This document shows positions 1-44,174 of a stretch of DNA of 44,174 nucleotides, piece after piece; position 1 is the first letter of the stretch; the number at the start of each line of letters is the position of its first letter. The stretch comes from a virus (taxonomy: Duplodnaviria > Heunggongvirae > Uroviricota > Caudoviricetes), in the IMG/VR virus record IMGVR_UViG_2706794694_000015. One strand, written 5' to 3'. The notes under the pieces are model-generated. The model ran no database searches. It saw nothing but the letters and a program-made list of their open reading frames with translations, and had not been told where the DNA came from. The position numbers were made by a program, and so were the translations under genes.

Positions 1-1236
1 CTACGATAACCGCGCATTCAACATGGCTACCTGTTCGTCGTTCATGTCATCAATCCACATACCGTAAATTTCATACACCATCTGCGCAGTTTCATGCCCC
101 ATCTGGCTGGCTATAAACGCCGGGTTCGCTCCTGCCGTCAACAGCCAGCAGGCAAAAGTATGCCGCGTATGGTACGGATTACGGCGGCGAATACCAGCAC
201 GTTTTACTGCTGCATTCCATCTCGCACCCAAACTGCTTACCGAGTAATAAGGTTTCTGTTTTCCGTTACACACTCTGGGCATGAAAACAAAATGCAGTTT
301 TTGCTTTTCGGTTCTGCCGTACTCCCGATGATAAAAAGTGATTTCGCTTTTGCGATGATGCCCGGTCAGTTTGTATTGCTCCTTCAGTGCTTCAAGAGCA
401 GGCTGCAGTAGTGTTACCGTCCGGATCCCCGCATTTGTTTTTGGGGGACCGAACATATCCAGTATCGTCAGGTTTCTTCTGACATTCACAACTCCCTTCT
501 CGAAATCCACATCCTCCCACGCCAGAGCAGCCAGTTCCCCGTGACGAAGCCCGGAGTATACGGCAAATTTCCACAAGTTCTGGCTCTGTCCTTTTTCACT
601 TTCCATTAATGCATTGAATTCTGTTTTAGATAACGGGTCAGGCTTTATTCTGTTTCTCTGTAATTTCTTTACTCCTTCAAATGGTTTGGTTGATATAAAT
701 CCCGACTGATACGCAAAACGTAACAACGAACAGAGCAGGGCGATATAGTTATCAACTGTGCGCACGGTTCTTCCTTTTTTGTTGGATCTTGGATTATCCA
801 GGTAAAGCGTTTCTCCATGCAGCAGTTCATTCCGGTAGTTTAAGATATCGCTATAACGAATATGCGATATCGGAGTACTCTCACAAATTATTATCCTGAG
901 TGTTTTTAATTGTGATTTCGTTTTCTTCATTGTGTTTGTTGTTAACTCTGTTTCTTTAATTTTTGTCCAGATATCACAAAGCTCCCCGAACGTTTTTATG
1001 ACCCTCGTTGTCACCATTTTTGCCCCAGTGCTGGACTGGGGAAAACGTCTTAAATACTCAAACTCACCGGAATTGATTTCATGAACTATCAACGCTCTTA
1101 AATTCCCGGCTTTTTTAATGTTACTGTTAGTAACCTCCCAGCCTTTCAATGTTTCCCGACATCGTTTTCCTCGAAACATGAACCAGATGCGAATGTATTT
1201 ACCTCGAATCTCGACACCTGTTGGTAATTTAGACAT
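1..1236 (-). CDS. intR: Prophage integrase, tyrosine recombinase (Rac IntR-like), 411 aa
   Basis: Full-length ORF; N-terminus MSKLPTGVEIRGKYIRIWF matches my recollection of Rac IntR; C-terminal HTRHT...YEIYG catalytic His/Arg/Tyr signature; lies next to an excisionase gene. Confidence 0.93.
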   Translation of the reverse strand: MSKLPTGVEIRGKYIRIWFMFRGKRCRETLKGWEVTNSNIKKAGNLRALIVHEINSGEFEYLRRFPQSSTGAKMVTTRVIKTFGELCDIWTKIKETELTTNTMKKTKSQLKTLRIIICESTPISHIRYSDILNYRNELLHGETLYLDNPRSNKKGRTVRTVDNYIALLCSLLRFAYQSGFISTKPFEGVKKLQRNRIKPDPLSKTEFNALMESEKGQSQNLWKFAVYSGLRHGELAALAWEDVDFEKGVVNVRRNLTILDMFGPPKTNAGIRTVTLLQPALEALKEQYKLTGHHRKSEITFYHREYGRTEKQKLHFVFMPRVCNGKQKPYYSVSSLGARWNAAVKRAGIRRRNPYHTRHTFACWLLTAGANPAFIASQMGHETAQMVYEIYGMWIDDMNDEQVAMLNARLS

Positions 1237-1237
1237 A

Positions 1238-1453
1238 TCATGAGTCTTTGATAAACTGATTTATCTTTGGATAGTTATACCAGATAATCCCTCGCTTACT
1301 GTCTGGCTTCCCTAAAGGAGATACTCGTTTGAAGTGGAAGCCTTCCACCCAACAGTTCTGGCGGTATGCTTCAATTTGTCTGGCCCCCAGACCAGTGCGA
1401 AGCATCAGGCCGTATTCAACCATCCACTCTTCATTAAAGATTACTTGTGCCAT
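1238..1453 (-). CDS. xisR: Excisionase-like protein (YdaQ/XisR), about 71 aa from internal ATG ([10 protein letters not shown]...)
   Basis: Small ORF immediately upstream of int on the same strand; sequence matches my recollection of Rac YdaQ; track ORF 1238..1477 has an N-terminal extension. Confidence 0.8.
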
Positions 1454-1552
1454 CGCATCACCTCTGGCAGGCGCCAATGTTAGACTTAAATTGACGCCCG
1501 ATGTTGATTATTAATAATCAGCTATGAAGTTTTAATTTGAATACAATGCAAT

Positions 1553-1741
1553 TCACGAGGACTGAAGTTTCTCGCAATTAAAATTTATCAGTTTTACTTT
1601 CTGCTCTCTGGAAACGCCTGCTTCTTTTTTACCTGAGAGCATTTTTTCGCATTCTGATTTCGTTAGTTTAGATTTTGAATATCTTGTCCAGTTAGTAGGA
1701 GTGCCACCTTCCTTTTCAATAGTGGCGGTAATTTTATACAT
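1553..1741 (-). CDS. ydaC: YdaC-like small protein (DUF1187), 62 aa from MYKITATIEKEGG...
   Basis: Track ORF 1553..1813; internal start MYKITAT matches recalled Rac YdaC; its 5' end overlaps the ralR 3' end. Confidence 0.8.
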   Translation of the reverse strand: MYKITATIEKEGGTPTNWTRYSKSKLTKSECEKMLSGKKEAGVSREQKVKLINFNCEKLQSS

Positions 1742-1928
1742 GAACACCTCCATTATTATTTCCAGTGGTTCGTTTATTTCATCGTTCGAGTGCTTCTTTT
1801 TCACTTCCACCATAACCGGTTCGGGATTCGCATCCGTTACACTTCGCTCGGTAATATCCTGAAATGGCTTTCACCGTTACTGATGGACAACCACAAAATG
1901 GACATGGTTTAACATTGTCATATCTCAT
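1734..1928 (-). pseudogene. ralR: ralR (restriction-alleviation protein / type I toxin RalR) with in-frame TGA at codon 50; truncated product would be 49 aa
   Basis: Hand translation from ATG 1926..1928: MRYDNVKPCPFCGCPSVTVKAISGYYRAKCNGCESRTGYGGSEKEALER-stop-NKRTTGNNNGGVHV-TAA; the frame through the TGA gives exactly 64 codons, the recalled length of K-12 RalR; not in the ORF track (below 60 aa). Confidence 0.65.
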
Positions 1929-1983
1929 AATTTTTCTCATAAAAATATTTCAAGTTGGCGGTGCATTACACCGCCAGGCTGAA

Positions 1984-2793
1984 TTATTCCTCTGAATTAT
2001 CGATTACACTGTATTCCCCGGTTAATACAGAGGAATCTGCAGGATCGATTGTCAGTGGTTCCTTTTCATCCATTGATACTGCACGCTGGATCTCAATTGA
2101 TACGGGCAGATATTTGAACAGGCGACGAATAGCCGTTTTCTTTGCCATTTCTTCCCAGTGAGTTACCCACGGCCCGTTATTACCAGCTTTACTCTGGCTG
2201 CGCACCAGCTCAATCTGTTTGCGCGTCATAACTTCAAACTGAGTACCTCCGTCTTTCAGTCTTGCGACAGCATAGACGTGGGTAACAGGGGCATCTTCGT
2301 TTTCTCCTGGGCGGTGTATTAACTTTTCATCAAGGCCAAATTCGAAATTAAACTCGTCACCTTCACGGACAACACGGGCTGACAGGCTGGCGATTTGACC
2401 TGAACGGCGAGCCAGATCAATCATGCCGCGATAGCCAATGATTAGCTGAACGTTTTTTTTACCGCTCTTTTCGTTTTTATTACCAAAAGGCAGTAAATAT
2501 GCATGACCGAGGGCGCTACCGGGCTCAAGTCCGAGCTGTGAACACTGTACGATTGCACTGACAAAACTCATAGTGTCACAGTTTCCTAACGCCGGAACTT
2601 TACGAATTTCTGTGGTGGCGATACGGATCATACGTTCAGCCGTCATATGGCGTGGAAGAGCTGCTGCCAGTTGCTCTTTCATTGATGGCTGGTTAATAAA
2701 ACTAATCACGTCGTTATTTTTAATTGCTGCTGGTGCACGGTTTCCCTGAGTTTTTTGCAGATCGGCTTTTGCGATTGGTGGTTGCTTAGTCAT
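1984..2793 (-). CDS. recT: RecT recombinase (single-strand annealing protein), 269 aa from MTKQPPIAK...
   Basis: Track ORF 1984..2850; internal start yields a 269-aa protein matching Rac RecT; overlaps recE stop. Confidence 0.93.
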
Positions 2794-5386
2794 TTGCATA
2801 TTCCTTAGCCCAGCGGGGCAGTGATAACGTCTTAATAGCTGGCCATTCATCGGTATTGAGGCAGTCAGCCAGGGTTCGCAGATTGCGGTGATATTCCAGC
2901 TGACCTGCCAGTTTTGCTTCTTCGCCCATCATGAAAATTTCAACCGGATAACGTCCGCATTCAATAGTTGTGCTGGCAACCAGAAAAACGAAAGTTGGCT
3001 GCACTCCAAACTGTGCTTCATAACCGTCACTGTAGAATGCATCCTGAACGTGATAGCGGTAGTCGTAATAAGCGGTTTTGAATCGTTGAATATCCGCCGT
3101 AGTTTTCACGTCCATGATCCAGTGAAATTCAGGGATAATTTTGTCCGGACGGCACCGACACAAAATTGCTGTTTCAGGATCTTCCCAGTAAATTGATGAT
3201 TCAGCGTGTCCGGCGCTTTCAACAAGCCATTGCCCCAGCGGCAAAGCCATAACGCTCTGATACATGAGTTCAATTTTCCGGCCTTCTTCGGCAGTGATAA
3301 CCGTTTTTCCTGTGCTTGCGCATTCCCTCAGAAACGCTTTCTCTTCTTCTTTTCCGGAGTTTGTCCGGCGGTTAAATTCAGGTGCTACGATAAAGCGGTT
3401 ACTGAATTCTTCCGGCTCAAGTACCCGGCAGTGGAAAGCGGTTCCTAAATCGAGCGTTTTTGTCTTTGTGGTGTCCACGGGGGCATTTTTACGCCACAAA
3501 TACAGTGCCGGAGTATCAGCAATGTCATCGAGCTGAGACTTACTGACACCGGGACCCGCGTGGTAATTCTCATTCGAAATTCCGTAATAAATACCTGGCT
3601 CTATGTCTTCTACGATTACGGGATCTGCGACTTCGCCAGTTTCATCACTGCAATCGCGATGCGGATCGCTGCCAGCATTCTCATTGTGCGGATGTTCAGC
3701 GCCTTCCATTTCCTCCGGATCATTTTCCTTAGCTTCAACCTGACTCTCTTCATCGAATGTTTCCTGGTATGTTGCGTCGCCCATCACCGCACCACAGTCA
3801 GGGCAGTTATCCCCGCCAGTCTGGCCGCAGGCATTGCAGGCTATTTCCGGTTCCTGTTGCACTACTGGCTCAGGTTGATTCATATCCGGGCTGGTTTTTT
3901 CCGTTTCTGGCTGGTTCTGGTACACACAATCGCGAGTCTGGATCCCCTTTACCCATTTCGGATCGTTCGGGTCGCTAATTCCGTCAACAAATTCACCACG
4001 TGATGCAGCAAGCAATTTATCGGCATCGACAGGATTTTTTGATGGAATGTTTTTCCGGGCTTCATGGAGTTCTGCCCGCAGTTCCTGATATTTCGCATCA
4101 ACAGAATTTACCTGTGACTGAGCATCCAGCGGCTGCGTGTCCTGATGATGTTCAGTTGCGTCCGGTTCCATTGTTTCAGCCTCTCCCTGTTCAACTGCCG
4201 TTGTTCCAGATGGTTGCGGTTTTTCTTCATCATCCTGTTTTCCTTCTTCTGTTACTCGCTGCGGCATCGGGGCAGAGGAGCGACCGCAGGCAATATCCAC
4301 GATTTCCGGATCAGGGTTGGCATGATCGGTTTCAGTCAGTACTTTGTTCAGATATTCAGTGACGTGCGCGGGGATGACCTCGATCCCAATTGGTGCTTCT
4401 TTTACGGACGCAACCACGATGGCGCGGGAATAATCCAGCCCGCCAGGCATGGTGATGAATTTGTCGCGGAAAACAGAAAAGGGCGGTTTATTTTCAGCGA
4501 TAATTTCCTCAATGCGTTTAGCGTGTGCCGGATGAAGGTTATAGATGTCCAGATCCATTGAACGGGCCAGTACGCCAGTGGCTACGTCCCGCGCCAGTGA
4601 CGTCAGATCGTGTACGAAACCTTCGCCGCGATCGGTGAGGTTTCCGCCGCCAGCATTAGCACCGGAAGCCGTGCGAGTGATGTGTGAAACACGATTACCC
4701 TTCATCCACTCTTTTGTCAGCAGTCCTCGATCGGTGTAGTCAGCGTTCAGGTATGCTTCGAAAAAAGCAGTTATCAGTCCCAGGTTTGAATTACCAGGAT
4801 TAGGGAAAACTTTGTCAGTGTCACGAACCAGTTTGTGGAGTTCGCGAATTTCCAGCGGGTCGAGCAGGCTGGTTTTGTGGGAAACAGCCAGGGCAGTAAC
4901 AGCCGGTAGTTCTTCAGCCCGAGCAATGTGTAATGCCTGGAGTCCGTCGCGTGAAACGTGCGTTACCGGTTTTTCGCTGCCGTGTTGAGCAAGCCAACGA
5001 ATGGGCAGTTCCTGGCCAGAAATTGGGAGTAGCATATTCTCCTCAATCTCAGGCATGTCTTCGCCGTTGACGTTGGTATTGCCTTGATAGTGAGCGTTGT
5101 CTGGTGCTGCTCCCGGTTTTAGTTCCCATGTCATGGAGTCTTTGCTGAGTTGATAGCGTTCACTCCAGGTAAAATCGATCTCACCTTCAGCGGGCAGGTC
5201 ATTAACGACAGGAAAATTCGTGGCAACAGCTTTAAAATAGCTGCTCAGTTTTTTACCTGACTTAACGATCAGGTAGTCCAGAGTGGCACAGGTCGATTCA
5301 AAATCGTTGCTTGCCCACAGGACGACGTCAGGTTCACCGGATGATTTTTTCGCTTTCCGTAACAGGAAGAGTGGTTTTGTGCTCAT
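2786..5386 (-). CDS. recE: RecE exonuclease VIII, 866 aa
   Basis: 866-aa ORF; N-terminus [29 protein letters not shown] matches recalled Rac RecE; synteny racC-recE-recT. Confidence 0.93.
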
Positions 5387-5487
5387 TGTTTTTTAACCTC
5401 AACTCAGATTAAAATTCGTTTTGTTCAGTGAATGATCTTGCCGGATACACACTGTTCATAGCCTGCGCCATACGCAGGCTATTTCTT

Positions 5488-5763
5488 TCAGATTTCACCT
5501 TTTAATTTCATTGCAATTAGAGTTGCCAGAAATTCGGCTTTTTTTTCTGCGGGCAGATTCTTTCCGATATGCACCAGGCACATTTTTTTGACACCTTCAT
5601 CAAGTGTTTTTACGTTGCCTGATGGACCATCGATATCAACCACAGTGAATGGGGTTTCTTTATTTTCTGTTTTAATTACGTAGCCAATGCGCTTTCCTTC
5701 CAGATTCACCTCGTGAACAATGTCATCGGTAGTTACAACAGTGGCTTCATAATTGGTAATCAT
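5488..5763 (-). CDS. racC: RacC, 91 aa from MITNYEATVV...
   Basis: Track ORF 5488..5811; internal start gives recalled RacC sequence and length. Confidence 0.85.
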   Translation of the reverse strand: MITNYEATVVTTDDIVHEVNLEGKRIGYVIKTENKETPFTVVDIDGPSGNVKTLDEGVKKMCLVHIGKNLPAEKKAEFLATLIAMKLKGEI

Positions 5764-5837
5764 GTTTTTCTCCTTAATTAAGGTTGAGCGAATACCTGCC
5801 ATTTCTGGCATAAATTCAGTTTCGAATAGTCAATTAA

Positions 5838-6008
5838 TTAAAGTTCATGTGCCATCTGGTCTTTTTCGGCACAAGCTTCACTGCAATATTTTCTCGGTTC
5901 GTCTTTTGATAAAATCCCGTGCATGAAGTGAAGCATTCTTTCAATAGCTTTGCTTTCTTCAACGTCTTTTTTGCAAAGGTGGTAAGCACATTTTATTTTC
6001 TTAGTCAT
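5838..6008 (-). CDS. ydaE: YdaE-like small Cys-rich protein, about 56 aa ([14 protein letters not shown]...MAHEL)
   Basis: Hand translation of minus strand; ATG overlaps the kilR stop (ATGA); not in track because under 60 aa. Confidence 0.7.
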   Translation of the reverse strand: MTKKIKCAYHLCKKDVEESKAIERMLHFMHGILSKDEPRKYCSEACAEKDQMAHEL

Positions 6009-6229
6009 CACCATGACTCCGCCTTTACAGGTAAACCATCACGACCGAGGAAGACTTTAATCATGCGGTCAGTAATGCATGTTTTTGTGGTCAGGTTACG
6101 AATATATAGTTTTCGCTTTTTAATATTGTTTGCCGAGGCAATATATGTCCGGCCTTCATGAAGAACATAATCGCCAGGAGTCACACACTGACGTGGTATT
6201 TCATCAGTTCCGAAGTGATGTGCAATCAT
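6008..6229 (-). CDS. kilR: KilR (Rac killing protein, FtsZ inhibitor), 73 aa from [12 protein letters not shown]...
   Basis: Track ORF 6008..6241; sequence matches recalled KilR. Confidence 0.88.
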
Positions 6230-6670
6230 AATTATCTCCATTTTTACAAATGAACTTTGTTGATGCGGTGCCTGGTGCCTCCAGGTGACTGCAACCAGTT
6301 AACAATTACAGTCGGCTTTCCCACCCAAACCAATAAGGACTAACATGACTTTTAACTGTGCCACGTGCGCTTAGCCGCATTCACCGCATCACAAAATTCA
6401 CTTTAAAAAGGGCGGACATCAGCCGAACTTCAAGAAAAAAACTGATGCCGCCAGGACTACACACAGCAATGTCGTTATTTACAACCGGAGGCGCACTCCC
6501 ACCATTTAAATTTAACAGACAAGACCGACTCTTTATGGATATCGGAAATGCGCCTTCGTGTTGTGCCCGGTTTTATTTCACCACCTCCGGGCTTCGGTGG
6601 TCTCGGCTATACCCCTACAGCGAGAGCTTGTGTTAACATTTCAATACCCTTACAGTTGAGAGTTATTGAT

Positions 6671-7159
6671 ATGTTGGATGTATTTACTCCATTGTTGAAA
6701 CTTTTTGCTAACGAGCCACTCGAAATACTTATGTATACGATTATCATTTTTGGTCTCACTCTCTGGCTGATACCGAAAGAGTTTACTGTCGCATTCAATG
6801 CTTATACTGAAATACCTTGGCTCTTTCAGATTATCGTTTTTGCCTTTTCTTTCGTGGTCGCCATTTCCTTCTCAAGATTGCGAGCACATATTCAAAAGCA
6901 TTATTCATTACTACCAGAGCAACGAGTATTGCTTCGTTTATCTGAGAAAGAAATCGCTGTATTTAAAGATTTCCTTAAAACAGGAAATCTTATTATCACT
7001 TCTCCTTGCCGTAACCCGGTTATGAAAAAATTAGAACGGAAGGGCATCATTCAACATCAGAGTGATAGCGCAAACTGTTCTTATTATCTCGTCACCGAAA
7101 AATACTCCCATTTTATGAAGTTATTCTGGAACAGCAGGAGTAGACGTTTTAATCGTTAG
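6671..7159 (+). CDS. sieB: SieB superinfection exclusion protein, 162 aa from MLDVFTPLLKLF...
   Basis: Track ORF 6548..7159; internal ATG at 6671 gives recalled SieB; hydrophobic N-terminal half. Confidence 0.88.
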   Translation: MLDVFTPLLKLFANEPLEILMYTIIIFGLTLWLIPKEFTVAFNAYTEIPWLFQIIVFAFSFVVAISFSRLRAHIQKHYSLLPEQRVLLRLSEKEIAVFKDFLKTGNLIITSPCRNPVMKKLERKGIIQHQSDSANCSYYLVTEKYSHFMKLFWNSRSRRFNR

Positions 7160-7311
7160 CTTACTGTGTGCTTCTCCAACCATCGGCGCGCACCAGTTTC
7201 GGTTTTAAATGTTTTGCTTTTGGTATACGTCATGGCAGTGAACGTTCCATCCTGGTTGGGGAACACGCCGCACACCAGGGATTCGTTGTTGCCGAGGTCG
7301 ATTTTTTGCAT
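7156..7311 (-). CDS. ydaF: YdaF-like small protein, 51 aa (MQKIDLGNNESLVCGVFPNQDGTFTAMTYTKSKTFKTETGARRWLEKHTVS)
   Basis: Hand translation; convergent with and overlapping the sieB stop; not in track (under 60 aa). Confidence 0.7.
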   Translation of the reverse strand: MQKIDLGNNESLVCGVFPNQDGTFTAMTYTKSKTFKTETGARRWLEKHTVS

Positions 7312-7321
7312 TTTGCGAATC

Positions 7322-7456
7322 TCACATCTTGTTGCTGTGTATAGCGACTTCTGCCTGCCAGAGATCCCAGTCGTTGCTGCGTAAAGCCTGCACAGCCTGG
7401 TTGTAAGTGATACCGCAACAATCCATCAAATACTGAACTACTTCGTAATGCACCAT
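7322..7456 (-). CDS. ydaG: YdaG-like small protein, 44 aa (MVHYEVVQYLMDCCGITYNQAVQALRSNDWDLWQAEVAIHSNKM)
   Basis: Within track ORF 7322..7504; internal start matches recalled YdaG. Confidence 0.7.
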   Translation of the reverse strand: MVHYEVVQYLMDCCGITYNQAVQALRSNDWDLWQAEVAIHSNKM

Positions 7457-7624
7457 CTTATCTCTCCCCTTAACGCCGGGTGGCGGAACTGAAACCTGCT
7501 GCACTGCAAAATCTGAACCCTGCCGTCATGTTCATACGCCTCGGGCTGGCTACTTAACCCCTGACCACTGCCTGGTAACTCGAAGTATTGCCCTGCGTTC
7601 TGTGGGGCGGGGTGGGTTGGTAGG

Positions 7625-7672
7625 TATATAATGTACTTTGTGTTCATTGATGTAAAGTACTATAAGTACATT
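7625..7672. promoter_or_regulatory. Operator-like nested inverted repeats built on ATGTACT/AGTACAT half-sites with an adjacent TATATA element, downstream of racR and upstream of the leftward ydaG-kilR-recET genes
   Basis: ATGTACTT (7631..7638) is the reverse complement of AAGTACAT (7664..7671); GTACTTT (7633..7639) pairs with AAAGTAC (7654..7660). Confidence 0.4.
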
Positions 7673-7746
7673 TTGTGTGTAAAAAAATGAGATGGGATAA
7701 AGTGAAGCACAAACCCGGAGGGGGACGCTACCGGATTTATGCTGGT

Positions 7747-8184
7747 TTAAGAGGCTTTTTGTTTTTTCTTTCGTGCTAGCTCTTCGTAAATTGCATTGTA
7801 CTTCTGTTTTTTCTCCTCAAGAGTTTTTAAAAGTTCATCTGTCTCACTGTCAGGGAGCTCGTCCAGAAGGTCAATGATGATTTTTTGTCTTGGATTTAAC
7901 TCCTGATAGAAACGTACCTGTCCACTTTCTTCTGTATCCTCTCCCAAAAGATAGGTTGGTGTTGTTCCAATGAGTGTTGCTAATTCCCTTAATTTCTCTC
8001 GGCGAGGAATTGTTTCGCCATTAAACCATTTGCTAACCGCTTTTGGTGTTAATTTCATTCGACGGGCAATTTCTGCCTGCCTTCCATGTTGTTCATAACC
8101 AGCGTTTTCACAGGCTAGCGCAAGCCTACTGGCGAACTCTTTACGCGCTTTATCTTCATGAACCATAAGTTCAATGATATTCAC
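7747..8184 (-). CDS. racR: Prophage repressor RacR-like (XRE/cI-type HTH), up to 145 aa; start uncertain (GTG at 8184 or downstream ATG)
   Basis: HTH segment GRQAEIARRMKLTPKAVSKWFNGETIP; divergent from the ydaS/ydaT pair as in Rac. Confidence 0.8.
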   Translation of the reverse strand: MNIIELMVHEDKARKEFASRLALACENAGYEQHGRQAEIARRMKLTPKAVSKWFNGETIPRREKLRELATLIGTTPTYLLGEDTEESGQVRFYQELNPRQKIIIDLLDELPDSETDELLKTLEEKKQKYNAIYEELARKKKQKAS

Positions 8185-8245
8185 TCTTGAATGTACTGTC
8201 AGTTCTGTTATAGCATGTACTCAAAGTTCACATTGTGAGGGTGAT
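8185..8245. promoter_or_regulatory. racR / ydaS divergent switch region with two direct ATGTACT copies
   Basis: ATGTACT at 8191..8197 and 8215..8221 in the 61-bp gap between divergent repressor-like genes; same heptamer as the repeats at 7631..7671. Confidence 0.4.
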
Positions 8246-8500
8246 ATGAACCAGAAAACACTTGAAGATGTAATCAAAACTGTTCGCGTTTCTGTTGTGG
8301 CCGACGTTTGTGGTGTCAGCCAAAGAGCAATCTACAAATGGATGGATAACGGAAAATTGCCTCGCACAGAATATACCGGCGAAACAAATTACGCTGAAAA
8401 AATCGCTCATGCATCAAACGGATTATTTTCTGCTGATGTAATTTTAACTATTGGCAGAAATAAAACTACTACGAAAAAGCTGATGGGAGTTGATTCATGA
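8246..8500 (+). CDS. ydaS: YdaS-like Cro/HTH protein, 84 aa from MNQKTLEDVIKTV...
   Basis: Track ORF 8174..8500; ATG at 8246; divergent from racR; overlaps ydaT start. Confidence 0.8.
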   Translation: MNQKTLEDVIKTVRVSVVADVCGVSQRAIYKWMDNGKLPRTEYTGETNYAEKIAHASNGLFSADVILTIGRNKTTTKKLMGVDS

Positions 8501-8919
8501 AAATCAAGCATGAGCACATCGAGTCAGTGTTGTTAGCCCTGGCAGCCGAAAAAGGGCAGGCATGGGTAGCCAATGCCATTACTGAAGAATATCTGCGCCA
8601 GGGGGGCGGCGAATTGCCCCTGGTACCAGGCAAGGACTGGAATAATCAGCAGAATATCTATCACCGTTGGTTGAAAGGTGAAACGAAAACGCAAAGAGAA
8701 AAAATTCAGAAGCTGATCCCAGCAATTCTGGCAATCCTTCCGCGCGAGCTGCGTCACCGACTCTGCATCTTCGATACCCTGGAACGCCGTGCATTACTGG
8801 CGGCGCAGGAAGCGTTAAGTACGGCAATTGATGCGCATGATGATGCAGTCCAAGCCGTTTACCGGAAAGCGCATTTCAGCGGCGGCGGGTCTTCCGACGA
8901 TTCTGTCATTGTTCATTAA
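8497..8919 (+). CDS. ydaT: YdaT-like protein, 140 aa
   Basis: 140-aa ORF (MKIKHEHIESVLLALAAEKGQAW...) in Rac synteny after ydaS. Confidence 0.85.
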   Translation: MKIKHEHIESVLLALAAEKGQAWVANAITEEYLRQGGGELPLVPGKDWNNQQNIYHRWLKGETKTQREKIQKLIPAILAILPRELRHRLCIFDTLERRALLAAQEALSTAIDAHDDAVQAVYRKAHFSGGGSSDDSVIVH

Positions 8920-8931
8920 GCAAAAGTTTCC

Positions 8932-9789
8932 ATGCTGTTTGTGCTTATTCTAAGCCACCGGGCAGCATCATACGGGGCAATTATGGCCGCATTACCATAC
9001 ATGCAACTGTACATAGCTGATTACCTGGCTGACACCATGCATTTGTCAGCAGAGGAGCATGGTGCGTATTTGTTGCTGATGTTCAATTACTGGCAAACAG
9101 GAAAGCCAATACCTAAAAACAGGCTGGCAAAAATTGCCCGTCTGACTAACGAGCGATGGGCTGATGTTGAACCATCCTTGCAGGAGTTTTTTTGCGATAA
9201 CGGCGAGGAATGGGTGCATCTTCGGATTGAGGAAGATCTGGCATCAGTCAGGGAAAAATTAACCAAAAAATCAGCCGCAGGAAAAGCATCTGTTCAGGCC
9301 AGAAGAAGCAGAAAGGAAGCAGATGTTCAAACAAAACAAGAGAGAAATTTAACAGGTGTTCAAACAGATGTTGAAGTGGTGTTTGAACATGATGTCAACA
9401 CAAAGGCAACTAATAAAGATACAGATAAAGATCTAAAAACAGATCCCCCCCTAAATCCCCCCCGGGGGAATCGAGGTGTCAAAAAGTTTGACCCTCTGGA
9501 TATTGCTTTGCCGAACTGGATTTCTGTCTCGCTTTGGCGTGAGTGGGTTGAATTTCGCCAGGCATTGCGAAAACCGATTCGAACGGAGCAGGGCGCTAAC
9601 GGGGCGATACGGGAGCTGGAAAAATTCCGCCAGCAGGGTTTTTCACCTGAGCAGGTGATTCGACACAGCATCGCCAATGAATACCAGGGCTTGTTCGCGC
9701 CGAAAGGTGTTCGACCTGAGACGTTACTCCGACAGGTTAACACCGTCTCGTTACCGGATAGTGCGATCCCGCCAGGCTTCAGGGGGTAA
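8932..9789 (+). CDS. ydaU: YdaU-like replication-module protein (DUF1376-type), 285 aa
   Basis: 285-aa ORF matching recalled K-12 YdaU length; precedes the DnaC-like gene. Confidence 0.85.
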   Translation: MLFVLILSHRAASYGAIMAALPYMQLYIADYLADTMHLSAEEHGAYLLLMFNYWQTGKPIPKNRLAKIARLTNERWADVEPSLQEFFCDNGEEWVHLRIEEDLASVREKLTKKSAAGKASVQARRSRKEADVQTKQERNLTGVQTDVEVVFEHDVNTKATNKDTDKDLKTDPPLNPPRGNRGVKKFDPLDIALPNWISVSLWREWVEFRQALRKPIRTEQGANGAIRELEKFRQQGFSPEQVIRHSIANEYQGLFAPKGVRPETLLRQVNTVSLPDSAIPPGFRG

Positions 9790-9795
9790 CTGACC

Positions 9796-10236
9796 ATGAA
9801 AAATATTGCGACAGGCGACGTTCTTGAACGTATCCGCAGACTGGCCCCGTCACATGTAACCGCGCCATTCAAGACGGTAGCGGAGTGGCGCGAGTGGCAA
9901 CTTTCCGAAGGCCAGAAACGTTGTGAGGAGATCAACCGTCAGAATCGTCAGTTGCGGGTGGAAAAAATTCTGAATCGCTCTGGCATCCAGCCATTGCACC
10001 GCAAATGCTCGTTTTCGAATTACCAGGTGCAGAACGAAGCGCAGCGATACGCGTTGAGTCAGGCGAAATCCATCGCTGATGAACTGATGACCGGGTGTAC
10101 AAATTTTGCGTTCAGCGGAAAACCTGGTACCGGGAAGAACCACTTAGCGGCAGCTATCGGGAATCGCCTGCTGAAAGACGGTCAGACAGTGATTGTGGTT
10201 ACCGTGGCTGATGTTATGAGTGCCCTGCACGCCAGC
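9796..10236 (+). CDS. ydaV: DnaC-like replication protein YdaV, N-terminal 147 codons only; 3' end lost in N-run
   Basis: Walker A motif FSGKPGTGKNHLAAAIG; ORF runs into Ns at 10237. Confidence 0.8.
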
Positions 10237-10414
10237 NNNNNNNNNNNNNNNNNNNNNNNNNNNNNNNNNNNNNNNNNNNNNNNNNNNNNNNNNNNNNNNN
10301 NNNNNNNNNNNNNNNNNNNNNNNNNNNNNNNNNNNNNNNNNNNNNNNNNNNNNNNNNNNNNNNNNNNNNNNNNNNNNNNNNNNNNNNNNNNNNNNNNNNN
10401 NNNNNNNNNNNNNN
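10237..10414. other. N-run (178 nt): masked sequence or assembly gap
   Basis: Uninterrupted n characters. Confidence 1.
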
Positions 10415-10438
10415 AATTTTTACCGGGAGGAAATTTTT

Positions 10439-11200
10439 ATGGAGACTGTTTTTGACGCACTGAAAGCAATGGGAAAAGCCACATCCATAGAACTTGCTGC
10501 GCGACTTGATATCAGTCGTGAAGAAGTGCTGAACGAACTATGGGAACTGAAAAAAGCTGGTTTCGTTGATAAAAGCGCGTACACCTGGCGTGTGGCTGAT
10601 AACAACGTTCAGCAGGAACAGCCAATGCAGGCAGAACTGCCGGAAGAAACCACCACGGCAACTGTAGTGAAAATCTCAGAGTGCGATTTAACCGCGACGA
10701 TTGAACAACGCGGACCACAAACGGCGGATGAACTGGCTACGCTGTTCGGTACAACATCCCGCAAAGTTGCTTCAACGCTGGCAATGGCAATCAGCAAAGG
10801 ACGCCTGATTCGCGTAAACCAGAACAGTAAATTTCGTTACTGCATGCCGGGCGATAATTTACCAGCAGAGCCGAAAGCTGCATCGGTAGCGGAAACTGAT
10901 GGTAAAGCCTTTCCTCAGCCAGCCGGTGTTGCGTTACCAGTACAGGAAGCGGCAACACAGGAAGATATTAAAACAGAAACTGTGGCGGACATTGTGCAGT
11001 CGCTGCCATCGTTTACTGAAACGCAAGCGGATGACCTAGTTTTACCATCGCTGCATATGGCAAACCGCGAACTGCGTCGGGCGAAAAATCATGTCCAGAA
11101 GTGGGAGCGAGTCTGCGCCGCGCTGCGGGAGCTGAACAAGCACCGGGATATTGTCCGACAGATTGTCGATTCCTCCAGTCGTATTGTGTCGGAAAAGTGA
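10439..11200 (+). CDS. Conserved phage hypothetical protein, 253 aa (possibly an intact YdaW-like protein)
   Basis: ATG at 10439 behind a GGGAGG RBS; [31 protein letters not shown] N-terminus suggests a winged helix; identity with ydaW is a guess from synteny. Confidence 0.6.
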
Positions 11201-11215
11201 TTGCCGGAGGCGCTT

Positions 11216-11632
11216 ATGGCAAAAGTTTTTACACAGGAAGAGCGTGAAAAAATTAAGGAGCAGGTTGTTGAGTTGGTACGCCAGAGTGGGCGCGAGACGT
11301 TAAGGCAACTGGAGGCCAAGACAGGTGCGACAAGATATCTGATGAGCATTCTTGCCAGAGAGTTGGTTGCCAGTGGCGATGTATACAACTCTGGCTATGG
11401 GTTATTCCCGTCTGAACAGGCTCGTAAGGATTGGAAAAACGCCCGCAAAAAACTATCCAGGGCAAAGGTGAAAAAAACGGTTGTGGTTGATCCTGACCTT
11501 ATCTGGTCATTACCAGACGGAGAAATACGCCGCTATGACAGGCGTCAGAACATAATCTGTCGCGAGTGCCGGAAGAGTGAAGTTATGAAACGTGTACTGG
11601 CATTTTATCAAGGAAATCTTCGGTATTTATAG
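11216..11632 (+). CDS. Hypothetical protein, 138 aa from MAKVFTQEEREKIK...
   Basis: Track ORF 11201..11632; ATG at 11216 preceded by GGAGG; composition like the phage core. Confidence 0.55.
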   Translation: MAKVFTQEEREKIKEQVVELVRQSGRETLRQLEAKTGATRYLMSILARELVASGDVYNSGYGLFPSEQARKDWKNARKKLSRAKVKKTVVVDPDLIWSLPDGEIRRYDRRQNIICRECRKSEVMKRVLAFYQGNLRYL

Positions 11633-11788
11633 ACGTTACTAGATCAAAGAGCATTAGTTCATATGTAAATTGACATTTTTCTGGCACAGGGGAGAGCTAG
11701 CGTGGTTGTCCGCTTTGTGCCAATAGCGGACATTGCTGGCTCATGGTATGTTAGTTTAAGGAGGCAGGTTATGCCCTGTATTTCGCTG

Positions 11789-11797
11789 TGGTATAAT
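11789..11797 (+). promoter_or_regulatory. Candidate extended -10 promoter element (TGgTATAAT) for the cargo operon
   Basis: TGGTATAAT seen directly, about 35 nt upstream of the cargo GTG start; a TTGACA hexamer lies further upstream at 11670..11675. Confidence 0.4.
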
Positions 11798-11830
11798 AGT
11801 TGCGCAATTGATACAAGGGAGCGTTACATC

Positions 11831-12793
11831 GTGAAAATTGTTTTCGAGGTTAATGGAAAGAAAGTTCCACTAAAATCTTTAAAATACATAAGCAAAAAAG
11901 ATCAACTCGAAGTAATGAAAAACTGGTTCTTTGAAAACTTTGAAGATCCGGCAAATGCTTGTCCGTATGAAAGTAGAGAAGGTGGCTATGCTTACATATA
12001 TGGCGGGCCGTATGATGCGAGCGAAGAACTACAATCCATCTTCGGTCAATATGTTAAATCTGAGTATATTGAGGAATTAGTAGATGAATTACAAACACAA
12101 TGTTTTGACTGGTCTGGAAACTCAAATAATATAGATGATTGGTACGATGATGATATCTACGACGCTGTAACGTCTTCCGGTAATCCGTATTTAAAATTCA
12201 TTGATAATATCGATAAAATAAAAAAACTTGCAAAAGATAAAACTGAACAACAGCAAAAAAACCACTTGCTTAGTTTGCTCTACACGAATGTTATTACAGC
12301 TTTGGAAACGCTTTATGTTGAGCTATTCATTAATTCTATAGAGAAAGATGATGTCTACATAGCCAATTGTATAGAAAAAGGTAAGACTGAATTTAAAGTA
12401 AGCAAAGATATTGCTGCGTTGCCTTTCAAGGGTGAACCCATCGAGAAAATTAGGGGAGAGCTAATCAGGTCAATCAAGGAACACTTGATCAGTGCAAGCT
12501 GGCATAGCACTAAAAAGGTAATCGACCGCTATGAAGCTACATTCGATATAAAAGTACAAAAAGACTGTCCGATAGAAGCTATTGAATTGGCAACCCTCAA
12601 TCGAAATCACTTAGTGCATCGTGGTGGAAAGGATAAAGAAGGGAACCTCGTAGTGATTACAGACCAGGATCTTGAAACGCTGATTGAAAATGCATCGAAC
12701 CTGGCAATTATGCTCTACAACAGTTTAAATGTAGCAACGAATAAAACCACCATTTTGCAACCAGATGACAAACCGTTCATTCATGAATTTTAA
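11831..12793 (+). CDS. Cargo gene A: unknown protein, 320 aa, AT-rich; C-terminal helical region with R-x4-H (HEPN-like?) motif
   Basis: Long ORF (track 11702..12793); GTG at 11831 preceded by AAGGGAG at 9-nt spacing; LNRNHLVHRGG encoded at 12599..12631. Confidence 0.7.
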   Translation: MKIVFEVNGKKVPLKSLKYISKKDQLEVMKNWFFENFEDPANACPYESREGGYAYIYGGPYDASEELQSIFGQYVKSEYIEELVDELQTQCFDWSGNSNNIDDWYDDDIYDAVTSSGNPYLKFIDNIDKIKKLAKDKTEQQQKNHLLSLLYTNVITALETLYVELFINSIEKDDVYIANCIEKGKTEFKVSKDIAALPFKGEPIEKIRGELIRSIKEHLISASWHSTKKVIDRYEATFDIKVQKDCPIEAIELATLNRNHLVHRGGKDKEGNLVVITDQDLETLIENASNLAIMLYNSLNVATNKTTILQPDDKPFIHEF

Positions 12794-12808
12794 TAGCGCA
12801 GGTCATAC

Positions 12809-13810
12809 ATGGATATTCGCACACGAAAGACAAAATTTTTAGAGTCGTTAGATTCAACTGAAGTGATACGCAAAGCAGTAAGTCTCGCTATAGATTGCAT
12901 TATTGATAATCATAATAGTAATGAAGATACCCCCTTAGTTATTACCAGCTATGATGATCTCTGTAGAATCCAGGTGCTAAATTATGTACAGGAGTTTTGC
13001 GAAGCTGCATTCCCTGATATGGATGAATATTACTTTAGTCCTAACATACTTCGCATCAACGGCAAGACTAGTGAAGAAGCTTGTATTAACTTAATTAAAC
13101 TCTTAAGAAGTACAAAAGGCATGCTATTCTGGTCCGATGCCCCATCGTGGTTCGCTAGCCTCCCCGACGGATTATTCCATGTTGTTAACATTGATCAAAA
13201 AATCGTTACTCGCGGCCTTAATAAGAAAAACTCTAAGCCGACAATAATCAATAAAGATTACAGTGTAGATACACTACTATCAGAGCTATTTTTGAATGGC
13301 GCACACATGGAGCAACCCAACGTACACAACGTTTCTGAGGGAAACATGAAGTTCTATGATGAATGCCATGCTGGATTAATCAGACCAATACCCGCTCCAA
13401 TAGGCGCGTCATACGATGAAGAGATCACAATTAATTCTCCAGATTGGCAAAAGCTCGCGTGTGTAGCTTTACGCCGCTATCAGTCGAAGGAATGTCATGA
13501 CGGAATGCAATGGGATACAACCGATCATGGTTGGACTGATGTAATCGCGTATCCATTCGTCGAAGAAATACAATCAATGGATAATAGTGGTTATCGACAA
13601 TGTTTAGTTGGGCTGGTCACAATAAACAATTCAAATGCAAATTCTCCGTACCTATCTACCGTTTGGATACATCCATTTTATCGCAGGAGAGGGTTATTAA
13701 GTAAGTTATGGCCAAAATTACAAGAGTTATATGGAAGTAACTTCGAAATTGAGCGACCTAATGAAAATATGAAAGCATTTCTGAAAAGTGCGAAACACGC
13801 AGATTACTAA
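12809..13810 (+). CDS. Cargo gene B: unknown protein, 333 aa, AT-rich; C-terminal segment resembles a GNAT acyltransferase core
   Basis: Full ORF 16 nt downstream of gene A; C-terminal VWIHPFYRRRGLLSKLW...NENMKAFLKSAKH resembles GNAT motifs A/B. Confidence 0.7.
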   Translation: MDIRTRKTKFLESLDSTEVIRKAVSLAIDCIIDNHNSNEDTPLVITSYDDLCRIQVLNYVQEFCEAAFPDMDEYYFSPNILRINGKTSEEACINLIKLLRSTKGMLFWSDAPSWFASLPDGLFHVVNIDQKIVTRGLNKKNSKPTIINKDYSVDTLLSELFLNGAHMEQPNVHNVSEGNMKFYDECHAGLIRPIPAPIGASYDEEITINSPDWQKLACVALRRYQSKECHDGMQWDTTDHGWTDVIAYPFVEEIQSMDNSGYRQCLVGLVTINNSNANSPYLSTVWIHPFYRRRGLLSKLWPKLQELYGSNFEIERPNENMKAFLKSAKHADY

Positions 13811-14430
13811 TTTATGAATCAGTCTGTGGAGTTAGGGTTGGTGTGAACAAGTAGGGTAAGAGCCTCAACGTGATGCTATGCCGACCTGCTCCCTGAGAAT
13901 TCACACAGAAGGCTGCTAGCAATGTCTGCAGATCGCTCAAAGCGGACTAAAATGTTGGCTTGTTTCTGACTTAGAGCATTTAAGGAAGTGCTGGTGGTGA
14001 CTGGTTGTTGTGTTCCATTTCTACAGAATAAAATCACAGAAACTATACCCAATAGTTGTATTGAATCACTGACGAGACAGCCTCATATTTATCAGGACTG
14101 GTGTGCGTCTAATACAGGGGGTTGTCGTGCTGGTTCTCAAATGTGCGCTGGCTATTGCGGCTGTAATGGCAATTTATTGTCTTGCTGTTGTTCTTATGGA
14201 GCGGCTTTCTGATTGATTACATACTGGCTAGAAAAAAGGTGTTACCTTGGTTTATCTTTGTCCGGCAAGGTGCGCTCATTAATCTTAAGTAAATTTATTG
14301 CTCAAGTATTCAGATTACTTCTTATGGTTGAAGTCTCCTGTCAATGTAGAACCAATATATTTACAAAAATGAGACCCGTCGGGGATAGCCCTGCCGGGTC
14401 TGACTGTTAAAGCATTTTTAATATGATCAT

Positions 14431-14769
14431 CTATTTTTTGGTGCTATAGACTTTTTCGCCCGAAAAGTCTGGAGCGACCCAAAAGTTAATATTAAACTGA
14501 GCATCATCGCTTAGTTCAACACGGTGCCAGTATTGTGGTGGGCTTGTTGCAAAAGCGCCAGCATTAATGACTACTTTTATCTCCGGTTCAGTAGCATTCT
14601 CATCAGTAAAACCATAATATGTTACAGTGCCTTCCATTACGCACAACTGCCCAAAAACACCTGCTGCTGTATTATGATGTGTTAATAACGCTGAAGGTAC
14701 GTTCTCTTTTGTGAAGAACGGAGTTGAGCGTTTGATTACCCAATCTTTAGGAATTCTCTTGTGTGTCAT
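14431..14769 (-). CDS. YeaR-like DUF1971 protein, 112 aa from MTHKRIPKDW...
   Basis: Track ORF 14431..14793; internal ATG preceded by GGAGGAGGTGG RBS; resembles recalled E. coli YeaR. Confidence 0.65.
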   Translation of the reverse strand: MTHKRIPKDWVIKRSTPFFTKENVPSALLTHHNTAAGVFGQLCVMEGTVTYYGFTDENATEPEIKVVINAGAFATSPPQYWHRVELSDDAQFNINFWVAPDFSGEKVYSTKK

Positions 14770-15582
14770 AACCACCTCCTCCAAAACATGCATTAAAAAT
14801 GCATCTTTTGGAGGGTTATGTCAAGCTGTTATGAAACACATAATTGATATGTTGATTAGAGGAGAAGATAGAATAAATATGGTTGTTTTTCGTATAACTA
14901 TTTGTTTTACTTTTAGTTTATGCATTCTGTGTGTTAGGAATAAGTTATTAAAGTTTAATCAAAAAATCTCGATGTAGTCCACATAGATTACTGTTACTGA
15001 ACCTTATTGTGTGTATTAGTTGTGTTCTGAAATTTCAGCTTAATTATTTATGATGTATTTTTTAACGATAAATATTTTCCCAGGATACCTTTACTGTGTA
15101 TATAAATAAATTATATACGCATAAATAATGTAAAGGCGTCCTTTTAGATATATCTTATCAAATGTTAATGACTTGAGTGGGAAATATGATTCCAGCAACT
15201 TATCATGTGGCTACTTTATAAAAATAATGCCCATATAAAACAACAAGCGAAAAGGATTACGGATAAAAAAGGAGCGAGATGTGCGAACTTGTTATTTTCC
15301 ATGTTTAACCACCTTAAATAATTGATGATGACGGGATGATTGCATCTGTAATGCTTTTATTGAAATGTTATGATAAAAAAGAACTTTTGCATAACATTAA
15401 AATGTAATTTATCTAATCGTTTTTAATAATAAGTGTCGTATTTCTATCCTTGTACCAGCTATTTGATATGTAGTGTTTGTTCATGCTATGTGGGGCTTTA
15501 CACCATAGCCAGTTTATTTATACTTTATTCGTCAGCCTGAACAACTGGCATCTGCTGCGCTGCGCCATCGAGAGATTGAGAA

Positions 15583-16182
15583 ATGGCGCATATACAACTG
15601 GTCAAACAAACCTCTTCTGGTTTACTTCTCCCGGCGACGCCGGAGAGTTGCGATTTTCTGCATCAAATCAAAATAGGTGAGTGGATACACGCAGACTTTA
15701 AGCGTGTGCGTAACTACGCATTCCACAAGCGTTTTTTCAAACTCCTGCAACTGGGATTCGATTACTGGACTCCGGTCGGTGGGGCGATCACGCCTCGCGA
15801 ACGAGAACTGCTGTCTGGTTTCGTTGATTACCTGTGCGAATCAGTTGGTCGGGAACACACGCCAGCCCTGAGTGATGCCGCAGAGCAATACCTTAACACC
15901 GTTGCGACTCGTAGAACCCGGGATACGGCGTTGCTAAAGTCGTTTGAGGCTTTCCGCGAGTGGGTAACCATTCAGGCCGGATTTTACACCGAGCATATTT
16001 ATCCGGACGGTAGCCGTGGGCGTCGGGCAAAATCCATCGCTTTTGCGAATATGGACGAAGTCGAGTTTCAGCAGGTTTATAAATCTGTACTGAATGTGCT
16101 GTGGAACTGGATTCTGTTCCGTAAATTCTCCTCTCAGGAGGAAGTTGAAAATGTGGCCGCACAACTACTGGAGTTTGCGTAA
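15583..16182 (+). CDS. Conserved lambdoid nin-region protein, 199 aa (recalled as DUF1367-like)
   Basis: Full ORF with core-like composition; start/stop coupled to the next gene; family name from memory only. Confidence 0.6.
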   Translation: MAHIQLVKQTSSGLLLPATPESCDFLHQIKIGEWIHADFKRVRNYAFHKRFFKLLQLGFDYWTPVGGAITPRERELLSGFVDYLCESVGREHTPALSDAAEQYLNTVATRRTRDTALLKSFEAFREWVTIQAGFYTEHIYPDGSRGRRAKSIAFANMDEVEFQQVYKSVLNVLWNWILFRKFSSQEEVENVAAQLLEFA

Positions 16183-16472
16183 TGGTGAATTTACGTAAAG
16201 CGGCTAAAGGCCAGATGTGCCAGATCAGAATCCCTGGCTACTGCAATCACAATCCCGAAACCTCTGTGCTGGCGCATTACAGGCTGGCGGGGACGTGCGG
16301 AACAGCGACAAAACCACATGATATGCAGGCGGCGATAGCCTGTAGCTCATGCCACGATCTAATCGACGGGCGGGTAAAAACCAGCGATTACACCAAAGAA
16401 GAATTGCGCCTGATGCATGCTGAAGGGGTTTTTCGCACACAAGAAATCTGGAGAAAGAAAGGTCATTTATGA
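16182..16472 (+). CDS. YbcO-like Cys/His-rich protein (DUF1364, putative nuclease), 96 aa
   Basis: 96-aa ORF with multiple Cys/His; same length as recalled DLP12 YbcO; overlaps the following gene start. Confidence 0.6.
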   Translation: MVNLRKAAKGQMCQIRIPGYCNHNPETSVLAHYRLAGTCGTATKPHDMQAAIACSSCHDLIDGRVKTSDYTKEELRLMHAEGVFRTQEIWRKKGHL

Positions 16473-17011
16473 TTTACCCAACGAATACAGGAAAAAGCGG
16501 AGAACACCTTCGCCTCACCACGCTGGAAAGTGTCTGGATTCAGGGAAAACTACGTATGTGGGGGCGCTGGTCGTATATTGGCGGTGGCAGGTCAGGGAAT
16601 ATGTTCAATCAGTTGTTGGCATCCAAAAAACTGACGAAAACAGCCATTAATGAAGCCCTGCGCAGAATGAAAAAAGCGGGAATAGAGAAAGCTGAGCTGG
16701 AAGCGTTTTTGCGAGAGATGATCAACGGCAAGCAAAAGAGCTGGCTGGCGCATTGTACTGATGCAGAGGCGTTATGTATTGATCGAGTCATAAGTGAGGT
16801 GCTGGCAGAGCATCCAGGATTGATTTGCATTCTCCGGCAACGCTATGAAGGGCGGGGGATGACTAAGCGCAAAATGGCTGAATTGCTAAATGATGCACAC
16901 CCAGAGTGGTGTTTTAGCACATGCGAAAAACGGATTGCTAATTGGTTAGCTGTTGCTGAGTATGCCCTATATATTCCCATGCGTGAATCATTTGCTGAGA
17001 AAATGGCTTGA
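16469..17011 (+). CDS. Putative late-gene antiterminator Q-like protein (phage 21/82 type), 180 aa
   Basis: Last gene before about 1 kb of non-coding DNA with intrinsic terminators and then the lysis cassette; Cys-containing C-terminal half; assignment rests mainly on position. Confidence 0.55.
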   Translation: MIYPTNTGKSGEHLRLTTLESVWIQGKLRMWGRWSYIGGGRSGNMFNQLLASKKLTKTAINEALRRMKKAGIEKAELEAFLREMINGKQKSWLAHCTDAEALCIDRVISEVLAEHPGLICILRQRYEGRGMTKRKMAELLNDAHPEWCFSTCEKRIANWLAVAEYALYIPMRESFAEKMA

Positions 17012-17091
17012 TTTCTTACGTATAAACTGCTTCAATTTTGCTATGCTTCGCAAAGCTGTATCGCGAGGCGGATTGCAGACATGGACATCGT

Positions 17092-17118
17092 AAAAAAACC
17101 GCTTAATGCGGTTTTTTT
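17092..17118. terminator. Bidirectional intrinsic terminator (tR'-like) about 85 nt downstream of the Q-like gene
   Basis: AAAAAAACCGC-TTAAT-GCGGTTTTTTT: GC stem flanked by A-run and T-run. Confidence 0.65.
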
Positions 17119-17438
17119 ACGTCAGGAAAGCAGGGGAGAATGCTGCTAGTTGGGCAACTGGTCTTTCTGCTCCAAATTATAACAGAGACCAGTTATAGTT
17201 TCGGTGCTGTGTTTTTTTTACAATATTGTGATAACACATTGCTGGCGGGAGTTTTGATATTTCTTGGCAGGGGCTGATGATGCGTTATCCTGATGTCGTC
17301 AACTCATATAAAATGAGATGAGAGATCATTGCAGGGTGGTTTGTAATTCGCTGTTTAGCGGGACAATATGTTGTCTGATACAAGACACCCGACGCCTCAG
17401 ATTACTATAATAAAGACGAAGCATCCTTTGTATTGACC

Positions 17439-17465
17439 AACCGCCTGTTTAGGCGGTTCTTTTTG
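17439..17465 (+). terminator. Second intrinsic terminator in the Q-to-moron leader
   Basis: AACCGCC-TGTTTA-GGCGGTT followed by CTTTTT. Confidence 0.55.
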
Positions 17466-17996
17466 GGCTGGTTTATTGTATGCCAAATGATTATTAAAAA
17501 GGTTGTGTTAATAACAAGATCCGAAATAATATGCCTGCATATTTTTATCTTGCTTATATTCTGCATATTGTGCATAGCAGGCTCATCCCTGCAATCAAAA
17601 CTGTATGATGAGTATTTTTTGTTTTCCTTTTTTCCAGTCATCTGATGATGACCTGCTTCTTTTTAATCCGGATCGACATCAGTTTTTTAAGATAATTCCT
17701 GCGAGTTATATGCATAAATGCCACAAACTCCGCATTTTATGTGGTTGGGAGTTGCCGGGCGCGCAGTGAGTTTGCTAAGAAAACTCCTGCATGGTGAATC
17801 CCCCTGTGCGGTGGGGTGATACCATTAACCTTTTCTGTCGCCGACAGGTATCACGAACATTTTGTTCACCGGGAGGCACCCGGCACCATGCACTTCAATA
17901 GATTCTCTCCACATTATGGATATTCTTTCAGAATATCCCACGCAGACTTTGTGTAAATGTTAACAAATGTGCGTTTTATTTGATCTGATTCGCTGT

Positions 17997-18024
17997 TTGA
18001 GCGTCCAAAACAACGGTATATATA
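17997..18024 (+). promoter_or_regulatory. Candidate sigma70 promoter for the lipoprotein moron
   Basis: -35 TTGAGC (17997..18002), 16-nt spacer, -10 TATAAT (18019..18024), about 30 nt upstream of the ATG at 18056. Confidence 0.45.
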
Positions 18025-18055
18025 ATCCTTTACTATATGACATATGTGAGGAAAA

Positions 18056-18484
18056 ATGGGTTTTCGTAGCGCATCAATTCTTACGTTGATTATTAGTGGG
18101 ATTATTATCGGGTGCACTGATGCTGTATCGACAAATTATCATGACCGTACATCATATTACTCCGATAAAGCAATAGAGACACAGTATGTGAGTTCATCTG
18201 AACGTACTTCTGATGTTAGTGAGGATATCCGTCTGTATGCCCATCAAATCAAGAGCGCCATCGAAAAACAGTTCGGGGATGCGAGTAAGTATTCAGGAAA
18301 AGAGTGTACACTGAGAATGCATATGGCCCCGAATGGCCTTCTACTGGAGGTTAAAAGAGAAAGTGGAGACCTCGATTTATGTCGTGAAGCGATGAATGCG
18401 ATAAAGAATGCTGATATACCTGCCCCCCCTTCGCCGGAAGTATATAAAGTATTTCAAAATGGGGTGCTGGATTTTAAACCCTGA
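18056..18484 (+). CDS. Lipoprotein with TolA C-terminal domain (domain III)-like region, 142 aa
   Basis: Signal peptide with lipobox IIIGC; C-terminal YAHQIKSAIEKQFGDASKYSGKECTLRMHMAPNGLLLEVK...LCREAMNAIKNADIPAPPSPEVYKVFQNGVLDFKP closely resembles the recalled TolA C-terminus. Confidence 0.75.
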   Translation: MGFRSASILTLIISGIIIGCTDAVSTNYHDRTSYYSDKAIETQYVSSSERTSDVSEDIRLYAHQIKSAIEKQFGDASKYSGKECTLRMHMAPNGLLLEVKRESGDLDLCREAMNAIKNADIPAPPSPEVYKVFQNGVLDFKP

Positions 18485-18634
18485 TATTTATTGTTTTGTA
18501 ATAAACGGTTTCGGCTTAGGTTTGTTCTGACACAGCTACGGCACTGAGCTAAATTTAGCGGATAGTCAGCTCTGAGCCAGTGGCGGACGTAACAACTACT
18601 ATTGCTGAGATTTTAATGGATTGAGGAGCAAGAA

Positions 18635-19030
18635 GTGGGATTAAAGAAAATCGTTATGTTGACTTTTTGGGTCGGTTTTGTTGCGGGATGCACACCTTTA
18701 CACCCTTCAGATTGCCACAAAACTACTGCTACAGGTAGTTGCAGTTCAGGACGCTGGGATGATCAGGATGAATGGGGGGCGCAAGCGCGGGGAATCAGAG
18801 CTGCAATTAATGCCAAACTTGATGAGCCGCATAACTGGAAAGGGAAAAAATGCAGGTTGCATATGGAATTCTCTCAGGATGGCACGGCGTTAAAAATATC
18901 TACCAGTAACGGTGATAAAGCCTATTGCGAAGCGATAAAGTCCGCAGCTCATAAAGCCAAATTTCCGGCCTTCAACAATCCGGAAGTCTACAGAGATTTT
19001 CAGAAATCTGGCTTTGACATGCGAGGTTAG
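18635..19030 (+). CDS. Paralogous TolA-C-like lipoprotein, 131 aa, GTG start
   Basis: GAGGAG RBS then GTG; lipobox VAGC; C-terminal KKCRLHMEFSQDGTALKI...YCEAIKSAAHKAKFPAFNNPEVYRDFQKSGFD shares the motif pattern of the upstream gene. Confidence 0.7.
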   Translation: MGLKKIVMLTFWVGFVAGCTPLHPSDCHKTTATGSCSSGRWDDQDEWGAQARGIRAAINAKLDEPHNWKGKKCRLHMEFSQDGTALKISTSNGDKAYCEAIKSAAHKAKFPAFNNPEVYRDFQKSGFDMRG

Positions 19031-19281
19031 CTCTTCAATTACTATATCTCATTCATAGCAAACTGACAGATTTGATGATGTTCTATATACGAAACCTGTG
19101 ATGTCAAGTCTGAGCTAATACAAATAAACATAATATCAGAGAAATACATTTTATTAGCTCGCTACGGCGAGCTTTTTATATTGCATCGTCTCCAGCATAT
19201 ATATCAATTAAGGCTCTGATTGATGTGTCTGAAAGCCTACACATAATAACTATGCCATCCGTTCCGTGCGGAGGTGAGGCT

Positions 19282-19497
19282 ATGAAATCCATGGACAAAA
19301 TTTCAACAGGCATTGCCTACGGCACCTCCGCAGGCAGTGCTGGCTACTGGTTTTTACAGTTGCTCGATAGAGTAACTCCGTCACAGTGGGCTGCAATCGG
19401 TGTGCTGGGTAGTCTGGTATTTGGCCTGCTGACGTACCTGACAAACCTTTATTTCAAGATTAAAGAAGATAAGCGCAAGGCTGCGAGAGGTGAATAA
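19282..19497 (+). CDS. S: Class II holin / pinholin (phage 21 S21-like), 71 aa with dual-start motif MKSMDK
   Basis: Within track ORF 19225..19497; [26 protein letters not shown]...[11 protein letters not shown] matches recalled S21; stop overlaps endolysin start. Confidence 0.85.
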
Positions 19498-20018
19498 TGC
19501 CTCCATCATTACGAAAAGTCGTTGCTGCTGCTATTGGTGGCGGAGCAATTGCTATAGCATCAGTGTTAATCACTGGCCCAAGTGGTAACGATGGTCTGGA
19601 AGGTGTCAGCTACATACCATACAAAGATATTGTTGGTGTATGGACTGTATGTCACGGGCATACAGGAAAAGACATCATGCTCGGTAAAACGTATACCGAA
19701 GCAGNNNNNNNNNNNNNNNNNNNNNNNNNNNNNNNNNNNNNNNNNNNNNNNNNNNNNNNNNNNNNNNNNNNNNNNNNNNNNNNNNNNNNNNNNNNNNNNN
19801 NNNNNNNNNNNNNNNNNNNNNNNNNNNNNNNNNNNNNNNNNNNNNNNNNNNNNNNNNNNNNNNNNNNNNNNNNNNNNNNNNNNNNNNNNNNNNNNNNNNN
19901 NNNNNNNNNNNNNNNNNNNNNNNNNNNNNNNNNNNNATATGCTGGCGGTAAGCAATGGAAAGGTCTCATGACTCGTCGTGAGATTGAGCGTGAAATCTGT
20001 TTGTGGGGTCAGCAATGA
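19497..20018 (+). CDS. R: SAR endolysin (phage 21 R21-like lysozyme), interrupted by N-run
   Basis: N-terminal signal-anchor-release segment [27 protein letters not shown]...; C-terminus [26 protein letters not shown]; same frame on both sides of the Ns. Confidence 0.85.
19705..19936. other. N-run (232 nt) inside the endolysin gene
   Basis: Uninterrupted n characters. Confidence 1.
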
Positions 20019-20479
20019 ACAGAGTAACCGCGATTATCTCCGCTCTGGTTATCTGCATCATCGTCTGCCTGTCATGGGCTGTTAATCATTACCGTGATAA
20101 CGCCATTACCTACAAAGCCCAGCGCGACAAAAATGCCAGAGAACTGAAGCTGGCGAACGCGGCAATTACTGACATGCAGATGCGTCAGCGTGATGTTGCT
20201 GCGCTCGATGCAAAATACACGAAGGAGTTAGCTGATGCGAAAGCTGAAAATGATGCTCTGCGTGATGATGTTGCCGCTGGTCGTCGTCGGTTGCACATCA
20301 AAGCAGTCTGTCAGTCAGTGCGTGAAGCCACCACCGCCTCCGGCGTGGATAATGCAGCCTCCCCCCGACTGGCAGACACCGCTGAACGGGATTATTTCAC
20401 CCTCCGGGAACGACTGGTAATGATGCAGGCCCAACTTGAAGGTGCTCAGCAATACATAACCGAGCAGTGTTTAAAGTAA
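20015..20479 (+). CDS. Rz: Rz i-spanin, 154 aa from [12 protein letters not shown]...
   Basis: N-terminal TM segment then coiled-coil region; ATG overlaps the R stop; Rz1 embedded. Confidence 0.85.
20235..20420 (+). CDS. Rz1: Rz1 o-spanin lipoprotein, 61 aa, embedded in Rz in the +1 frame
   Basis: Lipobox VVVGC and proline-rich mature region ([16 protein letters not shown]) nested inside Rz. Confidence 0.85.
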
Positions 20480-20616
20480 AATCTTAACTACAATATGATT
20501 CATTTTGATGATTGTTTCATAAGGAACAGTGAAGTAAGATCTAAGAGGAGTTAAATTTTATACAGTATAATCATAATATTGCAGCAAGGTGGTTATAATT
20601 GAAAGAATATTTAGAT

Positions 20617-22074
20617 ATGAATACATCTCATGTAAGAGTTGTTACTCATATGTGTGGGTTCCTGGTTTGGCTCTATAGTCTTTCAATGTTGCCACCAATG
20701 GTTGTAGCATTGTTTTATAAAGAAAAAAGCCTGTTCGTTTTCTTTATAACTTTCGTTATATTTTTTTGCATTGGTGGCGGAGCGTGGTATACAACTAAGA
20801 AATCTGGCATTCAATTACGTACCCGTGATGGGTTTATTATAATTGTAATGTTTTGGATTTTGTTTTCTGTTATTAGTGCATTCCCTTTATGGATTGACTC
20901 AGAACTTAATTTAACGTTCATTGATGCTCTGTTTGAAGGGGTTTCTGGAATAACAACAACAGGAGCAACTGTAATTGATGATGTTAGTTCATTACCTCGG
21001 GCATATTTGTACTATCGGTCACAGTTAAATTTTATAGGTGGTTTAGGAGTTATTGTTCTGGCGGTTGCAGTATTGCCATTATTGGGTATTGGTGGTGCAA
21101 AGCTTTATCAGTCAGAAATGCCGGGGCCATTTAAGGATGACAAACTCACTCCCCGCCTGGCCGATACGTCACGGACACTGTGGATAACTTATTCTTTATT
21201 AGGTATTGCTTGTATTGTCTGTTATAGACTTGCAGGAATGCCTTTGTTTGATGCTATTTGTCACGGGATTTCCACAGTTTCGCTTGGTGGTTTCTCAACT
21301 CATAGCGAGAGTATCGGATATTTTAATAACTATTTGGTTGAGCTGGTGGCTGGTTCTTTTTCCCTGCTATCGGCTTTCAACTTCACTCTTTGGTATATTG
21401 TTATTAGCAGAAAAACGATAAAACCTTTAATCAGAGATATTGAACTTCGTTTCTTTCTGTTAATAGCCTTAGGGGTGATCATTGTTACCTCTTTCCAGGT
21501 CTGGCATATAGGTATGTATGACTTGCATGGAAGTTTTATTCATTCGTTTTTTCTTGCCAGCTCCATGCTCACTGATAATGGTTTAGCTACGCAGGATTAT
21601 GCAAACTGGCCCACGCACACGATAGTGTTTTTGCTGTTGTCAAGTTTCTTTGGGGGATGTATAGGTTCAACCTGTGGTGGAATTAAGTCACTTCGATTTC
21701 TTATACTTTTCAAACAAAGCAAACACGAGATAAATCAGCTTTCTCATCCCAGAGCGTTGTTGAGTGTAAATGTAGGAGGGAAGATAGTTACAGATCGTGT
21801 AATGAGGTCTGTATGGAGTTTCTTTTTTCTTTATACTCTCTTCACGGTGTTTTTTATACTGGTGTTAAATGGTATGGGATATGATTTTCTTACATCATTT
21901 GCAACAGTGGCTGCATGTATTAATAATATGGGATTAGGTTTTGGGGCTACTGCATCGTCATTCGGAGTGCTTAATGACATTGCAAAATATTTAATGTGCA
22001 TAGCTATGATTCTTGGTCGCCTTGAAATTTATCCTGTTATTATATTGTTTTCAGGTTTTTTTTGGCGCTCCTAA
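20617..22074 (+). CDS. trkG: TrkG potassium-uptake protein (Rac prophage paralogue of TrkH), 485 aa from MNTSHVRVV...
   Basis: Polytopic membrane protein; sequence and length match recalled K-12 TrkG; AT-rich; sits directly after Rz/Rz1 as in K-12. Confidence 0.9.
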   Translation: MNTSHVRVVTHMCGFLVWLYSLSMLPPMVVALFYKEKSLFVFFITFVIFFCIGGGAWYTTKKSGIQLRTRDGFIIIVMFWILFSVISAFPLWIDSELNLTFIDALFEGVSGITTTGATVIDDVSSLPRAYLYYRSQLNFIGGLGVIVLAVAVLPLLGIGGAKLYQSEMPGPFKDDKLTPRLADTSRTLWITYSLLGIACIVCYRLAGMPLFDAICHGISTVSLGGFSTHSESIGYFNNYLVELVAGSFSLLSAFNFTLWYIVISRKTIKPLIRDIELRFFLLIALGVIIVTSFQVWHIGMYDLHGSFIHSFFLASSMLTDNGLATQDYANWPTHTIVFLLLSSFFGGCIGSTCGGIKSLRFLILFKQSKHEINQLSHPRALLSVNVGGKIVTDRVMRSVWSFFFLYTLFTVFFILVLNGMGYDFLTSFATVAACINNMGLGFGATASSFGVLNDIAKYLMCIAMILGRLEIYPVIILFSGFFWRS

Positions 22075-22211
22075 TATATGGCTGATTTATAATTGTGAGT
22101 TTAATATTATGTTGACTCACTCATTGATCCAATACCTAACTTTACCAGCAACACCTCCGCCCCCAGTAGCACTGGCTGCTGGGGTGCGTTTTATTCATAA
22201 AGCAAGGCTGT

Positions 22212-23000
22212 ATGAGCGAGAAATTAAAGATAGTCTATCGCCCATTACAAGAATTGTCACCGTATGCGCACAACGCCAGGACGCACAGTACTGAGCAGGT
22301 GGCACAACTGGTAGAAAGTATTAAGCAATTCGGCTGGACTAATCCGGTGCTGATTGACGAAAAGGGCGAAATTATTGCGGGTCACGGTCGTGTTATGGCG
22401 GCTGAAATGCTCAAAATGGATTCTGTTCCGGTCATTGTTCTGTCTGGCCTGACGGATGAGCAGAAAAAGGCGTACCGCCTGGCAGATAATCGCCTGCCGA
22501 TGAATGCTGGCTGGGATGAAGATCTGTTGCGGATGGAGCTGTCGGACCTAATCAATGCTGATTTTGATGTCTCCCTGACAGGCTTCATCCCGGCAGAAAT
22601 TGATGAACTGTTGACGGATGTTTTGCCCGGTACAGGAAATGAGGAGGAGCCGTATACGACGAAAATTGATACGCCTGTTTATGAGCCGTCAGGCGGTAAA
22701 CCGGATATCAGTGAACTGTACGACGATACGAAAACTCAGGAGCTGATCAGCCGGATACGTTCGGCGTCCCTTGATCCTGATATTGAGAAATTCCTCCTGT
22801 GTGCAGCAGAACGTCACACGGTGTTTAATTTCAGCAGAATTGCGGACTATTACGCTCATGCCCCCGCTGAAATTCAGTGCCTTTTCGAGGAGTCGGCGCT
22901 GGTGATCATTGATTATCAGCAGGCTATTGAAAATGGATTTGTCCGAATGACGCAGCGCATGGTGGAGATCATGCATGGCGGGGAGGAGGAATATGCGTGA
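22212..23000 (+). CDS. ynaK: ParB N-terminal (ParB/sulfiredoxin-like nuclease) domain protein, 262 aa; likely intact YnaK
   Basis: ParB-box-like motif IIAGHGRVMAA; K-12 identity is a recollection. Confidence 0.65.
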   Translation: MSEKLKIVYRPLQELSPYAHNARTHSTEQVAQLVESIKQFGWTNPVLIDEKGEIIAGHGRVMAAEMLKMDSVPVIVLSGLTDEQKKAYRLADNRLPMNAGWDEDLLRMELSDLINADFDVSLTGFIPAEIDELLTDVLPGTGNEEEPYTTKIDTPVYEPSGGKPDISELYDDTKTQELISRIRSASLDPDIEKFLLCAAERHTVFNFSRIADYYAHAPAEIQCLFEESALVIIDYQQAIENGFVRMTQRMVEIMHGGEEEYA

Positions 23001-23925
23001 TGATTTTTGCGCCTTTATTCTGACTCACGGGCGACCGGACAAAGTTCTGACTTACCGGACGTTGCGTCGTGCTGGCTATACCGGGAAAATTTTTATCGTT
23101 GTTGATGATGAAGATAAGACACGGCATCAGTACATGGCTGAATTTGGTGAACAGGTGCTGGTATTTTCCAAAGCCGATATTGCTAGTCGTTTTGACGAAG
23201 CCGATAATTTTAGTGACCGCCGCTCAATTTTTTACGCCCGTAATGCCTGTTTCGACCAGGCAAAACTGGTCGGGTGTAAATACTTCATTCAGCTCGATGA
23301 TGATTATCACGAGTTCCAGTTTCGGGTGGATCGCAACTATGACCAGGCCTATTTCCCGATAAGGAAACTGGATGAGATCCTTTCTGAAATGCTTGCGTAC
23401 TACGAATCAATACCTGCTCTTTCCATCGCTATGTCGCAGGGCGGGGATTTTCTTGGTGACAATGGCGGCCATGCTTCGTGGGTGAAACGCAAGGCAATGA
23501 ACAGCTTTATCTGTTCGGTTGATCGACCGTTCTCATTCATGGGGCGCATTAACGAGGATGTGAATACGTACACGAATCTCGGTCGCTGTGGTGAATTGTT
23601 TATGACGATCGGTGCTGTCCAGTTAGGGCAGAAACAGACGCAGAAAAACAGCGGCGGAATGACCGAGCTGTATCTGGATTCCGGAACCTACGTTAAAAGT
23701 TTTTACTCCGTCATGTATGCGCCGTCGTGCGTAAAAATCTCACTTATGGGTGCCAGTCATAAACGCATTCACCATCAGGTCACCTGGAACAACGCTGCAG
23801 TAAAAATCCTTCACGAAAAATACAGGAAGAAGACACCCTGCATATCAATGGGGGTGACAAATGATTCCGTATTCGAAAGTCGAGTCTCTGGCAGCGTGCC
23901 GGATGACTGCACAACAAATCGCTGA
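22993..23925 (+). CDS. Hypothetical protein with GT-A glycosyltransferase-like signatures, about 310 aa; possibly intact YdaY
   Basis: ATG at 22993 behind GGAGGAGG; FILTHGRPD N-terminal strand and DxD-like QLDDDYHEF motif; overlaps the ParB-like gene end. Confidence 0.55.
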   Translation: MRDDFCAFILTHGRPDKVLTYRTLRRAGYTGKIFIVVDDEDKTRHQYMAEFGEQVLVFSKADIASRFDEADNFSDRRSIFYARNACFDQAKLVGCKYFIQLDDDYHEFQFRVDRNYDQAYFPIRKLDEILSEMLAYYESIPALSIAMSQGGDFLGDNGGHASWVKRKAMNSFICSVDRPFSFMGRINEDVNTYTNLGRCGELFMTIGAVQLGQKQTQKNSGGMTELYLDSGTYVKSFYSVMYAPSCVKISLMGASHKRIHHQVTWNNAAVKILHEKYRKKTPCISMGVTNDSVFESRVSGSVPDDCTTNR

Positions 23926-24112
23926 CGTTCTGGATGTTGATCTGAACCGACTGAAAGAAAATCGGGAAGCAATGACAGATTTTTATGCGGCCATCCGTAA
24001 GGGCAGAGCGAAAGGTGAAGCCGAGTTACGAGCGGCATTGTTTAAGCTTGCCAGAAAAGGGGATGCCTTTGCTCTGCGCGAACTACTCAGGGTGGATAAA
24101 AATCAGGACTAA
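23861..24112 (+). CDS. Small hypothetical protein, 83 aa, immediately upstream of terS
   Basis: ORF in packaging-module position; overlaps the 3' end of the preceding gene; function unknown. Confidence 0.4.
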   Translation: MIPYSKVESLAACRMTAQQIADVLDVDLNRLKENREAMTDFYAAIRKGRAKGEAELRAALFKLARKGDAFALRELLRVDKNQD

Positions 24113-24115
24113 CTG

Positions 24116-25210
24116 ATGAGCAGACCGGACTGGGGGGCGTTGCAGCAGGAGTATATTGCTGAATACACCCGCTCCGGTATATCTCCGGTGGCATGGTGTG
24201 AAGCAAGGGGACTGAATTACGCAACAGCCCGTCGTTACATCAAAAAAACTCCGAAAAATGCGCAGACAGAAATGTGCAAAACTGCGCAAAAAAGTGCGCA
24301 GAAAAAATCTGCGCAGACTGCACAAAAGCGGAACGAAAAATCTCAGGAAAAAAAGCCAGTATTCGATGCGGGCCTGAATGAGGGCGACGCGGAGGAATTT
24401 TCGTTCTGTCCCGATGAATTCGGCATTTCTGACCAGCAGGCTAAGTTTGCGATGCTTGTTGCTCAGGGTAAAAAGCCGACAGAGGCGTACCGACTAGCCG
24501 GTTATGAGGGGCAAGGTGCGACAGCTAACAGCAACGCCAGTCGTATGCTTAGAAATGCCAGGGTTTTTCGCGCTATCAGCTACTTCCGCAATCAGTACCA
24601 GAAACGCTATACCGCAGACCTGGATTTACTAGTGAGTCAGTTGATGGCTATTGTCCTGGCCGACCCCAATCAGCTTGCACAATTTCGCCGTGTTAACTGC
24701 CGTTATTGCTGGGGCGAGAATCATCTCTACCAGTGGCGCGATATAGCAGAATTCGACAAGGCAGCGGCGCAGGCTTCCAGAGATGGCAAACCCGAACCGG
24801 AATATGGAGGCCTCGGCTTTGTTGATAACGCCATACCCAATCCGGACTGCCCGAAGTGCTGCGGTGAGGGAACGGGACAGCTTTATATGGCTGATACCAC
24901 TCTGCTTGATGGGGATGCGCGGCAATTATATGCAGGGGCAAAATTCGGAAAATTCGGCGTTGAGATCCTGCTGGAGGATAAGGCTGCCGCCCGGCGTGAA
25001 TTGTTGCGTTTGTTTTCTGCTGGCGGGGCTTTATGTGCAGATAAGCGGCTACGGGAACTGGAAATTGAACGGCGCAGAATGGAAAACCAGAAGCTGCGCA
25101 AAGAGATCGAAACGGTGGAAGATAATGAACATCCCCAGCCTGTGGCGATCAATATTAATGTGGTTGATGCCAGAGTAAGGAGTGATGAAGATGATCTCTC
25201 CGACGCTTAA
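24116..25210 (+). CDS. Terminase small subunit, 364 aa
   Basis: N-terminal HTH-like region (GISPVAWCEARGLNYATARRYIKK), Cys-rich zinc-ribbon-like segment, immediately upstream of terL. Confidence 0.7.
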   Translation: MSRPDWGALQQEYIAEYTRSGISPVAWCEARGLNYATARRYIKKTPKNAQTEMCKTAQKSAQKKSAQTAQKRNEKSQEKKPVFDAGLNEGDAEEFSFCPDEFGISDQQAKFAMLVAQGKKPTEAYRLAGYEGQGATANSNASRMLRNARVFRAISYFRNQYQKRYTADLDLLVSQLMAIVLADPNQLAQFRRVNCRYCWGENHLYQWRDIAEFDKAAAQASRDGKPEPEYGGLGFVDNAIPNPDCPKCCGEGTGQLYMADTTLLDGDARQLYAGAKFGKFGVEILLEDKAAARRELLRLFSAGGALCADKRLRELEIERRRMENQKLRKEIETVEDNEHPQPVAININVVDARVRSDEDDLSDA

Positions 25211-26492
25211 TGTGCCTCAGGCGCGATTTCTTTCAATGCCCCATAAATTTAAAGCCTATATTGCTGGTTTTGGCTCGGGCAAAACATGGGTTGGGTGTGG
25301 CGGCATATGCAAGGGGATTTGGGAGCATCCAGGTATAAATCAGGGATATTTTGCGCCAACGTATCCCCAAATTCGCGATATTTTTTACCCTACAGTGGAA
25401 GAAGTTGCTGCTGACTGGGGATTGAACGTAAAAATTAATGAGGGAAATAAAGAGGTTCACTTTTATTACGGACGCCAGTATCGGGGAACCACTATCTGCA
25501 GATCGATGGAGAAGCCACAAACGATCGTCGGTTTCAAAATTGGTAATGCGTTGGTGGATGAACTGGACATTTTGCCGAAGGAAAAAGCCAGAACGGCGTG
25601 GCGCAAGATAATTGCACGTATGCGTTATAAGATTGATGGACTTCGCAACGGTATTGACGTTACAACCACGCCGGAAGGATTCAAATTTGTCTACGAGCAG
25701 TTTGTTAAAGCCGTGCGTGAAAAAACAGAGCTGGCCTCACTGTATGGTCTGGTGCAGGCATCTACTTTCGATAATGAAAAGAACCTGCCAGCAGATTACA
25801 TTCCTTCGCTTCTTGAATCATACCCTCCAGAGCTGATTAAAGCCTATCTTCGAGGACAGTTTACTAACCTGACAAGTGGTACTGTTTACCATCAGTTTGA
25901 CCGGAAACTGAATAATTGCGAAGAAGTGGAGCAGCCAGGGGAGCCGATTTATATTGGGATGGATTTTAACGTTGGAAAGATGGCGGGAATCGTCCATGTG
26001 CTGCGTTTGGGGCTTCCATGTGCGGTAACTGAAATCATCAATGCCTACGATACGCCGGATATGATCCGCATCATTAAAGAACGCTTCTGGCTGTATGATG
26101 GGAATGATTACCGGAAAGTGAGGGAAATTTATATTTATCCAGATGCTTCCGGGGATTCCAGAAAATCAAGTAACGCAAGTACGACGGATATAGCCCAGCT
26201 TAAGCAGGCTGGTTTTAACGTTGTGGTGAACAGCTCGAACCCGCCAGTAAAAGATCGCGTTAACTCAATGAATGCAATGTTCTGCAATGCCAATGGTGAG
26301 CGTCGCTATAAAGTTAATGTGAAGCGTTGCCCGTTATATGCCGAATCTCTGGAGCAACAGGTCTGGGATGAGAAGGGGGAGCCTGATAAAAAATCTGGCA
26401 ATGATCACCCGAATGATGCCGGAGGTTATTTCATCGTTAAGCAATTCCCTATTGTCAAACCGACCGGAAGAGTCACATCACTTCGGATTTAA
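25191..26492 (+). CDS. Terminase large subunit (start uncertain: GTG 25182, ATG 25185 or ATG 25191)
   Basis: Walker A GFGSGKTW near the N-terminus; size and position typical of terL. Confidence 0.85.
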   Translation: MISPTLNVPQARFLSMPHKFKAYIAGFGSGKTWVGCGGICKGIWEHPGINQGYFAPTYPQIRDIFYPTVEEVAADWGLNVKINEGNKEVHFYYGRQYRGTTICRSMEKPQTIVGFKIGNALVDELDILPKEKARTAWRKIIARMRYKIDGLRNGIDVTTTPEGFKFVYEQFVKAVREKTELASLYGLVQASTFDNEKNLPADYIPSLLESYPPELIKAYLRGQFTNLTSGTVYHQFDRKLNNCEEVEQPGEPIYIGMDFNVGKMAGIVHVLRLGLPCAVTEIINAYDTPDMIRIIKERFWLYDGNDYRKVREIYIYPDASGDSRKSSNASTTDIAQLKQAGFNVVVNSSNPPVKDRVNSMNAMFCNANGERRYKVNVKRCPLYAESLEQQVWDEKGEPDKKSGNDHPNDAGGYFIVKQFPIVKPTGRVTSLRI

Positions 26493-26494
26493 TT

Positions 26495-27901
26495 ATGGCT
26501 GATATATCAACACCCAACCTCGACTATAACGATATGCTGGAGGCGTGGGATATTAACGACGCACTGATGGGCGGTACGCTTGAAATGCGCAGGCAGGGGG
26601 AAAATTATCTCCCAAAATGGCCTAACGAAGATGAAGACGCTTATAAAAAACGCCTGTCTGTGGCTACGCTACTTCCTGTGTATGAAGAAAGCATCAAGCA
26701 AAATATTGGGCGCATATTTGCAGAGCCGACAGTATTGAGTGAGGAAACGCCGGCAAAAATCAGGGAATATGCAGAAAATATCGACATGGAGGGGAGCCGA
26801 CTGGATGTGTGGGCGCAGCAATTTTTCAGCCTCGCATTTCAGTATGGTGTGGCACATGCGCTGGTGGACTATCCACGAACGGATATGAAAGAGATTCGGA
26901 CAAAAGCCGATGAAAACGCGACCGGTGGTCGTCCGTACGTTACGATGCTGAATCCACGCCAGGTTATTGGATGGAAATCGAAAGTTGAAAAAGGGAAAGT
27001 TGTTCTCACTGATTTGCGTATAAAAGAGGTCATCATTATTGATGGTGATGATTTCGGGCAGAAGAAGGTGGAGCAGATCCGCCATATTATGCCCCGTCGA
27101 GTTGAAATTTATCGACGTAGCGAAGGCACTAATGGCGAATCTGTCTGGACGCTTCATGAGTCATGGAATACCAGCCGTGATGATATTCCTCTGGTAACAC
27201 TGTACACGAAGAAAACAGGATTTATGCGTGGTACACCGCCATTGCTTAATCTTGGCTTGCTGAATATCAAGCACTGGCAAAGCCAGAGCGAGCAGGACAA
27301 TATTCTTCATGTTGCCCGCGTTCCATTGCTGGTGGCCTACGGGCTGGACAGGAATGAAGAACTGACGGTTGGTGCATCCACCGCTACGATTTTTGAGGAC
27401 AGAACAAAAAATGGCCTCGAATATGTTGAACATAGTGGCGCAGCGATAGAATCTGGCGAAACATCACTTGAGAAGCTGGAAAATCAGATGCGTCATGCCG
27501 GCGCTAAACTTCTGCGTGCTGAAAATACATCCACCAAATCTGTTGATCAGACTAATGAAGAGCGAATGCAGGAAAACTCGCCGCTTTATACAATGGCGAA
27601 CTCCCTCGAAGATGCCCTCGATAATATTCTCCAGATAATGGCGGAATGGATCGGAGAGAGTTGCGGTGGCAATGTGGATGTGCGCACTGAACTGGATGTA
27701 TCTGCCCAGGTGTTTGACTCATCCTCCGCGCTGGCTGTTCAGTCATTGCGTCAGGGCGGTGATATACGTCAGATTGATGCGGTTCGGGTGTTGCAGGCGT
27801 TGAAATTTATCGATCAGGATTCCCGTCCAGAGGAAGTGATCGATGAATTAAAAAATCAGAGTGTAATGCTGATGGAAATCAATGATGCAAACCGTGAATG
27901 A
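26495..27901 (+). CDS. Portal protein, 468 aa
   Basis: Large ORF directly after terL, followed by head morphogenesis and capsid genes. Confidence 0.75.
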   Translation: MADISTPNLDYNDMLEAWDINDALMGGTLEMRRQGENYLPKWPNEDEDAYKKRLSVATLLPVYEESIKQNIGRIFAEPTVLSEETPAKIREYAENIDMEGSRLDVWAQQFFSLAFQYGVAHALVDYPRTDMKEIRTKADENATGGRPYVTMLNPRQVIGWKSKVEKGKVVLTDLRIKEVIIIDGDDFGQKKVEQIRHIMPRRVEIYRRSEGTNGESVWTLHESWNTSRDDIPLVTLYTKKTGFMRGTPPLLNLGLLNIKHWQSQSEQDNILHVARVPLLVAYGLDRNEELTVGASTATIFEDRTKNGLEYVEHSGAAIESGETSLEKLENQMRHAGAKLLRAENTSTKSVDQTNEERMQENSPLYTMANSLEDALDNILQIMAEWIGESCGGNVDVRTELDVSAQVFDSSSALAVQSLRQGGDIRQIDAVRVLQALKFIDQDSRPEEVIDELKNQSVMLMEINDANRE

Positions 27902-28997
27902 ACGGCTGCGTGATGAATCAATTGCTCATGCAGTCTGGATATCCCGCTATAGCACTGGCGTGGCTGCCAGAATGGTGAAAATACTGAATGACAGCGATGC
28001 GGAACTTACTGCTCGCCTGCTGATAGCACTGGACAGCCTCGATCCAGGTAGTTTTACCGTTAAGCGCCTGGAGTCACTTCTGGCGAGCGTCAGAGAGGTT
28101 AACCGCACTGCTATTAACAGCATGTTTACCAGTCTCTCCGGAGAGCTGAACGAGCTGGCAATTTATGAGGCTGGTTATCAGTTAAGTCTGTTTGATTCTA
28201 TGCTACCTGATTTTGTTGCTGATGTTCACCCTCTGGTTGGTATCTCTCCTGATGCACTTTATGCCGCTGCAATGGCGCGACCATTCCAGGGACGACTGCT
28301 CAGTGAGTGGGCCTCAGATCTTGAGGCGGATCGGCTCAGACGCATAACAAATACAGTGCGTCAGGGTTTTTTGCTGGGGGATACCAATGAGCAGATCGCA
28401 AGAAAAATTCGGGGACATGTCAGTAAGGGATTTCAGGATGGTGCATTGCAGATGAGCCGGGCTAATGCGGCCAGCATTGCAAAAACAGCGGTTGGACATC
28501 TTGCTGCTACTGCCCGTGAGAGTTTTGCCAGCGCGAATAATGATTTGATTAAGGGTAAGCAATGGTTATCAACGCTTGATAATCGTACTACGCCACAATG
28601 TCGAATCAGGGATCGCCTCAAATATACGCTGAATAATAAACCTGTAGGTCACAGCGTGCCTTATTTGCAGGGGCCGGGAAAAATTCATTTCTGCTGCCGC
28701 TCAACGGAAACGTTCATTCTGAAATCAGCGAAGGAACTGGGTATTGATGTTCGCGATATTTCCCCGGCTGAGCGGGCCAGCATGGATGGCGTGGTGGCCG
28801 GAGATACAACCTACAGGGAATGGTTTTTGCGTCAGCCTTACACCAGACAAAAACAGATTGTGGGGGAAAGCCGAGCAAAGCTGATTCGGGATGGTGGTAT
28901 GTCGCCAGATGAATTTTACACCGATAAAGGCGAATGGCTGACGCTGAAGCAGCTCCGTGAGCGTGATGCACAGGTATTCAGAAAAGCAGGGATTTAA
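27882..28997 (+). CDS. Head morphogenesis / minor capsid protein (SPP1 gp7 / Mu F-like), 371 aa
   Basis: Position after portal with overlapping start; assignment by synteny. Confidence 0.6.
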   Translation: MMQTVNERLRDESIAHAVWISRYSTGVAARMVKILNDSDAELTARLLIALDSLDPGSFTVKRLESLLASVREVNRTAINSMFTSLSGELNELAIYEAGYQLSLFDSMLPDFVADVHPLVGISPDALYAAAMARPFQGRLLSEWASDLEADRLRRITNTVRQGFLLGDTNEQIARKIRGHVSKGFQDGALQMSRANAASIAKTAVGHLAATARESFASANNDLIKGKQWLSTLDNRTTPQCRIRDRLKYTLNNKPVGHSVPYLQGPGKIHFCCRSTETFILKSAKELGIDVRDISPAERASMDGVVAGDTTYREWFLRQPYTRQKQIVGESRAKLIRDGGMSPDEFYTDKGEWLTLKQLRERDAQVFRKAGI

Positions 28998-29016
28998 ATA
29001 AATCATTTATTACAAC

Positions 29017-29042
29017 AGGCTACCTTCGGGTGGCCTTTTTTA
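29017..29042 (+). terminator. Intrinsic terminator-like hairpin with UUCG tetraloop between head morphogenesis and scaffold genes
   Basis: AGGCTACC-TTCG-GGTGGCCT followed by TTTTTTATT. Confidence 0.5.
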
Positions 29043-29101
29043 TTGCTGCGATCCGGATGGTGAGCAGCGTAACTGTCGGAAGACTTAAACCAGGTACTAA
29101 T

Positions 29102-29866
29102 ATGAAACTGAAAACGGTCGAGATTAACGGAAAACAATACGCAGAAATTGATACTGCTGGCCTGCCAGTTTATGTGCACGACGATGGTAAAGAAATTGGC
29201 TTCGATGCACCGCTGGCGACAAAAAAAATTACAGAGCTTAATGGCGAGGCAAAAAATCATCGCCTGGCTAAAGAAGCTGCAGAGGAAAAACTGGCTAAGT
29301 TTGCCGCTATCGAAGACCCGAAGAAGGCGATCGAGGCACTGGAAATGCTGTCAAAAATCGACCAGAAAAAGCTGCTCGATGCGGGACAGGTTGACCAGGT
29401 TAAGGCAGAAATTACGAAAAATTTTCAGCAGCAATTAGATGAAGAAAAGCAACGCTCTCAGATGCTGGAGAAGCAGCTTTACGATTCTATGATTGGCGGT
29501 AGTTTTGCGGGTTCAAAATATATTGCCGATAAAATTGCGATCCCGGCAGATTTATTACAAGCCCGCTTCGGGCAGGCATTCAAAGTGGAAGAAGGGAGGA
29601 TCGTTGCTTATGACGCTTCCGGCAACAAAATTTATTCCCGCGCGAAGCCTGGCGAACTGGCGCAGTTTGATGAGGCGCTGGAGTTCCTTGTCGAAAATTA
29701 CCCTCAGAAAGACTACATCCTGAAAGCCAGTGGCAACAATGGCGGCGGCTCCCGTCCGACACAGCATGATATTGGTCAGAAAACGATGAAACGCTCTGCT
29801 TTTGATGCACTGGATGTTGCAGGTAAGCAAAACGCATTGAAAGACGGTATCACAATCGTTGATTAA
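29102..29866 (+). CDS. Scaffolding-like protein, 254 aa from MKLKTVEINGKQYAEI...
   Basis: Track ORF 29030..29866; helical, charged, coiled-coil-like sequence directly upstream of the major capsid gene. Confidence 0.6.
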   Translation: MKLKTVEINGKQYAEIDTAGLPVYVHDDGKEIGFDAPLATKKITELNGEAKNHRLAKEAAEEKLAKFAAIEDPKKAIEALEMLSKIDQKKLLDAGQVDQVKAEITKNFQQQLDEEKQRSQMLEKQLYDSMIGGSFAGSKYIADKIAIPADLLQARFGQAFKVEEGRIVAYDASGNKIYSRAKPGELAQFDEALEFLVENYPQKDYILKASGNNGGGSRPTQHDIGQKTMKRSAFDALDVAGKQNALKDGITIVD

Positions 29867-29964
29867 CACATTTGTCAGCTTCCGGATGGGAGCTGGTGTC
29901 AGGGCTGGATAGCTCATTACTCCATCTATTCACAATTACGCAAATTTTTAAGGAATATTTAATT

Positions 29965-31104
29965 ATGGCTGGAAATACCCTGACCGGGTTGATCCCGACT
30001 ATTTATACCGCCCTGGATGTTGTATCCCGTGAGCAGGTAGGTTTTATCCCTGCGGTAGCAAAAAACGCAAAAGCTGACGCCGCAGCAAAAGATCAGACGG
30101 TAACCGCGCCAGTTGCGCCTGAGGCGAAAACCGAAGATATCGTACCGGGGCCGTCAGCTCCGAATACCGGTGATCAAAATATTGGCACTGTTGATGTAAA
30201 AATTACTAAATCCAAAATGGCACCGGTTAAATGGAATGGTGAAGAACAACTGGCTCTTGGCCCTTCAGGGACTTACAACACCATTCTGGCTGATCAGTTC
30301 AAGCAGGCTTTTCGCGCCCTTGCAAACGAGGTTGAGGCTGATCTTGGTGCGTTGTATTTCGGTGCTTCCCGCGCCGTGGGAACCGCAGGGACAACGCCGT
30401 TTGGTGTTAAAGATGATCTTTCTGATGCTGCTCTGGCTCGTCAGGTTCTGGAGGATAACGGCGCACCGACAACCGATCTGCAGATGGTGCTTGGCTCCAC
30501 TGCCATTGCTAATTTGCGCGGAAAACAGTCTGTATTGTTTAAAGTGAATGAATCCGGCACTGAACAGCTACTGCGTGAGGGCGTGTTGGGGCGTCTGGAG
30601 GGATTCAATATTCACAGTTCGGCAGGTGTGAAACGAGCGCCAAAGGTTGCTGCAACTGGTTATCTCGTGAATGGAGAGAAAAAAGAAGGCGATGTTCTTA
30701 TTTCCATTGATACTGGTTCGGGGAGTATTTCTGCAGGTCAGATTGTTACGTTCGCTGGTGATCCGAATCAGTATGTTGTGGCAGCAGCGACCAGCAATCT
30801 GATTACTCTTGCAGCGCCCGGACTGCGTCAGGATCTGGCCGATGATACTGCCATCACAGTTGTTGGGGCCTTTACTGCAAATATGGCGTTTGATCGCAAC
30901 GCGTTTCTGCTGGCATCCCGTACTCCGGCAATGCCGGAAGGTGGCGATAATGCTGATGATGTAATGAATGTTACGGACCCGATTTCAGGGATTACGTTCC
31001 AGATTGCACTGTATCGTCAGTATCGCCAGGTGCGCTATGAAGTTGGACTGGCATGGGGTGTTTCATCAGTGAAGCCGGCACATGGTTGTCTGATTCTTGG
31101 TTAA
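29965..31104 (+). CDS. Major capsid protein, 379 aa from MAGNTLTGLIPTIY...
   Basis: Track ORF 29872..31104; ATG at 29965 behind AAGGAA; position after scaffold. Confidence 0.75.
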   Translation: MAGNTLTGLIPTIYTALDVVSREQVGFIPAVAKNAKADAAAKDQTVTAPVAPEAKTEDIVPGPSAPNTGDQNIGTVDVKITKSKMAPVKWNGEEQLALGPSGTYNTILADQFKQAFRALANEVEADLGALYFGASRAVGTAGTTPFGVKDDLSDAALARQVLEDNGAPTTDLQMVLGSTAIANLRGKQSVLFKVNESGTEQLLREGVLGRLEGFNIHSSAGVKRAPKVAATGYLVNGEKKEGDVLISIDTGSGSISAGQIVTFAGDPNQYVVAAATSNLITLAAPGLRQDLADDTAITVVGAFTANMAFDRNAFLLASRTPAMPEGGDNADDVMNVTDPISGITFQIALYRQYRQVRYEVGLAWGVSSVKPAHGCLILG

Positions 31105-31145
31105 ACATTCAAACGGGGCTTCGGCCCCATTTTTAATGGGGGGCA

Positions 31146-31323
31146 TATGGCCGGATTAACTAAAGAGCAAAGAGCACAGCGTGAAGCCGCACAAAAAACG
31201 CAAATTGAGTTAGTGGTTATGGTGACCGATTATCAGATGTTTCCCGGCGCACCAACTATCGCTAATGTTCATCCTGATGAAGTTGACAACTGGAAGGCTA
31301 TGGGCTGGAAAACTCAGGAGTAA
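31146..31323 (+). CDS. Possible small head protein of about 58 aa (MAGLTKEQRAQREAAQKTQIELVVMVTDYQMFPGAPTIANVHPDEVDNWKAMGWKTQE)
   Basis: Hand-translated ORF below track threshold, preceded by GGGGGG; fills the gap between capsid and connector genes; ends may be off by 1 nt. Confidence 0.35.
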
Positions 31324-31326
31324 CAC

Positions 31327-31722
31327 ATGATCACTTACGTGACCTGTGATGACGTTGATAATGCGTTTGGGAACGCCTGGACGAGTGAGAACGCTAAAAA
31401 TAAAGCTGTTTTAATGGCTAATGCCTGGCTTAATGGCTTCAACCTGAAAATTAACCCATCCCGTATTCCGGAAGAGGTAAAACTTGCGGGAGCATATGCA
31501 GCCAGAATTGCCTCATTCGGTAAGTTGTTTCAGCAGAAAAATGATTCTGGCGTTGTTATCAGTAAAGCCGTGTCGGCTGACGGGGTCAGTGTATCGAAAT
31601 CATTTTCTGAGTTGCCAGCAAACAGCACTGCATTGCTTGAACCCGATTTACAGCTTGCGATAGCACTGCTGAAACCGTACGGACTTAGTCGCTCACAAGT
31701 CAGGGTTGTGAGGGGGGGATAA
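31327..31722 (+). CDS. Head-tail connector / DNA-packaging (gp6-like) protein, 131 aa
   Basis: Small ORF in tightly coupled series between capsid and tail genes. Confidence 0.55.
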   Translation: MITYVTCDDVDNAFGNAWTSENAKNKAVLMANAWLNGFNLKINPSRIPEEVKLAGAYAARIASFGKLFQQKNDSGVVISKAVSADGVSVSKSFSELPANSTALLEPDLQLAIALLKPYGLSRSQVRVVRGG

Positions 31723-32105
31723 TGGGGCTTCGTGAAGAGATTCAGTCAGAGGTTGCCGCTGCTTTTGATGAGGATTTAGCGGACGCCGTGAGTGATTTTT
31801 CTGGTTCTTACGTTACGCACCGGCACTGGGATCCTGTGACGGAAACTGGCGGCGAATCAACCGCAATCTATACCGGGCGAGGCGTGTTGACACGTTATAA
31901 GCTGGGCAGAATTGATGGGATTAATATTTTGCATGGTGACCTTAAATTAACCGCTCTGGTATGCGAGGTTACGGATAAACCAGCTGTCGACCATATTATT
32001 GAGATTTATGATCCTGTATCAAGGCAGTTACAACGATACGAGGTAATTACAGCAAGTGTAGATCCTTCCGCATCAGTTTACTCTATCCAGTTAAGGAGAG
32101 CGTAA
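31722..32105 (+). CDS. Head-tail joining protein, 127 aa
   Basis: Start/stop coupled small ORF in the head-tail module. Confidence 0.5.
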   Translation: MGLREEIQSEVAAAFDEDLADAVSDFSGSYVTHRHWDPVTETGGESTAIYTGRGVLTRYKLGRIDGINILHGDLKLTALVCEVTDKPAVDHIIEIYDPVSRQLQRYEVITASVDPSASVYSIQLRRA

Positions 32106-32486
32106 ATGGCAAAGGCATGGGATATAGAACCGTCAATATTTGCCGGGATGATTGAGGAAGATGTAGGGCTGAAGATTCGCTACATCGCTATGCAGATTCT
32201 TACTGCTATTGATATTGCTGCTCCGGTTGATACCGGACGTTTCAGAAATAACAACCTGGTGTCGTTACAGCATCCCGATTTTGGTATATCTGATAACGTG
32301 GATCCGAACGGTACGATTGCTGTTCAGCGTGGGATCGGGGTTATTTCGAAAGCTGCAAATTACGGGGTTATTTATATCCAGAATAACCTTCCTTATGCAG
32401 AGGCTCTTGAAAACGGTCATTCACAACAAGCGCCAACTGGCGTGTATGCCAACGCTTTTCATGGTGTTTTACAGGCTTACAAATGA
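32106..32486 (+). CDS. Head-tail adaptor (HK97 gp10-like), 126 aa
   Basis: Start/stop coupled small ORF in the head-tail module. Confidence 0.5.
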   Translation: MAKAWDIEPSIFAGMIEEDVGLKIRYIAMQILTAIDIAAPVDTGRFRNNNLVSLQHPDFGISDNVDPNGTIAVQRGIGVISKAANYGVIYIQNNLPYAEALENGHSQQAPTGVYANAFHGVLQAYK

Positions 32487-32875
32487 AGTTTACTGAAATC
32501 AGAAATACGGTTATTTCCAGAATGACGGCACAGACGATTATTGATGGAAAAGACGTATTGTATCCGAACGGGCCAACGTTCGATCCTTCCGGTAAGTTAA
32601 TCTGGGCGCGGTTAAGTAATATTCCCGGGCAGGCTGGAGTTAATGAAATTGGCGCGGGGCCGGTTGTTTATCGCACGGGGATAATCATTATTCAGTTATT
32701 TGTCCCCGCAGGTTCTGGTTCAAAACTCATTACTGAGACAGCCGATAAATTGCGGGAACTGTTTGAGTTTCAGGATGACGATCGTCTCAGTTACCAGGCT
32801 GTTTCCTCAATAGCCGTTGGCGAAAAGAATGGCTGGTTCCAGCTTAATCTTCAAATTCCATATCGCGCGCTCTAG
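32483..32875 (+). CDS. Tail terminator / tail completion protein (U-like), 130 aa
   Basis: Position immediately upstream of the major tail protein gene. Confidence 0.5.
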   Translation: MKFTEIRNTVISRMTAQTIIDGKDVLYPNGPTFDPSGKLIWARLSNIPGQAGVNEIGAGPVVYRTGIIIIQLFVPAGSGSKLITETADKLRELFEFQDDDRLSYQAVSSIAVGEKNGWFQLNLQIPYRAL

Positions 32876-32901
32876 CGCAATTAATGACATAGGAGGCTCC
32901 T

Positions 32902-33864
32902 GTGAGTTCAGGTGCAAAGGTTATCTCGGCATTTATCCGGGAGACGGTTGCAGGCACTACGCCAGCAAGTGGTGACTGGAGTTTATTAAAACGCACAAGC
33001 TGGGGAGTAAAACCCACCCAGAATAAAGGCGAAAATAATGAGATTGGTGGCTCCCGGATGGCTCAGGGGGCGACGCCTGGCACTGTGGATGTCGGCGGTG
33101 ATGTTGGTACCAAATTTCGCTGGGGTCAACATGATGATTTTCTTGCATCCTGTTTCGGCGCGGAATGGTCAGGCGATTCTCTGACAATGGGGAATGAGCG
33201 AATAACATTTTCTCTGGCGACCTATGCGTCCGATGTCGGAATTGCCTCTGTCGTCAGAGGAGCGCAGGTTGGCTCATGGAAAATGCAGATCCCTAACGAC
33301 GGCGATATTACAGCGACCGTAACCTTTGCCGGACTGGACTGGGAATCAAAGGCCGATGATACGAATTTTATCAAAGGCGAACCTGTGGATAGTGCAGGAA
33401 AGCTACGTTATTCGTTTAAGGAGGTTTCAGCAGTAAGCCTGAATGGTGTTGCCGGAGGTAACGGTTTTTGTATCGACAGTTTTGATATTCAGTTCGATAA
33501 CAAACTCCAGACACAGCGTTGTATCGGGACTGGCTCGCCTTATGCAGGAGCAAATATTCCGACTACTTTTACACCGTCCGGTACGGTGACGCTTTCATGG
33601 TCTAAAGCCGCGTGGGAAATCTGGAGTAAAACACTGACTGGAGAAACAGTTCCGTTCAGCTTCACGCTTTCGAATGGAGAGGGGGCATACACTTTCAGTT
33701 TCCCGAAGGTTCAGGTGTCAGGTGAATGGCCTGATGGGGGTAATAGCGACATTATCCAGGTTCAATTGAGCATTACCGCAGCAGATGAAGCACCTACGAT
33801 AACCAGAAAAAAAAATTCCCCGGCTGCCGTGATCGCAAAAGCCAGTGCTGAGGCGATTAGTTGA
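32902..33864 (+). CDS. Major tail tube protein (V-like, with C-terminal extension), 320 aa
   Basis: Position before the G/GT chaperone pair and tape measure. Confidence 0.7.
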   Translation: MSSGAKVISAFIRETVAGTTPASGDWSLLKRTSWGVKPTQNKGENNEIGGSRMAQGATPGTVDVGGDVGTKFRWGQHDDFLASCFGAEWSGDSLTMGNERITFSLATYASDVGIASVVRGAQVGSWKMQIPNDGDITATVTFAGLDWESKADDTNFIKGEPVDSAGKLRYSFKEVSAVSLNGVAGGNGFCIDSFDIQFDNKLQTQRCIGTGSPYAGANIPTTFTPSGTVTLSWSKAAWEIWSKTLTGETVPFSFTLSNGEGAYTFSFPKVQVSGEWPDGGNSDIIQVQLSITAADEAPTITRKKNSPAAVIAKASAEAIS

Positions 33865-33912
33865 TTTTCCGTTATTCCTCCTGTGGTACTGCCCTACAGG
33901 GGGACGCATTGA

Positions 33913-34374
33913 ATGAGGTTATGGATGTTTATTCTTAATCAGAAAATTATCATTGGTGGAGAACGCTGGTTTACGCCAATGAAGGACTTAAAACCTGTAG
34001 ACGGGTTAAAACTGTTGGTGGCAAGCAGCGATAACGATCAGTATCGCTCCCGTAATGCATTAATCCGTCGCCACATTGAGAAAATGGATGCCAGTTTGCA
34101 CGTCGGAACGAAGGAGTTTGATATTTCAAAGGTTTCCGAGGTGGATTCTGTTGATGATTTACTCATTGATAATGCCGCTCGTTATCTGCTGAAAGACTGG
34201 AAAGGGGTTGGTGAACTGGTTAATGGTGTTGAGGTTGCACTGGAATATACGGCAGAACGAGGGATCGCGCTGCTTAAGCAGAATCCAGAGTTGTACTGGC
34301 AGATCCTTGCAGAAGCAGCCAGCATCGCCCAGGGTAAAGAGCAGCAGAAGCAGGATACGATAAAAAAGCCATAG
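33913..34374 (+). CDS. Tail assembly chaperone (lambda G-like), 153 aa
   Basis: ORF ending just after an A-AAA-AAG slippery heptamer; position between tail tube and tape measure. Confidence 0.75.
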   Translation: MRLWMFILNQKIIIGGERWFTPMKDLKPVDGLKLLVASSDNDQYRSRNALIRRHIEKMDASLHVGTKEFDISKVSEVDSVDDLLIDNAARYLLKDWKGVGELVNGVEVALEYTAERGIALLKQNPELYWQILAEAASIAQGKEQQKQDTIKKP

Positions 34375-34682
34375 CTGCCCAGCGGTGGTTATCGGAGTTC
34401 GGGGGAGAAAGGGGGGAAAAGGCAAGATGGAAGCGAGAAAAACTCAGGTTGCCACCGATACCGGAACCAGAAATAGACCCGGTGCTTAAGGAGTTGTTGT
34501 ACGCCTATTCGGTAATATCCCGTGCCCGACGTTATGCTGGAATGGCTGGGGTGCCTTTGCCTTTATCTCTGACAGAGATAAATGAATATTTAGCCACTCA
34601 TCCGGTATTGATTGAGCGCGATGAATTTGAAGCAGTGATCTTTGCACTGGATGACCAGTATTTTCAGGAGCAGTGTGTGTAG
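33913..34682 (+). CDS. Tail assembly chaperone G-T fusion made by programmed -1 frameshift at A-AAA-AAG (34362..34368)
   Basis: Slippery heptamer in correct register 4 nt before the G stop (34372..34374); the -1 frame is open from there to the stop at 34680..34682. Confidence 0.6.
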
Positions 34683-34802
34683 TTGTTAATTACGTACACT
34701 CTGTTACAGAGATGTGATGGTGTCTTTAATTAAATCGATGATGCTCCTGGAGAAAAGCATTGCGTGGCCTCGTAATCGCTATATCTACTATTATGTCGCC
34801 TG

Positions 34803-34826
34803 AAACCCACTTCGCGGTGGGTTTTT
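34803..34826 (+). terminator. Terminator-like hairpin in the 165-bp gap between the G-T region and the tape measure gene
   Basis: AACCCAC-TTCGCG-GTGGGTT followed by TTTTTT. Confidence 0.4.
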
Positions 34827-34847
34827 TGTTGTCAGGAGTTTTAATAA

Positions 34848-37800
34848 ATGGCAGAGCAAACCTCGCGTCTCGCAATAATTATTGATAGCACTGGAGCGAA
34901 AAATAATGCTGACAATCTGACCTCCTCATTAGTCAAAATGACGCAGGCTGGGGAAACTGCTGCAAATAGCGCAGGGAAAGTGACTAAGGCAACAGAAGAT
35001 GAGAAGAACGCGCTCGCAAAATTAAAAGCAGCTATTGATCCAGTTGGTGCCGCAATTGATACTGTCGGTCGACGCTATTCTGAATTAAAGAAATTTTTCG
35101 ATAAAGGGCTTATTGATAAAGAAGAATATGAATTTCTTGTCCGTAAACTTAATGAAACCACAGAGGAATTGAGCGGGGTTGCGCAAGCGCAGAGAGAAGC
35201 CGAGAAGGCCGGAAAACTTGCTGCCGCCCAGCAGGAAGCGCAGGCTCAGGCCTTTCAAAGAATGCTGGACAAGATCGACCCTCTGGCTGCGGCGCTAAGA
35301 AATCTTGAACAACAGCATGATGAACTTAATGCTGCGTTTGCATCCGGGAAAATAAATGGTTCTCAGTTTGAGAATTATAGCCGAAAAATACAGGAAACAC
35401 GGCGAGAGCTTACCGGAGAGGCTCAGGCAGAGCGAGAAGCAGCAAAAGCGCATGATGAACAGGTTGTTGCTTTGCAACGTCTGATTGCTCAACTTGATCC
35501 TGTCGGAACTGCTTTTAATCGTCTGGTAGAACAACAGAAACAGCTCAATGAAGCAAAAGCTAAGGGGATGCTTTCTCCTGAAATGTATGAGGAGCTTTCT
35601 GGAAAACTTCGTGCTATGCGGAGTGAGCTTGAGGTTACTCAATCACAATTAAGCAAAACCGGAATGTCGGCAAAACAAACGGCTTTTGCTATGCGCATGT
35701 TGCCTGTACAAATGACGGATATTGTTGTTGGGTTGTCCACTGGTCAGTCGCCATTTATGGTGTTAATGCAGCAGGGCGGCCAGCTAAAAGATATGTTCGG
35801 TGGGATTGGCCCGGCGATCAAAGGTGTAGGTTCTTATGTGCTGGGATTAATTAATCCTTTTACCCTGGCCGCAGCAGCCGTTGGGGTCTTAGGACTGGCT
35901 TACTATAAAGGCTCTCAGGAGCAGGACGAATTTAATAAATCTCTTATTCTTACCGGAAATCAGTTGGGGACAACCAGCGGGCAATTGGGCGATATAGCTC
36001 AACGTGCCGGGAATGCGGCTGATTCGACAACTGGTGCTGCGGCGGCAGTATTAAATCAGCTTGTGCGTTCGGGAAAGGTAGCGAGCAGTTCGCTGGAGCA
36101 AGTGACGACAGCGATAGTAAAAACGAGCGAAGTAACAGGAATATCAACCGAACAACTGGTTAATGACTTCAATGAAATTGCAAAGGATCCTGTCAGTGCC
36201 ATATCAAAACTTAATGATCAGTACCATTTTCTGACACTTGCGACTTATAACCAGATTAAGGCGCTACAGGATGAAGGGAACCAGCAGGAGGCCGCCCGCA
36301 TTGCGACAGAAGAATACTCATCCTCAATGATCCAGCGCACCAACCAGATTAAAGAAAATCTTGGTTATCTTGAGACTGCATGGAAAGCTGTCGCAGACTC
36401 CGCAAAATGGGCATGGGATTCCATGCTGGATATTGGCCGTGAGGCCTCCCTTGATCAAAAAATCTCAGATGTTCTCCGTCAAATTGATGAAATAGAAAAA
36501 AATACCCGACCCGGAGTTTTCGGGTTAGGTGGCATTGGAGATGGCGGAGCTCAAAATAAAAGGCTGGCACGATTAAAGCAGCAATTGGGCGTACTTCAAG
36601 CAGAAAAAATTGCTCAGGACGTACTAAATTCATCAATAAACGATTACAACAAGCGACAACAGGAAGGAATTGAACTCAGACAGAGAGCAGATGCCTTTTC
36701 AAAACAATATCAGACCCGGGAGCAGCAGAGAGCTAGTGAACTTGCAAAACTGGAAAAGCTAAAGAATCAGTATTCAAAGGAAGAATATAATAATCTTATC
36801 GCTCAAATAAATGAGCGTTATAAAGATCCAAAGCAACCAAAGGCGAAAGGTTATTCTGATGATGCAGCCCAACGAATGATTGATCATCTGAATCAACAGA
36901 ATGCGTTACTAAGTTCACAAGCTGAGTTGACCGTTAAATTAAGTTCCTCTGAACAGGAACTGGTTAAGTGGCGTCAGCGGATTGCCGACCTAGAGTCACG
37001 ACCATCATCGAAATTAACCCAGGATCAGAAATCGCTTCTCTTACACCGGGAAGAAATAACCACGTTGATGGAGAAAAATGTTGCGATTGAAAAAAATAAC
37101 AGGCTAATCAAGGAATCCGCCGAAATAACAGCATGGCGTGATTCATTGCAGGCTTCGATTGATAATCGTCAGCAGGGGTATGATATTCAGATTGCTGGTT
37201 ATGGGGTTGGCGATAAAAATCAGCAACGCCAGCAGGAATTACTGCGGATTGAACATGGATATAACAATCAGCGTCTGCAACTTGAACGTGACTATGCAGA
37301 TAAATCCCGTGGAATGTCAGATCATGTTTTTCAAGAGAAAATGCAGGCTCTGAATGATGCTCTGGAACGGGAAAAAGAAATTGTCAGACAGAAAAACGAG
37401 CAGCTCGATATTCAGGCAGGAGACTGGGTTAGTGGTGCCTCCCAGGGATTCAATAACTGGCTGGATGACACTAAGGATATCAGTGAGCAGATAAAATCAA
37501 CCACGACTCAGATGTTTGATGGGATGACCGATGCGCTGGGTGATTTTGTCACGACAGGCAAGGCAAATTTTCGTTCTTTCGCTACTTCCGTGATTTCGGA
37601 TCTTAGTCGAATAGCATTAAAGGCTTCAATTACTGGGATTTTCGACAGCATTAGTAACAGTTCTTCTGGGGGGATTTTAGGAACTATCGGGAGTGCTATT
37701 AGTAAATTTATTCCGAATGCAAAGGGCGGTGTTTATGAGTCTCCGTCATTGAGCACGTATTCGAACGGTATTTATGATTCCCCGCAATTTTTTGCTTTTG

Positions 37801-38081
37801 CAAAAGGGGCTGGTGTTTTTGGTGAGGCTGGACCGGAAGCCATTATGCCATTAACACGAACTTCCGATGGTTCTCTTGGTGTCAGAGCTATTAATAGTAA
37901 AAGTGGTAATGGAGGCGGAGATATTACCTATGCCCCTGTATACCAAATCACTATTCAAAATGACGGCCAGAATGGAGAGATTGGCCCTCAGGCAATAAAA
38001 GCACTTATGGGGATGGTTGATCAGCGGGTGCAGGGCAATCTGTTAAATATGCGACGTGATGGGGGAATGTTAAGTGGCTAA
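34848..38081 (+). CDS. Tail tape measure protein (H-like), 1077 aa
   Basis: Very long, Ala/Gln-rich coiled-coil ORF following G/GT. Confidence 0.9.
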
Positions 38082-38412
38082 TACGGAAGAATTTCACTGG
38101 TTACCAGAGGATGGAATGAAAACAGAAAATAAACCATCGATAAAAACTGTAAGATTTGGTGATGGTTATGAGCAACGAAGTCCAAATGGACTTAATCATT
38201 CTCTGCGCGTTTTCACCTGTGATTTCAAAGTTGAGGCGAATGAACGTGATTCATTTGAAAAATTTTTAGCCCGGCATGAAGGCTATAAATCTTTTTTTTG
38301 GCGCCCGCCGGGTATTAACAGAAAAATCAGAGTGGTGTGTCGAACGTGGTCAGCGACAGAACATATCACCTATACCGATTTTTCGTGTCAGTTTGACGAA
38401 GTGGTGATCTGA
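38074..38412 (+). CDS. M: Minor tail protein M-like, 112 aa
   Basis: [12 protein letters not shown]...YKSFFWRPP resembles recalled lambda M; M-L-K-I-J synteny. Confidence 0.8.
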
Positions 38413-39110
38413 TGCAGGACATACAACAGGAAACGCTGAATGAATGCATTCGTGCGGAGCAGTCGGCCAGCGTGGTGCTCTGGGAAATCGACCTGACCGA
38501 GGTAGGCGGGGATCGCTACTTTTTCTGCAATGAGCAGAACGAGAAAGGAGAGTCTGTCACCTGGCAGAGTCGGCAGTATCAGGCCTATCCCATTCAGGGG
38601 AGTGGATTTGAGATGAACGGCAAAGGTGCCAGTGCAAGGCCAACGCTGAAAGTCTCTAATCTGCACGGCATGGTCACCGGGATGGCGGAAGACCTGCAGA
38701 GTCTGGTCGGCGGAACGGTGGTCAGGCGTAAGGTTTACGCCCGTTTTCTGGATGCGGTGAACTTCGTCAACGGAAACAGTGACGCCGATCCGGAGCAGGA
38801 GGTGATCAGCCGCTGGCGTATTGAGCAGTGCAGCGAACTGAGCGCGGTCAGTGCCTCCTTTGTACTGTCCACGCCGACGGAAACGGACGGCGCTGTTTTT
38901 CCGGGGCGCATCATGCTTGCTAATACCTGCACCTGGACCTATCGCGGTGATGAGTGCGGTTATCACGGTCCGGCTGTCGCGGATGAATATGACCAGCCAA
39001 CGTCCGATATCACGAAGGATAAATGCAGCAAATGCCTGAGCGGTTGTAAGTTCCGCAATAACGTCGGCAACTTTGGCGGCTTCCTTTCCATTAACAAACT
39101 TTCGCAGTAA
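38412..39110 (+). CDS. L: Minor tail protein L, 232 aa
   Basis: [33 protein letters not shown]... closely matches recalled lambda L. Confidence 0.9.
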   Translation: MQDIQQETLNECIRAEQSASVVLWEIDLTEVGGDRYFFCNEQNEKGESVTWQSRQYQAYPIQGSGFEMNGKGASARPTLKVSNLHGMVTGMAEDLQSLVGGTVVRRKVYARFLDAVNFVNGNSDADPEQEVISRWRIEQCSELSAVSASFVLSTPTETDGAVFPGRIMLANTCTWTYRGDECGYHGPAVADEYDQPTSDITKDKCSKCLSGCKFRNNVGNFGGFLSINKLSQ

Positions 39111-39115
39111 ATCCC

Positions 39116-39859
39116 ATGACACAGACAGAATCAGCGATTCTGGCGCACGCCCGGCGATGTGCGCCAGCGGAGTCGTGCGGCTTCGTGGTGAGAACACCGG
39201 AGGGGGAAAGATATTTTCCCTGCGTGAATATTTCCGGTGAGCCGGAGGAGTATTTCCGGATGGCTCCGGAGGACTGGCTGCAGGCAGAGATGCAGGGTGA
39301 GATTGTGGCGCTGGTCCACAGCCACCCCGGTGGTCTGCCCTGGCTGAGTGAGGCCGACCGGCGGCTGCAGGTGCAGAGTGATTTGTCGTGGTGGCTGGTC
39401 TGCCGCGGGGCGATTCACAAGTTCCGCTGTGTGCCGCATCTCACCGGGCGGCGCTTTGAGCACGGGGTGACGGACTGTTACACGCTGTTCCGGGACGCTT
39501 ACCATCTGGCGGGAATTGAGATGCCAGATTTTCATCGTGAGGACGACTGGTGGCGTAATGGTCAGAATCTCTATCTGGATAATCTGGAGGCTACAGGGCT
39601 GTATCAGGTGCCGTTGTCAACGGCGCAGCCGGGCGATGTGCTGCTGTGCTGTTTTGGTTCATCGGTGCCGAATCATGCCGCCATTTACTGTGGTGACGGC
39701 GAGCTGCTGCACCATATTCCTGAACAACTGAGCAAACGAGAGAGGTACACCGACAAATGGCAGCGACGCACACACTCCCTCTGGCGTCACCGGGCATGGC
39801 ACGCATCTGCCTTTACGGGGATTTGCAGCGATTTGGCCGCCGCATCGACCTTCGTGTGA
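39116..39859 (+). CDS. K: Tail assembly protein K (JAB/MPN plus NlpC/P60-like), 247 aa
   Basis: MTQTESAILAHARRCAPAESCGFVV... matches recalled lambda K. Confidence 0.88.
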   Translation: MTQTESAILAHARRCAPAESCGFVVRTPEGERYFPCVNISGEPEEYFRMAPEDWLQAEMQGEIVALVHSHPGGLPWLSEADRRLQVQSDLSWWLVCRGAIHKFRCVPHLTGRRFEHGVTDCYTLFRDAYHLAGIEMPDFHREDDWWRNGQNLYLDNLEATGLYQVPLSTAQPGDVLLCCFGSSVPNHAAIYCGDGELLHHIPEQLSKRERYTDKWQRRTHSLWRHRAWHASAFTGICSDLAAASTFV

Positions 39860-40404
39860 AAACGGGGGCCGAAGCCATCCGGGCACTGGCCACACAGCTC
39901 CCGGCGTTTCGTCAGAAACTGAGCGACGGCTGGTATCAGGTGCGCATTGCCGGGCGTGATGCAGGCGAAAATGAATTATCTGCCCGTCTTAATGAACCGC
40001 TGGCAAATGGTGCCGTGATCCACATCGTTCCGCGTCTGGCGGGTGCCAAAAGTGGCGGTGTGTTTCAGGCGGTGCTGGGTGCGGCGCTGATTGCGGTGGC
40101 ATGGTGGAACCCTGTGGGCTGGCTGGGGGCCGCGGCTGTATCGGGTATGTATGCAGCAGGGGCCAGTATGATCCTGGGTGGTGTGGCGCAGATGCTGGCA
40201 CCGAAAGCCAGGACGCCCACGGCAGCCAGTACAGATAACGGCAAACAGAACACGTATTTCTCGTCACTGGATAACATGGTTGCCCAGGGTAATGTTCTGC
40301 CTGTTCTGTACGGGGAAATGCGCGTGGGGTCACGTGTGGTTTCTCAGGAGATCAGCACGGCAGACGAAGGGGATGGTGGTCAGGTTGTGGTGATTGGTCG
40401 CTGA
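39757..40404 (+). CDS. I: Tail assembly protein I, 215 aa
   Basis: MAATHTLPLASPGMARICLYGDLQRFGRRIDLRVKTGAEAIRAL matches recalled lambda I; overlaps K 3' end. Confidence 0.88.
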   Translation: MAATHTLPLASPGMARICLYGDLQRFGRRIDLRVKTGAEAIRALATQLPAFRQKLSDGWYQVRIAGRDAGENELSARLNEPLANGAVIHIVPRLAGAKSGGVFQAVLGAALIAVAWWNPVGWLGAAAVSGMYAAGASMILGGVAQMLAPKARTPTAASTDNGKQNTYFSSLDNMVAQGNVLPVLYGEMRVGSRVVSQEISTADEGDGGQVVVIGR

Positions 40405-40423
40405 TGCAAAATGTTTTATGAGA

Positions 40424-40450
40424 AACCGCCTGCGGGCGGTTTTGTCGTTT
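40424..40450 (+). terminator. Terminator-like hairpin between I and J
   Basis: AACCGCC-TGCG-GGCGGTT followed by TTGTCGTTT. Confidence 0.4.
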
Positions 40451-40464
40451 ATGGAGCGTGAGGA

Positions 40465-43400
40465 ATGGGTAAAGGCAGCAGTAAGGGGCATACCCCGCGC
40501 GAAGCGAAGGACAACCTGAAGTCCACGCAGCTGCTGAGTGTGATCGATGCCATCAGTGAAGGGCCGGTTGAAGGTCCGGTGGATGGATTAAAAAGCGTGC
40601 TGCTGAACAGTACGCCGGTGCTGGACAATGAGGGGAATACCAACATCTCCGGCGTCACGGTGGTGTTCCGGGCAGGTGAGCAGGAGCAGTCACCGCCGGA
40701 GGGGTTTGAATCCTCCGGCTCCGAGACGGTGCTGGGTACGGAAGTGAAATATGACACGCCGATCACCCGGACCATCACGTCGGCAAACATCGACCGTCTG
40801 CGCTTTACCTTCGGTGTACAGGCACTGGTGGAAACCACCTCAAAGGGAGACAGGAATCCGTCGGAAGTCCGCCTGCTGGTTCAGATACAGCGTAACGGTG
40901 GCTGGGTGACGGAAAAAGACATCACCATTAAGGGCAAAACCACCTCGCAGTATCTGGTCTCGGTGGTGGTGGATAACCTGCCTCCGCGCCCGTTCAGTAT
41001 CCGGATGCGCAGGATGACACCGGACAGCACCACAGACCAGCTGCAGAACAAAACGCTCTGGTCGTCATACACCGAAATCATCGATGTGAAACAGTGCTAC
41101 CCGAACACTGCACTGGTCGGCGTACAGGTGGACTCGGAGCAGTTCGGCAGCCAGCAGGTGAGTCGTAATTATCATCTTCGCGGGCGCATTCTGCAGGTGC
41201 CGTCGAACTATAACCCGCAGACGCGACAATACAGCGGTATCTGGGACGGAACGTTAAAACCAGCATACAGCAACAACATGGCCTGGTGTCTGTGGGATAT
41301 GCTGACCCACCCGCGCTACGGCATGGGGAAACGTCTTGGTGCGGCGGATGTGGATAAATGGGCGCTGTATGTCATCGGCCAGTACTGCGACCAGTCAGTG
41401 CCGGACGGCTTTGGCGGCACGGAGCCGCGCATCACCTGTAATGCGTACCTGACCACACAGCGCAAGGCGTGGGATGTGCTCAGTGATTTCTGCTCGGCGA
41501 TGCGCTGTATGCCGGTATGGAACGGGCAGACGCTGACGTTCGTGCAGGACCGACCATCAGATAAGGTGTGGACCTATAACCGCAGTAATGTGGTGATGCC
41601 GGATGATGGCGCGCCGTTCCGCTACAGCTTCAGCGCCCTGAAAGACCGCCATAATGCCGTTGAGGTGAACTGGATTGACCCGGATAACGGCTGGGAGACG
41701 GCGACAGAGCTTGTGGAGGATACGCAGGCCATTGCCCGTTACGGTCGTAACGTCACGAAGATGGATGCTTTTGGCTGTACCAGCCGGGGGCAGGCACACC
41801 GCGCCGGGCTGTGGCTGATTAAANNNNNNNNNNNNNNNNNNNNNNNNNNNNNNNNNNNNNNNNNNNNNNNNNNNNNNNNNNNNNNNNNNNNNNNNNNNNN
41901 NNNNNNNNNNNNNNNNNNNNNNNNAAACGCAGACCGTGGACTTCAGCGTGGGCGCAGAAGGGCTTCGCCATGTGCCGGGCGATGTCATTGAAATCTGTGA
42001 TGATGACTATGCGGGTATCAGCATCGGCGGGCGCGTGCTGGCGGTAAACAGCCAGACCCGGACGCTGACGCTCGACCGTGAAATCACGCTGCCATCCTCC
42101 GGTACCATGCTGATAAGCCTGGTTGACGGAAGTGGCAATCCGGTCAGCGTGGAGGTTCAGTCCGTCACCGACGGCGTGAAGGTGAAAGTGAGCCGTGTTC
42201 CTGACGGCGTTGCTGAATACAGCGTGTGGGGGCTGAAGCTGCCGACGTTGCGCCAGCGCCTGTTCCGCTGTGTGAGTATCCGTGAGAACGATGACGGCAC
42301 GTATGCCATCACTGCCGTGCAGCATGTACCGGAAAAAGAAGCCATCGTGGATAACGGGGCGCACTTTGACGGCGACCAGAGCGGCACGGTGAATGGTGTC
42401 ACGCCGCCAGCGGTGCAGCACCTGACTGCCGAAGTCACCGCAGACAGCGGGGAATATCAGGTGCTGGCGCGCTGGGACACGCCGAAGGTGGTGAAGGGGG
42501 TGAGCTTTATGCTTCGCCTGACCGTGGCAGCGGATGACGGCAGTGAGCGGCTGGTCAGCACGGCCCGGACGACGGAAACCACATACCGCTTCACGCAACT
42601 GGCGCTGGGACGGTACACGCTGACAGTCCGGGCGGTAAATGCCTGGGGACAGCAGGGCGATCCGGCGTCGGTATCGTTCAGGATTGCCGCACCGGTAGCA
42701 CCGTCGCGGATTGAGCTGACGCCGGGCTATTTTCAGATAACTGCCACGCCGCATCTTGCGGTTTATGATCCGACGGTACAGTTTGAGTTCTGGTTCTCGG
42801 AAACGCGGATTACCGATATCAGGCAGGTTGAAACCACAGCCCGCTACCTTGGCGCGGGGCTGTACTGGATAGCCGCCAGTATCAATATCAAACCGGGCCA
42901 TGATTATTACTTTTATATCCGCAGTGTGAACACCGTTGGCAAATCGGCATTCGTGGAGGCCGTCGGTCGGGCGAGCGATGATGCGGAAGGTTACCTGGAT
43001 TTTTTCAAAGGCAAGATAACCGAATCCCATCTCGGTAAAGAGCTGCTGGAAAAAGTTGATCTGACGGAGGATAACGCCAGCAGACTGGATGAGTTTTCGA
43101 AAGAGTGGAAGGACGCTAACGATAAATGGAATGCGATGTGGGGCGTCAAAATTGAGCAGACCAAAGACGGCAAACATTATGTCGCGGGTATTGGCCTCAG
43201 CATGGAGGACACGGAGGAAGGCAAGCTGAGCCAGTTTCTGGTTGCCGCCAATCGTATCGCGTTTATTGACCCGGCAAACGGGAATGAAACGCCGATGTTT
43301 GTGGCGCAGGGCAACCAGATATTCATGAACGACGTGTTCCTGAAGCGCCTGACAGCCCCCGCCATTACCAGCGGTGGCAGTCCTCCGGTATTTTCCCTGA

Positions 43401-43966
43401 CATCAGACGGAAAGCTGACCGCTAAAAATGCGGATATCAGTGGTAGTGTGAATGCGAACTCAGGAACGCTCAACAATGTCACGATTAACCAGAACTGTAC
43501 GATTAAGGGCATGCTGGAGGCGACCCAGGTCAGAGGGGATTTCGTTAAAGCTGTATCAAAAGCCTTCCCGAAAAAAGTCGGTACGTGGGGTAACACGGAA
43601 ACACCAGACGGTACGGTTACAGTCACCATCAGCGATGATCATAACTTTGACCGCCAGATTATTATTCCGCCCATTATTTTTAACGGTATAGCGTATGACG
43701 ATCCGGGGAGCGGAAATAACCCAGGAGGCACGCGATACACGGGTTATGGTTTTGAAGTTCGCAAAAACGGCGTATTAATCGCATCCAGAGAAACTAAAGG
43801 GGCCATTCCCGGTAGTTACAGTGCAGTTATTGATATGCCTAGTGGTGGTGGTAGCGTCACTCTGGAGTTTAAGATTTTCCAGAAAGGCAATCAGGGGGCA
43901 GGCAATATCACCGACTGTACGGTGATTGTGACCAAAAAAGCGGCTTCCGGCATCAGTATTCGTTGA
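40465..43966 (+). CDS. J: Tail tip / host specificity protein J, interrupted by N-run and in two frames across it; C-terminal region differs from recalled lambda J
   Basis: N-terminal and central parts closely match recalled lambda J (...HRAGLWLIK / [30 protein letters not shown]...); track ORFs 40465..41991 and 41936..43966 are in different frames. Confidence 0.85.
41824..41924. other. N-run (101 nt) inside J; not length-preserving relative to lambda J
   Basis: Uninterrupted n characters; flanking J codons are in different frames. Confidence 1.
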
Positions 43967-43988
43967 AATATTTATAACCCCAATAAAT

Positions 43989-44012
43989 GGCGTCAGGAAT
44001 GACGCCTTTTTT
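43989..44012 (+). terminator. Intrinsic terminator downstream of J
   Basis: GGCGTCA-GGAAT-GACGCC followed by TTTTTT. Confidence 0.65.
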
Positions 44013-44036
44013 ATTGCAGAAAAGCGAGAGGTAATT

Positions 44037-44174
44037 ATGCGTAAAGTTTGTGCCGCCATTTTGTCCGCAGCCATTTGTCTGGCCGTATCCGGTGCGCCTG
44101 CATGGGCGTCTGAACATCAGTCCACGCTGAGCGCGGGGTATCTTCATGCCCGGACGAACGTTCCCGGCAGTGAT
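44037..44174 (+). CDS. lom: Lom-like outer membrane protein (Ail/Lom family), N-terminal 46 codons, truncated by window end
   Basis: MRKVCAAILSAAICLAVSGAPAWASEHQSTLSAGYLHARTNVPGSD matches recalled lambda Lom signal peptide and first beta-strand. Confidence 0.85.
   Translation, partial: MRKVCAAILSAAICLAVSGAPAWASEHQSTLSAGYLHARTNVPGSD

Follow-up and report, generated by a model that had tools for sequence, protein, structure and literature searches.

A Rac-prophage cargo cassette that corresponds to the anti-phage system DS-33, formed by a HEPN protein and a GNAT-fold neighbour

The cassette and its location in the prophage

The window analysed in this work, i.e., the whole stretch of 44,174 nucleotides of the Caudoviricetes record IMGVR_UViG_2706794694_000015, carries a two-gene cassette within a Rac prophage located at ttcA. 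In this region the replication genes are followed by a DUF977 gene, the cassette, the genes for DUF1367, DUF1364 and DUF1133, and the lysis genes. The cassette consists of two open reading frames in the same direction, here named A and B (Table 1), separated by an untranslated spacer of 15 nt. A previous reading of this DNA, made from the sequence alone, placed both open reading frames correctly, but its distance of 16 nt is the difference between their coordinates and not the length of the spacer. The YeaR-like gene on the opposite strand and the approximately 0.8 kb of AT-rich DNA that it described were both recovered: the gene product matches DUF1971, and the 0.79 kb located 3' of this gene (14794..15582) has a GC content of 0.305. 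A search of positions 11000..16000 against Rfam detected no RNA family at E < 0.2.

Table 1. Features of the cassette and its surroundings, in coordinates of the window.
Feature	Position	Strand	Details and basis
Mobile unit	11708..13884	+	Both ORFs, with the promoter/leader before them and a tail of 74 nt after them; blastn
Extended -10 element, TGGTATAAT	11789..11797	+	34 nt before the GTG of A; sequence
Ribosome-binding site, AAGGGAG	11815..11821	+	9 nt before the GTG of A; sequence
ORF A, DS-33A (WP_014639476.1)	11831..12793	+	GTG start, 320 aa
Domains of A			Residues ~1-115, predicted HEPN/RES N-terminal domain 1 (NTD1); ~119-310, HEPN domain
HEPN catalytic motif R258-N-H-L-V-H263 (R-x4-H)	12602..12619	+	Alignment; published R258A mutant
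ORF B, DS-33B (here WP_000354966.1)	12809..13810	+	ATG start, 333 aa
Domains of B			Residues ~1-200, alpha/beta domain with undetectable relatives; ~205-333, GNAT-fold domain
GNAT motif-A-like R292-R-R-G295, beta4-alpha3 loop	13682..13693	+	After the invariant W286, H288 and P289
DUF1971 (YeaR-type) gene	14431..14793	opposite to A and B	Pfam, E 2.6e-26

The AT-richness of both genes had been judged by eye, and the shift in composition was upheld once it was computed. The GC content is 0.361 in A and 0.391 in B, whereas the window as a whole reaches 0.467 and the DUF977 gene 0.472; the GC3 values of A and B (0.35 and 0.36) are to be compared with 0.48-0.53 in the flanking genes. The limits of the mobile unit were defined with blastn. 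Serratia grimesii (L003) and five metagenome loci (L096, L097, L101, L103 and L120) are 91-97% identical to the window at the nucleotide level from 11706 or 11708 to 13884, and an Aeromonas caviae locus (L085) shows 86% identity over 11772..13852. When Rac/Qin-like prophages without the cassette are aligned, the match ends at 11731-11736 and restarts at 13924; other prophages of this type have in common the DUF977 gene and approximately 95 nt, after which unrelated cargo is found. This evidence suggests that the slot after the DUF977 (ydaW-type) gene is a cargo hotspot of Rac/Qin-like prophages, and it agrees with the earlier view of the cassette as acquired cargo in a variable slot. An inverted repeat at 11709..11733 has no folding advantage over shuffled sequences (z -1.55).

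The pair moves as a unit with a spacer fixed at 14 or 15 nt, and the tandem is conserved down to identities of ~73% for B and ~84% for A; one copy is present in a relaxase-bearing element of Aeromonas, beside SIR2 and cREC_REC genes. The fixed tandem is confined to one enterobacterial/Aeromonas clade, and each of the two families mostly occurs alone.

Promoter and leader

The leader of A contains an extended -10 element, and TGNTATAAT occurs once per strand in the whole 44-kb window, TGGTATAAT being the only copy on the + strand. Of 14 upstream regions that were aligned, taken from differing genomic contexts, 12 keep this element as TG(G/A)TA(T/C)AAT, and the alignment (alignment A3) also shows a conserved AGGAG-like block and GTG start. 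The three elements, i.e., the -10 element, the ribosome-binding site and the GTG codon, move with the cassette into the Serratia, Aeromonas and metagenome loci. Longer versions of ORF A, of 340 or 363 residues, are disfavoured because the Serratia locus has a 1-nt indel upstream of the ribosome-binding site. The site was not listed by a scan for consensus promoters, since it has no -35 match, and promoter-like and terminator-like sites were no more numerous than in shuffled sequence. Transcription of the cassette from its own predicted extended -10 promoter, as had been proposed, is supported by the conservation of this leader and by the published assay of DS-33 (see below), in which the predicted native promoter region was used (PMC13092281).

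The HEPN protein A

The R-x4-H peptide LNRNHLVHRGG, which had led to the suggestion of a HEPN RNase, is present in A; its coding sequence lies at 12596..12628, i.e., 3 nt upstream of the interval 12599..12631 assigned to it before. Residues R258, H263 and R264 are invariant among 56 aligned homologues of A. The HEPN/RES N-terminal domain profile PF18870 matches residues 26-92 of the A protein of the window with 22.2 bits (E 1.9e-4), against a gathering score of 27.4, and it matches 53 of the 56 aligned relatives at E <= 0.01. Likewise, PF18735 (RiboL-PSP-HEPN) is detected in 31 of these 56 relatives (best E 7e-11) and gives no match at E <= 1 for the protein of the window. Since this protein falls below the Pfam thresholds, its assignment as a HEPN protein rests on the family, on the motif and on the predicted fold, which is the four-helix up-and-down HEPN fold; the closest solved folds are those of the HEPN-MNT toxins. 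The R-x4-H motif is functional, and defence is lost in the published R258A mutant (Table S7 of PMC13092281).

The N-terminal domain carries the motif WF..NFEDP..PYES..GGY.YIYGGPYDA, which is almost invariant in the family. This domain is modular and is also joined to other nuclease domains: in P0117 it is fused to PIN_8, and in alphaproteobacteria to C-terminal regions in which no domain was identified. At 55 loci from Acidobacteriota, Chloroflexota, cyanobacteria, proteobacteria and other groups, A occurs without B and without a common neighbour; these B-free loci include homologues with 75-76% identity (L004 and L005). Across 59 loci, no conserved partner gene of A was found.

Searches of the PDB sequences with the family profiles of A and B reached only unrelated proteins (best E 0.02-0.03), NCBIfam gave no match for either one, and in PHROGs just two families were retrieved, which have no assigned function and comprise these same proteins. 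The PADLOC 2023 models produced no credible match with the single proteins or with any member of both families; the model of the DRT-associated HEPN protein made a weak contact with 5 of the 56 relatives of A.

The GNAT-fold protein B

A Foldseek search of the PDB gave GNAT matches only, so that the proposed GNAT alpha/beta fold was borne out, and the coordinates given earlier for the RRRG segment were correct. The best matches are AAC, SSAT and HAT enzymes; toxin GNATs are not among them, and the role of a tRNA-acetylating toxin that had been suggested for B receives no support. The window protein scores 19.9 bits with PF00583, below the gathering cut-off of 20.7, and 17 of 43 relatives match this profile at E <= 0.01. 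In B, the motif-A-like segment reads R292-R-R-G295-L-L, so that its final position is not G or A, versus the pattern Q/R-x-x-G-x-G/A. With Pfam, eight diverse relatives gave no match over their first 200 residues.

B is well conserved: 34 columns are invariant over 43 sequences down to 38% identity, the N-terminal domain included, and within the GNAT domain R292 and P289 are present in 43/43 sequences and G295 in 35/43 (alignment A2). Residue 289 adjoins the acetyl-CoA loop, and the 63 nt surrounding its codon do not vary (100% identity) among the 209 complete E. coli genomes with B.

B occurs without A and without a common neighbour at 14 loci, across which no conserved partner gene of B was found. 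Several of these loci adjoin defence-type genes, i.e., T5orf172/DUF4041 with AAA_13, Abi_2, a GmrSD_C-like nuclease and a P4-type primase. Two deletion derivatives of the cassette (L104 and L151) have kept its promoter and B and have lost A.

The cassette corresponds to DS-33

Protein A is identical over 320/320 residues to DS-33A (WP_014639476.1, Table S8 of PMC13092281), and protein B is identical in 332 of 333 residues to DS-33B (WP_000354965.1), the sole difference being P289 here versus L289; both cassettes have a coding span of 1980 nt. In RefSeq, WP_014639476.1 is likewise the accession given at the identical locus of FORC_081 and of S88. It is therefore near certain that the cassette is DS-33, a known anti-phage defence system in which the HEPN gene is required. 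DS-33 (working id 'GNAT') was reported in the DefensePredictor study (Science 2026, PMC13092281), posted as a preprint in January 2025 (bioRxiv 10.1101/2025.01.08.631726), and so the cassette can no longer be called undescribed. This study gives the phenotypes and mutants of DS-33, and its main text does not discuss the system; no later work on DS-33 or on its two accession numbers was found in the main texts of the literature searched.

When the DS-33 operon was introduced into E. coli MG1655 with its native promoter region, it conferred 100- to 100,000-fold protection against T7, T3, Bas67 and Bas26 (PMC13092281), in accordance with the prediction of a defence cassette. The log10 protection values of the wild type were 3.8/2.6 for T7, 3.3/2.4 for T3, 4/2.0 for Bas67 and 5/5.9 for Bas26 (Table S7, PMC13092281). 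Deletion of the HEPN gene brought them to between -0.5 and 0.5, i.e., defence was lost, and the R258A substitution lowered protection against the same four phages from 10^2.4-10^5.9 to 10^-0.3-10^0.8 (Table S7, PMC13092281). After deletion of the GNAT gene the values were 4.8/4.3 for T7, 3.3/3.3 for T3, 4/3.3 for Bas67 and 5/4.9 for Bas26 (Table S7, PMC13092281). Since the GNAT gene can be deleted without loss of defence, the two genes do not work as one functional module in the assays carried out so far, contrary to what had been assumed. The experiments that the sequence-only reading had advised, a native-promoter clone, a phage panel and a point mutant of the R-x4-H motif, had thus essentially been done, and for the HEPN gene the outcome was the predicted one. 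The clone used came from a strain of the ECOR collection and carries the L289 allele of B (WP_000354965.1) (PMC13092281). This allele is an atypical variant, and the B protein of the window is the common P289 allele. To the published phenotypes, the present work adds the exact anatomy of the mobile unit (Table 1) and its conserved promoter.

Proposed mode of action and alternative roles of protein B

Taken as a whole, DS-33 is very probably prophage cargo with its own promoter, in which A is a self-contained HEPN defender and B an autonomous neighbour. The RNase, sensor and abortive-infection steps proposed for A are individually less sure than the identity with DS-33. According to this model, A would act as sensor and effector in a single protein, and a phage-derived cue, acting on its N-terminal domain or through it, would be needed to activate it. 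The HEPN domains, probably as a dimer with a composite R-x4-H site, would then cleave RNA (tRNA, mRNA or rRNA), and this cleavage may halt phage production; the infected cell would most likely be lost in the process. B, with its N-terminal domain and predicted GNAT acyltransferase domain, would have joined A in the enterobacterial/Aeromonas clade, either as a second independent conflict gene or as a non-essential modulator of A. From the distribution of both families, the evidence points to A and B as separate autonomous modules united in one clade, which would account for the dispensability of the GNAT gene. The conservation of the tandem would also fit a functional link between A and B hidden from the 24-phage plaque assays.

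Regarding B, it is possible, if somewhat doubtful, that it constitutes a second immune (or counter-counter-defence) module, made of one gene, independent of A and placed behind it. In this case the N-terminal domain would sense a cue, the GNAT domain would have a molecule of the phage or of the host as its acetylation target, and the activity of B would have gone unseen if the panel held no sensitive phages or if P289L impairs the protein. In accordance with this proposal, B-family genes stand alone in mobile or defence-island contexts, the promoter and B persist in the two deletion derivatives that lost A, the DefensePredictor log-odds for B is positive (1.08; PMC13092281), and the tested clone has L289 at a position where proline is constant in the relatives and in the E. 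coli genomes mentioned above. On the other hand, the strain with B and a deleted HEPN gene showed no protection on the five retested phages (PMC13092281), PADLOC matched no GNAT-based defence system, and the neighbourhood evidence comes from a handful of loci.

It is unlikely that B is a non-essential negative regulator that acetylates A or its target, or binds A, and in this way limits autoimmunity or spares the lytic growth of the prophage. The effect of the GNAT deletion was obtained from two replicates (n=2), in one of which Bas26 shifted in the opposite direction (0/-1.0), and the deletion may merely change mRNA stability or the expression of A. Furthermore, most A-family genes stand without B or any other conserved neighbour; hence, A can do without such a regulator. 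Constructs with A only are viable in the published work (PMC13092281).

A tentative and rather improbable proposal is that B is a functioning immunity component missed by the published assays, whose single tested allele has P289L. The P289 allele would be active either as a stand-alone acetyltransferase module of defence or counter-defence, with the 200-residue N-terminal domain as the sensor, or as a switch that adjusts the HEPN nuclease by acetylation and shields the host prophage from its own defence. An active B would be a rare case of an acetyltransferase that takes part in phage defence or controls a HEPN nuclease.

It is quite unlikely that B is ordinary non-conflict cargo (e.g., an N-acetyltransferase acting on a small molecule or an antibiotic) or a decaying hitch-hiker of A, given that its invariant columns extend to the N-terminal domain in relatives as distant as 38% identity, that it is kept where A was deleted, and that its neighbourhoods are of the mobile-element and defence type, a pattern unlike that of a decaying gene.

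Finally, an obligate toxin-antitoxin or two-component pair, with a HEPN toxin A neutralised by B or a tRNA-acetylating GNAT toxin B neutralised by A, would be suggested by the adjacent genes in the same direction with a tiny spacer, by the occurrence of both domain classes in known toxins (the argument of the earlier reading) and by the HEPN-MNT toxins as nearest solved folds to A, but it is highly improbable and largely refuted, since both single-gene deletions were built and assayed, with defence retained without B and lost without A (PMC13092281), both families are mostly solitary, and B differs from the toxin GNATs in size, neighbours and best matches. Independently of the published deletion data, the lack of a conserved partner of A (59 loci) or of B (14 loci) also led to the rejection of the obligate two-component and toxin-antitoxin readings.

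Comparison with known systems

B resembles the GNAT toxins TacT, AtaT, ItaT and KacT solely in the GNAT fold. These toxins are single-domain proteins of ~170 residues encoded with an RHH/DUF1778 antitoxin, in contrast with the 333 residues of B, which include an extra domain of 200 residues; no antitoxin-type neighbour of B, and thus no RHH/DUF1778 gene, was found in the pair loci or in the 14 B-only loci. In addition, GNAT toxins are not among the closest structural neighbours of B, toxicity of B is unreported, and the construct with B that lacks the HEPN gene is viable (PMC13092281).

In the type VII toxin-antitoxin system HEPN-MNT (HepT/MntA), the neighbour of the HEPN protein is a minimal nucleotidyltransferase antitoxin, whereas in DS-33 it is a dispensable GNAT-fold protein; HepT is also less than half as large as A and lacks its additional N-terminal domain. 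Regarding the prophage-encoded proteins HepS, from the Salmonella prophage Gifsy-1 (PMC13043305), and Tha, from S. aureus prophages (PMC11087260), they have no sequence similarity to A; unlike them, A has NTD1 before its HEPN domain, and the phages that they restrict are not the same set as those of DS-33 (T7, T3, Bas26 and Bas67). For HepS, avoidance of self-targeting has been shown. DARNA, a HEPN tRNase described in a preprint, was set aside, since it has the HEPN domain at the N-terminus (R117-x4-H122) and differs from A in architecture.

Another E. coli anti-phage system that can be compared with DS-33 is PD-T4-2 (Vassallo et al. 2022), formed by a DUF262 protein and a HEPN protein of the PF18735 RiboL-PSP type. 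The HEPN subfamily is probably common to both systems, as indicated by the PF18735 matches in the A family; likewise, the HHblits comparison of the DefensePredictor authors relates DS-33A to PD-T4-2_B with a probability of 96.1 over 55% of the protein (PMC13092281). With HMMER, the PADLOC models of PD-T4-2 gave no match to A and its relatives. The two systems differ in that the cassette has no DUF262 gene inside or adjoining it, and A carries the HEPN/RES NTD1 instead.

Identity of the cassette and published assays

The cassette formed by A (a HEPN-type protein), B (a GNAT-fold protein) and their own promoter is real and was read correctly from the sequence; it is, however, not undescribed as first proposed, but already known as DS-33. 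WP_014639476.1 was located in the supplements of the DefensePredictor study (PMC13092281), where Table S6 lists WP_014639476.1 and WP_000354965.1 under the working id 'GNAT' and the name DS-33, with coordinates 6922..8901 (1980 nt, the same span as window 11831..13810), the entry 'defensive TRUE' and the category 'predicted novel defense gene'. For A, the protein printed there is identical to that of the window; for B, it agrees at 332 of 333 residues, the only change being P289L. DS-33 is not discussed in the main text of that paper, and no later work on it was found in the literature.

The proposal of a defence module is therefore supported by Tables S6 and S7 (PMC13092281). As for its two-gene nature, in these assays defence requires A and its catalytic arginine, whereas B is dispensable, since protection is retained when its gene is deleted.

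Log10 protection conferred by DS-33 and its mutant versions, two replicates (Table S7, PMC13092281)
Construct	T7	T3	Bas67	Bas26	T5
Wild type	3.8/2.6	3.3/2.4	4/2.0	5/5.9	0.8/0.1
HEPN gene deleted	-0.5 to 0.5 (all five phages)
R258A	-0.3 to 0.8 (all five phages)
GNAT gene deleted	4.8/4.3	3.3/3.3	4/3.3	5/4.9	1.7/0.5

Layout, composition and prophage context

Both genes lie where the sequence-only reading had placed them; the spacer measures 15 nt instead of 16, and the codons for LNRNHLVHRGG occupy 12596..12628 rather than 12599..12631. The AT-rich shift, at first judged by eye, is real on computation, and the YeaR-like gene on the other strand proved to be a DUF1971 gene followed, as described, by AT-rich DNA: 0.79 kb at GC 0.305 (14794..15582), between the DUF1971 and DUF1367 genes, with short ORFs only and no Rfam match. 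Elsewhere, window 38500-43000 reaches a GC of 0.58-0.60, well over the rest of the window (0.47).

Features and base composition of the cassette and its surroundings
Feature	Position	Strand	GC	GC3	Remarks
-10 element, TGGTATAAT	11789..11797	+			upstream of A
Ribosome-binding site, AAGGGAG	11815..11821	+			good site, 5' of the GTG of A
ORF A	11831..12793	+	0.361	0.35	GTG start, 320 aa
ORF B	12809..13810	+	0.391	0.36	333 aa, 15-nt spacer after A
DUF1971/YeaR-type gene	14431..14793	divergent to cassette			Pfam assignment
DUF977 gene			0.472
Flanking genes				0.48-0.53
Whole window			0.467

The whole window represents a Rac prophage, located at ttcA, with the order intR, xisR, ralR, recT, recE, racC, kilR, sieB, repressors, ydaT, replication genes and DUF977, after which comes the cassette, followed by DUF1971, DUF1367/DUF1364/DUF1133 and the lysis genes. 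E. coli FORC_081 holds a 100% identical copy, and among 5426 complete E. coli genomes 205 carry the full cassette (at least 99% identity); RefSeq labels its products as two hypothetical proteins. About 700 more genomes have in common just the first ~95 nt past the DUF977 gene. The slot was inspected in three of these cassette-free genomes, and it contained hypothetical genes with an integrase fragment (L158), a 'chaperonin' and hokD (L159), or a BCCT transporter block (L160); given this unrelated cargo, the slot after DUF977 is a variable hotspot, in line with the initial suggestion.

The window includes three runs of N (10237-10414, 178 bases; 19705-19936, 232; and 41824-41924, 101), the first within the replication-gene region, for which the annotation of the identical FORC_081 copy gives pseudogenes, either frameshifted or partial.

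The mobile unit and its promoter

Pairwise blastn delimited a mobile unit at 11708..13884, 91-97% identical to Serratia grimesii and several metagenome loci, while 11772..13852 is 86% identical to an Aeromonas caviae element that has a relaxase on board and adjoining SIR2 and cREC_REC genes. At this last locus (L085, CP025706.1, 4026-8293) A and B are 86% and 79% identical, and the pair, directly beside the SIR2 and cREC_REC genes, resembles a small defence island that is not part of a prophage. In cassette-free backbones the blastn match stops at ~11736 and restarts at 13924..14231. From these limits of shared DNA it follows that the promoter is part of the cassette, as had been claimed; the predicted -10 travels with it, being kept as TG(G/A)TA(T/C)AAT in 12 of 14 aligned upstream regions along with the ribosome-binding site and the GTG start. 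TGNTATAAT occurs only once on the + strand of the whole window, inside TGGTATAAT.

At the left junction, backbone homology ends at ~11736 and that to cassettes of other genera begins at ~11708, so that ~28 nt (11708-11736) are common to both; this overlap contains the inverted repeat GTCCGC...GCGGAC (11709..11733) and may represent a recombination junction. The hairpin at 11709..11733 is no more stable than shuffles (z -1.55). At the other end, 13924-14231 matches, at ~90% identity, the stretch directly before hokD in other lambdoid prophages (L158, L159). The gene itself is absent after this remnant in the window; S88 and plasmid pMS20655A have an intact hokD downstream of the same cassette. 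The remnant includes a cysteine-rich 74-aa ORF (13988..14212, GTG start), and Rfam detected no hok/sok-type RNA.

Two further copies were observed. In E. coli MB56 (NZ_CP073936.1, 2539790-2544410) the match to the cassette is split into three, and the matched region covers two transposase genes of the IS3-like ISSen4; an insertion sequence has broken the cassette in this genome. L002 (JAIHTM010000277.1), a 3.3-kb contig labelled as a Collinsella sp. MAG (actinobacterial, gut), contains the cassette of E. coli with both proteins 100% identical; contamination during binning is the most likely reason, not transfer.

The A and B families

The HEPN/RES N-terminal domain 1 (NTD1, PF18870; residues ~1-115) matched A with 22.2 bits, below the Pfam threshold of 27.4. 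The search returned 122 homologues; in the alignment of 56 members, PF18870 is matched by 53 and PF18735 (RiboL-PSP-HEPN) by 31, and R258, H263, R264, W224-H225 and E159 are invariant. The early HEPN guess, based on the R-x4-H motif, is sustained by the invariance of R258 and H263 and by the loss of defence in R258A (PMC13092281). The authors of that study related DS-33A by HHblits to the RiboL-PSP-HEPN protein PD-T4-2_B. As a module NTD1 is shuffled: it sits C-terminally in a PIN_8 nuclease (P0117), and many alphaproteobacterial proteins 250-300 aa long (L058-L081) join it to C-terminal regions with no Pfam match; these regions and PIN_8 may be further effector partners of NTD1.

B scored 19.9 bits against Pfam GNAT, slightly under the threshold of 20.7, and 17 of 43 aligned relatives show this match; its N-terminal 200 residues are conserved, yet have no Pfam match. 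The relatives found belong only to the Gammaproteobacteria.

Comparative evidence indicates that A and B are not obligately linked. Neither B nor a common neighbour accompanies A at 55 A-family loci from many phyla, which include homologues at 75-76% identity; conversely, B-family genes with identities of up to 56%, plus three at ~86%, were seen with neither A nor a common neighbour. Two of these three, L104 (1422-2682) and L151 (4817-6075), derive from the cassette by natural deletion: in them the promoter and leader (window 11706..11807) are joined straight to window 12730..13884, leaving the last ~64 nt of A in front of B, which stands under the cassette promoter with the HEPN gene gone. 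All other loci with B at least 73% identical show the A-B tandem with a constant spacer of 14 or 15 nt.

Role of B and proposed mode of action of A

Residue 289 is Pro in 43/43 members of the B family and Leu in the tested DS-33 allele, and the 209 complete E. coli genomes that carry the 63-nt segment around this codon all have it at 100% identity; given this conservation, the 'wild-type' construct may have had a weakened B. This allele observation and the autonomy of A and B are the modest additions of the present analysis.

That B is an independent conflict module is possible, if doubtful; among the neighbours of B-only genes are T5orf172/DUF4041 with AAA_13, Abi_2, a GmrSD_C-like nuclease and a P4-type primase. 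A non-essential regulator of A is an unlikely role: without B, protection was equal or somewhat higher in most comparisons (Table S7, PMC13092281), which is compatible with a mild damping of A by B, but also with an expression artefact. It is less probable still that B is an ordinary passenger, and an obligate toxin-antitoxin pair is very hard to reconcile with the loci that carry either gene by itself.

As for A, we propose that it would act as a single-protein sensor-effector, in which NTD1 would probably do the regulating or sensing, while the HEPN domain would be a putative RNase turned on during infection. This mode would be like that of HepS, Tha, ApeA and PD-T4-2B, the PD-T4-2 system being formed by a HEPN protein of the RiboL-PSP type paired with a DUF262 protein.

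Follow-up and report, generated by a model that had tools for sequence, protein, structure and literature searches.

A mobile cassette between the antiterminator and lysis genes of a prophage encodes two TolA domain III proteins with features of outer-membrane lipoproteins

Analysis of a 44,174-nucleotide stretch of viral DNA (the window; IMG/VR record IMGVR_UViG_2706794694_000015) revealed two genes, ORF1 and ORF2, that each encode a signal peptide, a linker and a copy of the C-terminal domain (domain III, TolAIII) of the host protein TolA. By sequence, both products have the features of outer-membrane lipoproteins, and their genes form a sharply bounded, discrete mobile unit, closed by a strong terminator, in the slot of this E. 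coli prophage between the Q-like late antiterminator and the lysis genes. As an explanation of their function, to which we give a little less than an even chance, we propose that ORF1 and ORF2 are outer-membrane-tethered TolAIII decoys that would make the cell tolerant of Tol-dependent colicins, of filamentous phages or of both. The features of the locus are as follows.

16469..17011, + strand: Q-like late antiterminator (DUF1133 type); phrog_753 "anti-termination protein Q-like", E 2e-79; DUF1133 family in RefSeq
17759..17945, + strand: STnc100-family prophage sRNA element; full-length match to Rfam RF02076, 86.6 bits against a gathering score of 47
17946..19281, + strand: conserved mobile cargo unit comprising promoter region, ORF1, intergenic region, ORF2 and terminator
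17997..18026, + strand: sigma70-like promoter candidate, TTGAGC-18 nt-TATAAT, 10/12 consensus match
18056..18484, + strand: ORF1, 142 aa; signal peptide, disordered linker, TolAIII domain
18635..19030, + strand: ORF2, 131 aa, GTG start; signal peptide, Cys-containing linker, TolAIII domain
19156..19178, + strand: intrinsic terminator closing the cassette, found by terminator scan; 7-bp GC-rich stem followed by a T-run
19282..19497, + strand: holin (essD-like); phrog_9876 and phrog_20 holin, named essD in RefSeq

An earlier note on this DNA, made from the letters alone, had placed two lipoprotein genes between Q and the lysis genes. Both open reading frames were found at the coordinates given there, and PHROG profiles bore out the slot, with the phrog_753 antiterminator as the upstream border and the holin, followed by endolysin and Rz/Rz1, as the downstream border. 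The cargo unit was 98.7-100% identical in 77-80 of 80 IMG/VR prophage loci, among which the same Q module was present in only 38 of 73 and the same Rz in only 35 of 61. Its GC content (0.39-0.45) differs from that of the phage genes on either side (~0.5). In phage mEp460_ev081, homology to this prophage begins at 17865 and stops at 19498, such that the holin was inherited together with the cassette, and both Q and the endolysin of that phage are different. The STnc100-type element adjoins the cassette on its upstream side, and its 3′ part (from 17865) moves with it; the STnc100 family is prophage-encoded (bioRxiv 10.64898/2026.05.13.724894). The cassette was thus found behind at least two different Q modules, on two prophage backbones, and in being a present-or-absent unit carried by different backbones, 17946-19281 resembles a moron. 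The stx, nanS-p and other morons of lambdoid and Stx prophages occupy the same Q-to-holin slot, also beside STnc100-type sRNA elements, whereas the cassette described here encodes mimics of a host domain rather than a toxin or an esterase. In one locus (L015), an ORF1 variant directly precedes a SASA/DUF1737 (nanS-p-like) esterase. No tRNA genes were found within the Q-to-ORF1 gap of the window, although related loci do have tRNAs.

The cassette was ~99-100% identical in 761 genomes and was present at this identity in 14% of complete E. coli genomes, and ORF1 was present in just 1 of 50,697 phage records. When the whole family of TolAIII lipoproteins was considered, about 1 in 6 E. coli genomes and hundreds of plasmids carried a member. 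ORF2 is conserved across genera at 78-88% identity; copies at ~88% identity occur on ~600 plasmids as well as on the chromosomes of other Enterobacterales. On plasmids, ORF2-type genes are located in IncI-complex transfer regions, after nikB (between nikB and trbC), and on pO157, and a third lineage of TolAIII lipoproteins was found on Klebsiella IncF plasmids. In Enterobacter, ORF2-type genes stand alone on the chromosome among metabolic and regulatory genes, outside recognisable mobile elements; in Serratia, a TolAIII lipoprotein gene adjoins GmrSD and HEPN genes.

The likeness to TolA domain III that the earlier note had proposed was substantiated at the levels of profile, sequence and structure. 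Against Pfam PF06519 (TolA C-terminal; gathering cut-off 25), ORF1 scored 82.6 bits (E 2.4e-23) and ORF2 scored 54.6 bits (E 1.3e-14). Residues 55-142 of ORF1 aligned without gaps to residues 334-421 of E. coli TolA (E ~1e-27), with 60% identity over the 86 aa of TolA 336-421; identity of ORF2 to TolA 334-421 was 34%. The TolA C-terminus quoted in that note matched the PDB sequence. The two genes had also been described as paralogous, a loose term given that they share only 29% identity and that ORF1 resembles host TolA more closely than it does ORF2. The domain spans residues 51-142 of ORF1 (18206-18481) and residues 40-131 of ORF2 (18752-19027), and AF2 modelled it with a pLDDT of ~90 and ~93, respectively. 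Both models have the TolAIII fold and superpose on solved TolAIII structures, and the top Foldseek matches of both were E. coli TolAIII, among them the complexes with g3p and with colicin A, at an rmsd of 1.1-2.2 Å. The ORF1 model matched 3qdp, 2x9a and 1tol (TMt 0.8-0.9), and the ORF2 model matched 3qdp (TMt 0.90, rmsd 1.1). The fold and disulfide pair of E. coli TolA domain III (1S62, 3QDP/3QDR, 1TOL, 2X9A) are shared, the Cys residues equivalent to C363/C388 being invariant. The C-terminal domain of TonB has a distantly related fold and also binds by strand augmentation, and ORF1 gave a weak match to Pfam TonB_2; however, in both sequence and structure ORF1 and ORF2 match TolAIII far better (E 1e-8 versus >0.1).

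Moreover, the lipoprotein signal peptides described previously were present in both proteins, each with a short basic n-region, a hydrophobic h-region and a lipobox. In ORF1 the lipobox is IIIG|C20 (Cys codon 18113-18115) and is followed by a disordered linker from residue 21 to about residue 50; in ORF2 it is VAG|C19 (Cys codon 18689-18691), with further Cys residues, C27 and C36, in the linker. The lipobox Cys was invariant in 14 aligned homologues. Within the ORF2 family, 116 of 119 proteins have a lipobox, and the same fraction has the pattern C-x7-C-x8-C downstream of it. The residue at +2 is Thr in both ORF1 and ORF2 (IIIG|C-T and VAG|C-T) and is A, S, T, G or V, never Asp, in the ORF2 family. 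Given this conserved lipobox without Asp at +2, sorting to the outer membrane is predicted. Putative ribosome-binding sequences precede both genes, with an SD-like GAGGA at 18048-18052 upstream of ORF1 and GAGGAG at 18623-18628, 6 nt before the GTG start of ORF2.

Unlike TolA, ORF1 and ORF2 have no transmembrane anchor, no region with the SHLS motif and no helical domain II, and the match to the TolA model was limited to positions 293-386 of 387. Neither the full-length TolA architecture nor the tolQ-tolR-tolA-tolB-pal operon setting was found for either gene. Because their predicted lipid anchor lies in the membrane opposite to that of TolA, the two proteins would be uncoupled from the proton-motive force. 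Purifying selection acts on both genes, with a dN/dS of 0.12-0.35 for the ORF1 domain (<0.4 for ORF1 overall) and 0.05-0.15 for the ORF2 domain.

The two proteins differ at the edges through which TolAIII is bound. ORF1 keeps the beta2 edge (LLEVKR versus LLDIKP in TolA) as well as the beta3 edge (NGVLDFKP versus NAPLDFKP), the latter being the binding site of g3p N1 and TolB (PMC7391070). Of the three lysines that make cation-pi contacts with colicin A, ORF1 also retains two (K379 and K396; contact residues from PMC3365938), whereas in ORF2 all three are lost and beta3 is diverged. A Tyr implicated in the binding of TolA to TolB (Y352; PMC2707214) is replaced in both the ORF1 and the ORF2 families.

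With respect to transcription, the earlier note had described the promoter as TTGAGC-16-TATAAT, but this spacing was in error: the sequence reads either TTGAGC-18 nt-TATAAT or TTGAGC-16 nt-TATATA. Promoter-like sites were not significantly enriched in the region (11 seen, versus 6.6 ± 2.7 in shuffles). The candidate is kept in close variants of the cassette only and is not conserved in the ORF1 variant of 66% identity. The terminator folds at -13 kcal/mol (z -4.1), and 0 of 200 shuffles were equally stable. In a lysogen, the cassette may be transcribed from its own candidate promoter, and its position suggests that after induction it would also receive Q-antiterminated read-through.

The tip domain of TolA is the entry route for colicins and filamentous phages, and those filamentous phages that depend on TolA have conjugative pili as their primary receptors. 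Under the decoy reading, ORF1 and ORF2 would be exported, acquire a lipid anchor and be delivered to the outer membrane, on its inner leaflet, where each would present a free TolA domain III to the periplasm on a flexible tether of 25-30 residues with no connection to the TolQR motor. When g3p N1 or the translocation domain of a group A colicin came through the outer membrane on the periplasmic side, its TolA-binding epitope would join the decoy by beta-strand augmentation, in place of energised TolA. Import would then stall, and the lysogen would be tolerant. ORF1 would act as a close mimic of E. coli TolAIII, and ORF2 may be an older, diverged version whose ligand range is probably different. 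More tentatively, we put forward a broader proposal: TolAIII copies tethered to the outer membrane, as encoded by Enterobacterales mobile elements, might form a class of immunity at the entry step that has so far gone unrecognised, titrating the epitopes with which filamentous phages and group A bacteriocins bind TolA. Plasmids that conjugate might thereby offset the vulnerability to phage that their own pili create, and lambdoid prophages might stack two diverged versions for range.

An artificial precedent for such a decoy reportedly exists. Levengood-Freyermuth, Click and Webster are said to have shown in 1993 that uncoupled, free periplasmic TolAIII, made beside wild-type TolA, rendered E. 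coli tolerant to group A colicins (E1, E2, E3 and A). That construct was artificial, soluble and overproduced, whereas ORF1 and ORF2 are natural, predicted to be lipid-tethered, present as two diverged copies and borne by mobile elements. The cells in the 1993 work were reportedly also leaky for periplasmic contents, which suggests that a decoy may carry a cost. Small outer-membrane lipoproteins are familiar as accessory gene products of coliphages, temperate or lytic, e.g., Cor (phi80, N15, HK022), Llp (T5) and lambda Bor, and such phage exclusion lipoproteins protect the host cell from phages and colicins that use the same route. Cor and Llp act by binding and inactivating the receptor FhuA and do not imitate a host import protein; ORF1 and ORF2 are related to them neither in sequence nor in fold, and the sole significant PHROG family for either protein was phrog_5772, whose function is unassigned. 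Another parallel is a mirror image: periplasmic g3p N1 gives resistance to colicin A and phage, attributed to TolA sequestration (PMC10424213). The entry step blocked against colicin A and Ff phage is the same TolAIII-ligand contact, but pIII occupies the TolA of the host, whereas the proposed decoy would occupy the TolA-binding epitope of the invader.

Several observations bear on whether decoys of this kind are plausible. In favour are the TolAIII fold of both proteins, their predicted outer-membrane sorting, the missing link to the motor, the binding edges kept in ORF1 and the purifying selection on both genes. The presence of TolAIII lipoproteins on conjugative plasmids, whose pili receive TolA-dependent filamentous phages, lends the decoy circumstantial support, and the distribution over two prophage backbones, IncI-complex plasmids, pO157 and Klebsiella IncF plasmids, together with the Serratia site beside GmrSD and HEPN genes, fits portable host-protective cargo. 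The Kd of TolA for TolB is 40-200 µM, versus ~1 µM for colicin A (PMC7391070, PMC3365938). Given this weak affinity and the replacement of the TolB-linked Tyr, decoys in modest quantity could intercept parasites and yet not cripple Tol-Pal. On the other hand, the loss of the colicin A lysines from ORF2 and its diverged beta3 would appear to argue against the decoy, and binding by strand augmentation is mostly backbone-mediated and so not reliably predictable from sequence. The promoter also counts against it, as a consensus match only that is not conserved in the more distant ORF1 variant.

A rather unlikely alternative is that the two proteins modulate Tol-Pal. A tethered TolAIII might bind the N-terminus of TolB, or CpoB, and damp the mobilisation of Pal; this could alter how stable the outer membrane of the lysogen is or how much it vesiculates, or could weaken that membrane late in infection to aid lysis and release. 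The genes lie downstream of Q and just before the holin, endolysin and spanins, where strong late expression is expected, and TolB shares with g3p the beta3 edge that is well conserved in ORF1. The leakage reported for cells with free periplasmic TolAIII would also agree with such a role, as would the chromosomal ORF2-type genes of Enterobacter, which, standing alone, suit a physiological role at least as well as a decoy. However, the genes are also found on plasmids and chromosomes where no lysis genes lie close by, and they are absent from many lambdoid phages whose lysis cassettes are the same, which indicates that they are not needed for lysis. The TolB-linked Tyr is replaced in both families, and the affinity of TolA for TolB is very low; both points speak against this reading.

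It is also unlikely that the TolAIII/TonB-like fold now serves to bind something unrelated to the known partners of TolA, such as the N-terminal strand of another periplasmic or outer-membrane protein, a component of conjugation or of the pilus, or a phage protein that does not depend on TolA. ORF2 is the likelier case: it is only 34% identical to TolAIII and its contact positions have diverged, yet it is very strongly conserved across genera (78-88% identity, dN/dS 0.05-0.15), its linker has an additional conserved Cys pair, and an ORF2-type gene is located inside the IncI-complex transfer region (nikB-trbC). For ORF1, in contrast, 60% identity to host TolAIII and the retention of both binding edges argue against reuse, and the data obtained suggested no alternative ligand for either protein.

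Neither ORF1 nor ORF2 matched the PADLOC-DB v2 defence models at E up to 1, which counts against the decoy. A fold search of viral structures (BFVD) gave no significant viral homologue, and a protein search with an alignment-seeded profile returned nothing outside the ORF2 family among the matches listed. Full-text searching of the literature found no functional study of these proteins, which also weighs against the decoy. One apparent lead, a PLoS One 2024 link of "TolA" to an induced CP-933O gene, was discarded, since in the supplement the product of this gene is a tail fibre protein.

Were the decoy reading correct, a broad-spectrum factor for tolerance of Tol-dependent colicins, filamentous phages or both would be present in about one-sixth of E. 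coli strains, on EHEC pO157 and on hundreds of plasmids of the IncI and Klebsiella IncF types, hidden in annotation as "TolA" or "tolA pseudogene". This would bear on colicin and bacteriocin therapeutics, on M13/Ff tools and phage display hosts, on competition among E. coli in the gut, and on the cost to plasmids of exposing pili to male-specific phages, and it would provide a clear example from nature of a host receptor domain being taken over by a mobile element for use as a decoy. The intactness of ORF1 despite its pseudogene label, the plasmid relatives of ORF2, the third lineage on Klebsiella IncF plasmids and the difference between ORF1 and ORF2 at the binding edges are new here.

The annotation of both genes should be corrected, whatever their function. 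RefSeq/PGAP labels the 3′ 261 nt of ORF1 "tolA, incomplete, missing N-terminus"; the "tolA" label may be because ORF1 passes the TIGR02794 cut-off (75.6 versus 59.45), while it falls under that of NF007065 (107.8 bits versus 213). Recent capture from host tolA was considered for ORF1, but sensitive blastn with the ORF1 domain retrieved ORF1-type genes only and no chromosomal tolA; given that host tolA is undetectable at the DNA level with this query, ORF1 is no recent fragment. That the genes are non-functional debris, ORF1 as a truncated tolA fragment and ORF2 as a hitch-hiking ORF, is highly improbable and effectively refuted, since against the PGAP mark stand an intact ORF1 of 142 codons, preceded by an SD-like sequence and encoding a signal peptide with a lipobox, the same length and lipobox in variants of 66% and 91% identity, purifying selection, and the near-identity of the cassette in 761 genomes; pseudogene status is thereby rejected. 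For ORF2, the start in RefSeq is 7 codons later than the GTG on which a proper signal peptide depends, and plasmid homologues have ATG at the position of this GTG.

Two open reading frames, ORF1 and ORF2, were found between the Q-like antiterminator gene and the holin gene, at exactly the places given in the earlier note, among the following features.

16469-17011: Q-like antiterminator gene (phrog_753)
17759-17945: STnc100-family sRNA element, full length, between Q and ORF1
17997-18026: promoter-like TTGAGC-18-TATAAT, a consensus match
18056-18484, + strand: ORF1, 142 aa, ATG start
18635-19030, + strand: ORF2, 131 aa, GTG start
19156-19178: strong intrinsic terminator, 3′ of ORF2 (−13 kcal/mol, z −4.1)
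19282-19497: holin gene, 3′ of the cassette formed by the two ORFs and their signals (17946-19281)

GAGGA (18048-18052) lies upstream of ORF1, and GAGGAG (18623-18628) is located 6 nt 5′ of the ORF2 GTG. Both proteins exceeded the curated Pfam threshold of 25 bits for PF06519, the TolA C-terminal domain, scoring 82.6 (ORF1) and 54.6 bits (ORF2). A PDB sequence search gave a gapless alignment of ORF1 residues 55-142 with E. coli TolA 334-421 (E about 1e-27), and the matches included TolA chains crystallised with M13 g3p (1TOL), If1 g3p (2X9A), and colicin A (3QDR). Identity to TolA domain III (TolAIII) was 60% for ORF1 and 34% for ORF2, which bears out the resemblance first noticed. The two proteins shared 29% identity; they are assigned to one domain family, as the term "paralogous" implied, but not to a mutually close pair, ORF1 being nearer by sequence to host TolA than to ORF2.

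The comparison of predicted structures with TolA domain III that had been proposed earlier gave the TolAIII fold for both proteins. AlphaFold2 modelled globular domains at residues 51-142 of ORF1 (pLDDT about 90) and 40-131 of ORF2 (pLDDT about 93), preceded by low-confidence N-terminal stretches of 50 and 39 residues, respectively. The top Foldseek PDB matches of both models were E. coli TolAIII (target-normalised TM 0.8-0.9, rmsd 1.1-2.2 Å), with TonB C-terminal domains ranking far below.

The N-termini, MGFRSASILTLIISGIIIG followed by C20 and T in ORF1 and MGLKKIVMLTFWVGFVAG followed by C19 and T in ORF2, read as canonical lipoprotein signals, and the signal peptides claimed for both ORFs are supported at the sequence level by a lipobox Cys that is invariant among 14 aligned homologues, the remaining signal peptide being variable. 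Asp at +2 was found in 0 of 119 ORF2-family proteins; by the E. coli +2 rule, under which lipoproteins without this residue are sorted to the outer membrane, such sorting is predicted. Both proteins lack the transmembrane anchor and helical domain II of TolA, their match to the 387-position TolA model being confined to its last ~95 positions. Therefore, both products are predicted to be TolAIII domains attached to the outer membrane by a tether of 25-30 residues and unlinked to the TolQR motor. Directly 3′ of its lipobox, ORF2 carries C-x7-C-x8-C (residues 19-36; window 18689-18742), which is absent from ORF1 and, counted from the lipobox Cys, present in 116/119 ORF2-family proteins; this suggests a disulfide-bonded mini-hairpin within the tether.

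Automated annotation treats these genes differently. RefSeq genomes whose DNA is 100% identical list ORF1 as a pseudogene labelled "tolA, incomplete, missing N-terminus", which maps from comparison locus L001 to window 18224-18484. The idea that ORF1 is a fragment or pseudogene is ruled out by variants of 91% and 66% identity that retain the 142-codon length and the lipobox, by Nei-Gojobori dN/dS of 0.26-0.39 across the gene and 0.12-0.35 for its domain, and by sensitive blastn with the ORF1 domain, which detected ORF1-type genes in 897/5,426 genomes and never matched chromosomal tolA, so that ORF1 is not a recent piece of the host gene. For ORF2, RefSeq/PGAP places the start at an internal ATG (18656-19030), seven codons late, and the basic n-region is lost. 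The longer reading frame is supported by plasmid homologues, which carry ATG where the window has GTG. The ORF2 domain, with dN/dS of 0.05-0.15, is strongly constrained.

The window as a whole is an E. coli prophage, lambdoid and Rac-like. NinB-like, HNH/DUF1364, and Q-like genes lie 5′ of the cassette, and the holin is followed by endolysin, Rz/Rz1, and then trkG, which agrees with the location between late regulator and holin first noticed. The endolysin gene is not fully readable because a masked N run (19705-19936) interrupts it; other N runs lie at 10237-10414 and 41824-41924. As to the sigma70-like promoter, TTGAGC and TATAAT are present, but their spacing is 18 nt rather than the reported 16. 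Given that promoter-like matches showed no local enrichment around the cassette and that this site is conserved in close variants only, its activity in a lysogen can only be inferred. A folding test detected no significant structure in the ORF1-ORF2 spacer. Just 3′ of the Q-like gene, sub-threshold isrK-like Rfam matches occur on both strands (17045-17173; scores of about 21 bits, where the gathering score is 50), and these, with a terminator-like hairpin at 17439-17458, may be part of a late promoter/terminator leader.

Its distribution shows the cassette to be a cargo unit in its own right. Coverage of the 1.6-kb region was 100% in 761/5,426 complete E. coli genomes, and the 17946-19281 unit was 98.7-100% identical in 77-80 of 80 IMG/VR prophage loci, whereas the window's Q was common to 38/73 and its Rz to 35/61 of such loci. 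Phage mEp460_ev081 carries the cassette after a different Q and before a different endolysin, with homology spanning 17865 to 19498. Moreover, GC is 0.39-0.45 in the cassette versus about 0.5 in its flanks. ORF1-type variants always occupied this Q-to-lysis position in lambdoid prophages, unaccompanied by ORF2, adjoining an AraC-type regulator, a nanS-p-like esterase, tRNAs, or further STnc100 copies; the window itself has no tRNA in the 1-kb gap separating ORF1 from Q. STnc100, a family recently described as prophage-encoded (bioRxiv 10.64898/2026.05.13.724894), adjoins Q-to-lysis cargo genes in the window (17759-17945), in comparison locus L002 (4891-5081), and in a related prophage, L018, where three copies (5704-5877, 6599-6803, 6854-7061) bracket an ORF1-type gene. 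Within the window's element lies the left boundary (17865) of recombination with mEp460_ev081. These repeats may be recombination anchors for cargo exchange, or leaders of cargo genes.

Plasmid homology was limited to window 18600-19034, that is, the RBS and the ORF2 gene; ORF2 thus moves on its own, as one gene. A copy about 88% identical is present on about 600 E. coli and Shigella plasmids. On IncI1/B/O and IncK2/Z plasmids (L003, L004; about 7000-7430) it directly follows the nikA-nikB relaxase operon, in IncK2/Z between nikB and trbC inside the transfer region; on pO157 of E. coli O157:H7 SS52 (L022 5965-6396; about 88% identical), the EHEC virulence plasmid, it lies between a psiA/hok leading-region remnant and toxB. 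Clustered at 90% identity, the ORF2 family also forms 368 groups spread over Citrobacter, Enterobacter, Serratia, Klebsiella, and Raoultella. In Enterobacter (L005-L008), the gene stands alone on the chromosome, surrounded by genes of ordinary metabolism and regulation; in Serratia marcescens (L009 and L010, 8001-10736), it adjoins GmrSD-family and HEPN-domain genes in a defence-island-like neighbourhood. A third, distant TolAIII lipoprotein (ITA-C lipobox) follows a thioredoxin-fold gene on about 310 Klebsiella and Enterobacter plasmids; in K. pneumoniae pMR0617ctx (L021 5217-6246), the plasmid on which the IncFIB/IncFII typing rests, it has 144 aa and ends in ALDFRL. With HMMER, an exhaustive search through 1.84 billion representatives yielded 333 relatives. 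Among 146 newly listed, 69 were 95-175 aa long, and at least 44 of these had a lipobox versus 3/62 long TolA-like proteins. The short examples from Serratia, Kosakonia, Hafnia, and Klebsiella were automatically labelled "TolA" ("cell envelope integrity protein TolA" wherever named). PHROGs lists the family of ORF1/ORF2-type proteins, phrog_5772, as function-unknown, PADLOC has no model matching them, and a full-text literature search found no functional study. Given this spread across replicons and genera, short TolAIII lipoproteins are a broad, essentially unstudied class.

In TolAIII, β3 gains a strand from g3p N1 or the TolB N-terminus, whereas colicin A adds its strand to β2 (TolA 375-380) with cation-π contacts at K368, K379, and K396; TolB binding is weak (Kd 40-200 µM, versus about 1 µM for colicin A) and implicates a Tyr (Y352 in the literature, Y353 in our numbering) and V407/408 (PMC7391070; Li et al. 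2012, PMC3365938; PMC2707214). In alignment, the ORF1 family retains K379, K396, β2 as LL(E/Q)VKR, and β3 as NGVLDFKP (NAPLDFKP in TolA), with H or Y for K368. In the ORF2 family, the three lysines are replaced by E, S, and Q/H, respectively, and β3 reads KSGFDMRG. The TolB-linked Tyr is G, K, or R in the ORF1 family and Asp in the ORF2 family. Therefore, on this mapping, ORF1 has the look of a close copy of both edges to which parasites bind, and ORF2 that of a diverged relative, for which reuse of the TolAIII fold for a new ligand is a real possibility.

Colicin translocation domains leave porins on the periplasmic side of the outer membrane, which g3p N1 also reaches after pilus retraction. 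A motor-less TolAIII on that membrane would be positioned to intercept both, and two precedents support this idea. Levengood-Freyermuth reportedly found in 1993 that free periplasmic TolAIII confers tolerance to group A colicins; g3p N1 in the periplasm shields cells from both colicin A and Ff phage, an effect ascribed to TolA sequestration (PMC10424213). The If1 N1-TolAIII complex, PDB 2X9A, is among the sequence and fold matches of ORF1. If1 uses I-type pili, and conjugative-plasmid pili are the primary receptors of TolA-dependent filamentous phages; related genes on conjugative plasmids are suggestive of, and would fit, protection against such phages. Modulation of Tol-Pal, including help with lysis or vesiculation, would suit a place in the late operon and the existence of chromosomal copies, but it accords poorly with plasmid and chromosomal settings without lysis genes and with the replaced TolB-linked Tyr.

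A decoy function of ORF1 and ORF2 is the reading we regard as plausible. Under it, they would belong to the entry-blocking lipoproteins of mobile elements, a known kind, but with a host receptor domain, acquired by capture, as their building block. The resemblance to TolA is not new, as automated annotation already captures it. What appears new is the recognition of intact lipoprotein-TolAIII fusions and of ORF1 as a mis-called pseudogene, the scale and spread over prophages, IncI and IncF plasmids, and pO157, and the specific decoy mechanism, a proposal.

Elsewhere in the window, three cargo-like genes (20599-23925) lie 3′ of Rz/Rz1 and 5′ of the terminase region: trkG, which encodes a K+ transporter of the TrkH family and is present in the Rac prophage too, and genes for a ParB_N-domain protein and a TET-associated glycosyltransferase (TAGT, E 4e-34), the latter two suggesting a DNA-modification module. 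Upstream of ninB, a low-GC ORF pair (11702-13810; 363 and 333 aa) gave weak HEPN/RES-NTD and GNAT matches only, and with it we group 15000-15500 (GC about 0.29). In strain SCU-316, the corresponding region upstream of the ninB-like (DUF1367) gene holds IteA/IteS anti-phage genes, IS-disrupted there; this region may be a defence hot spot.
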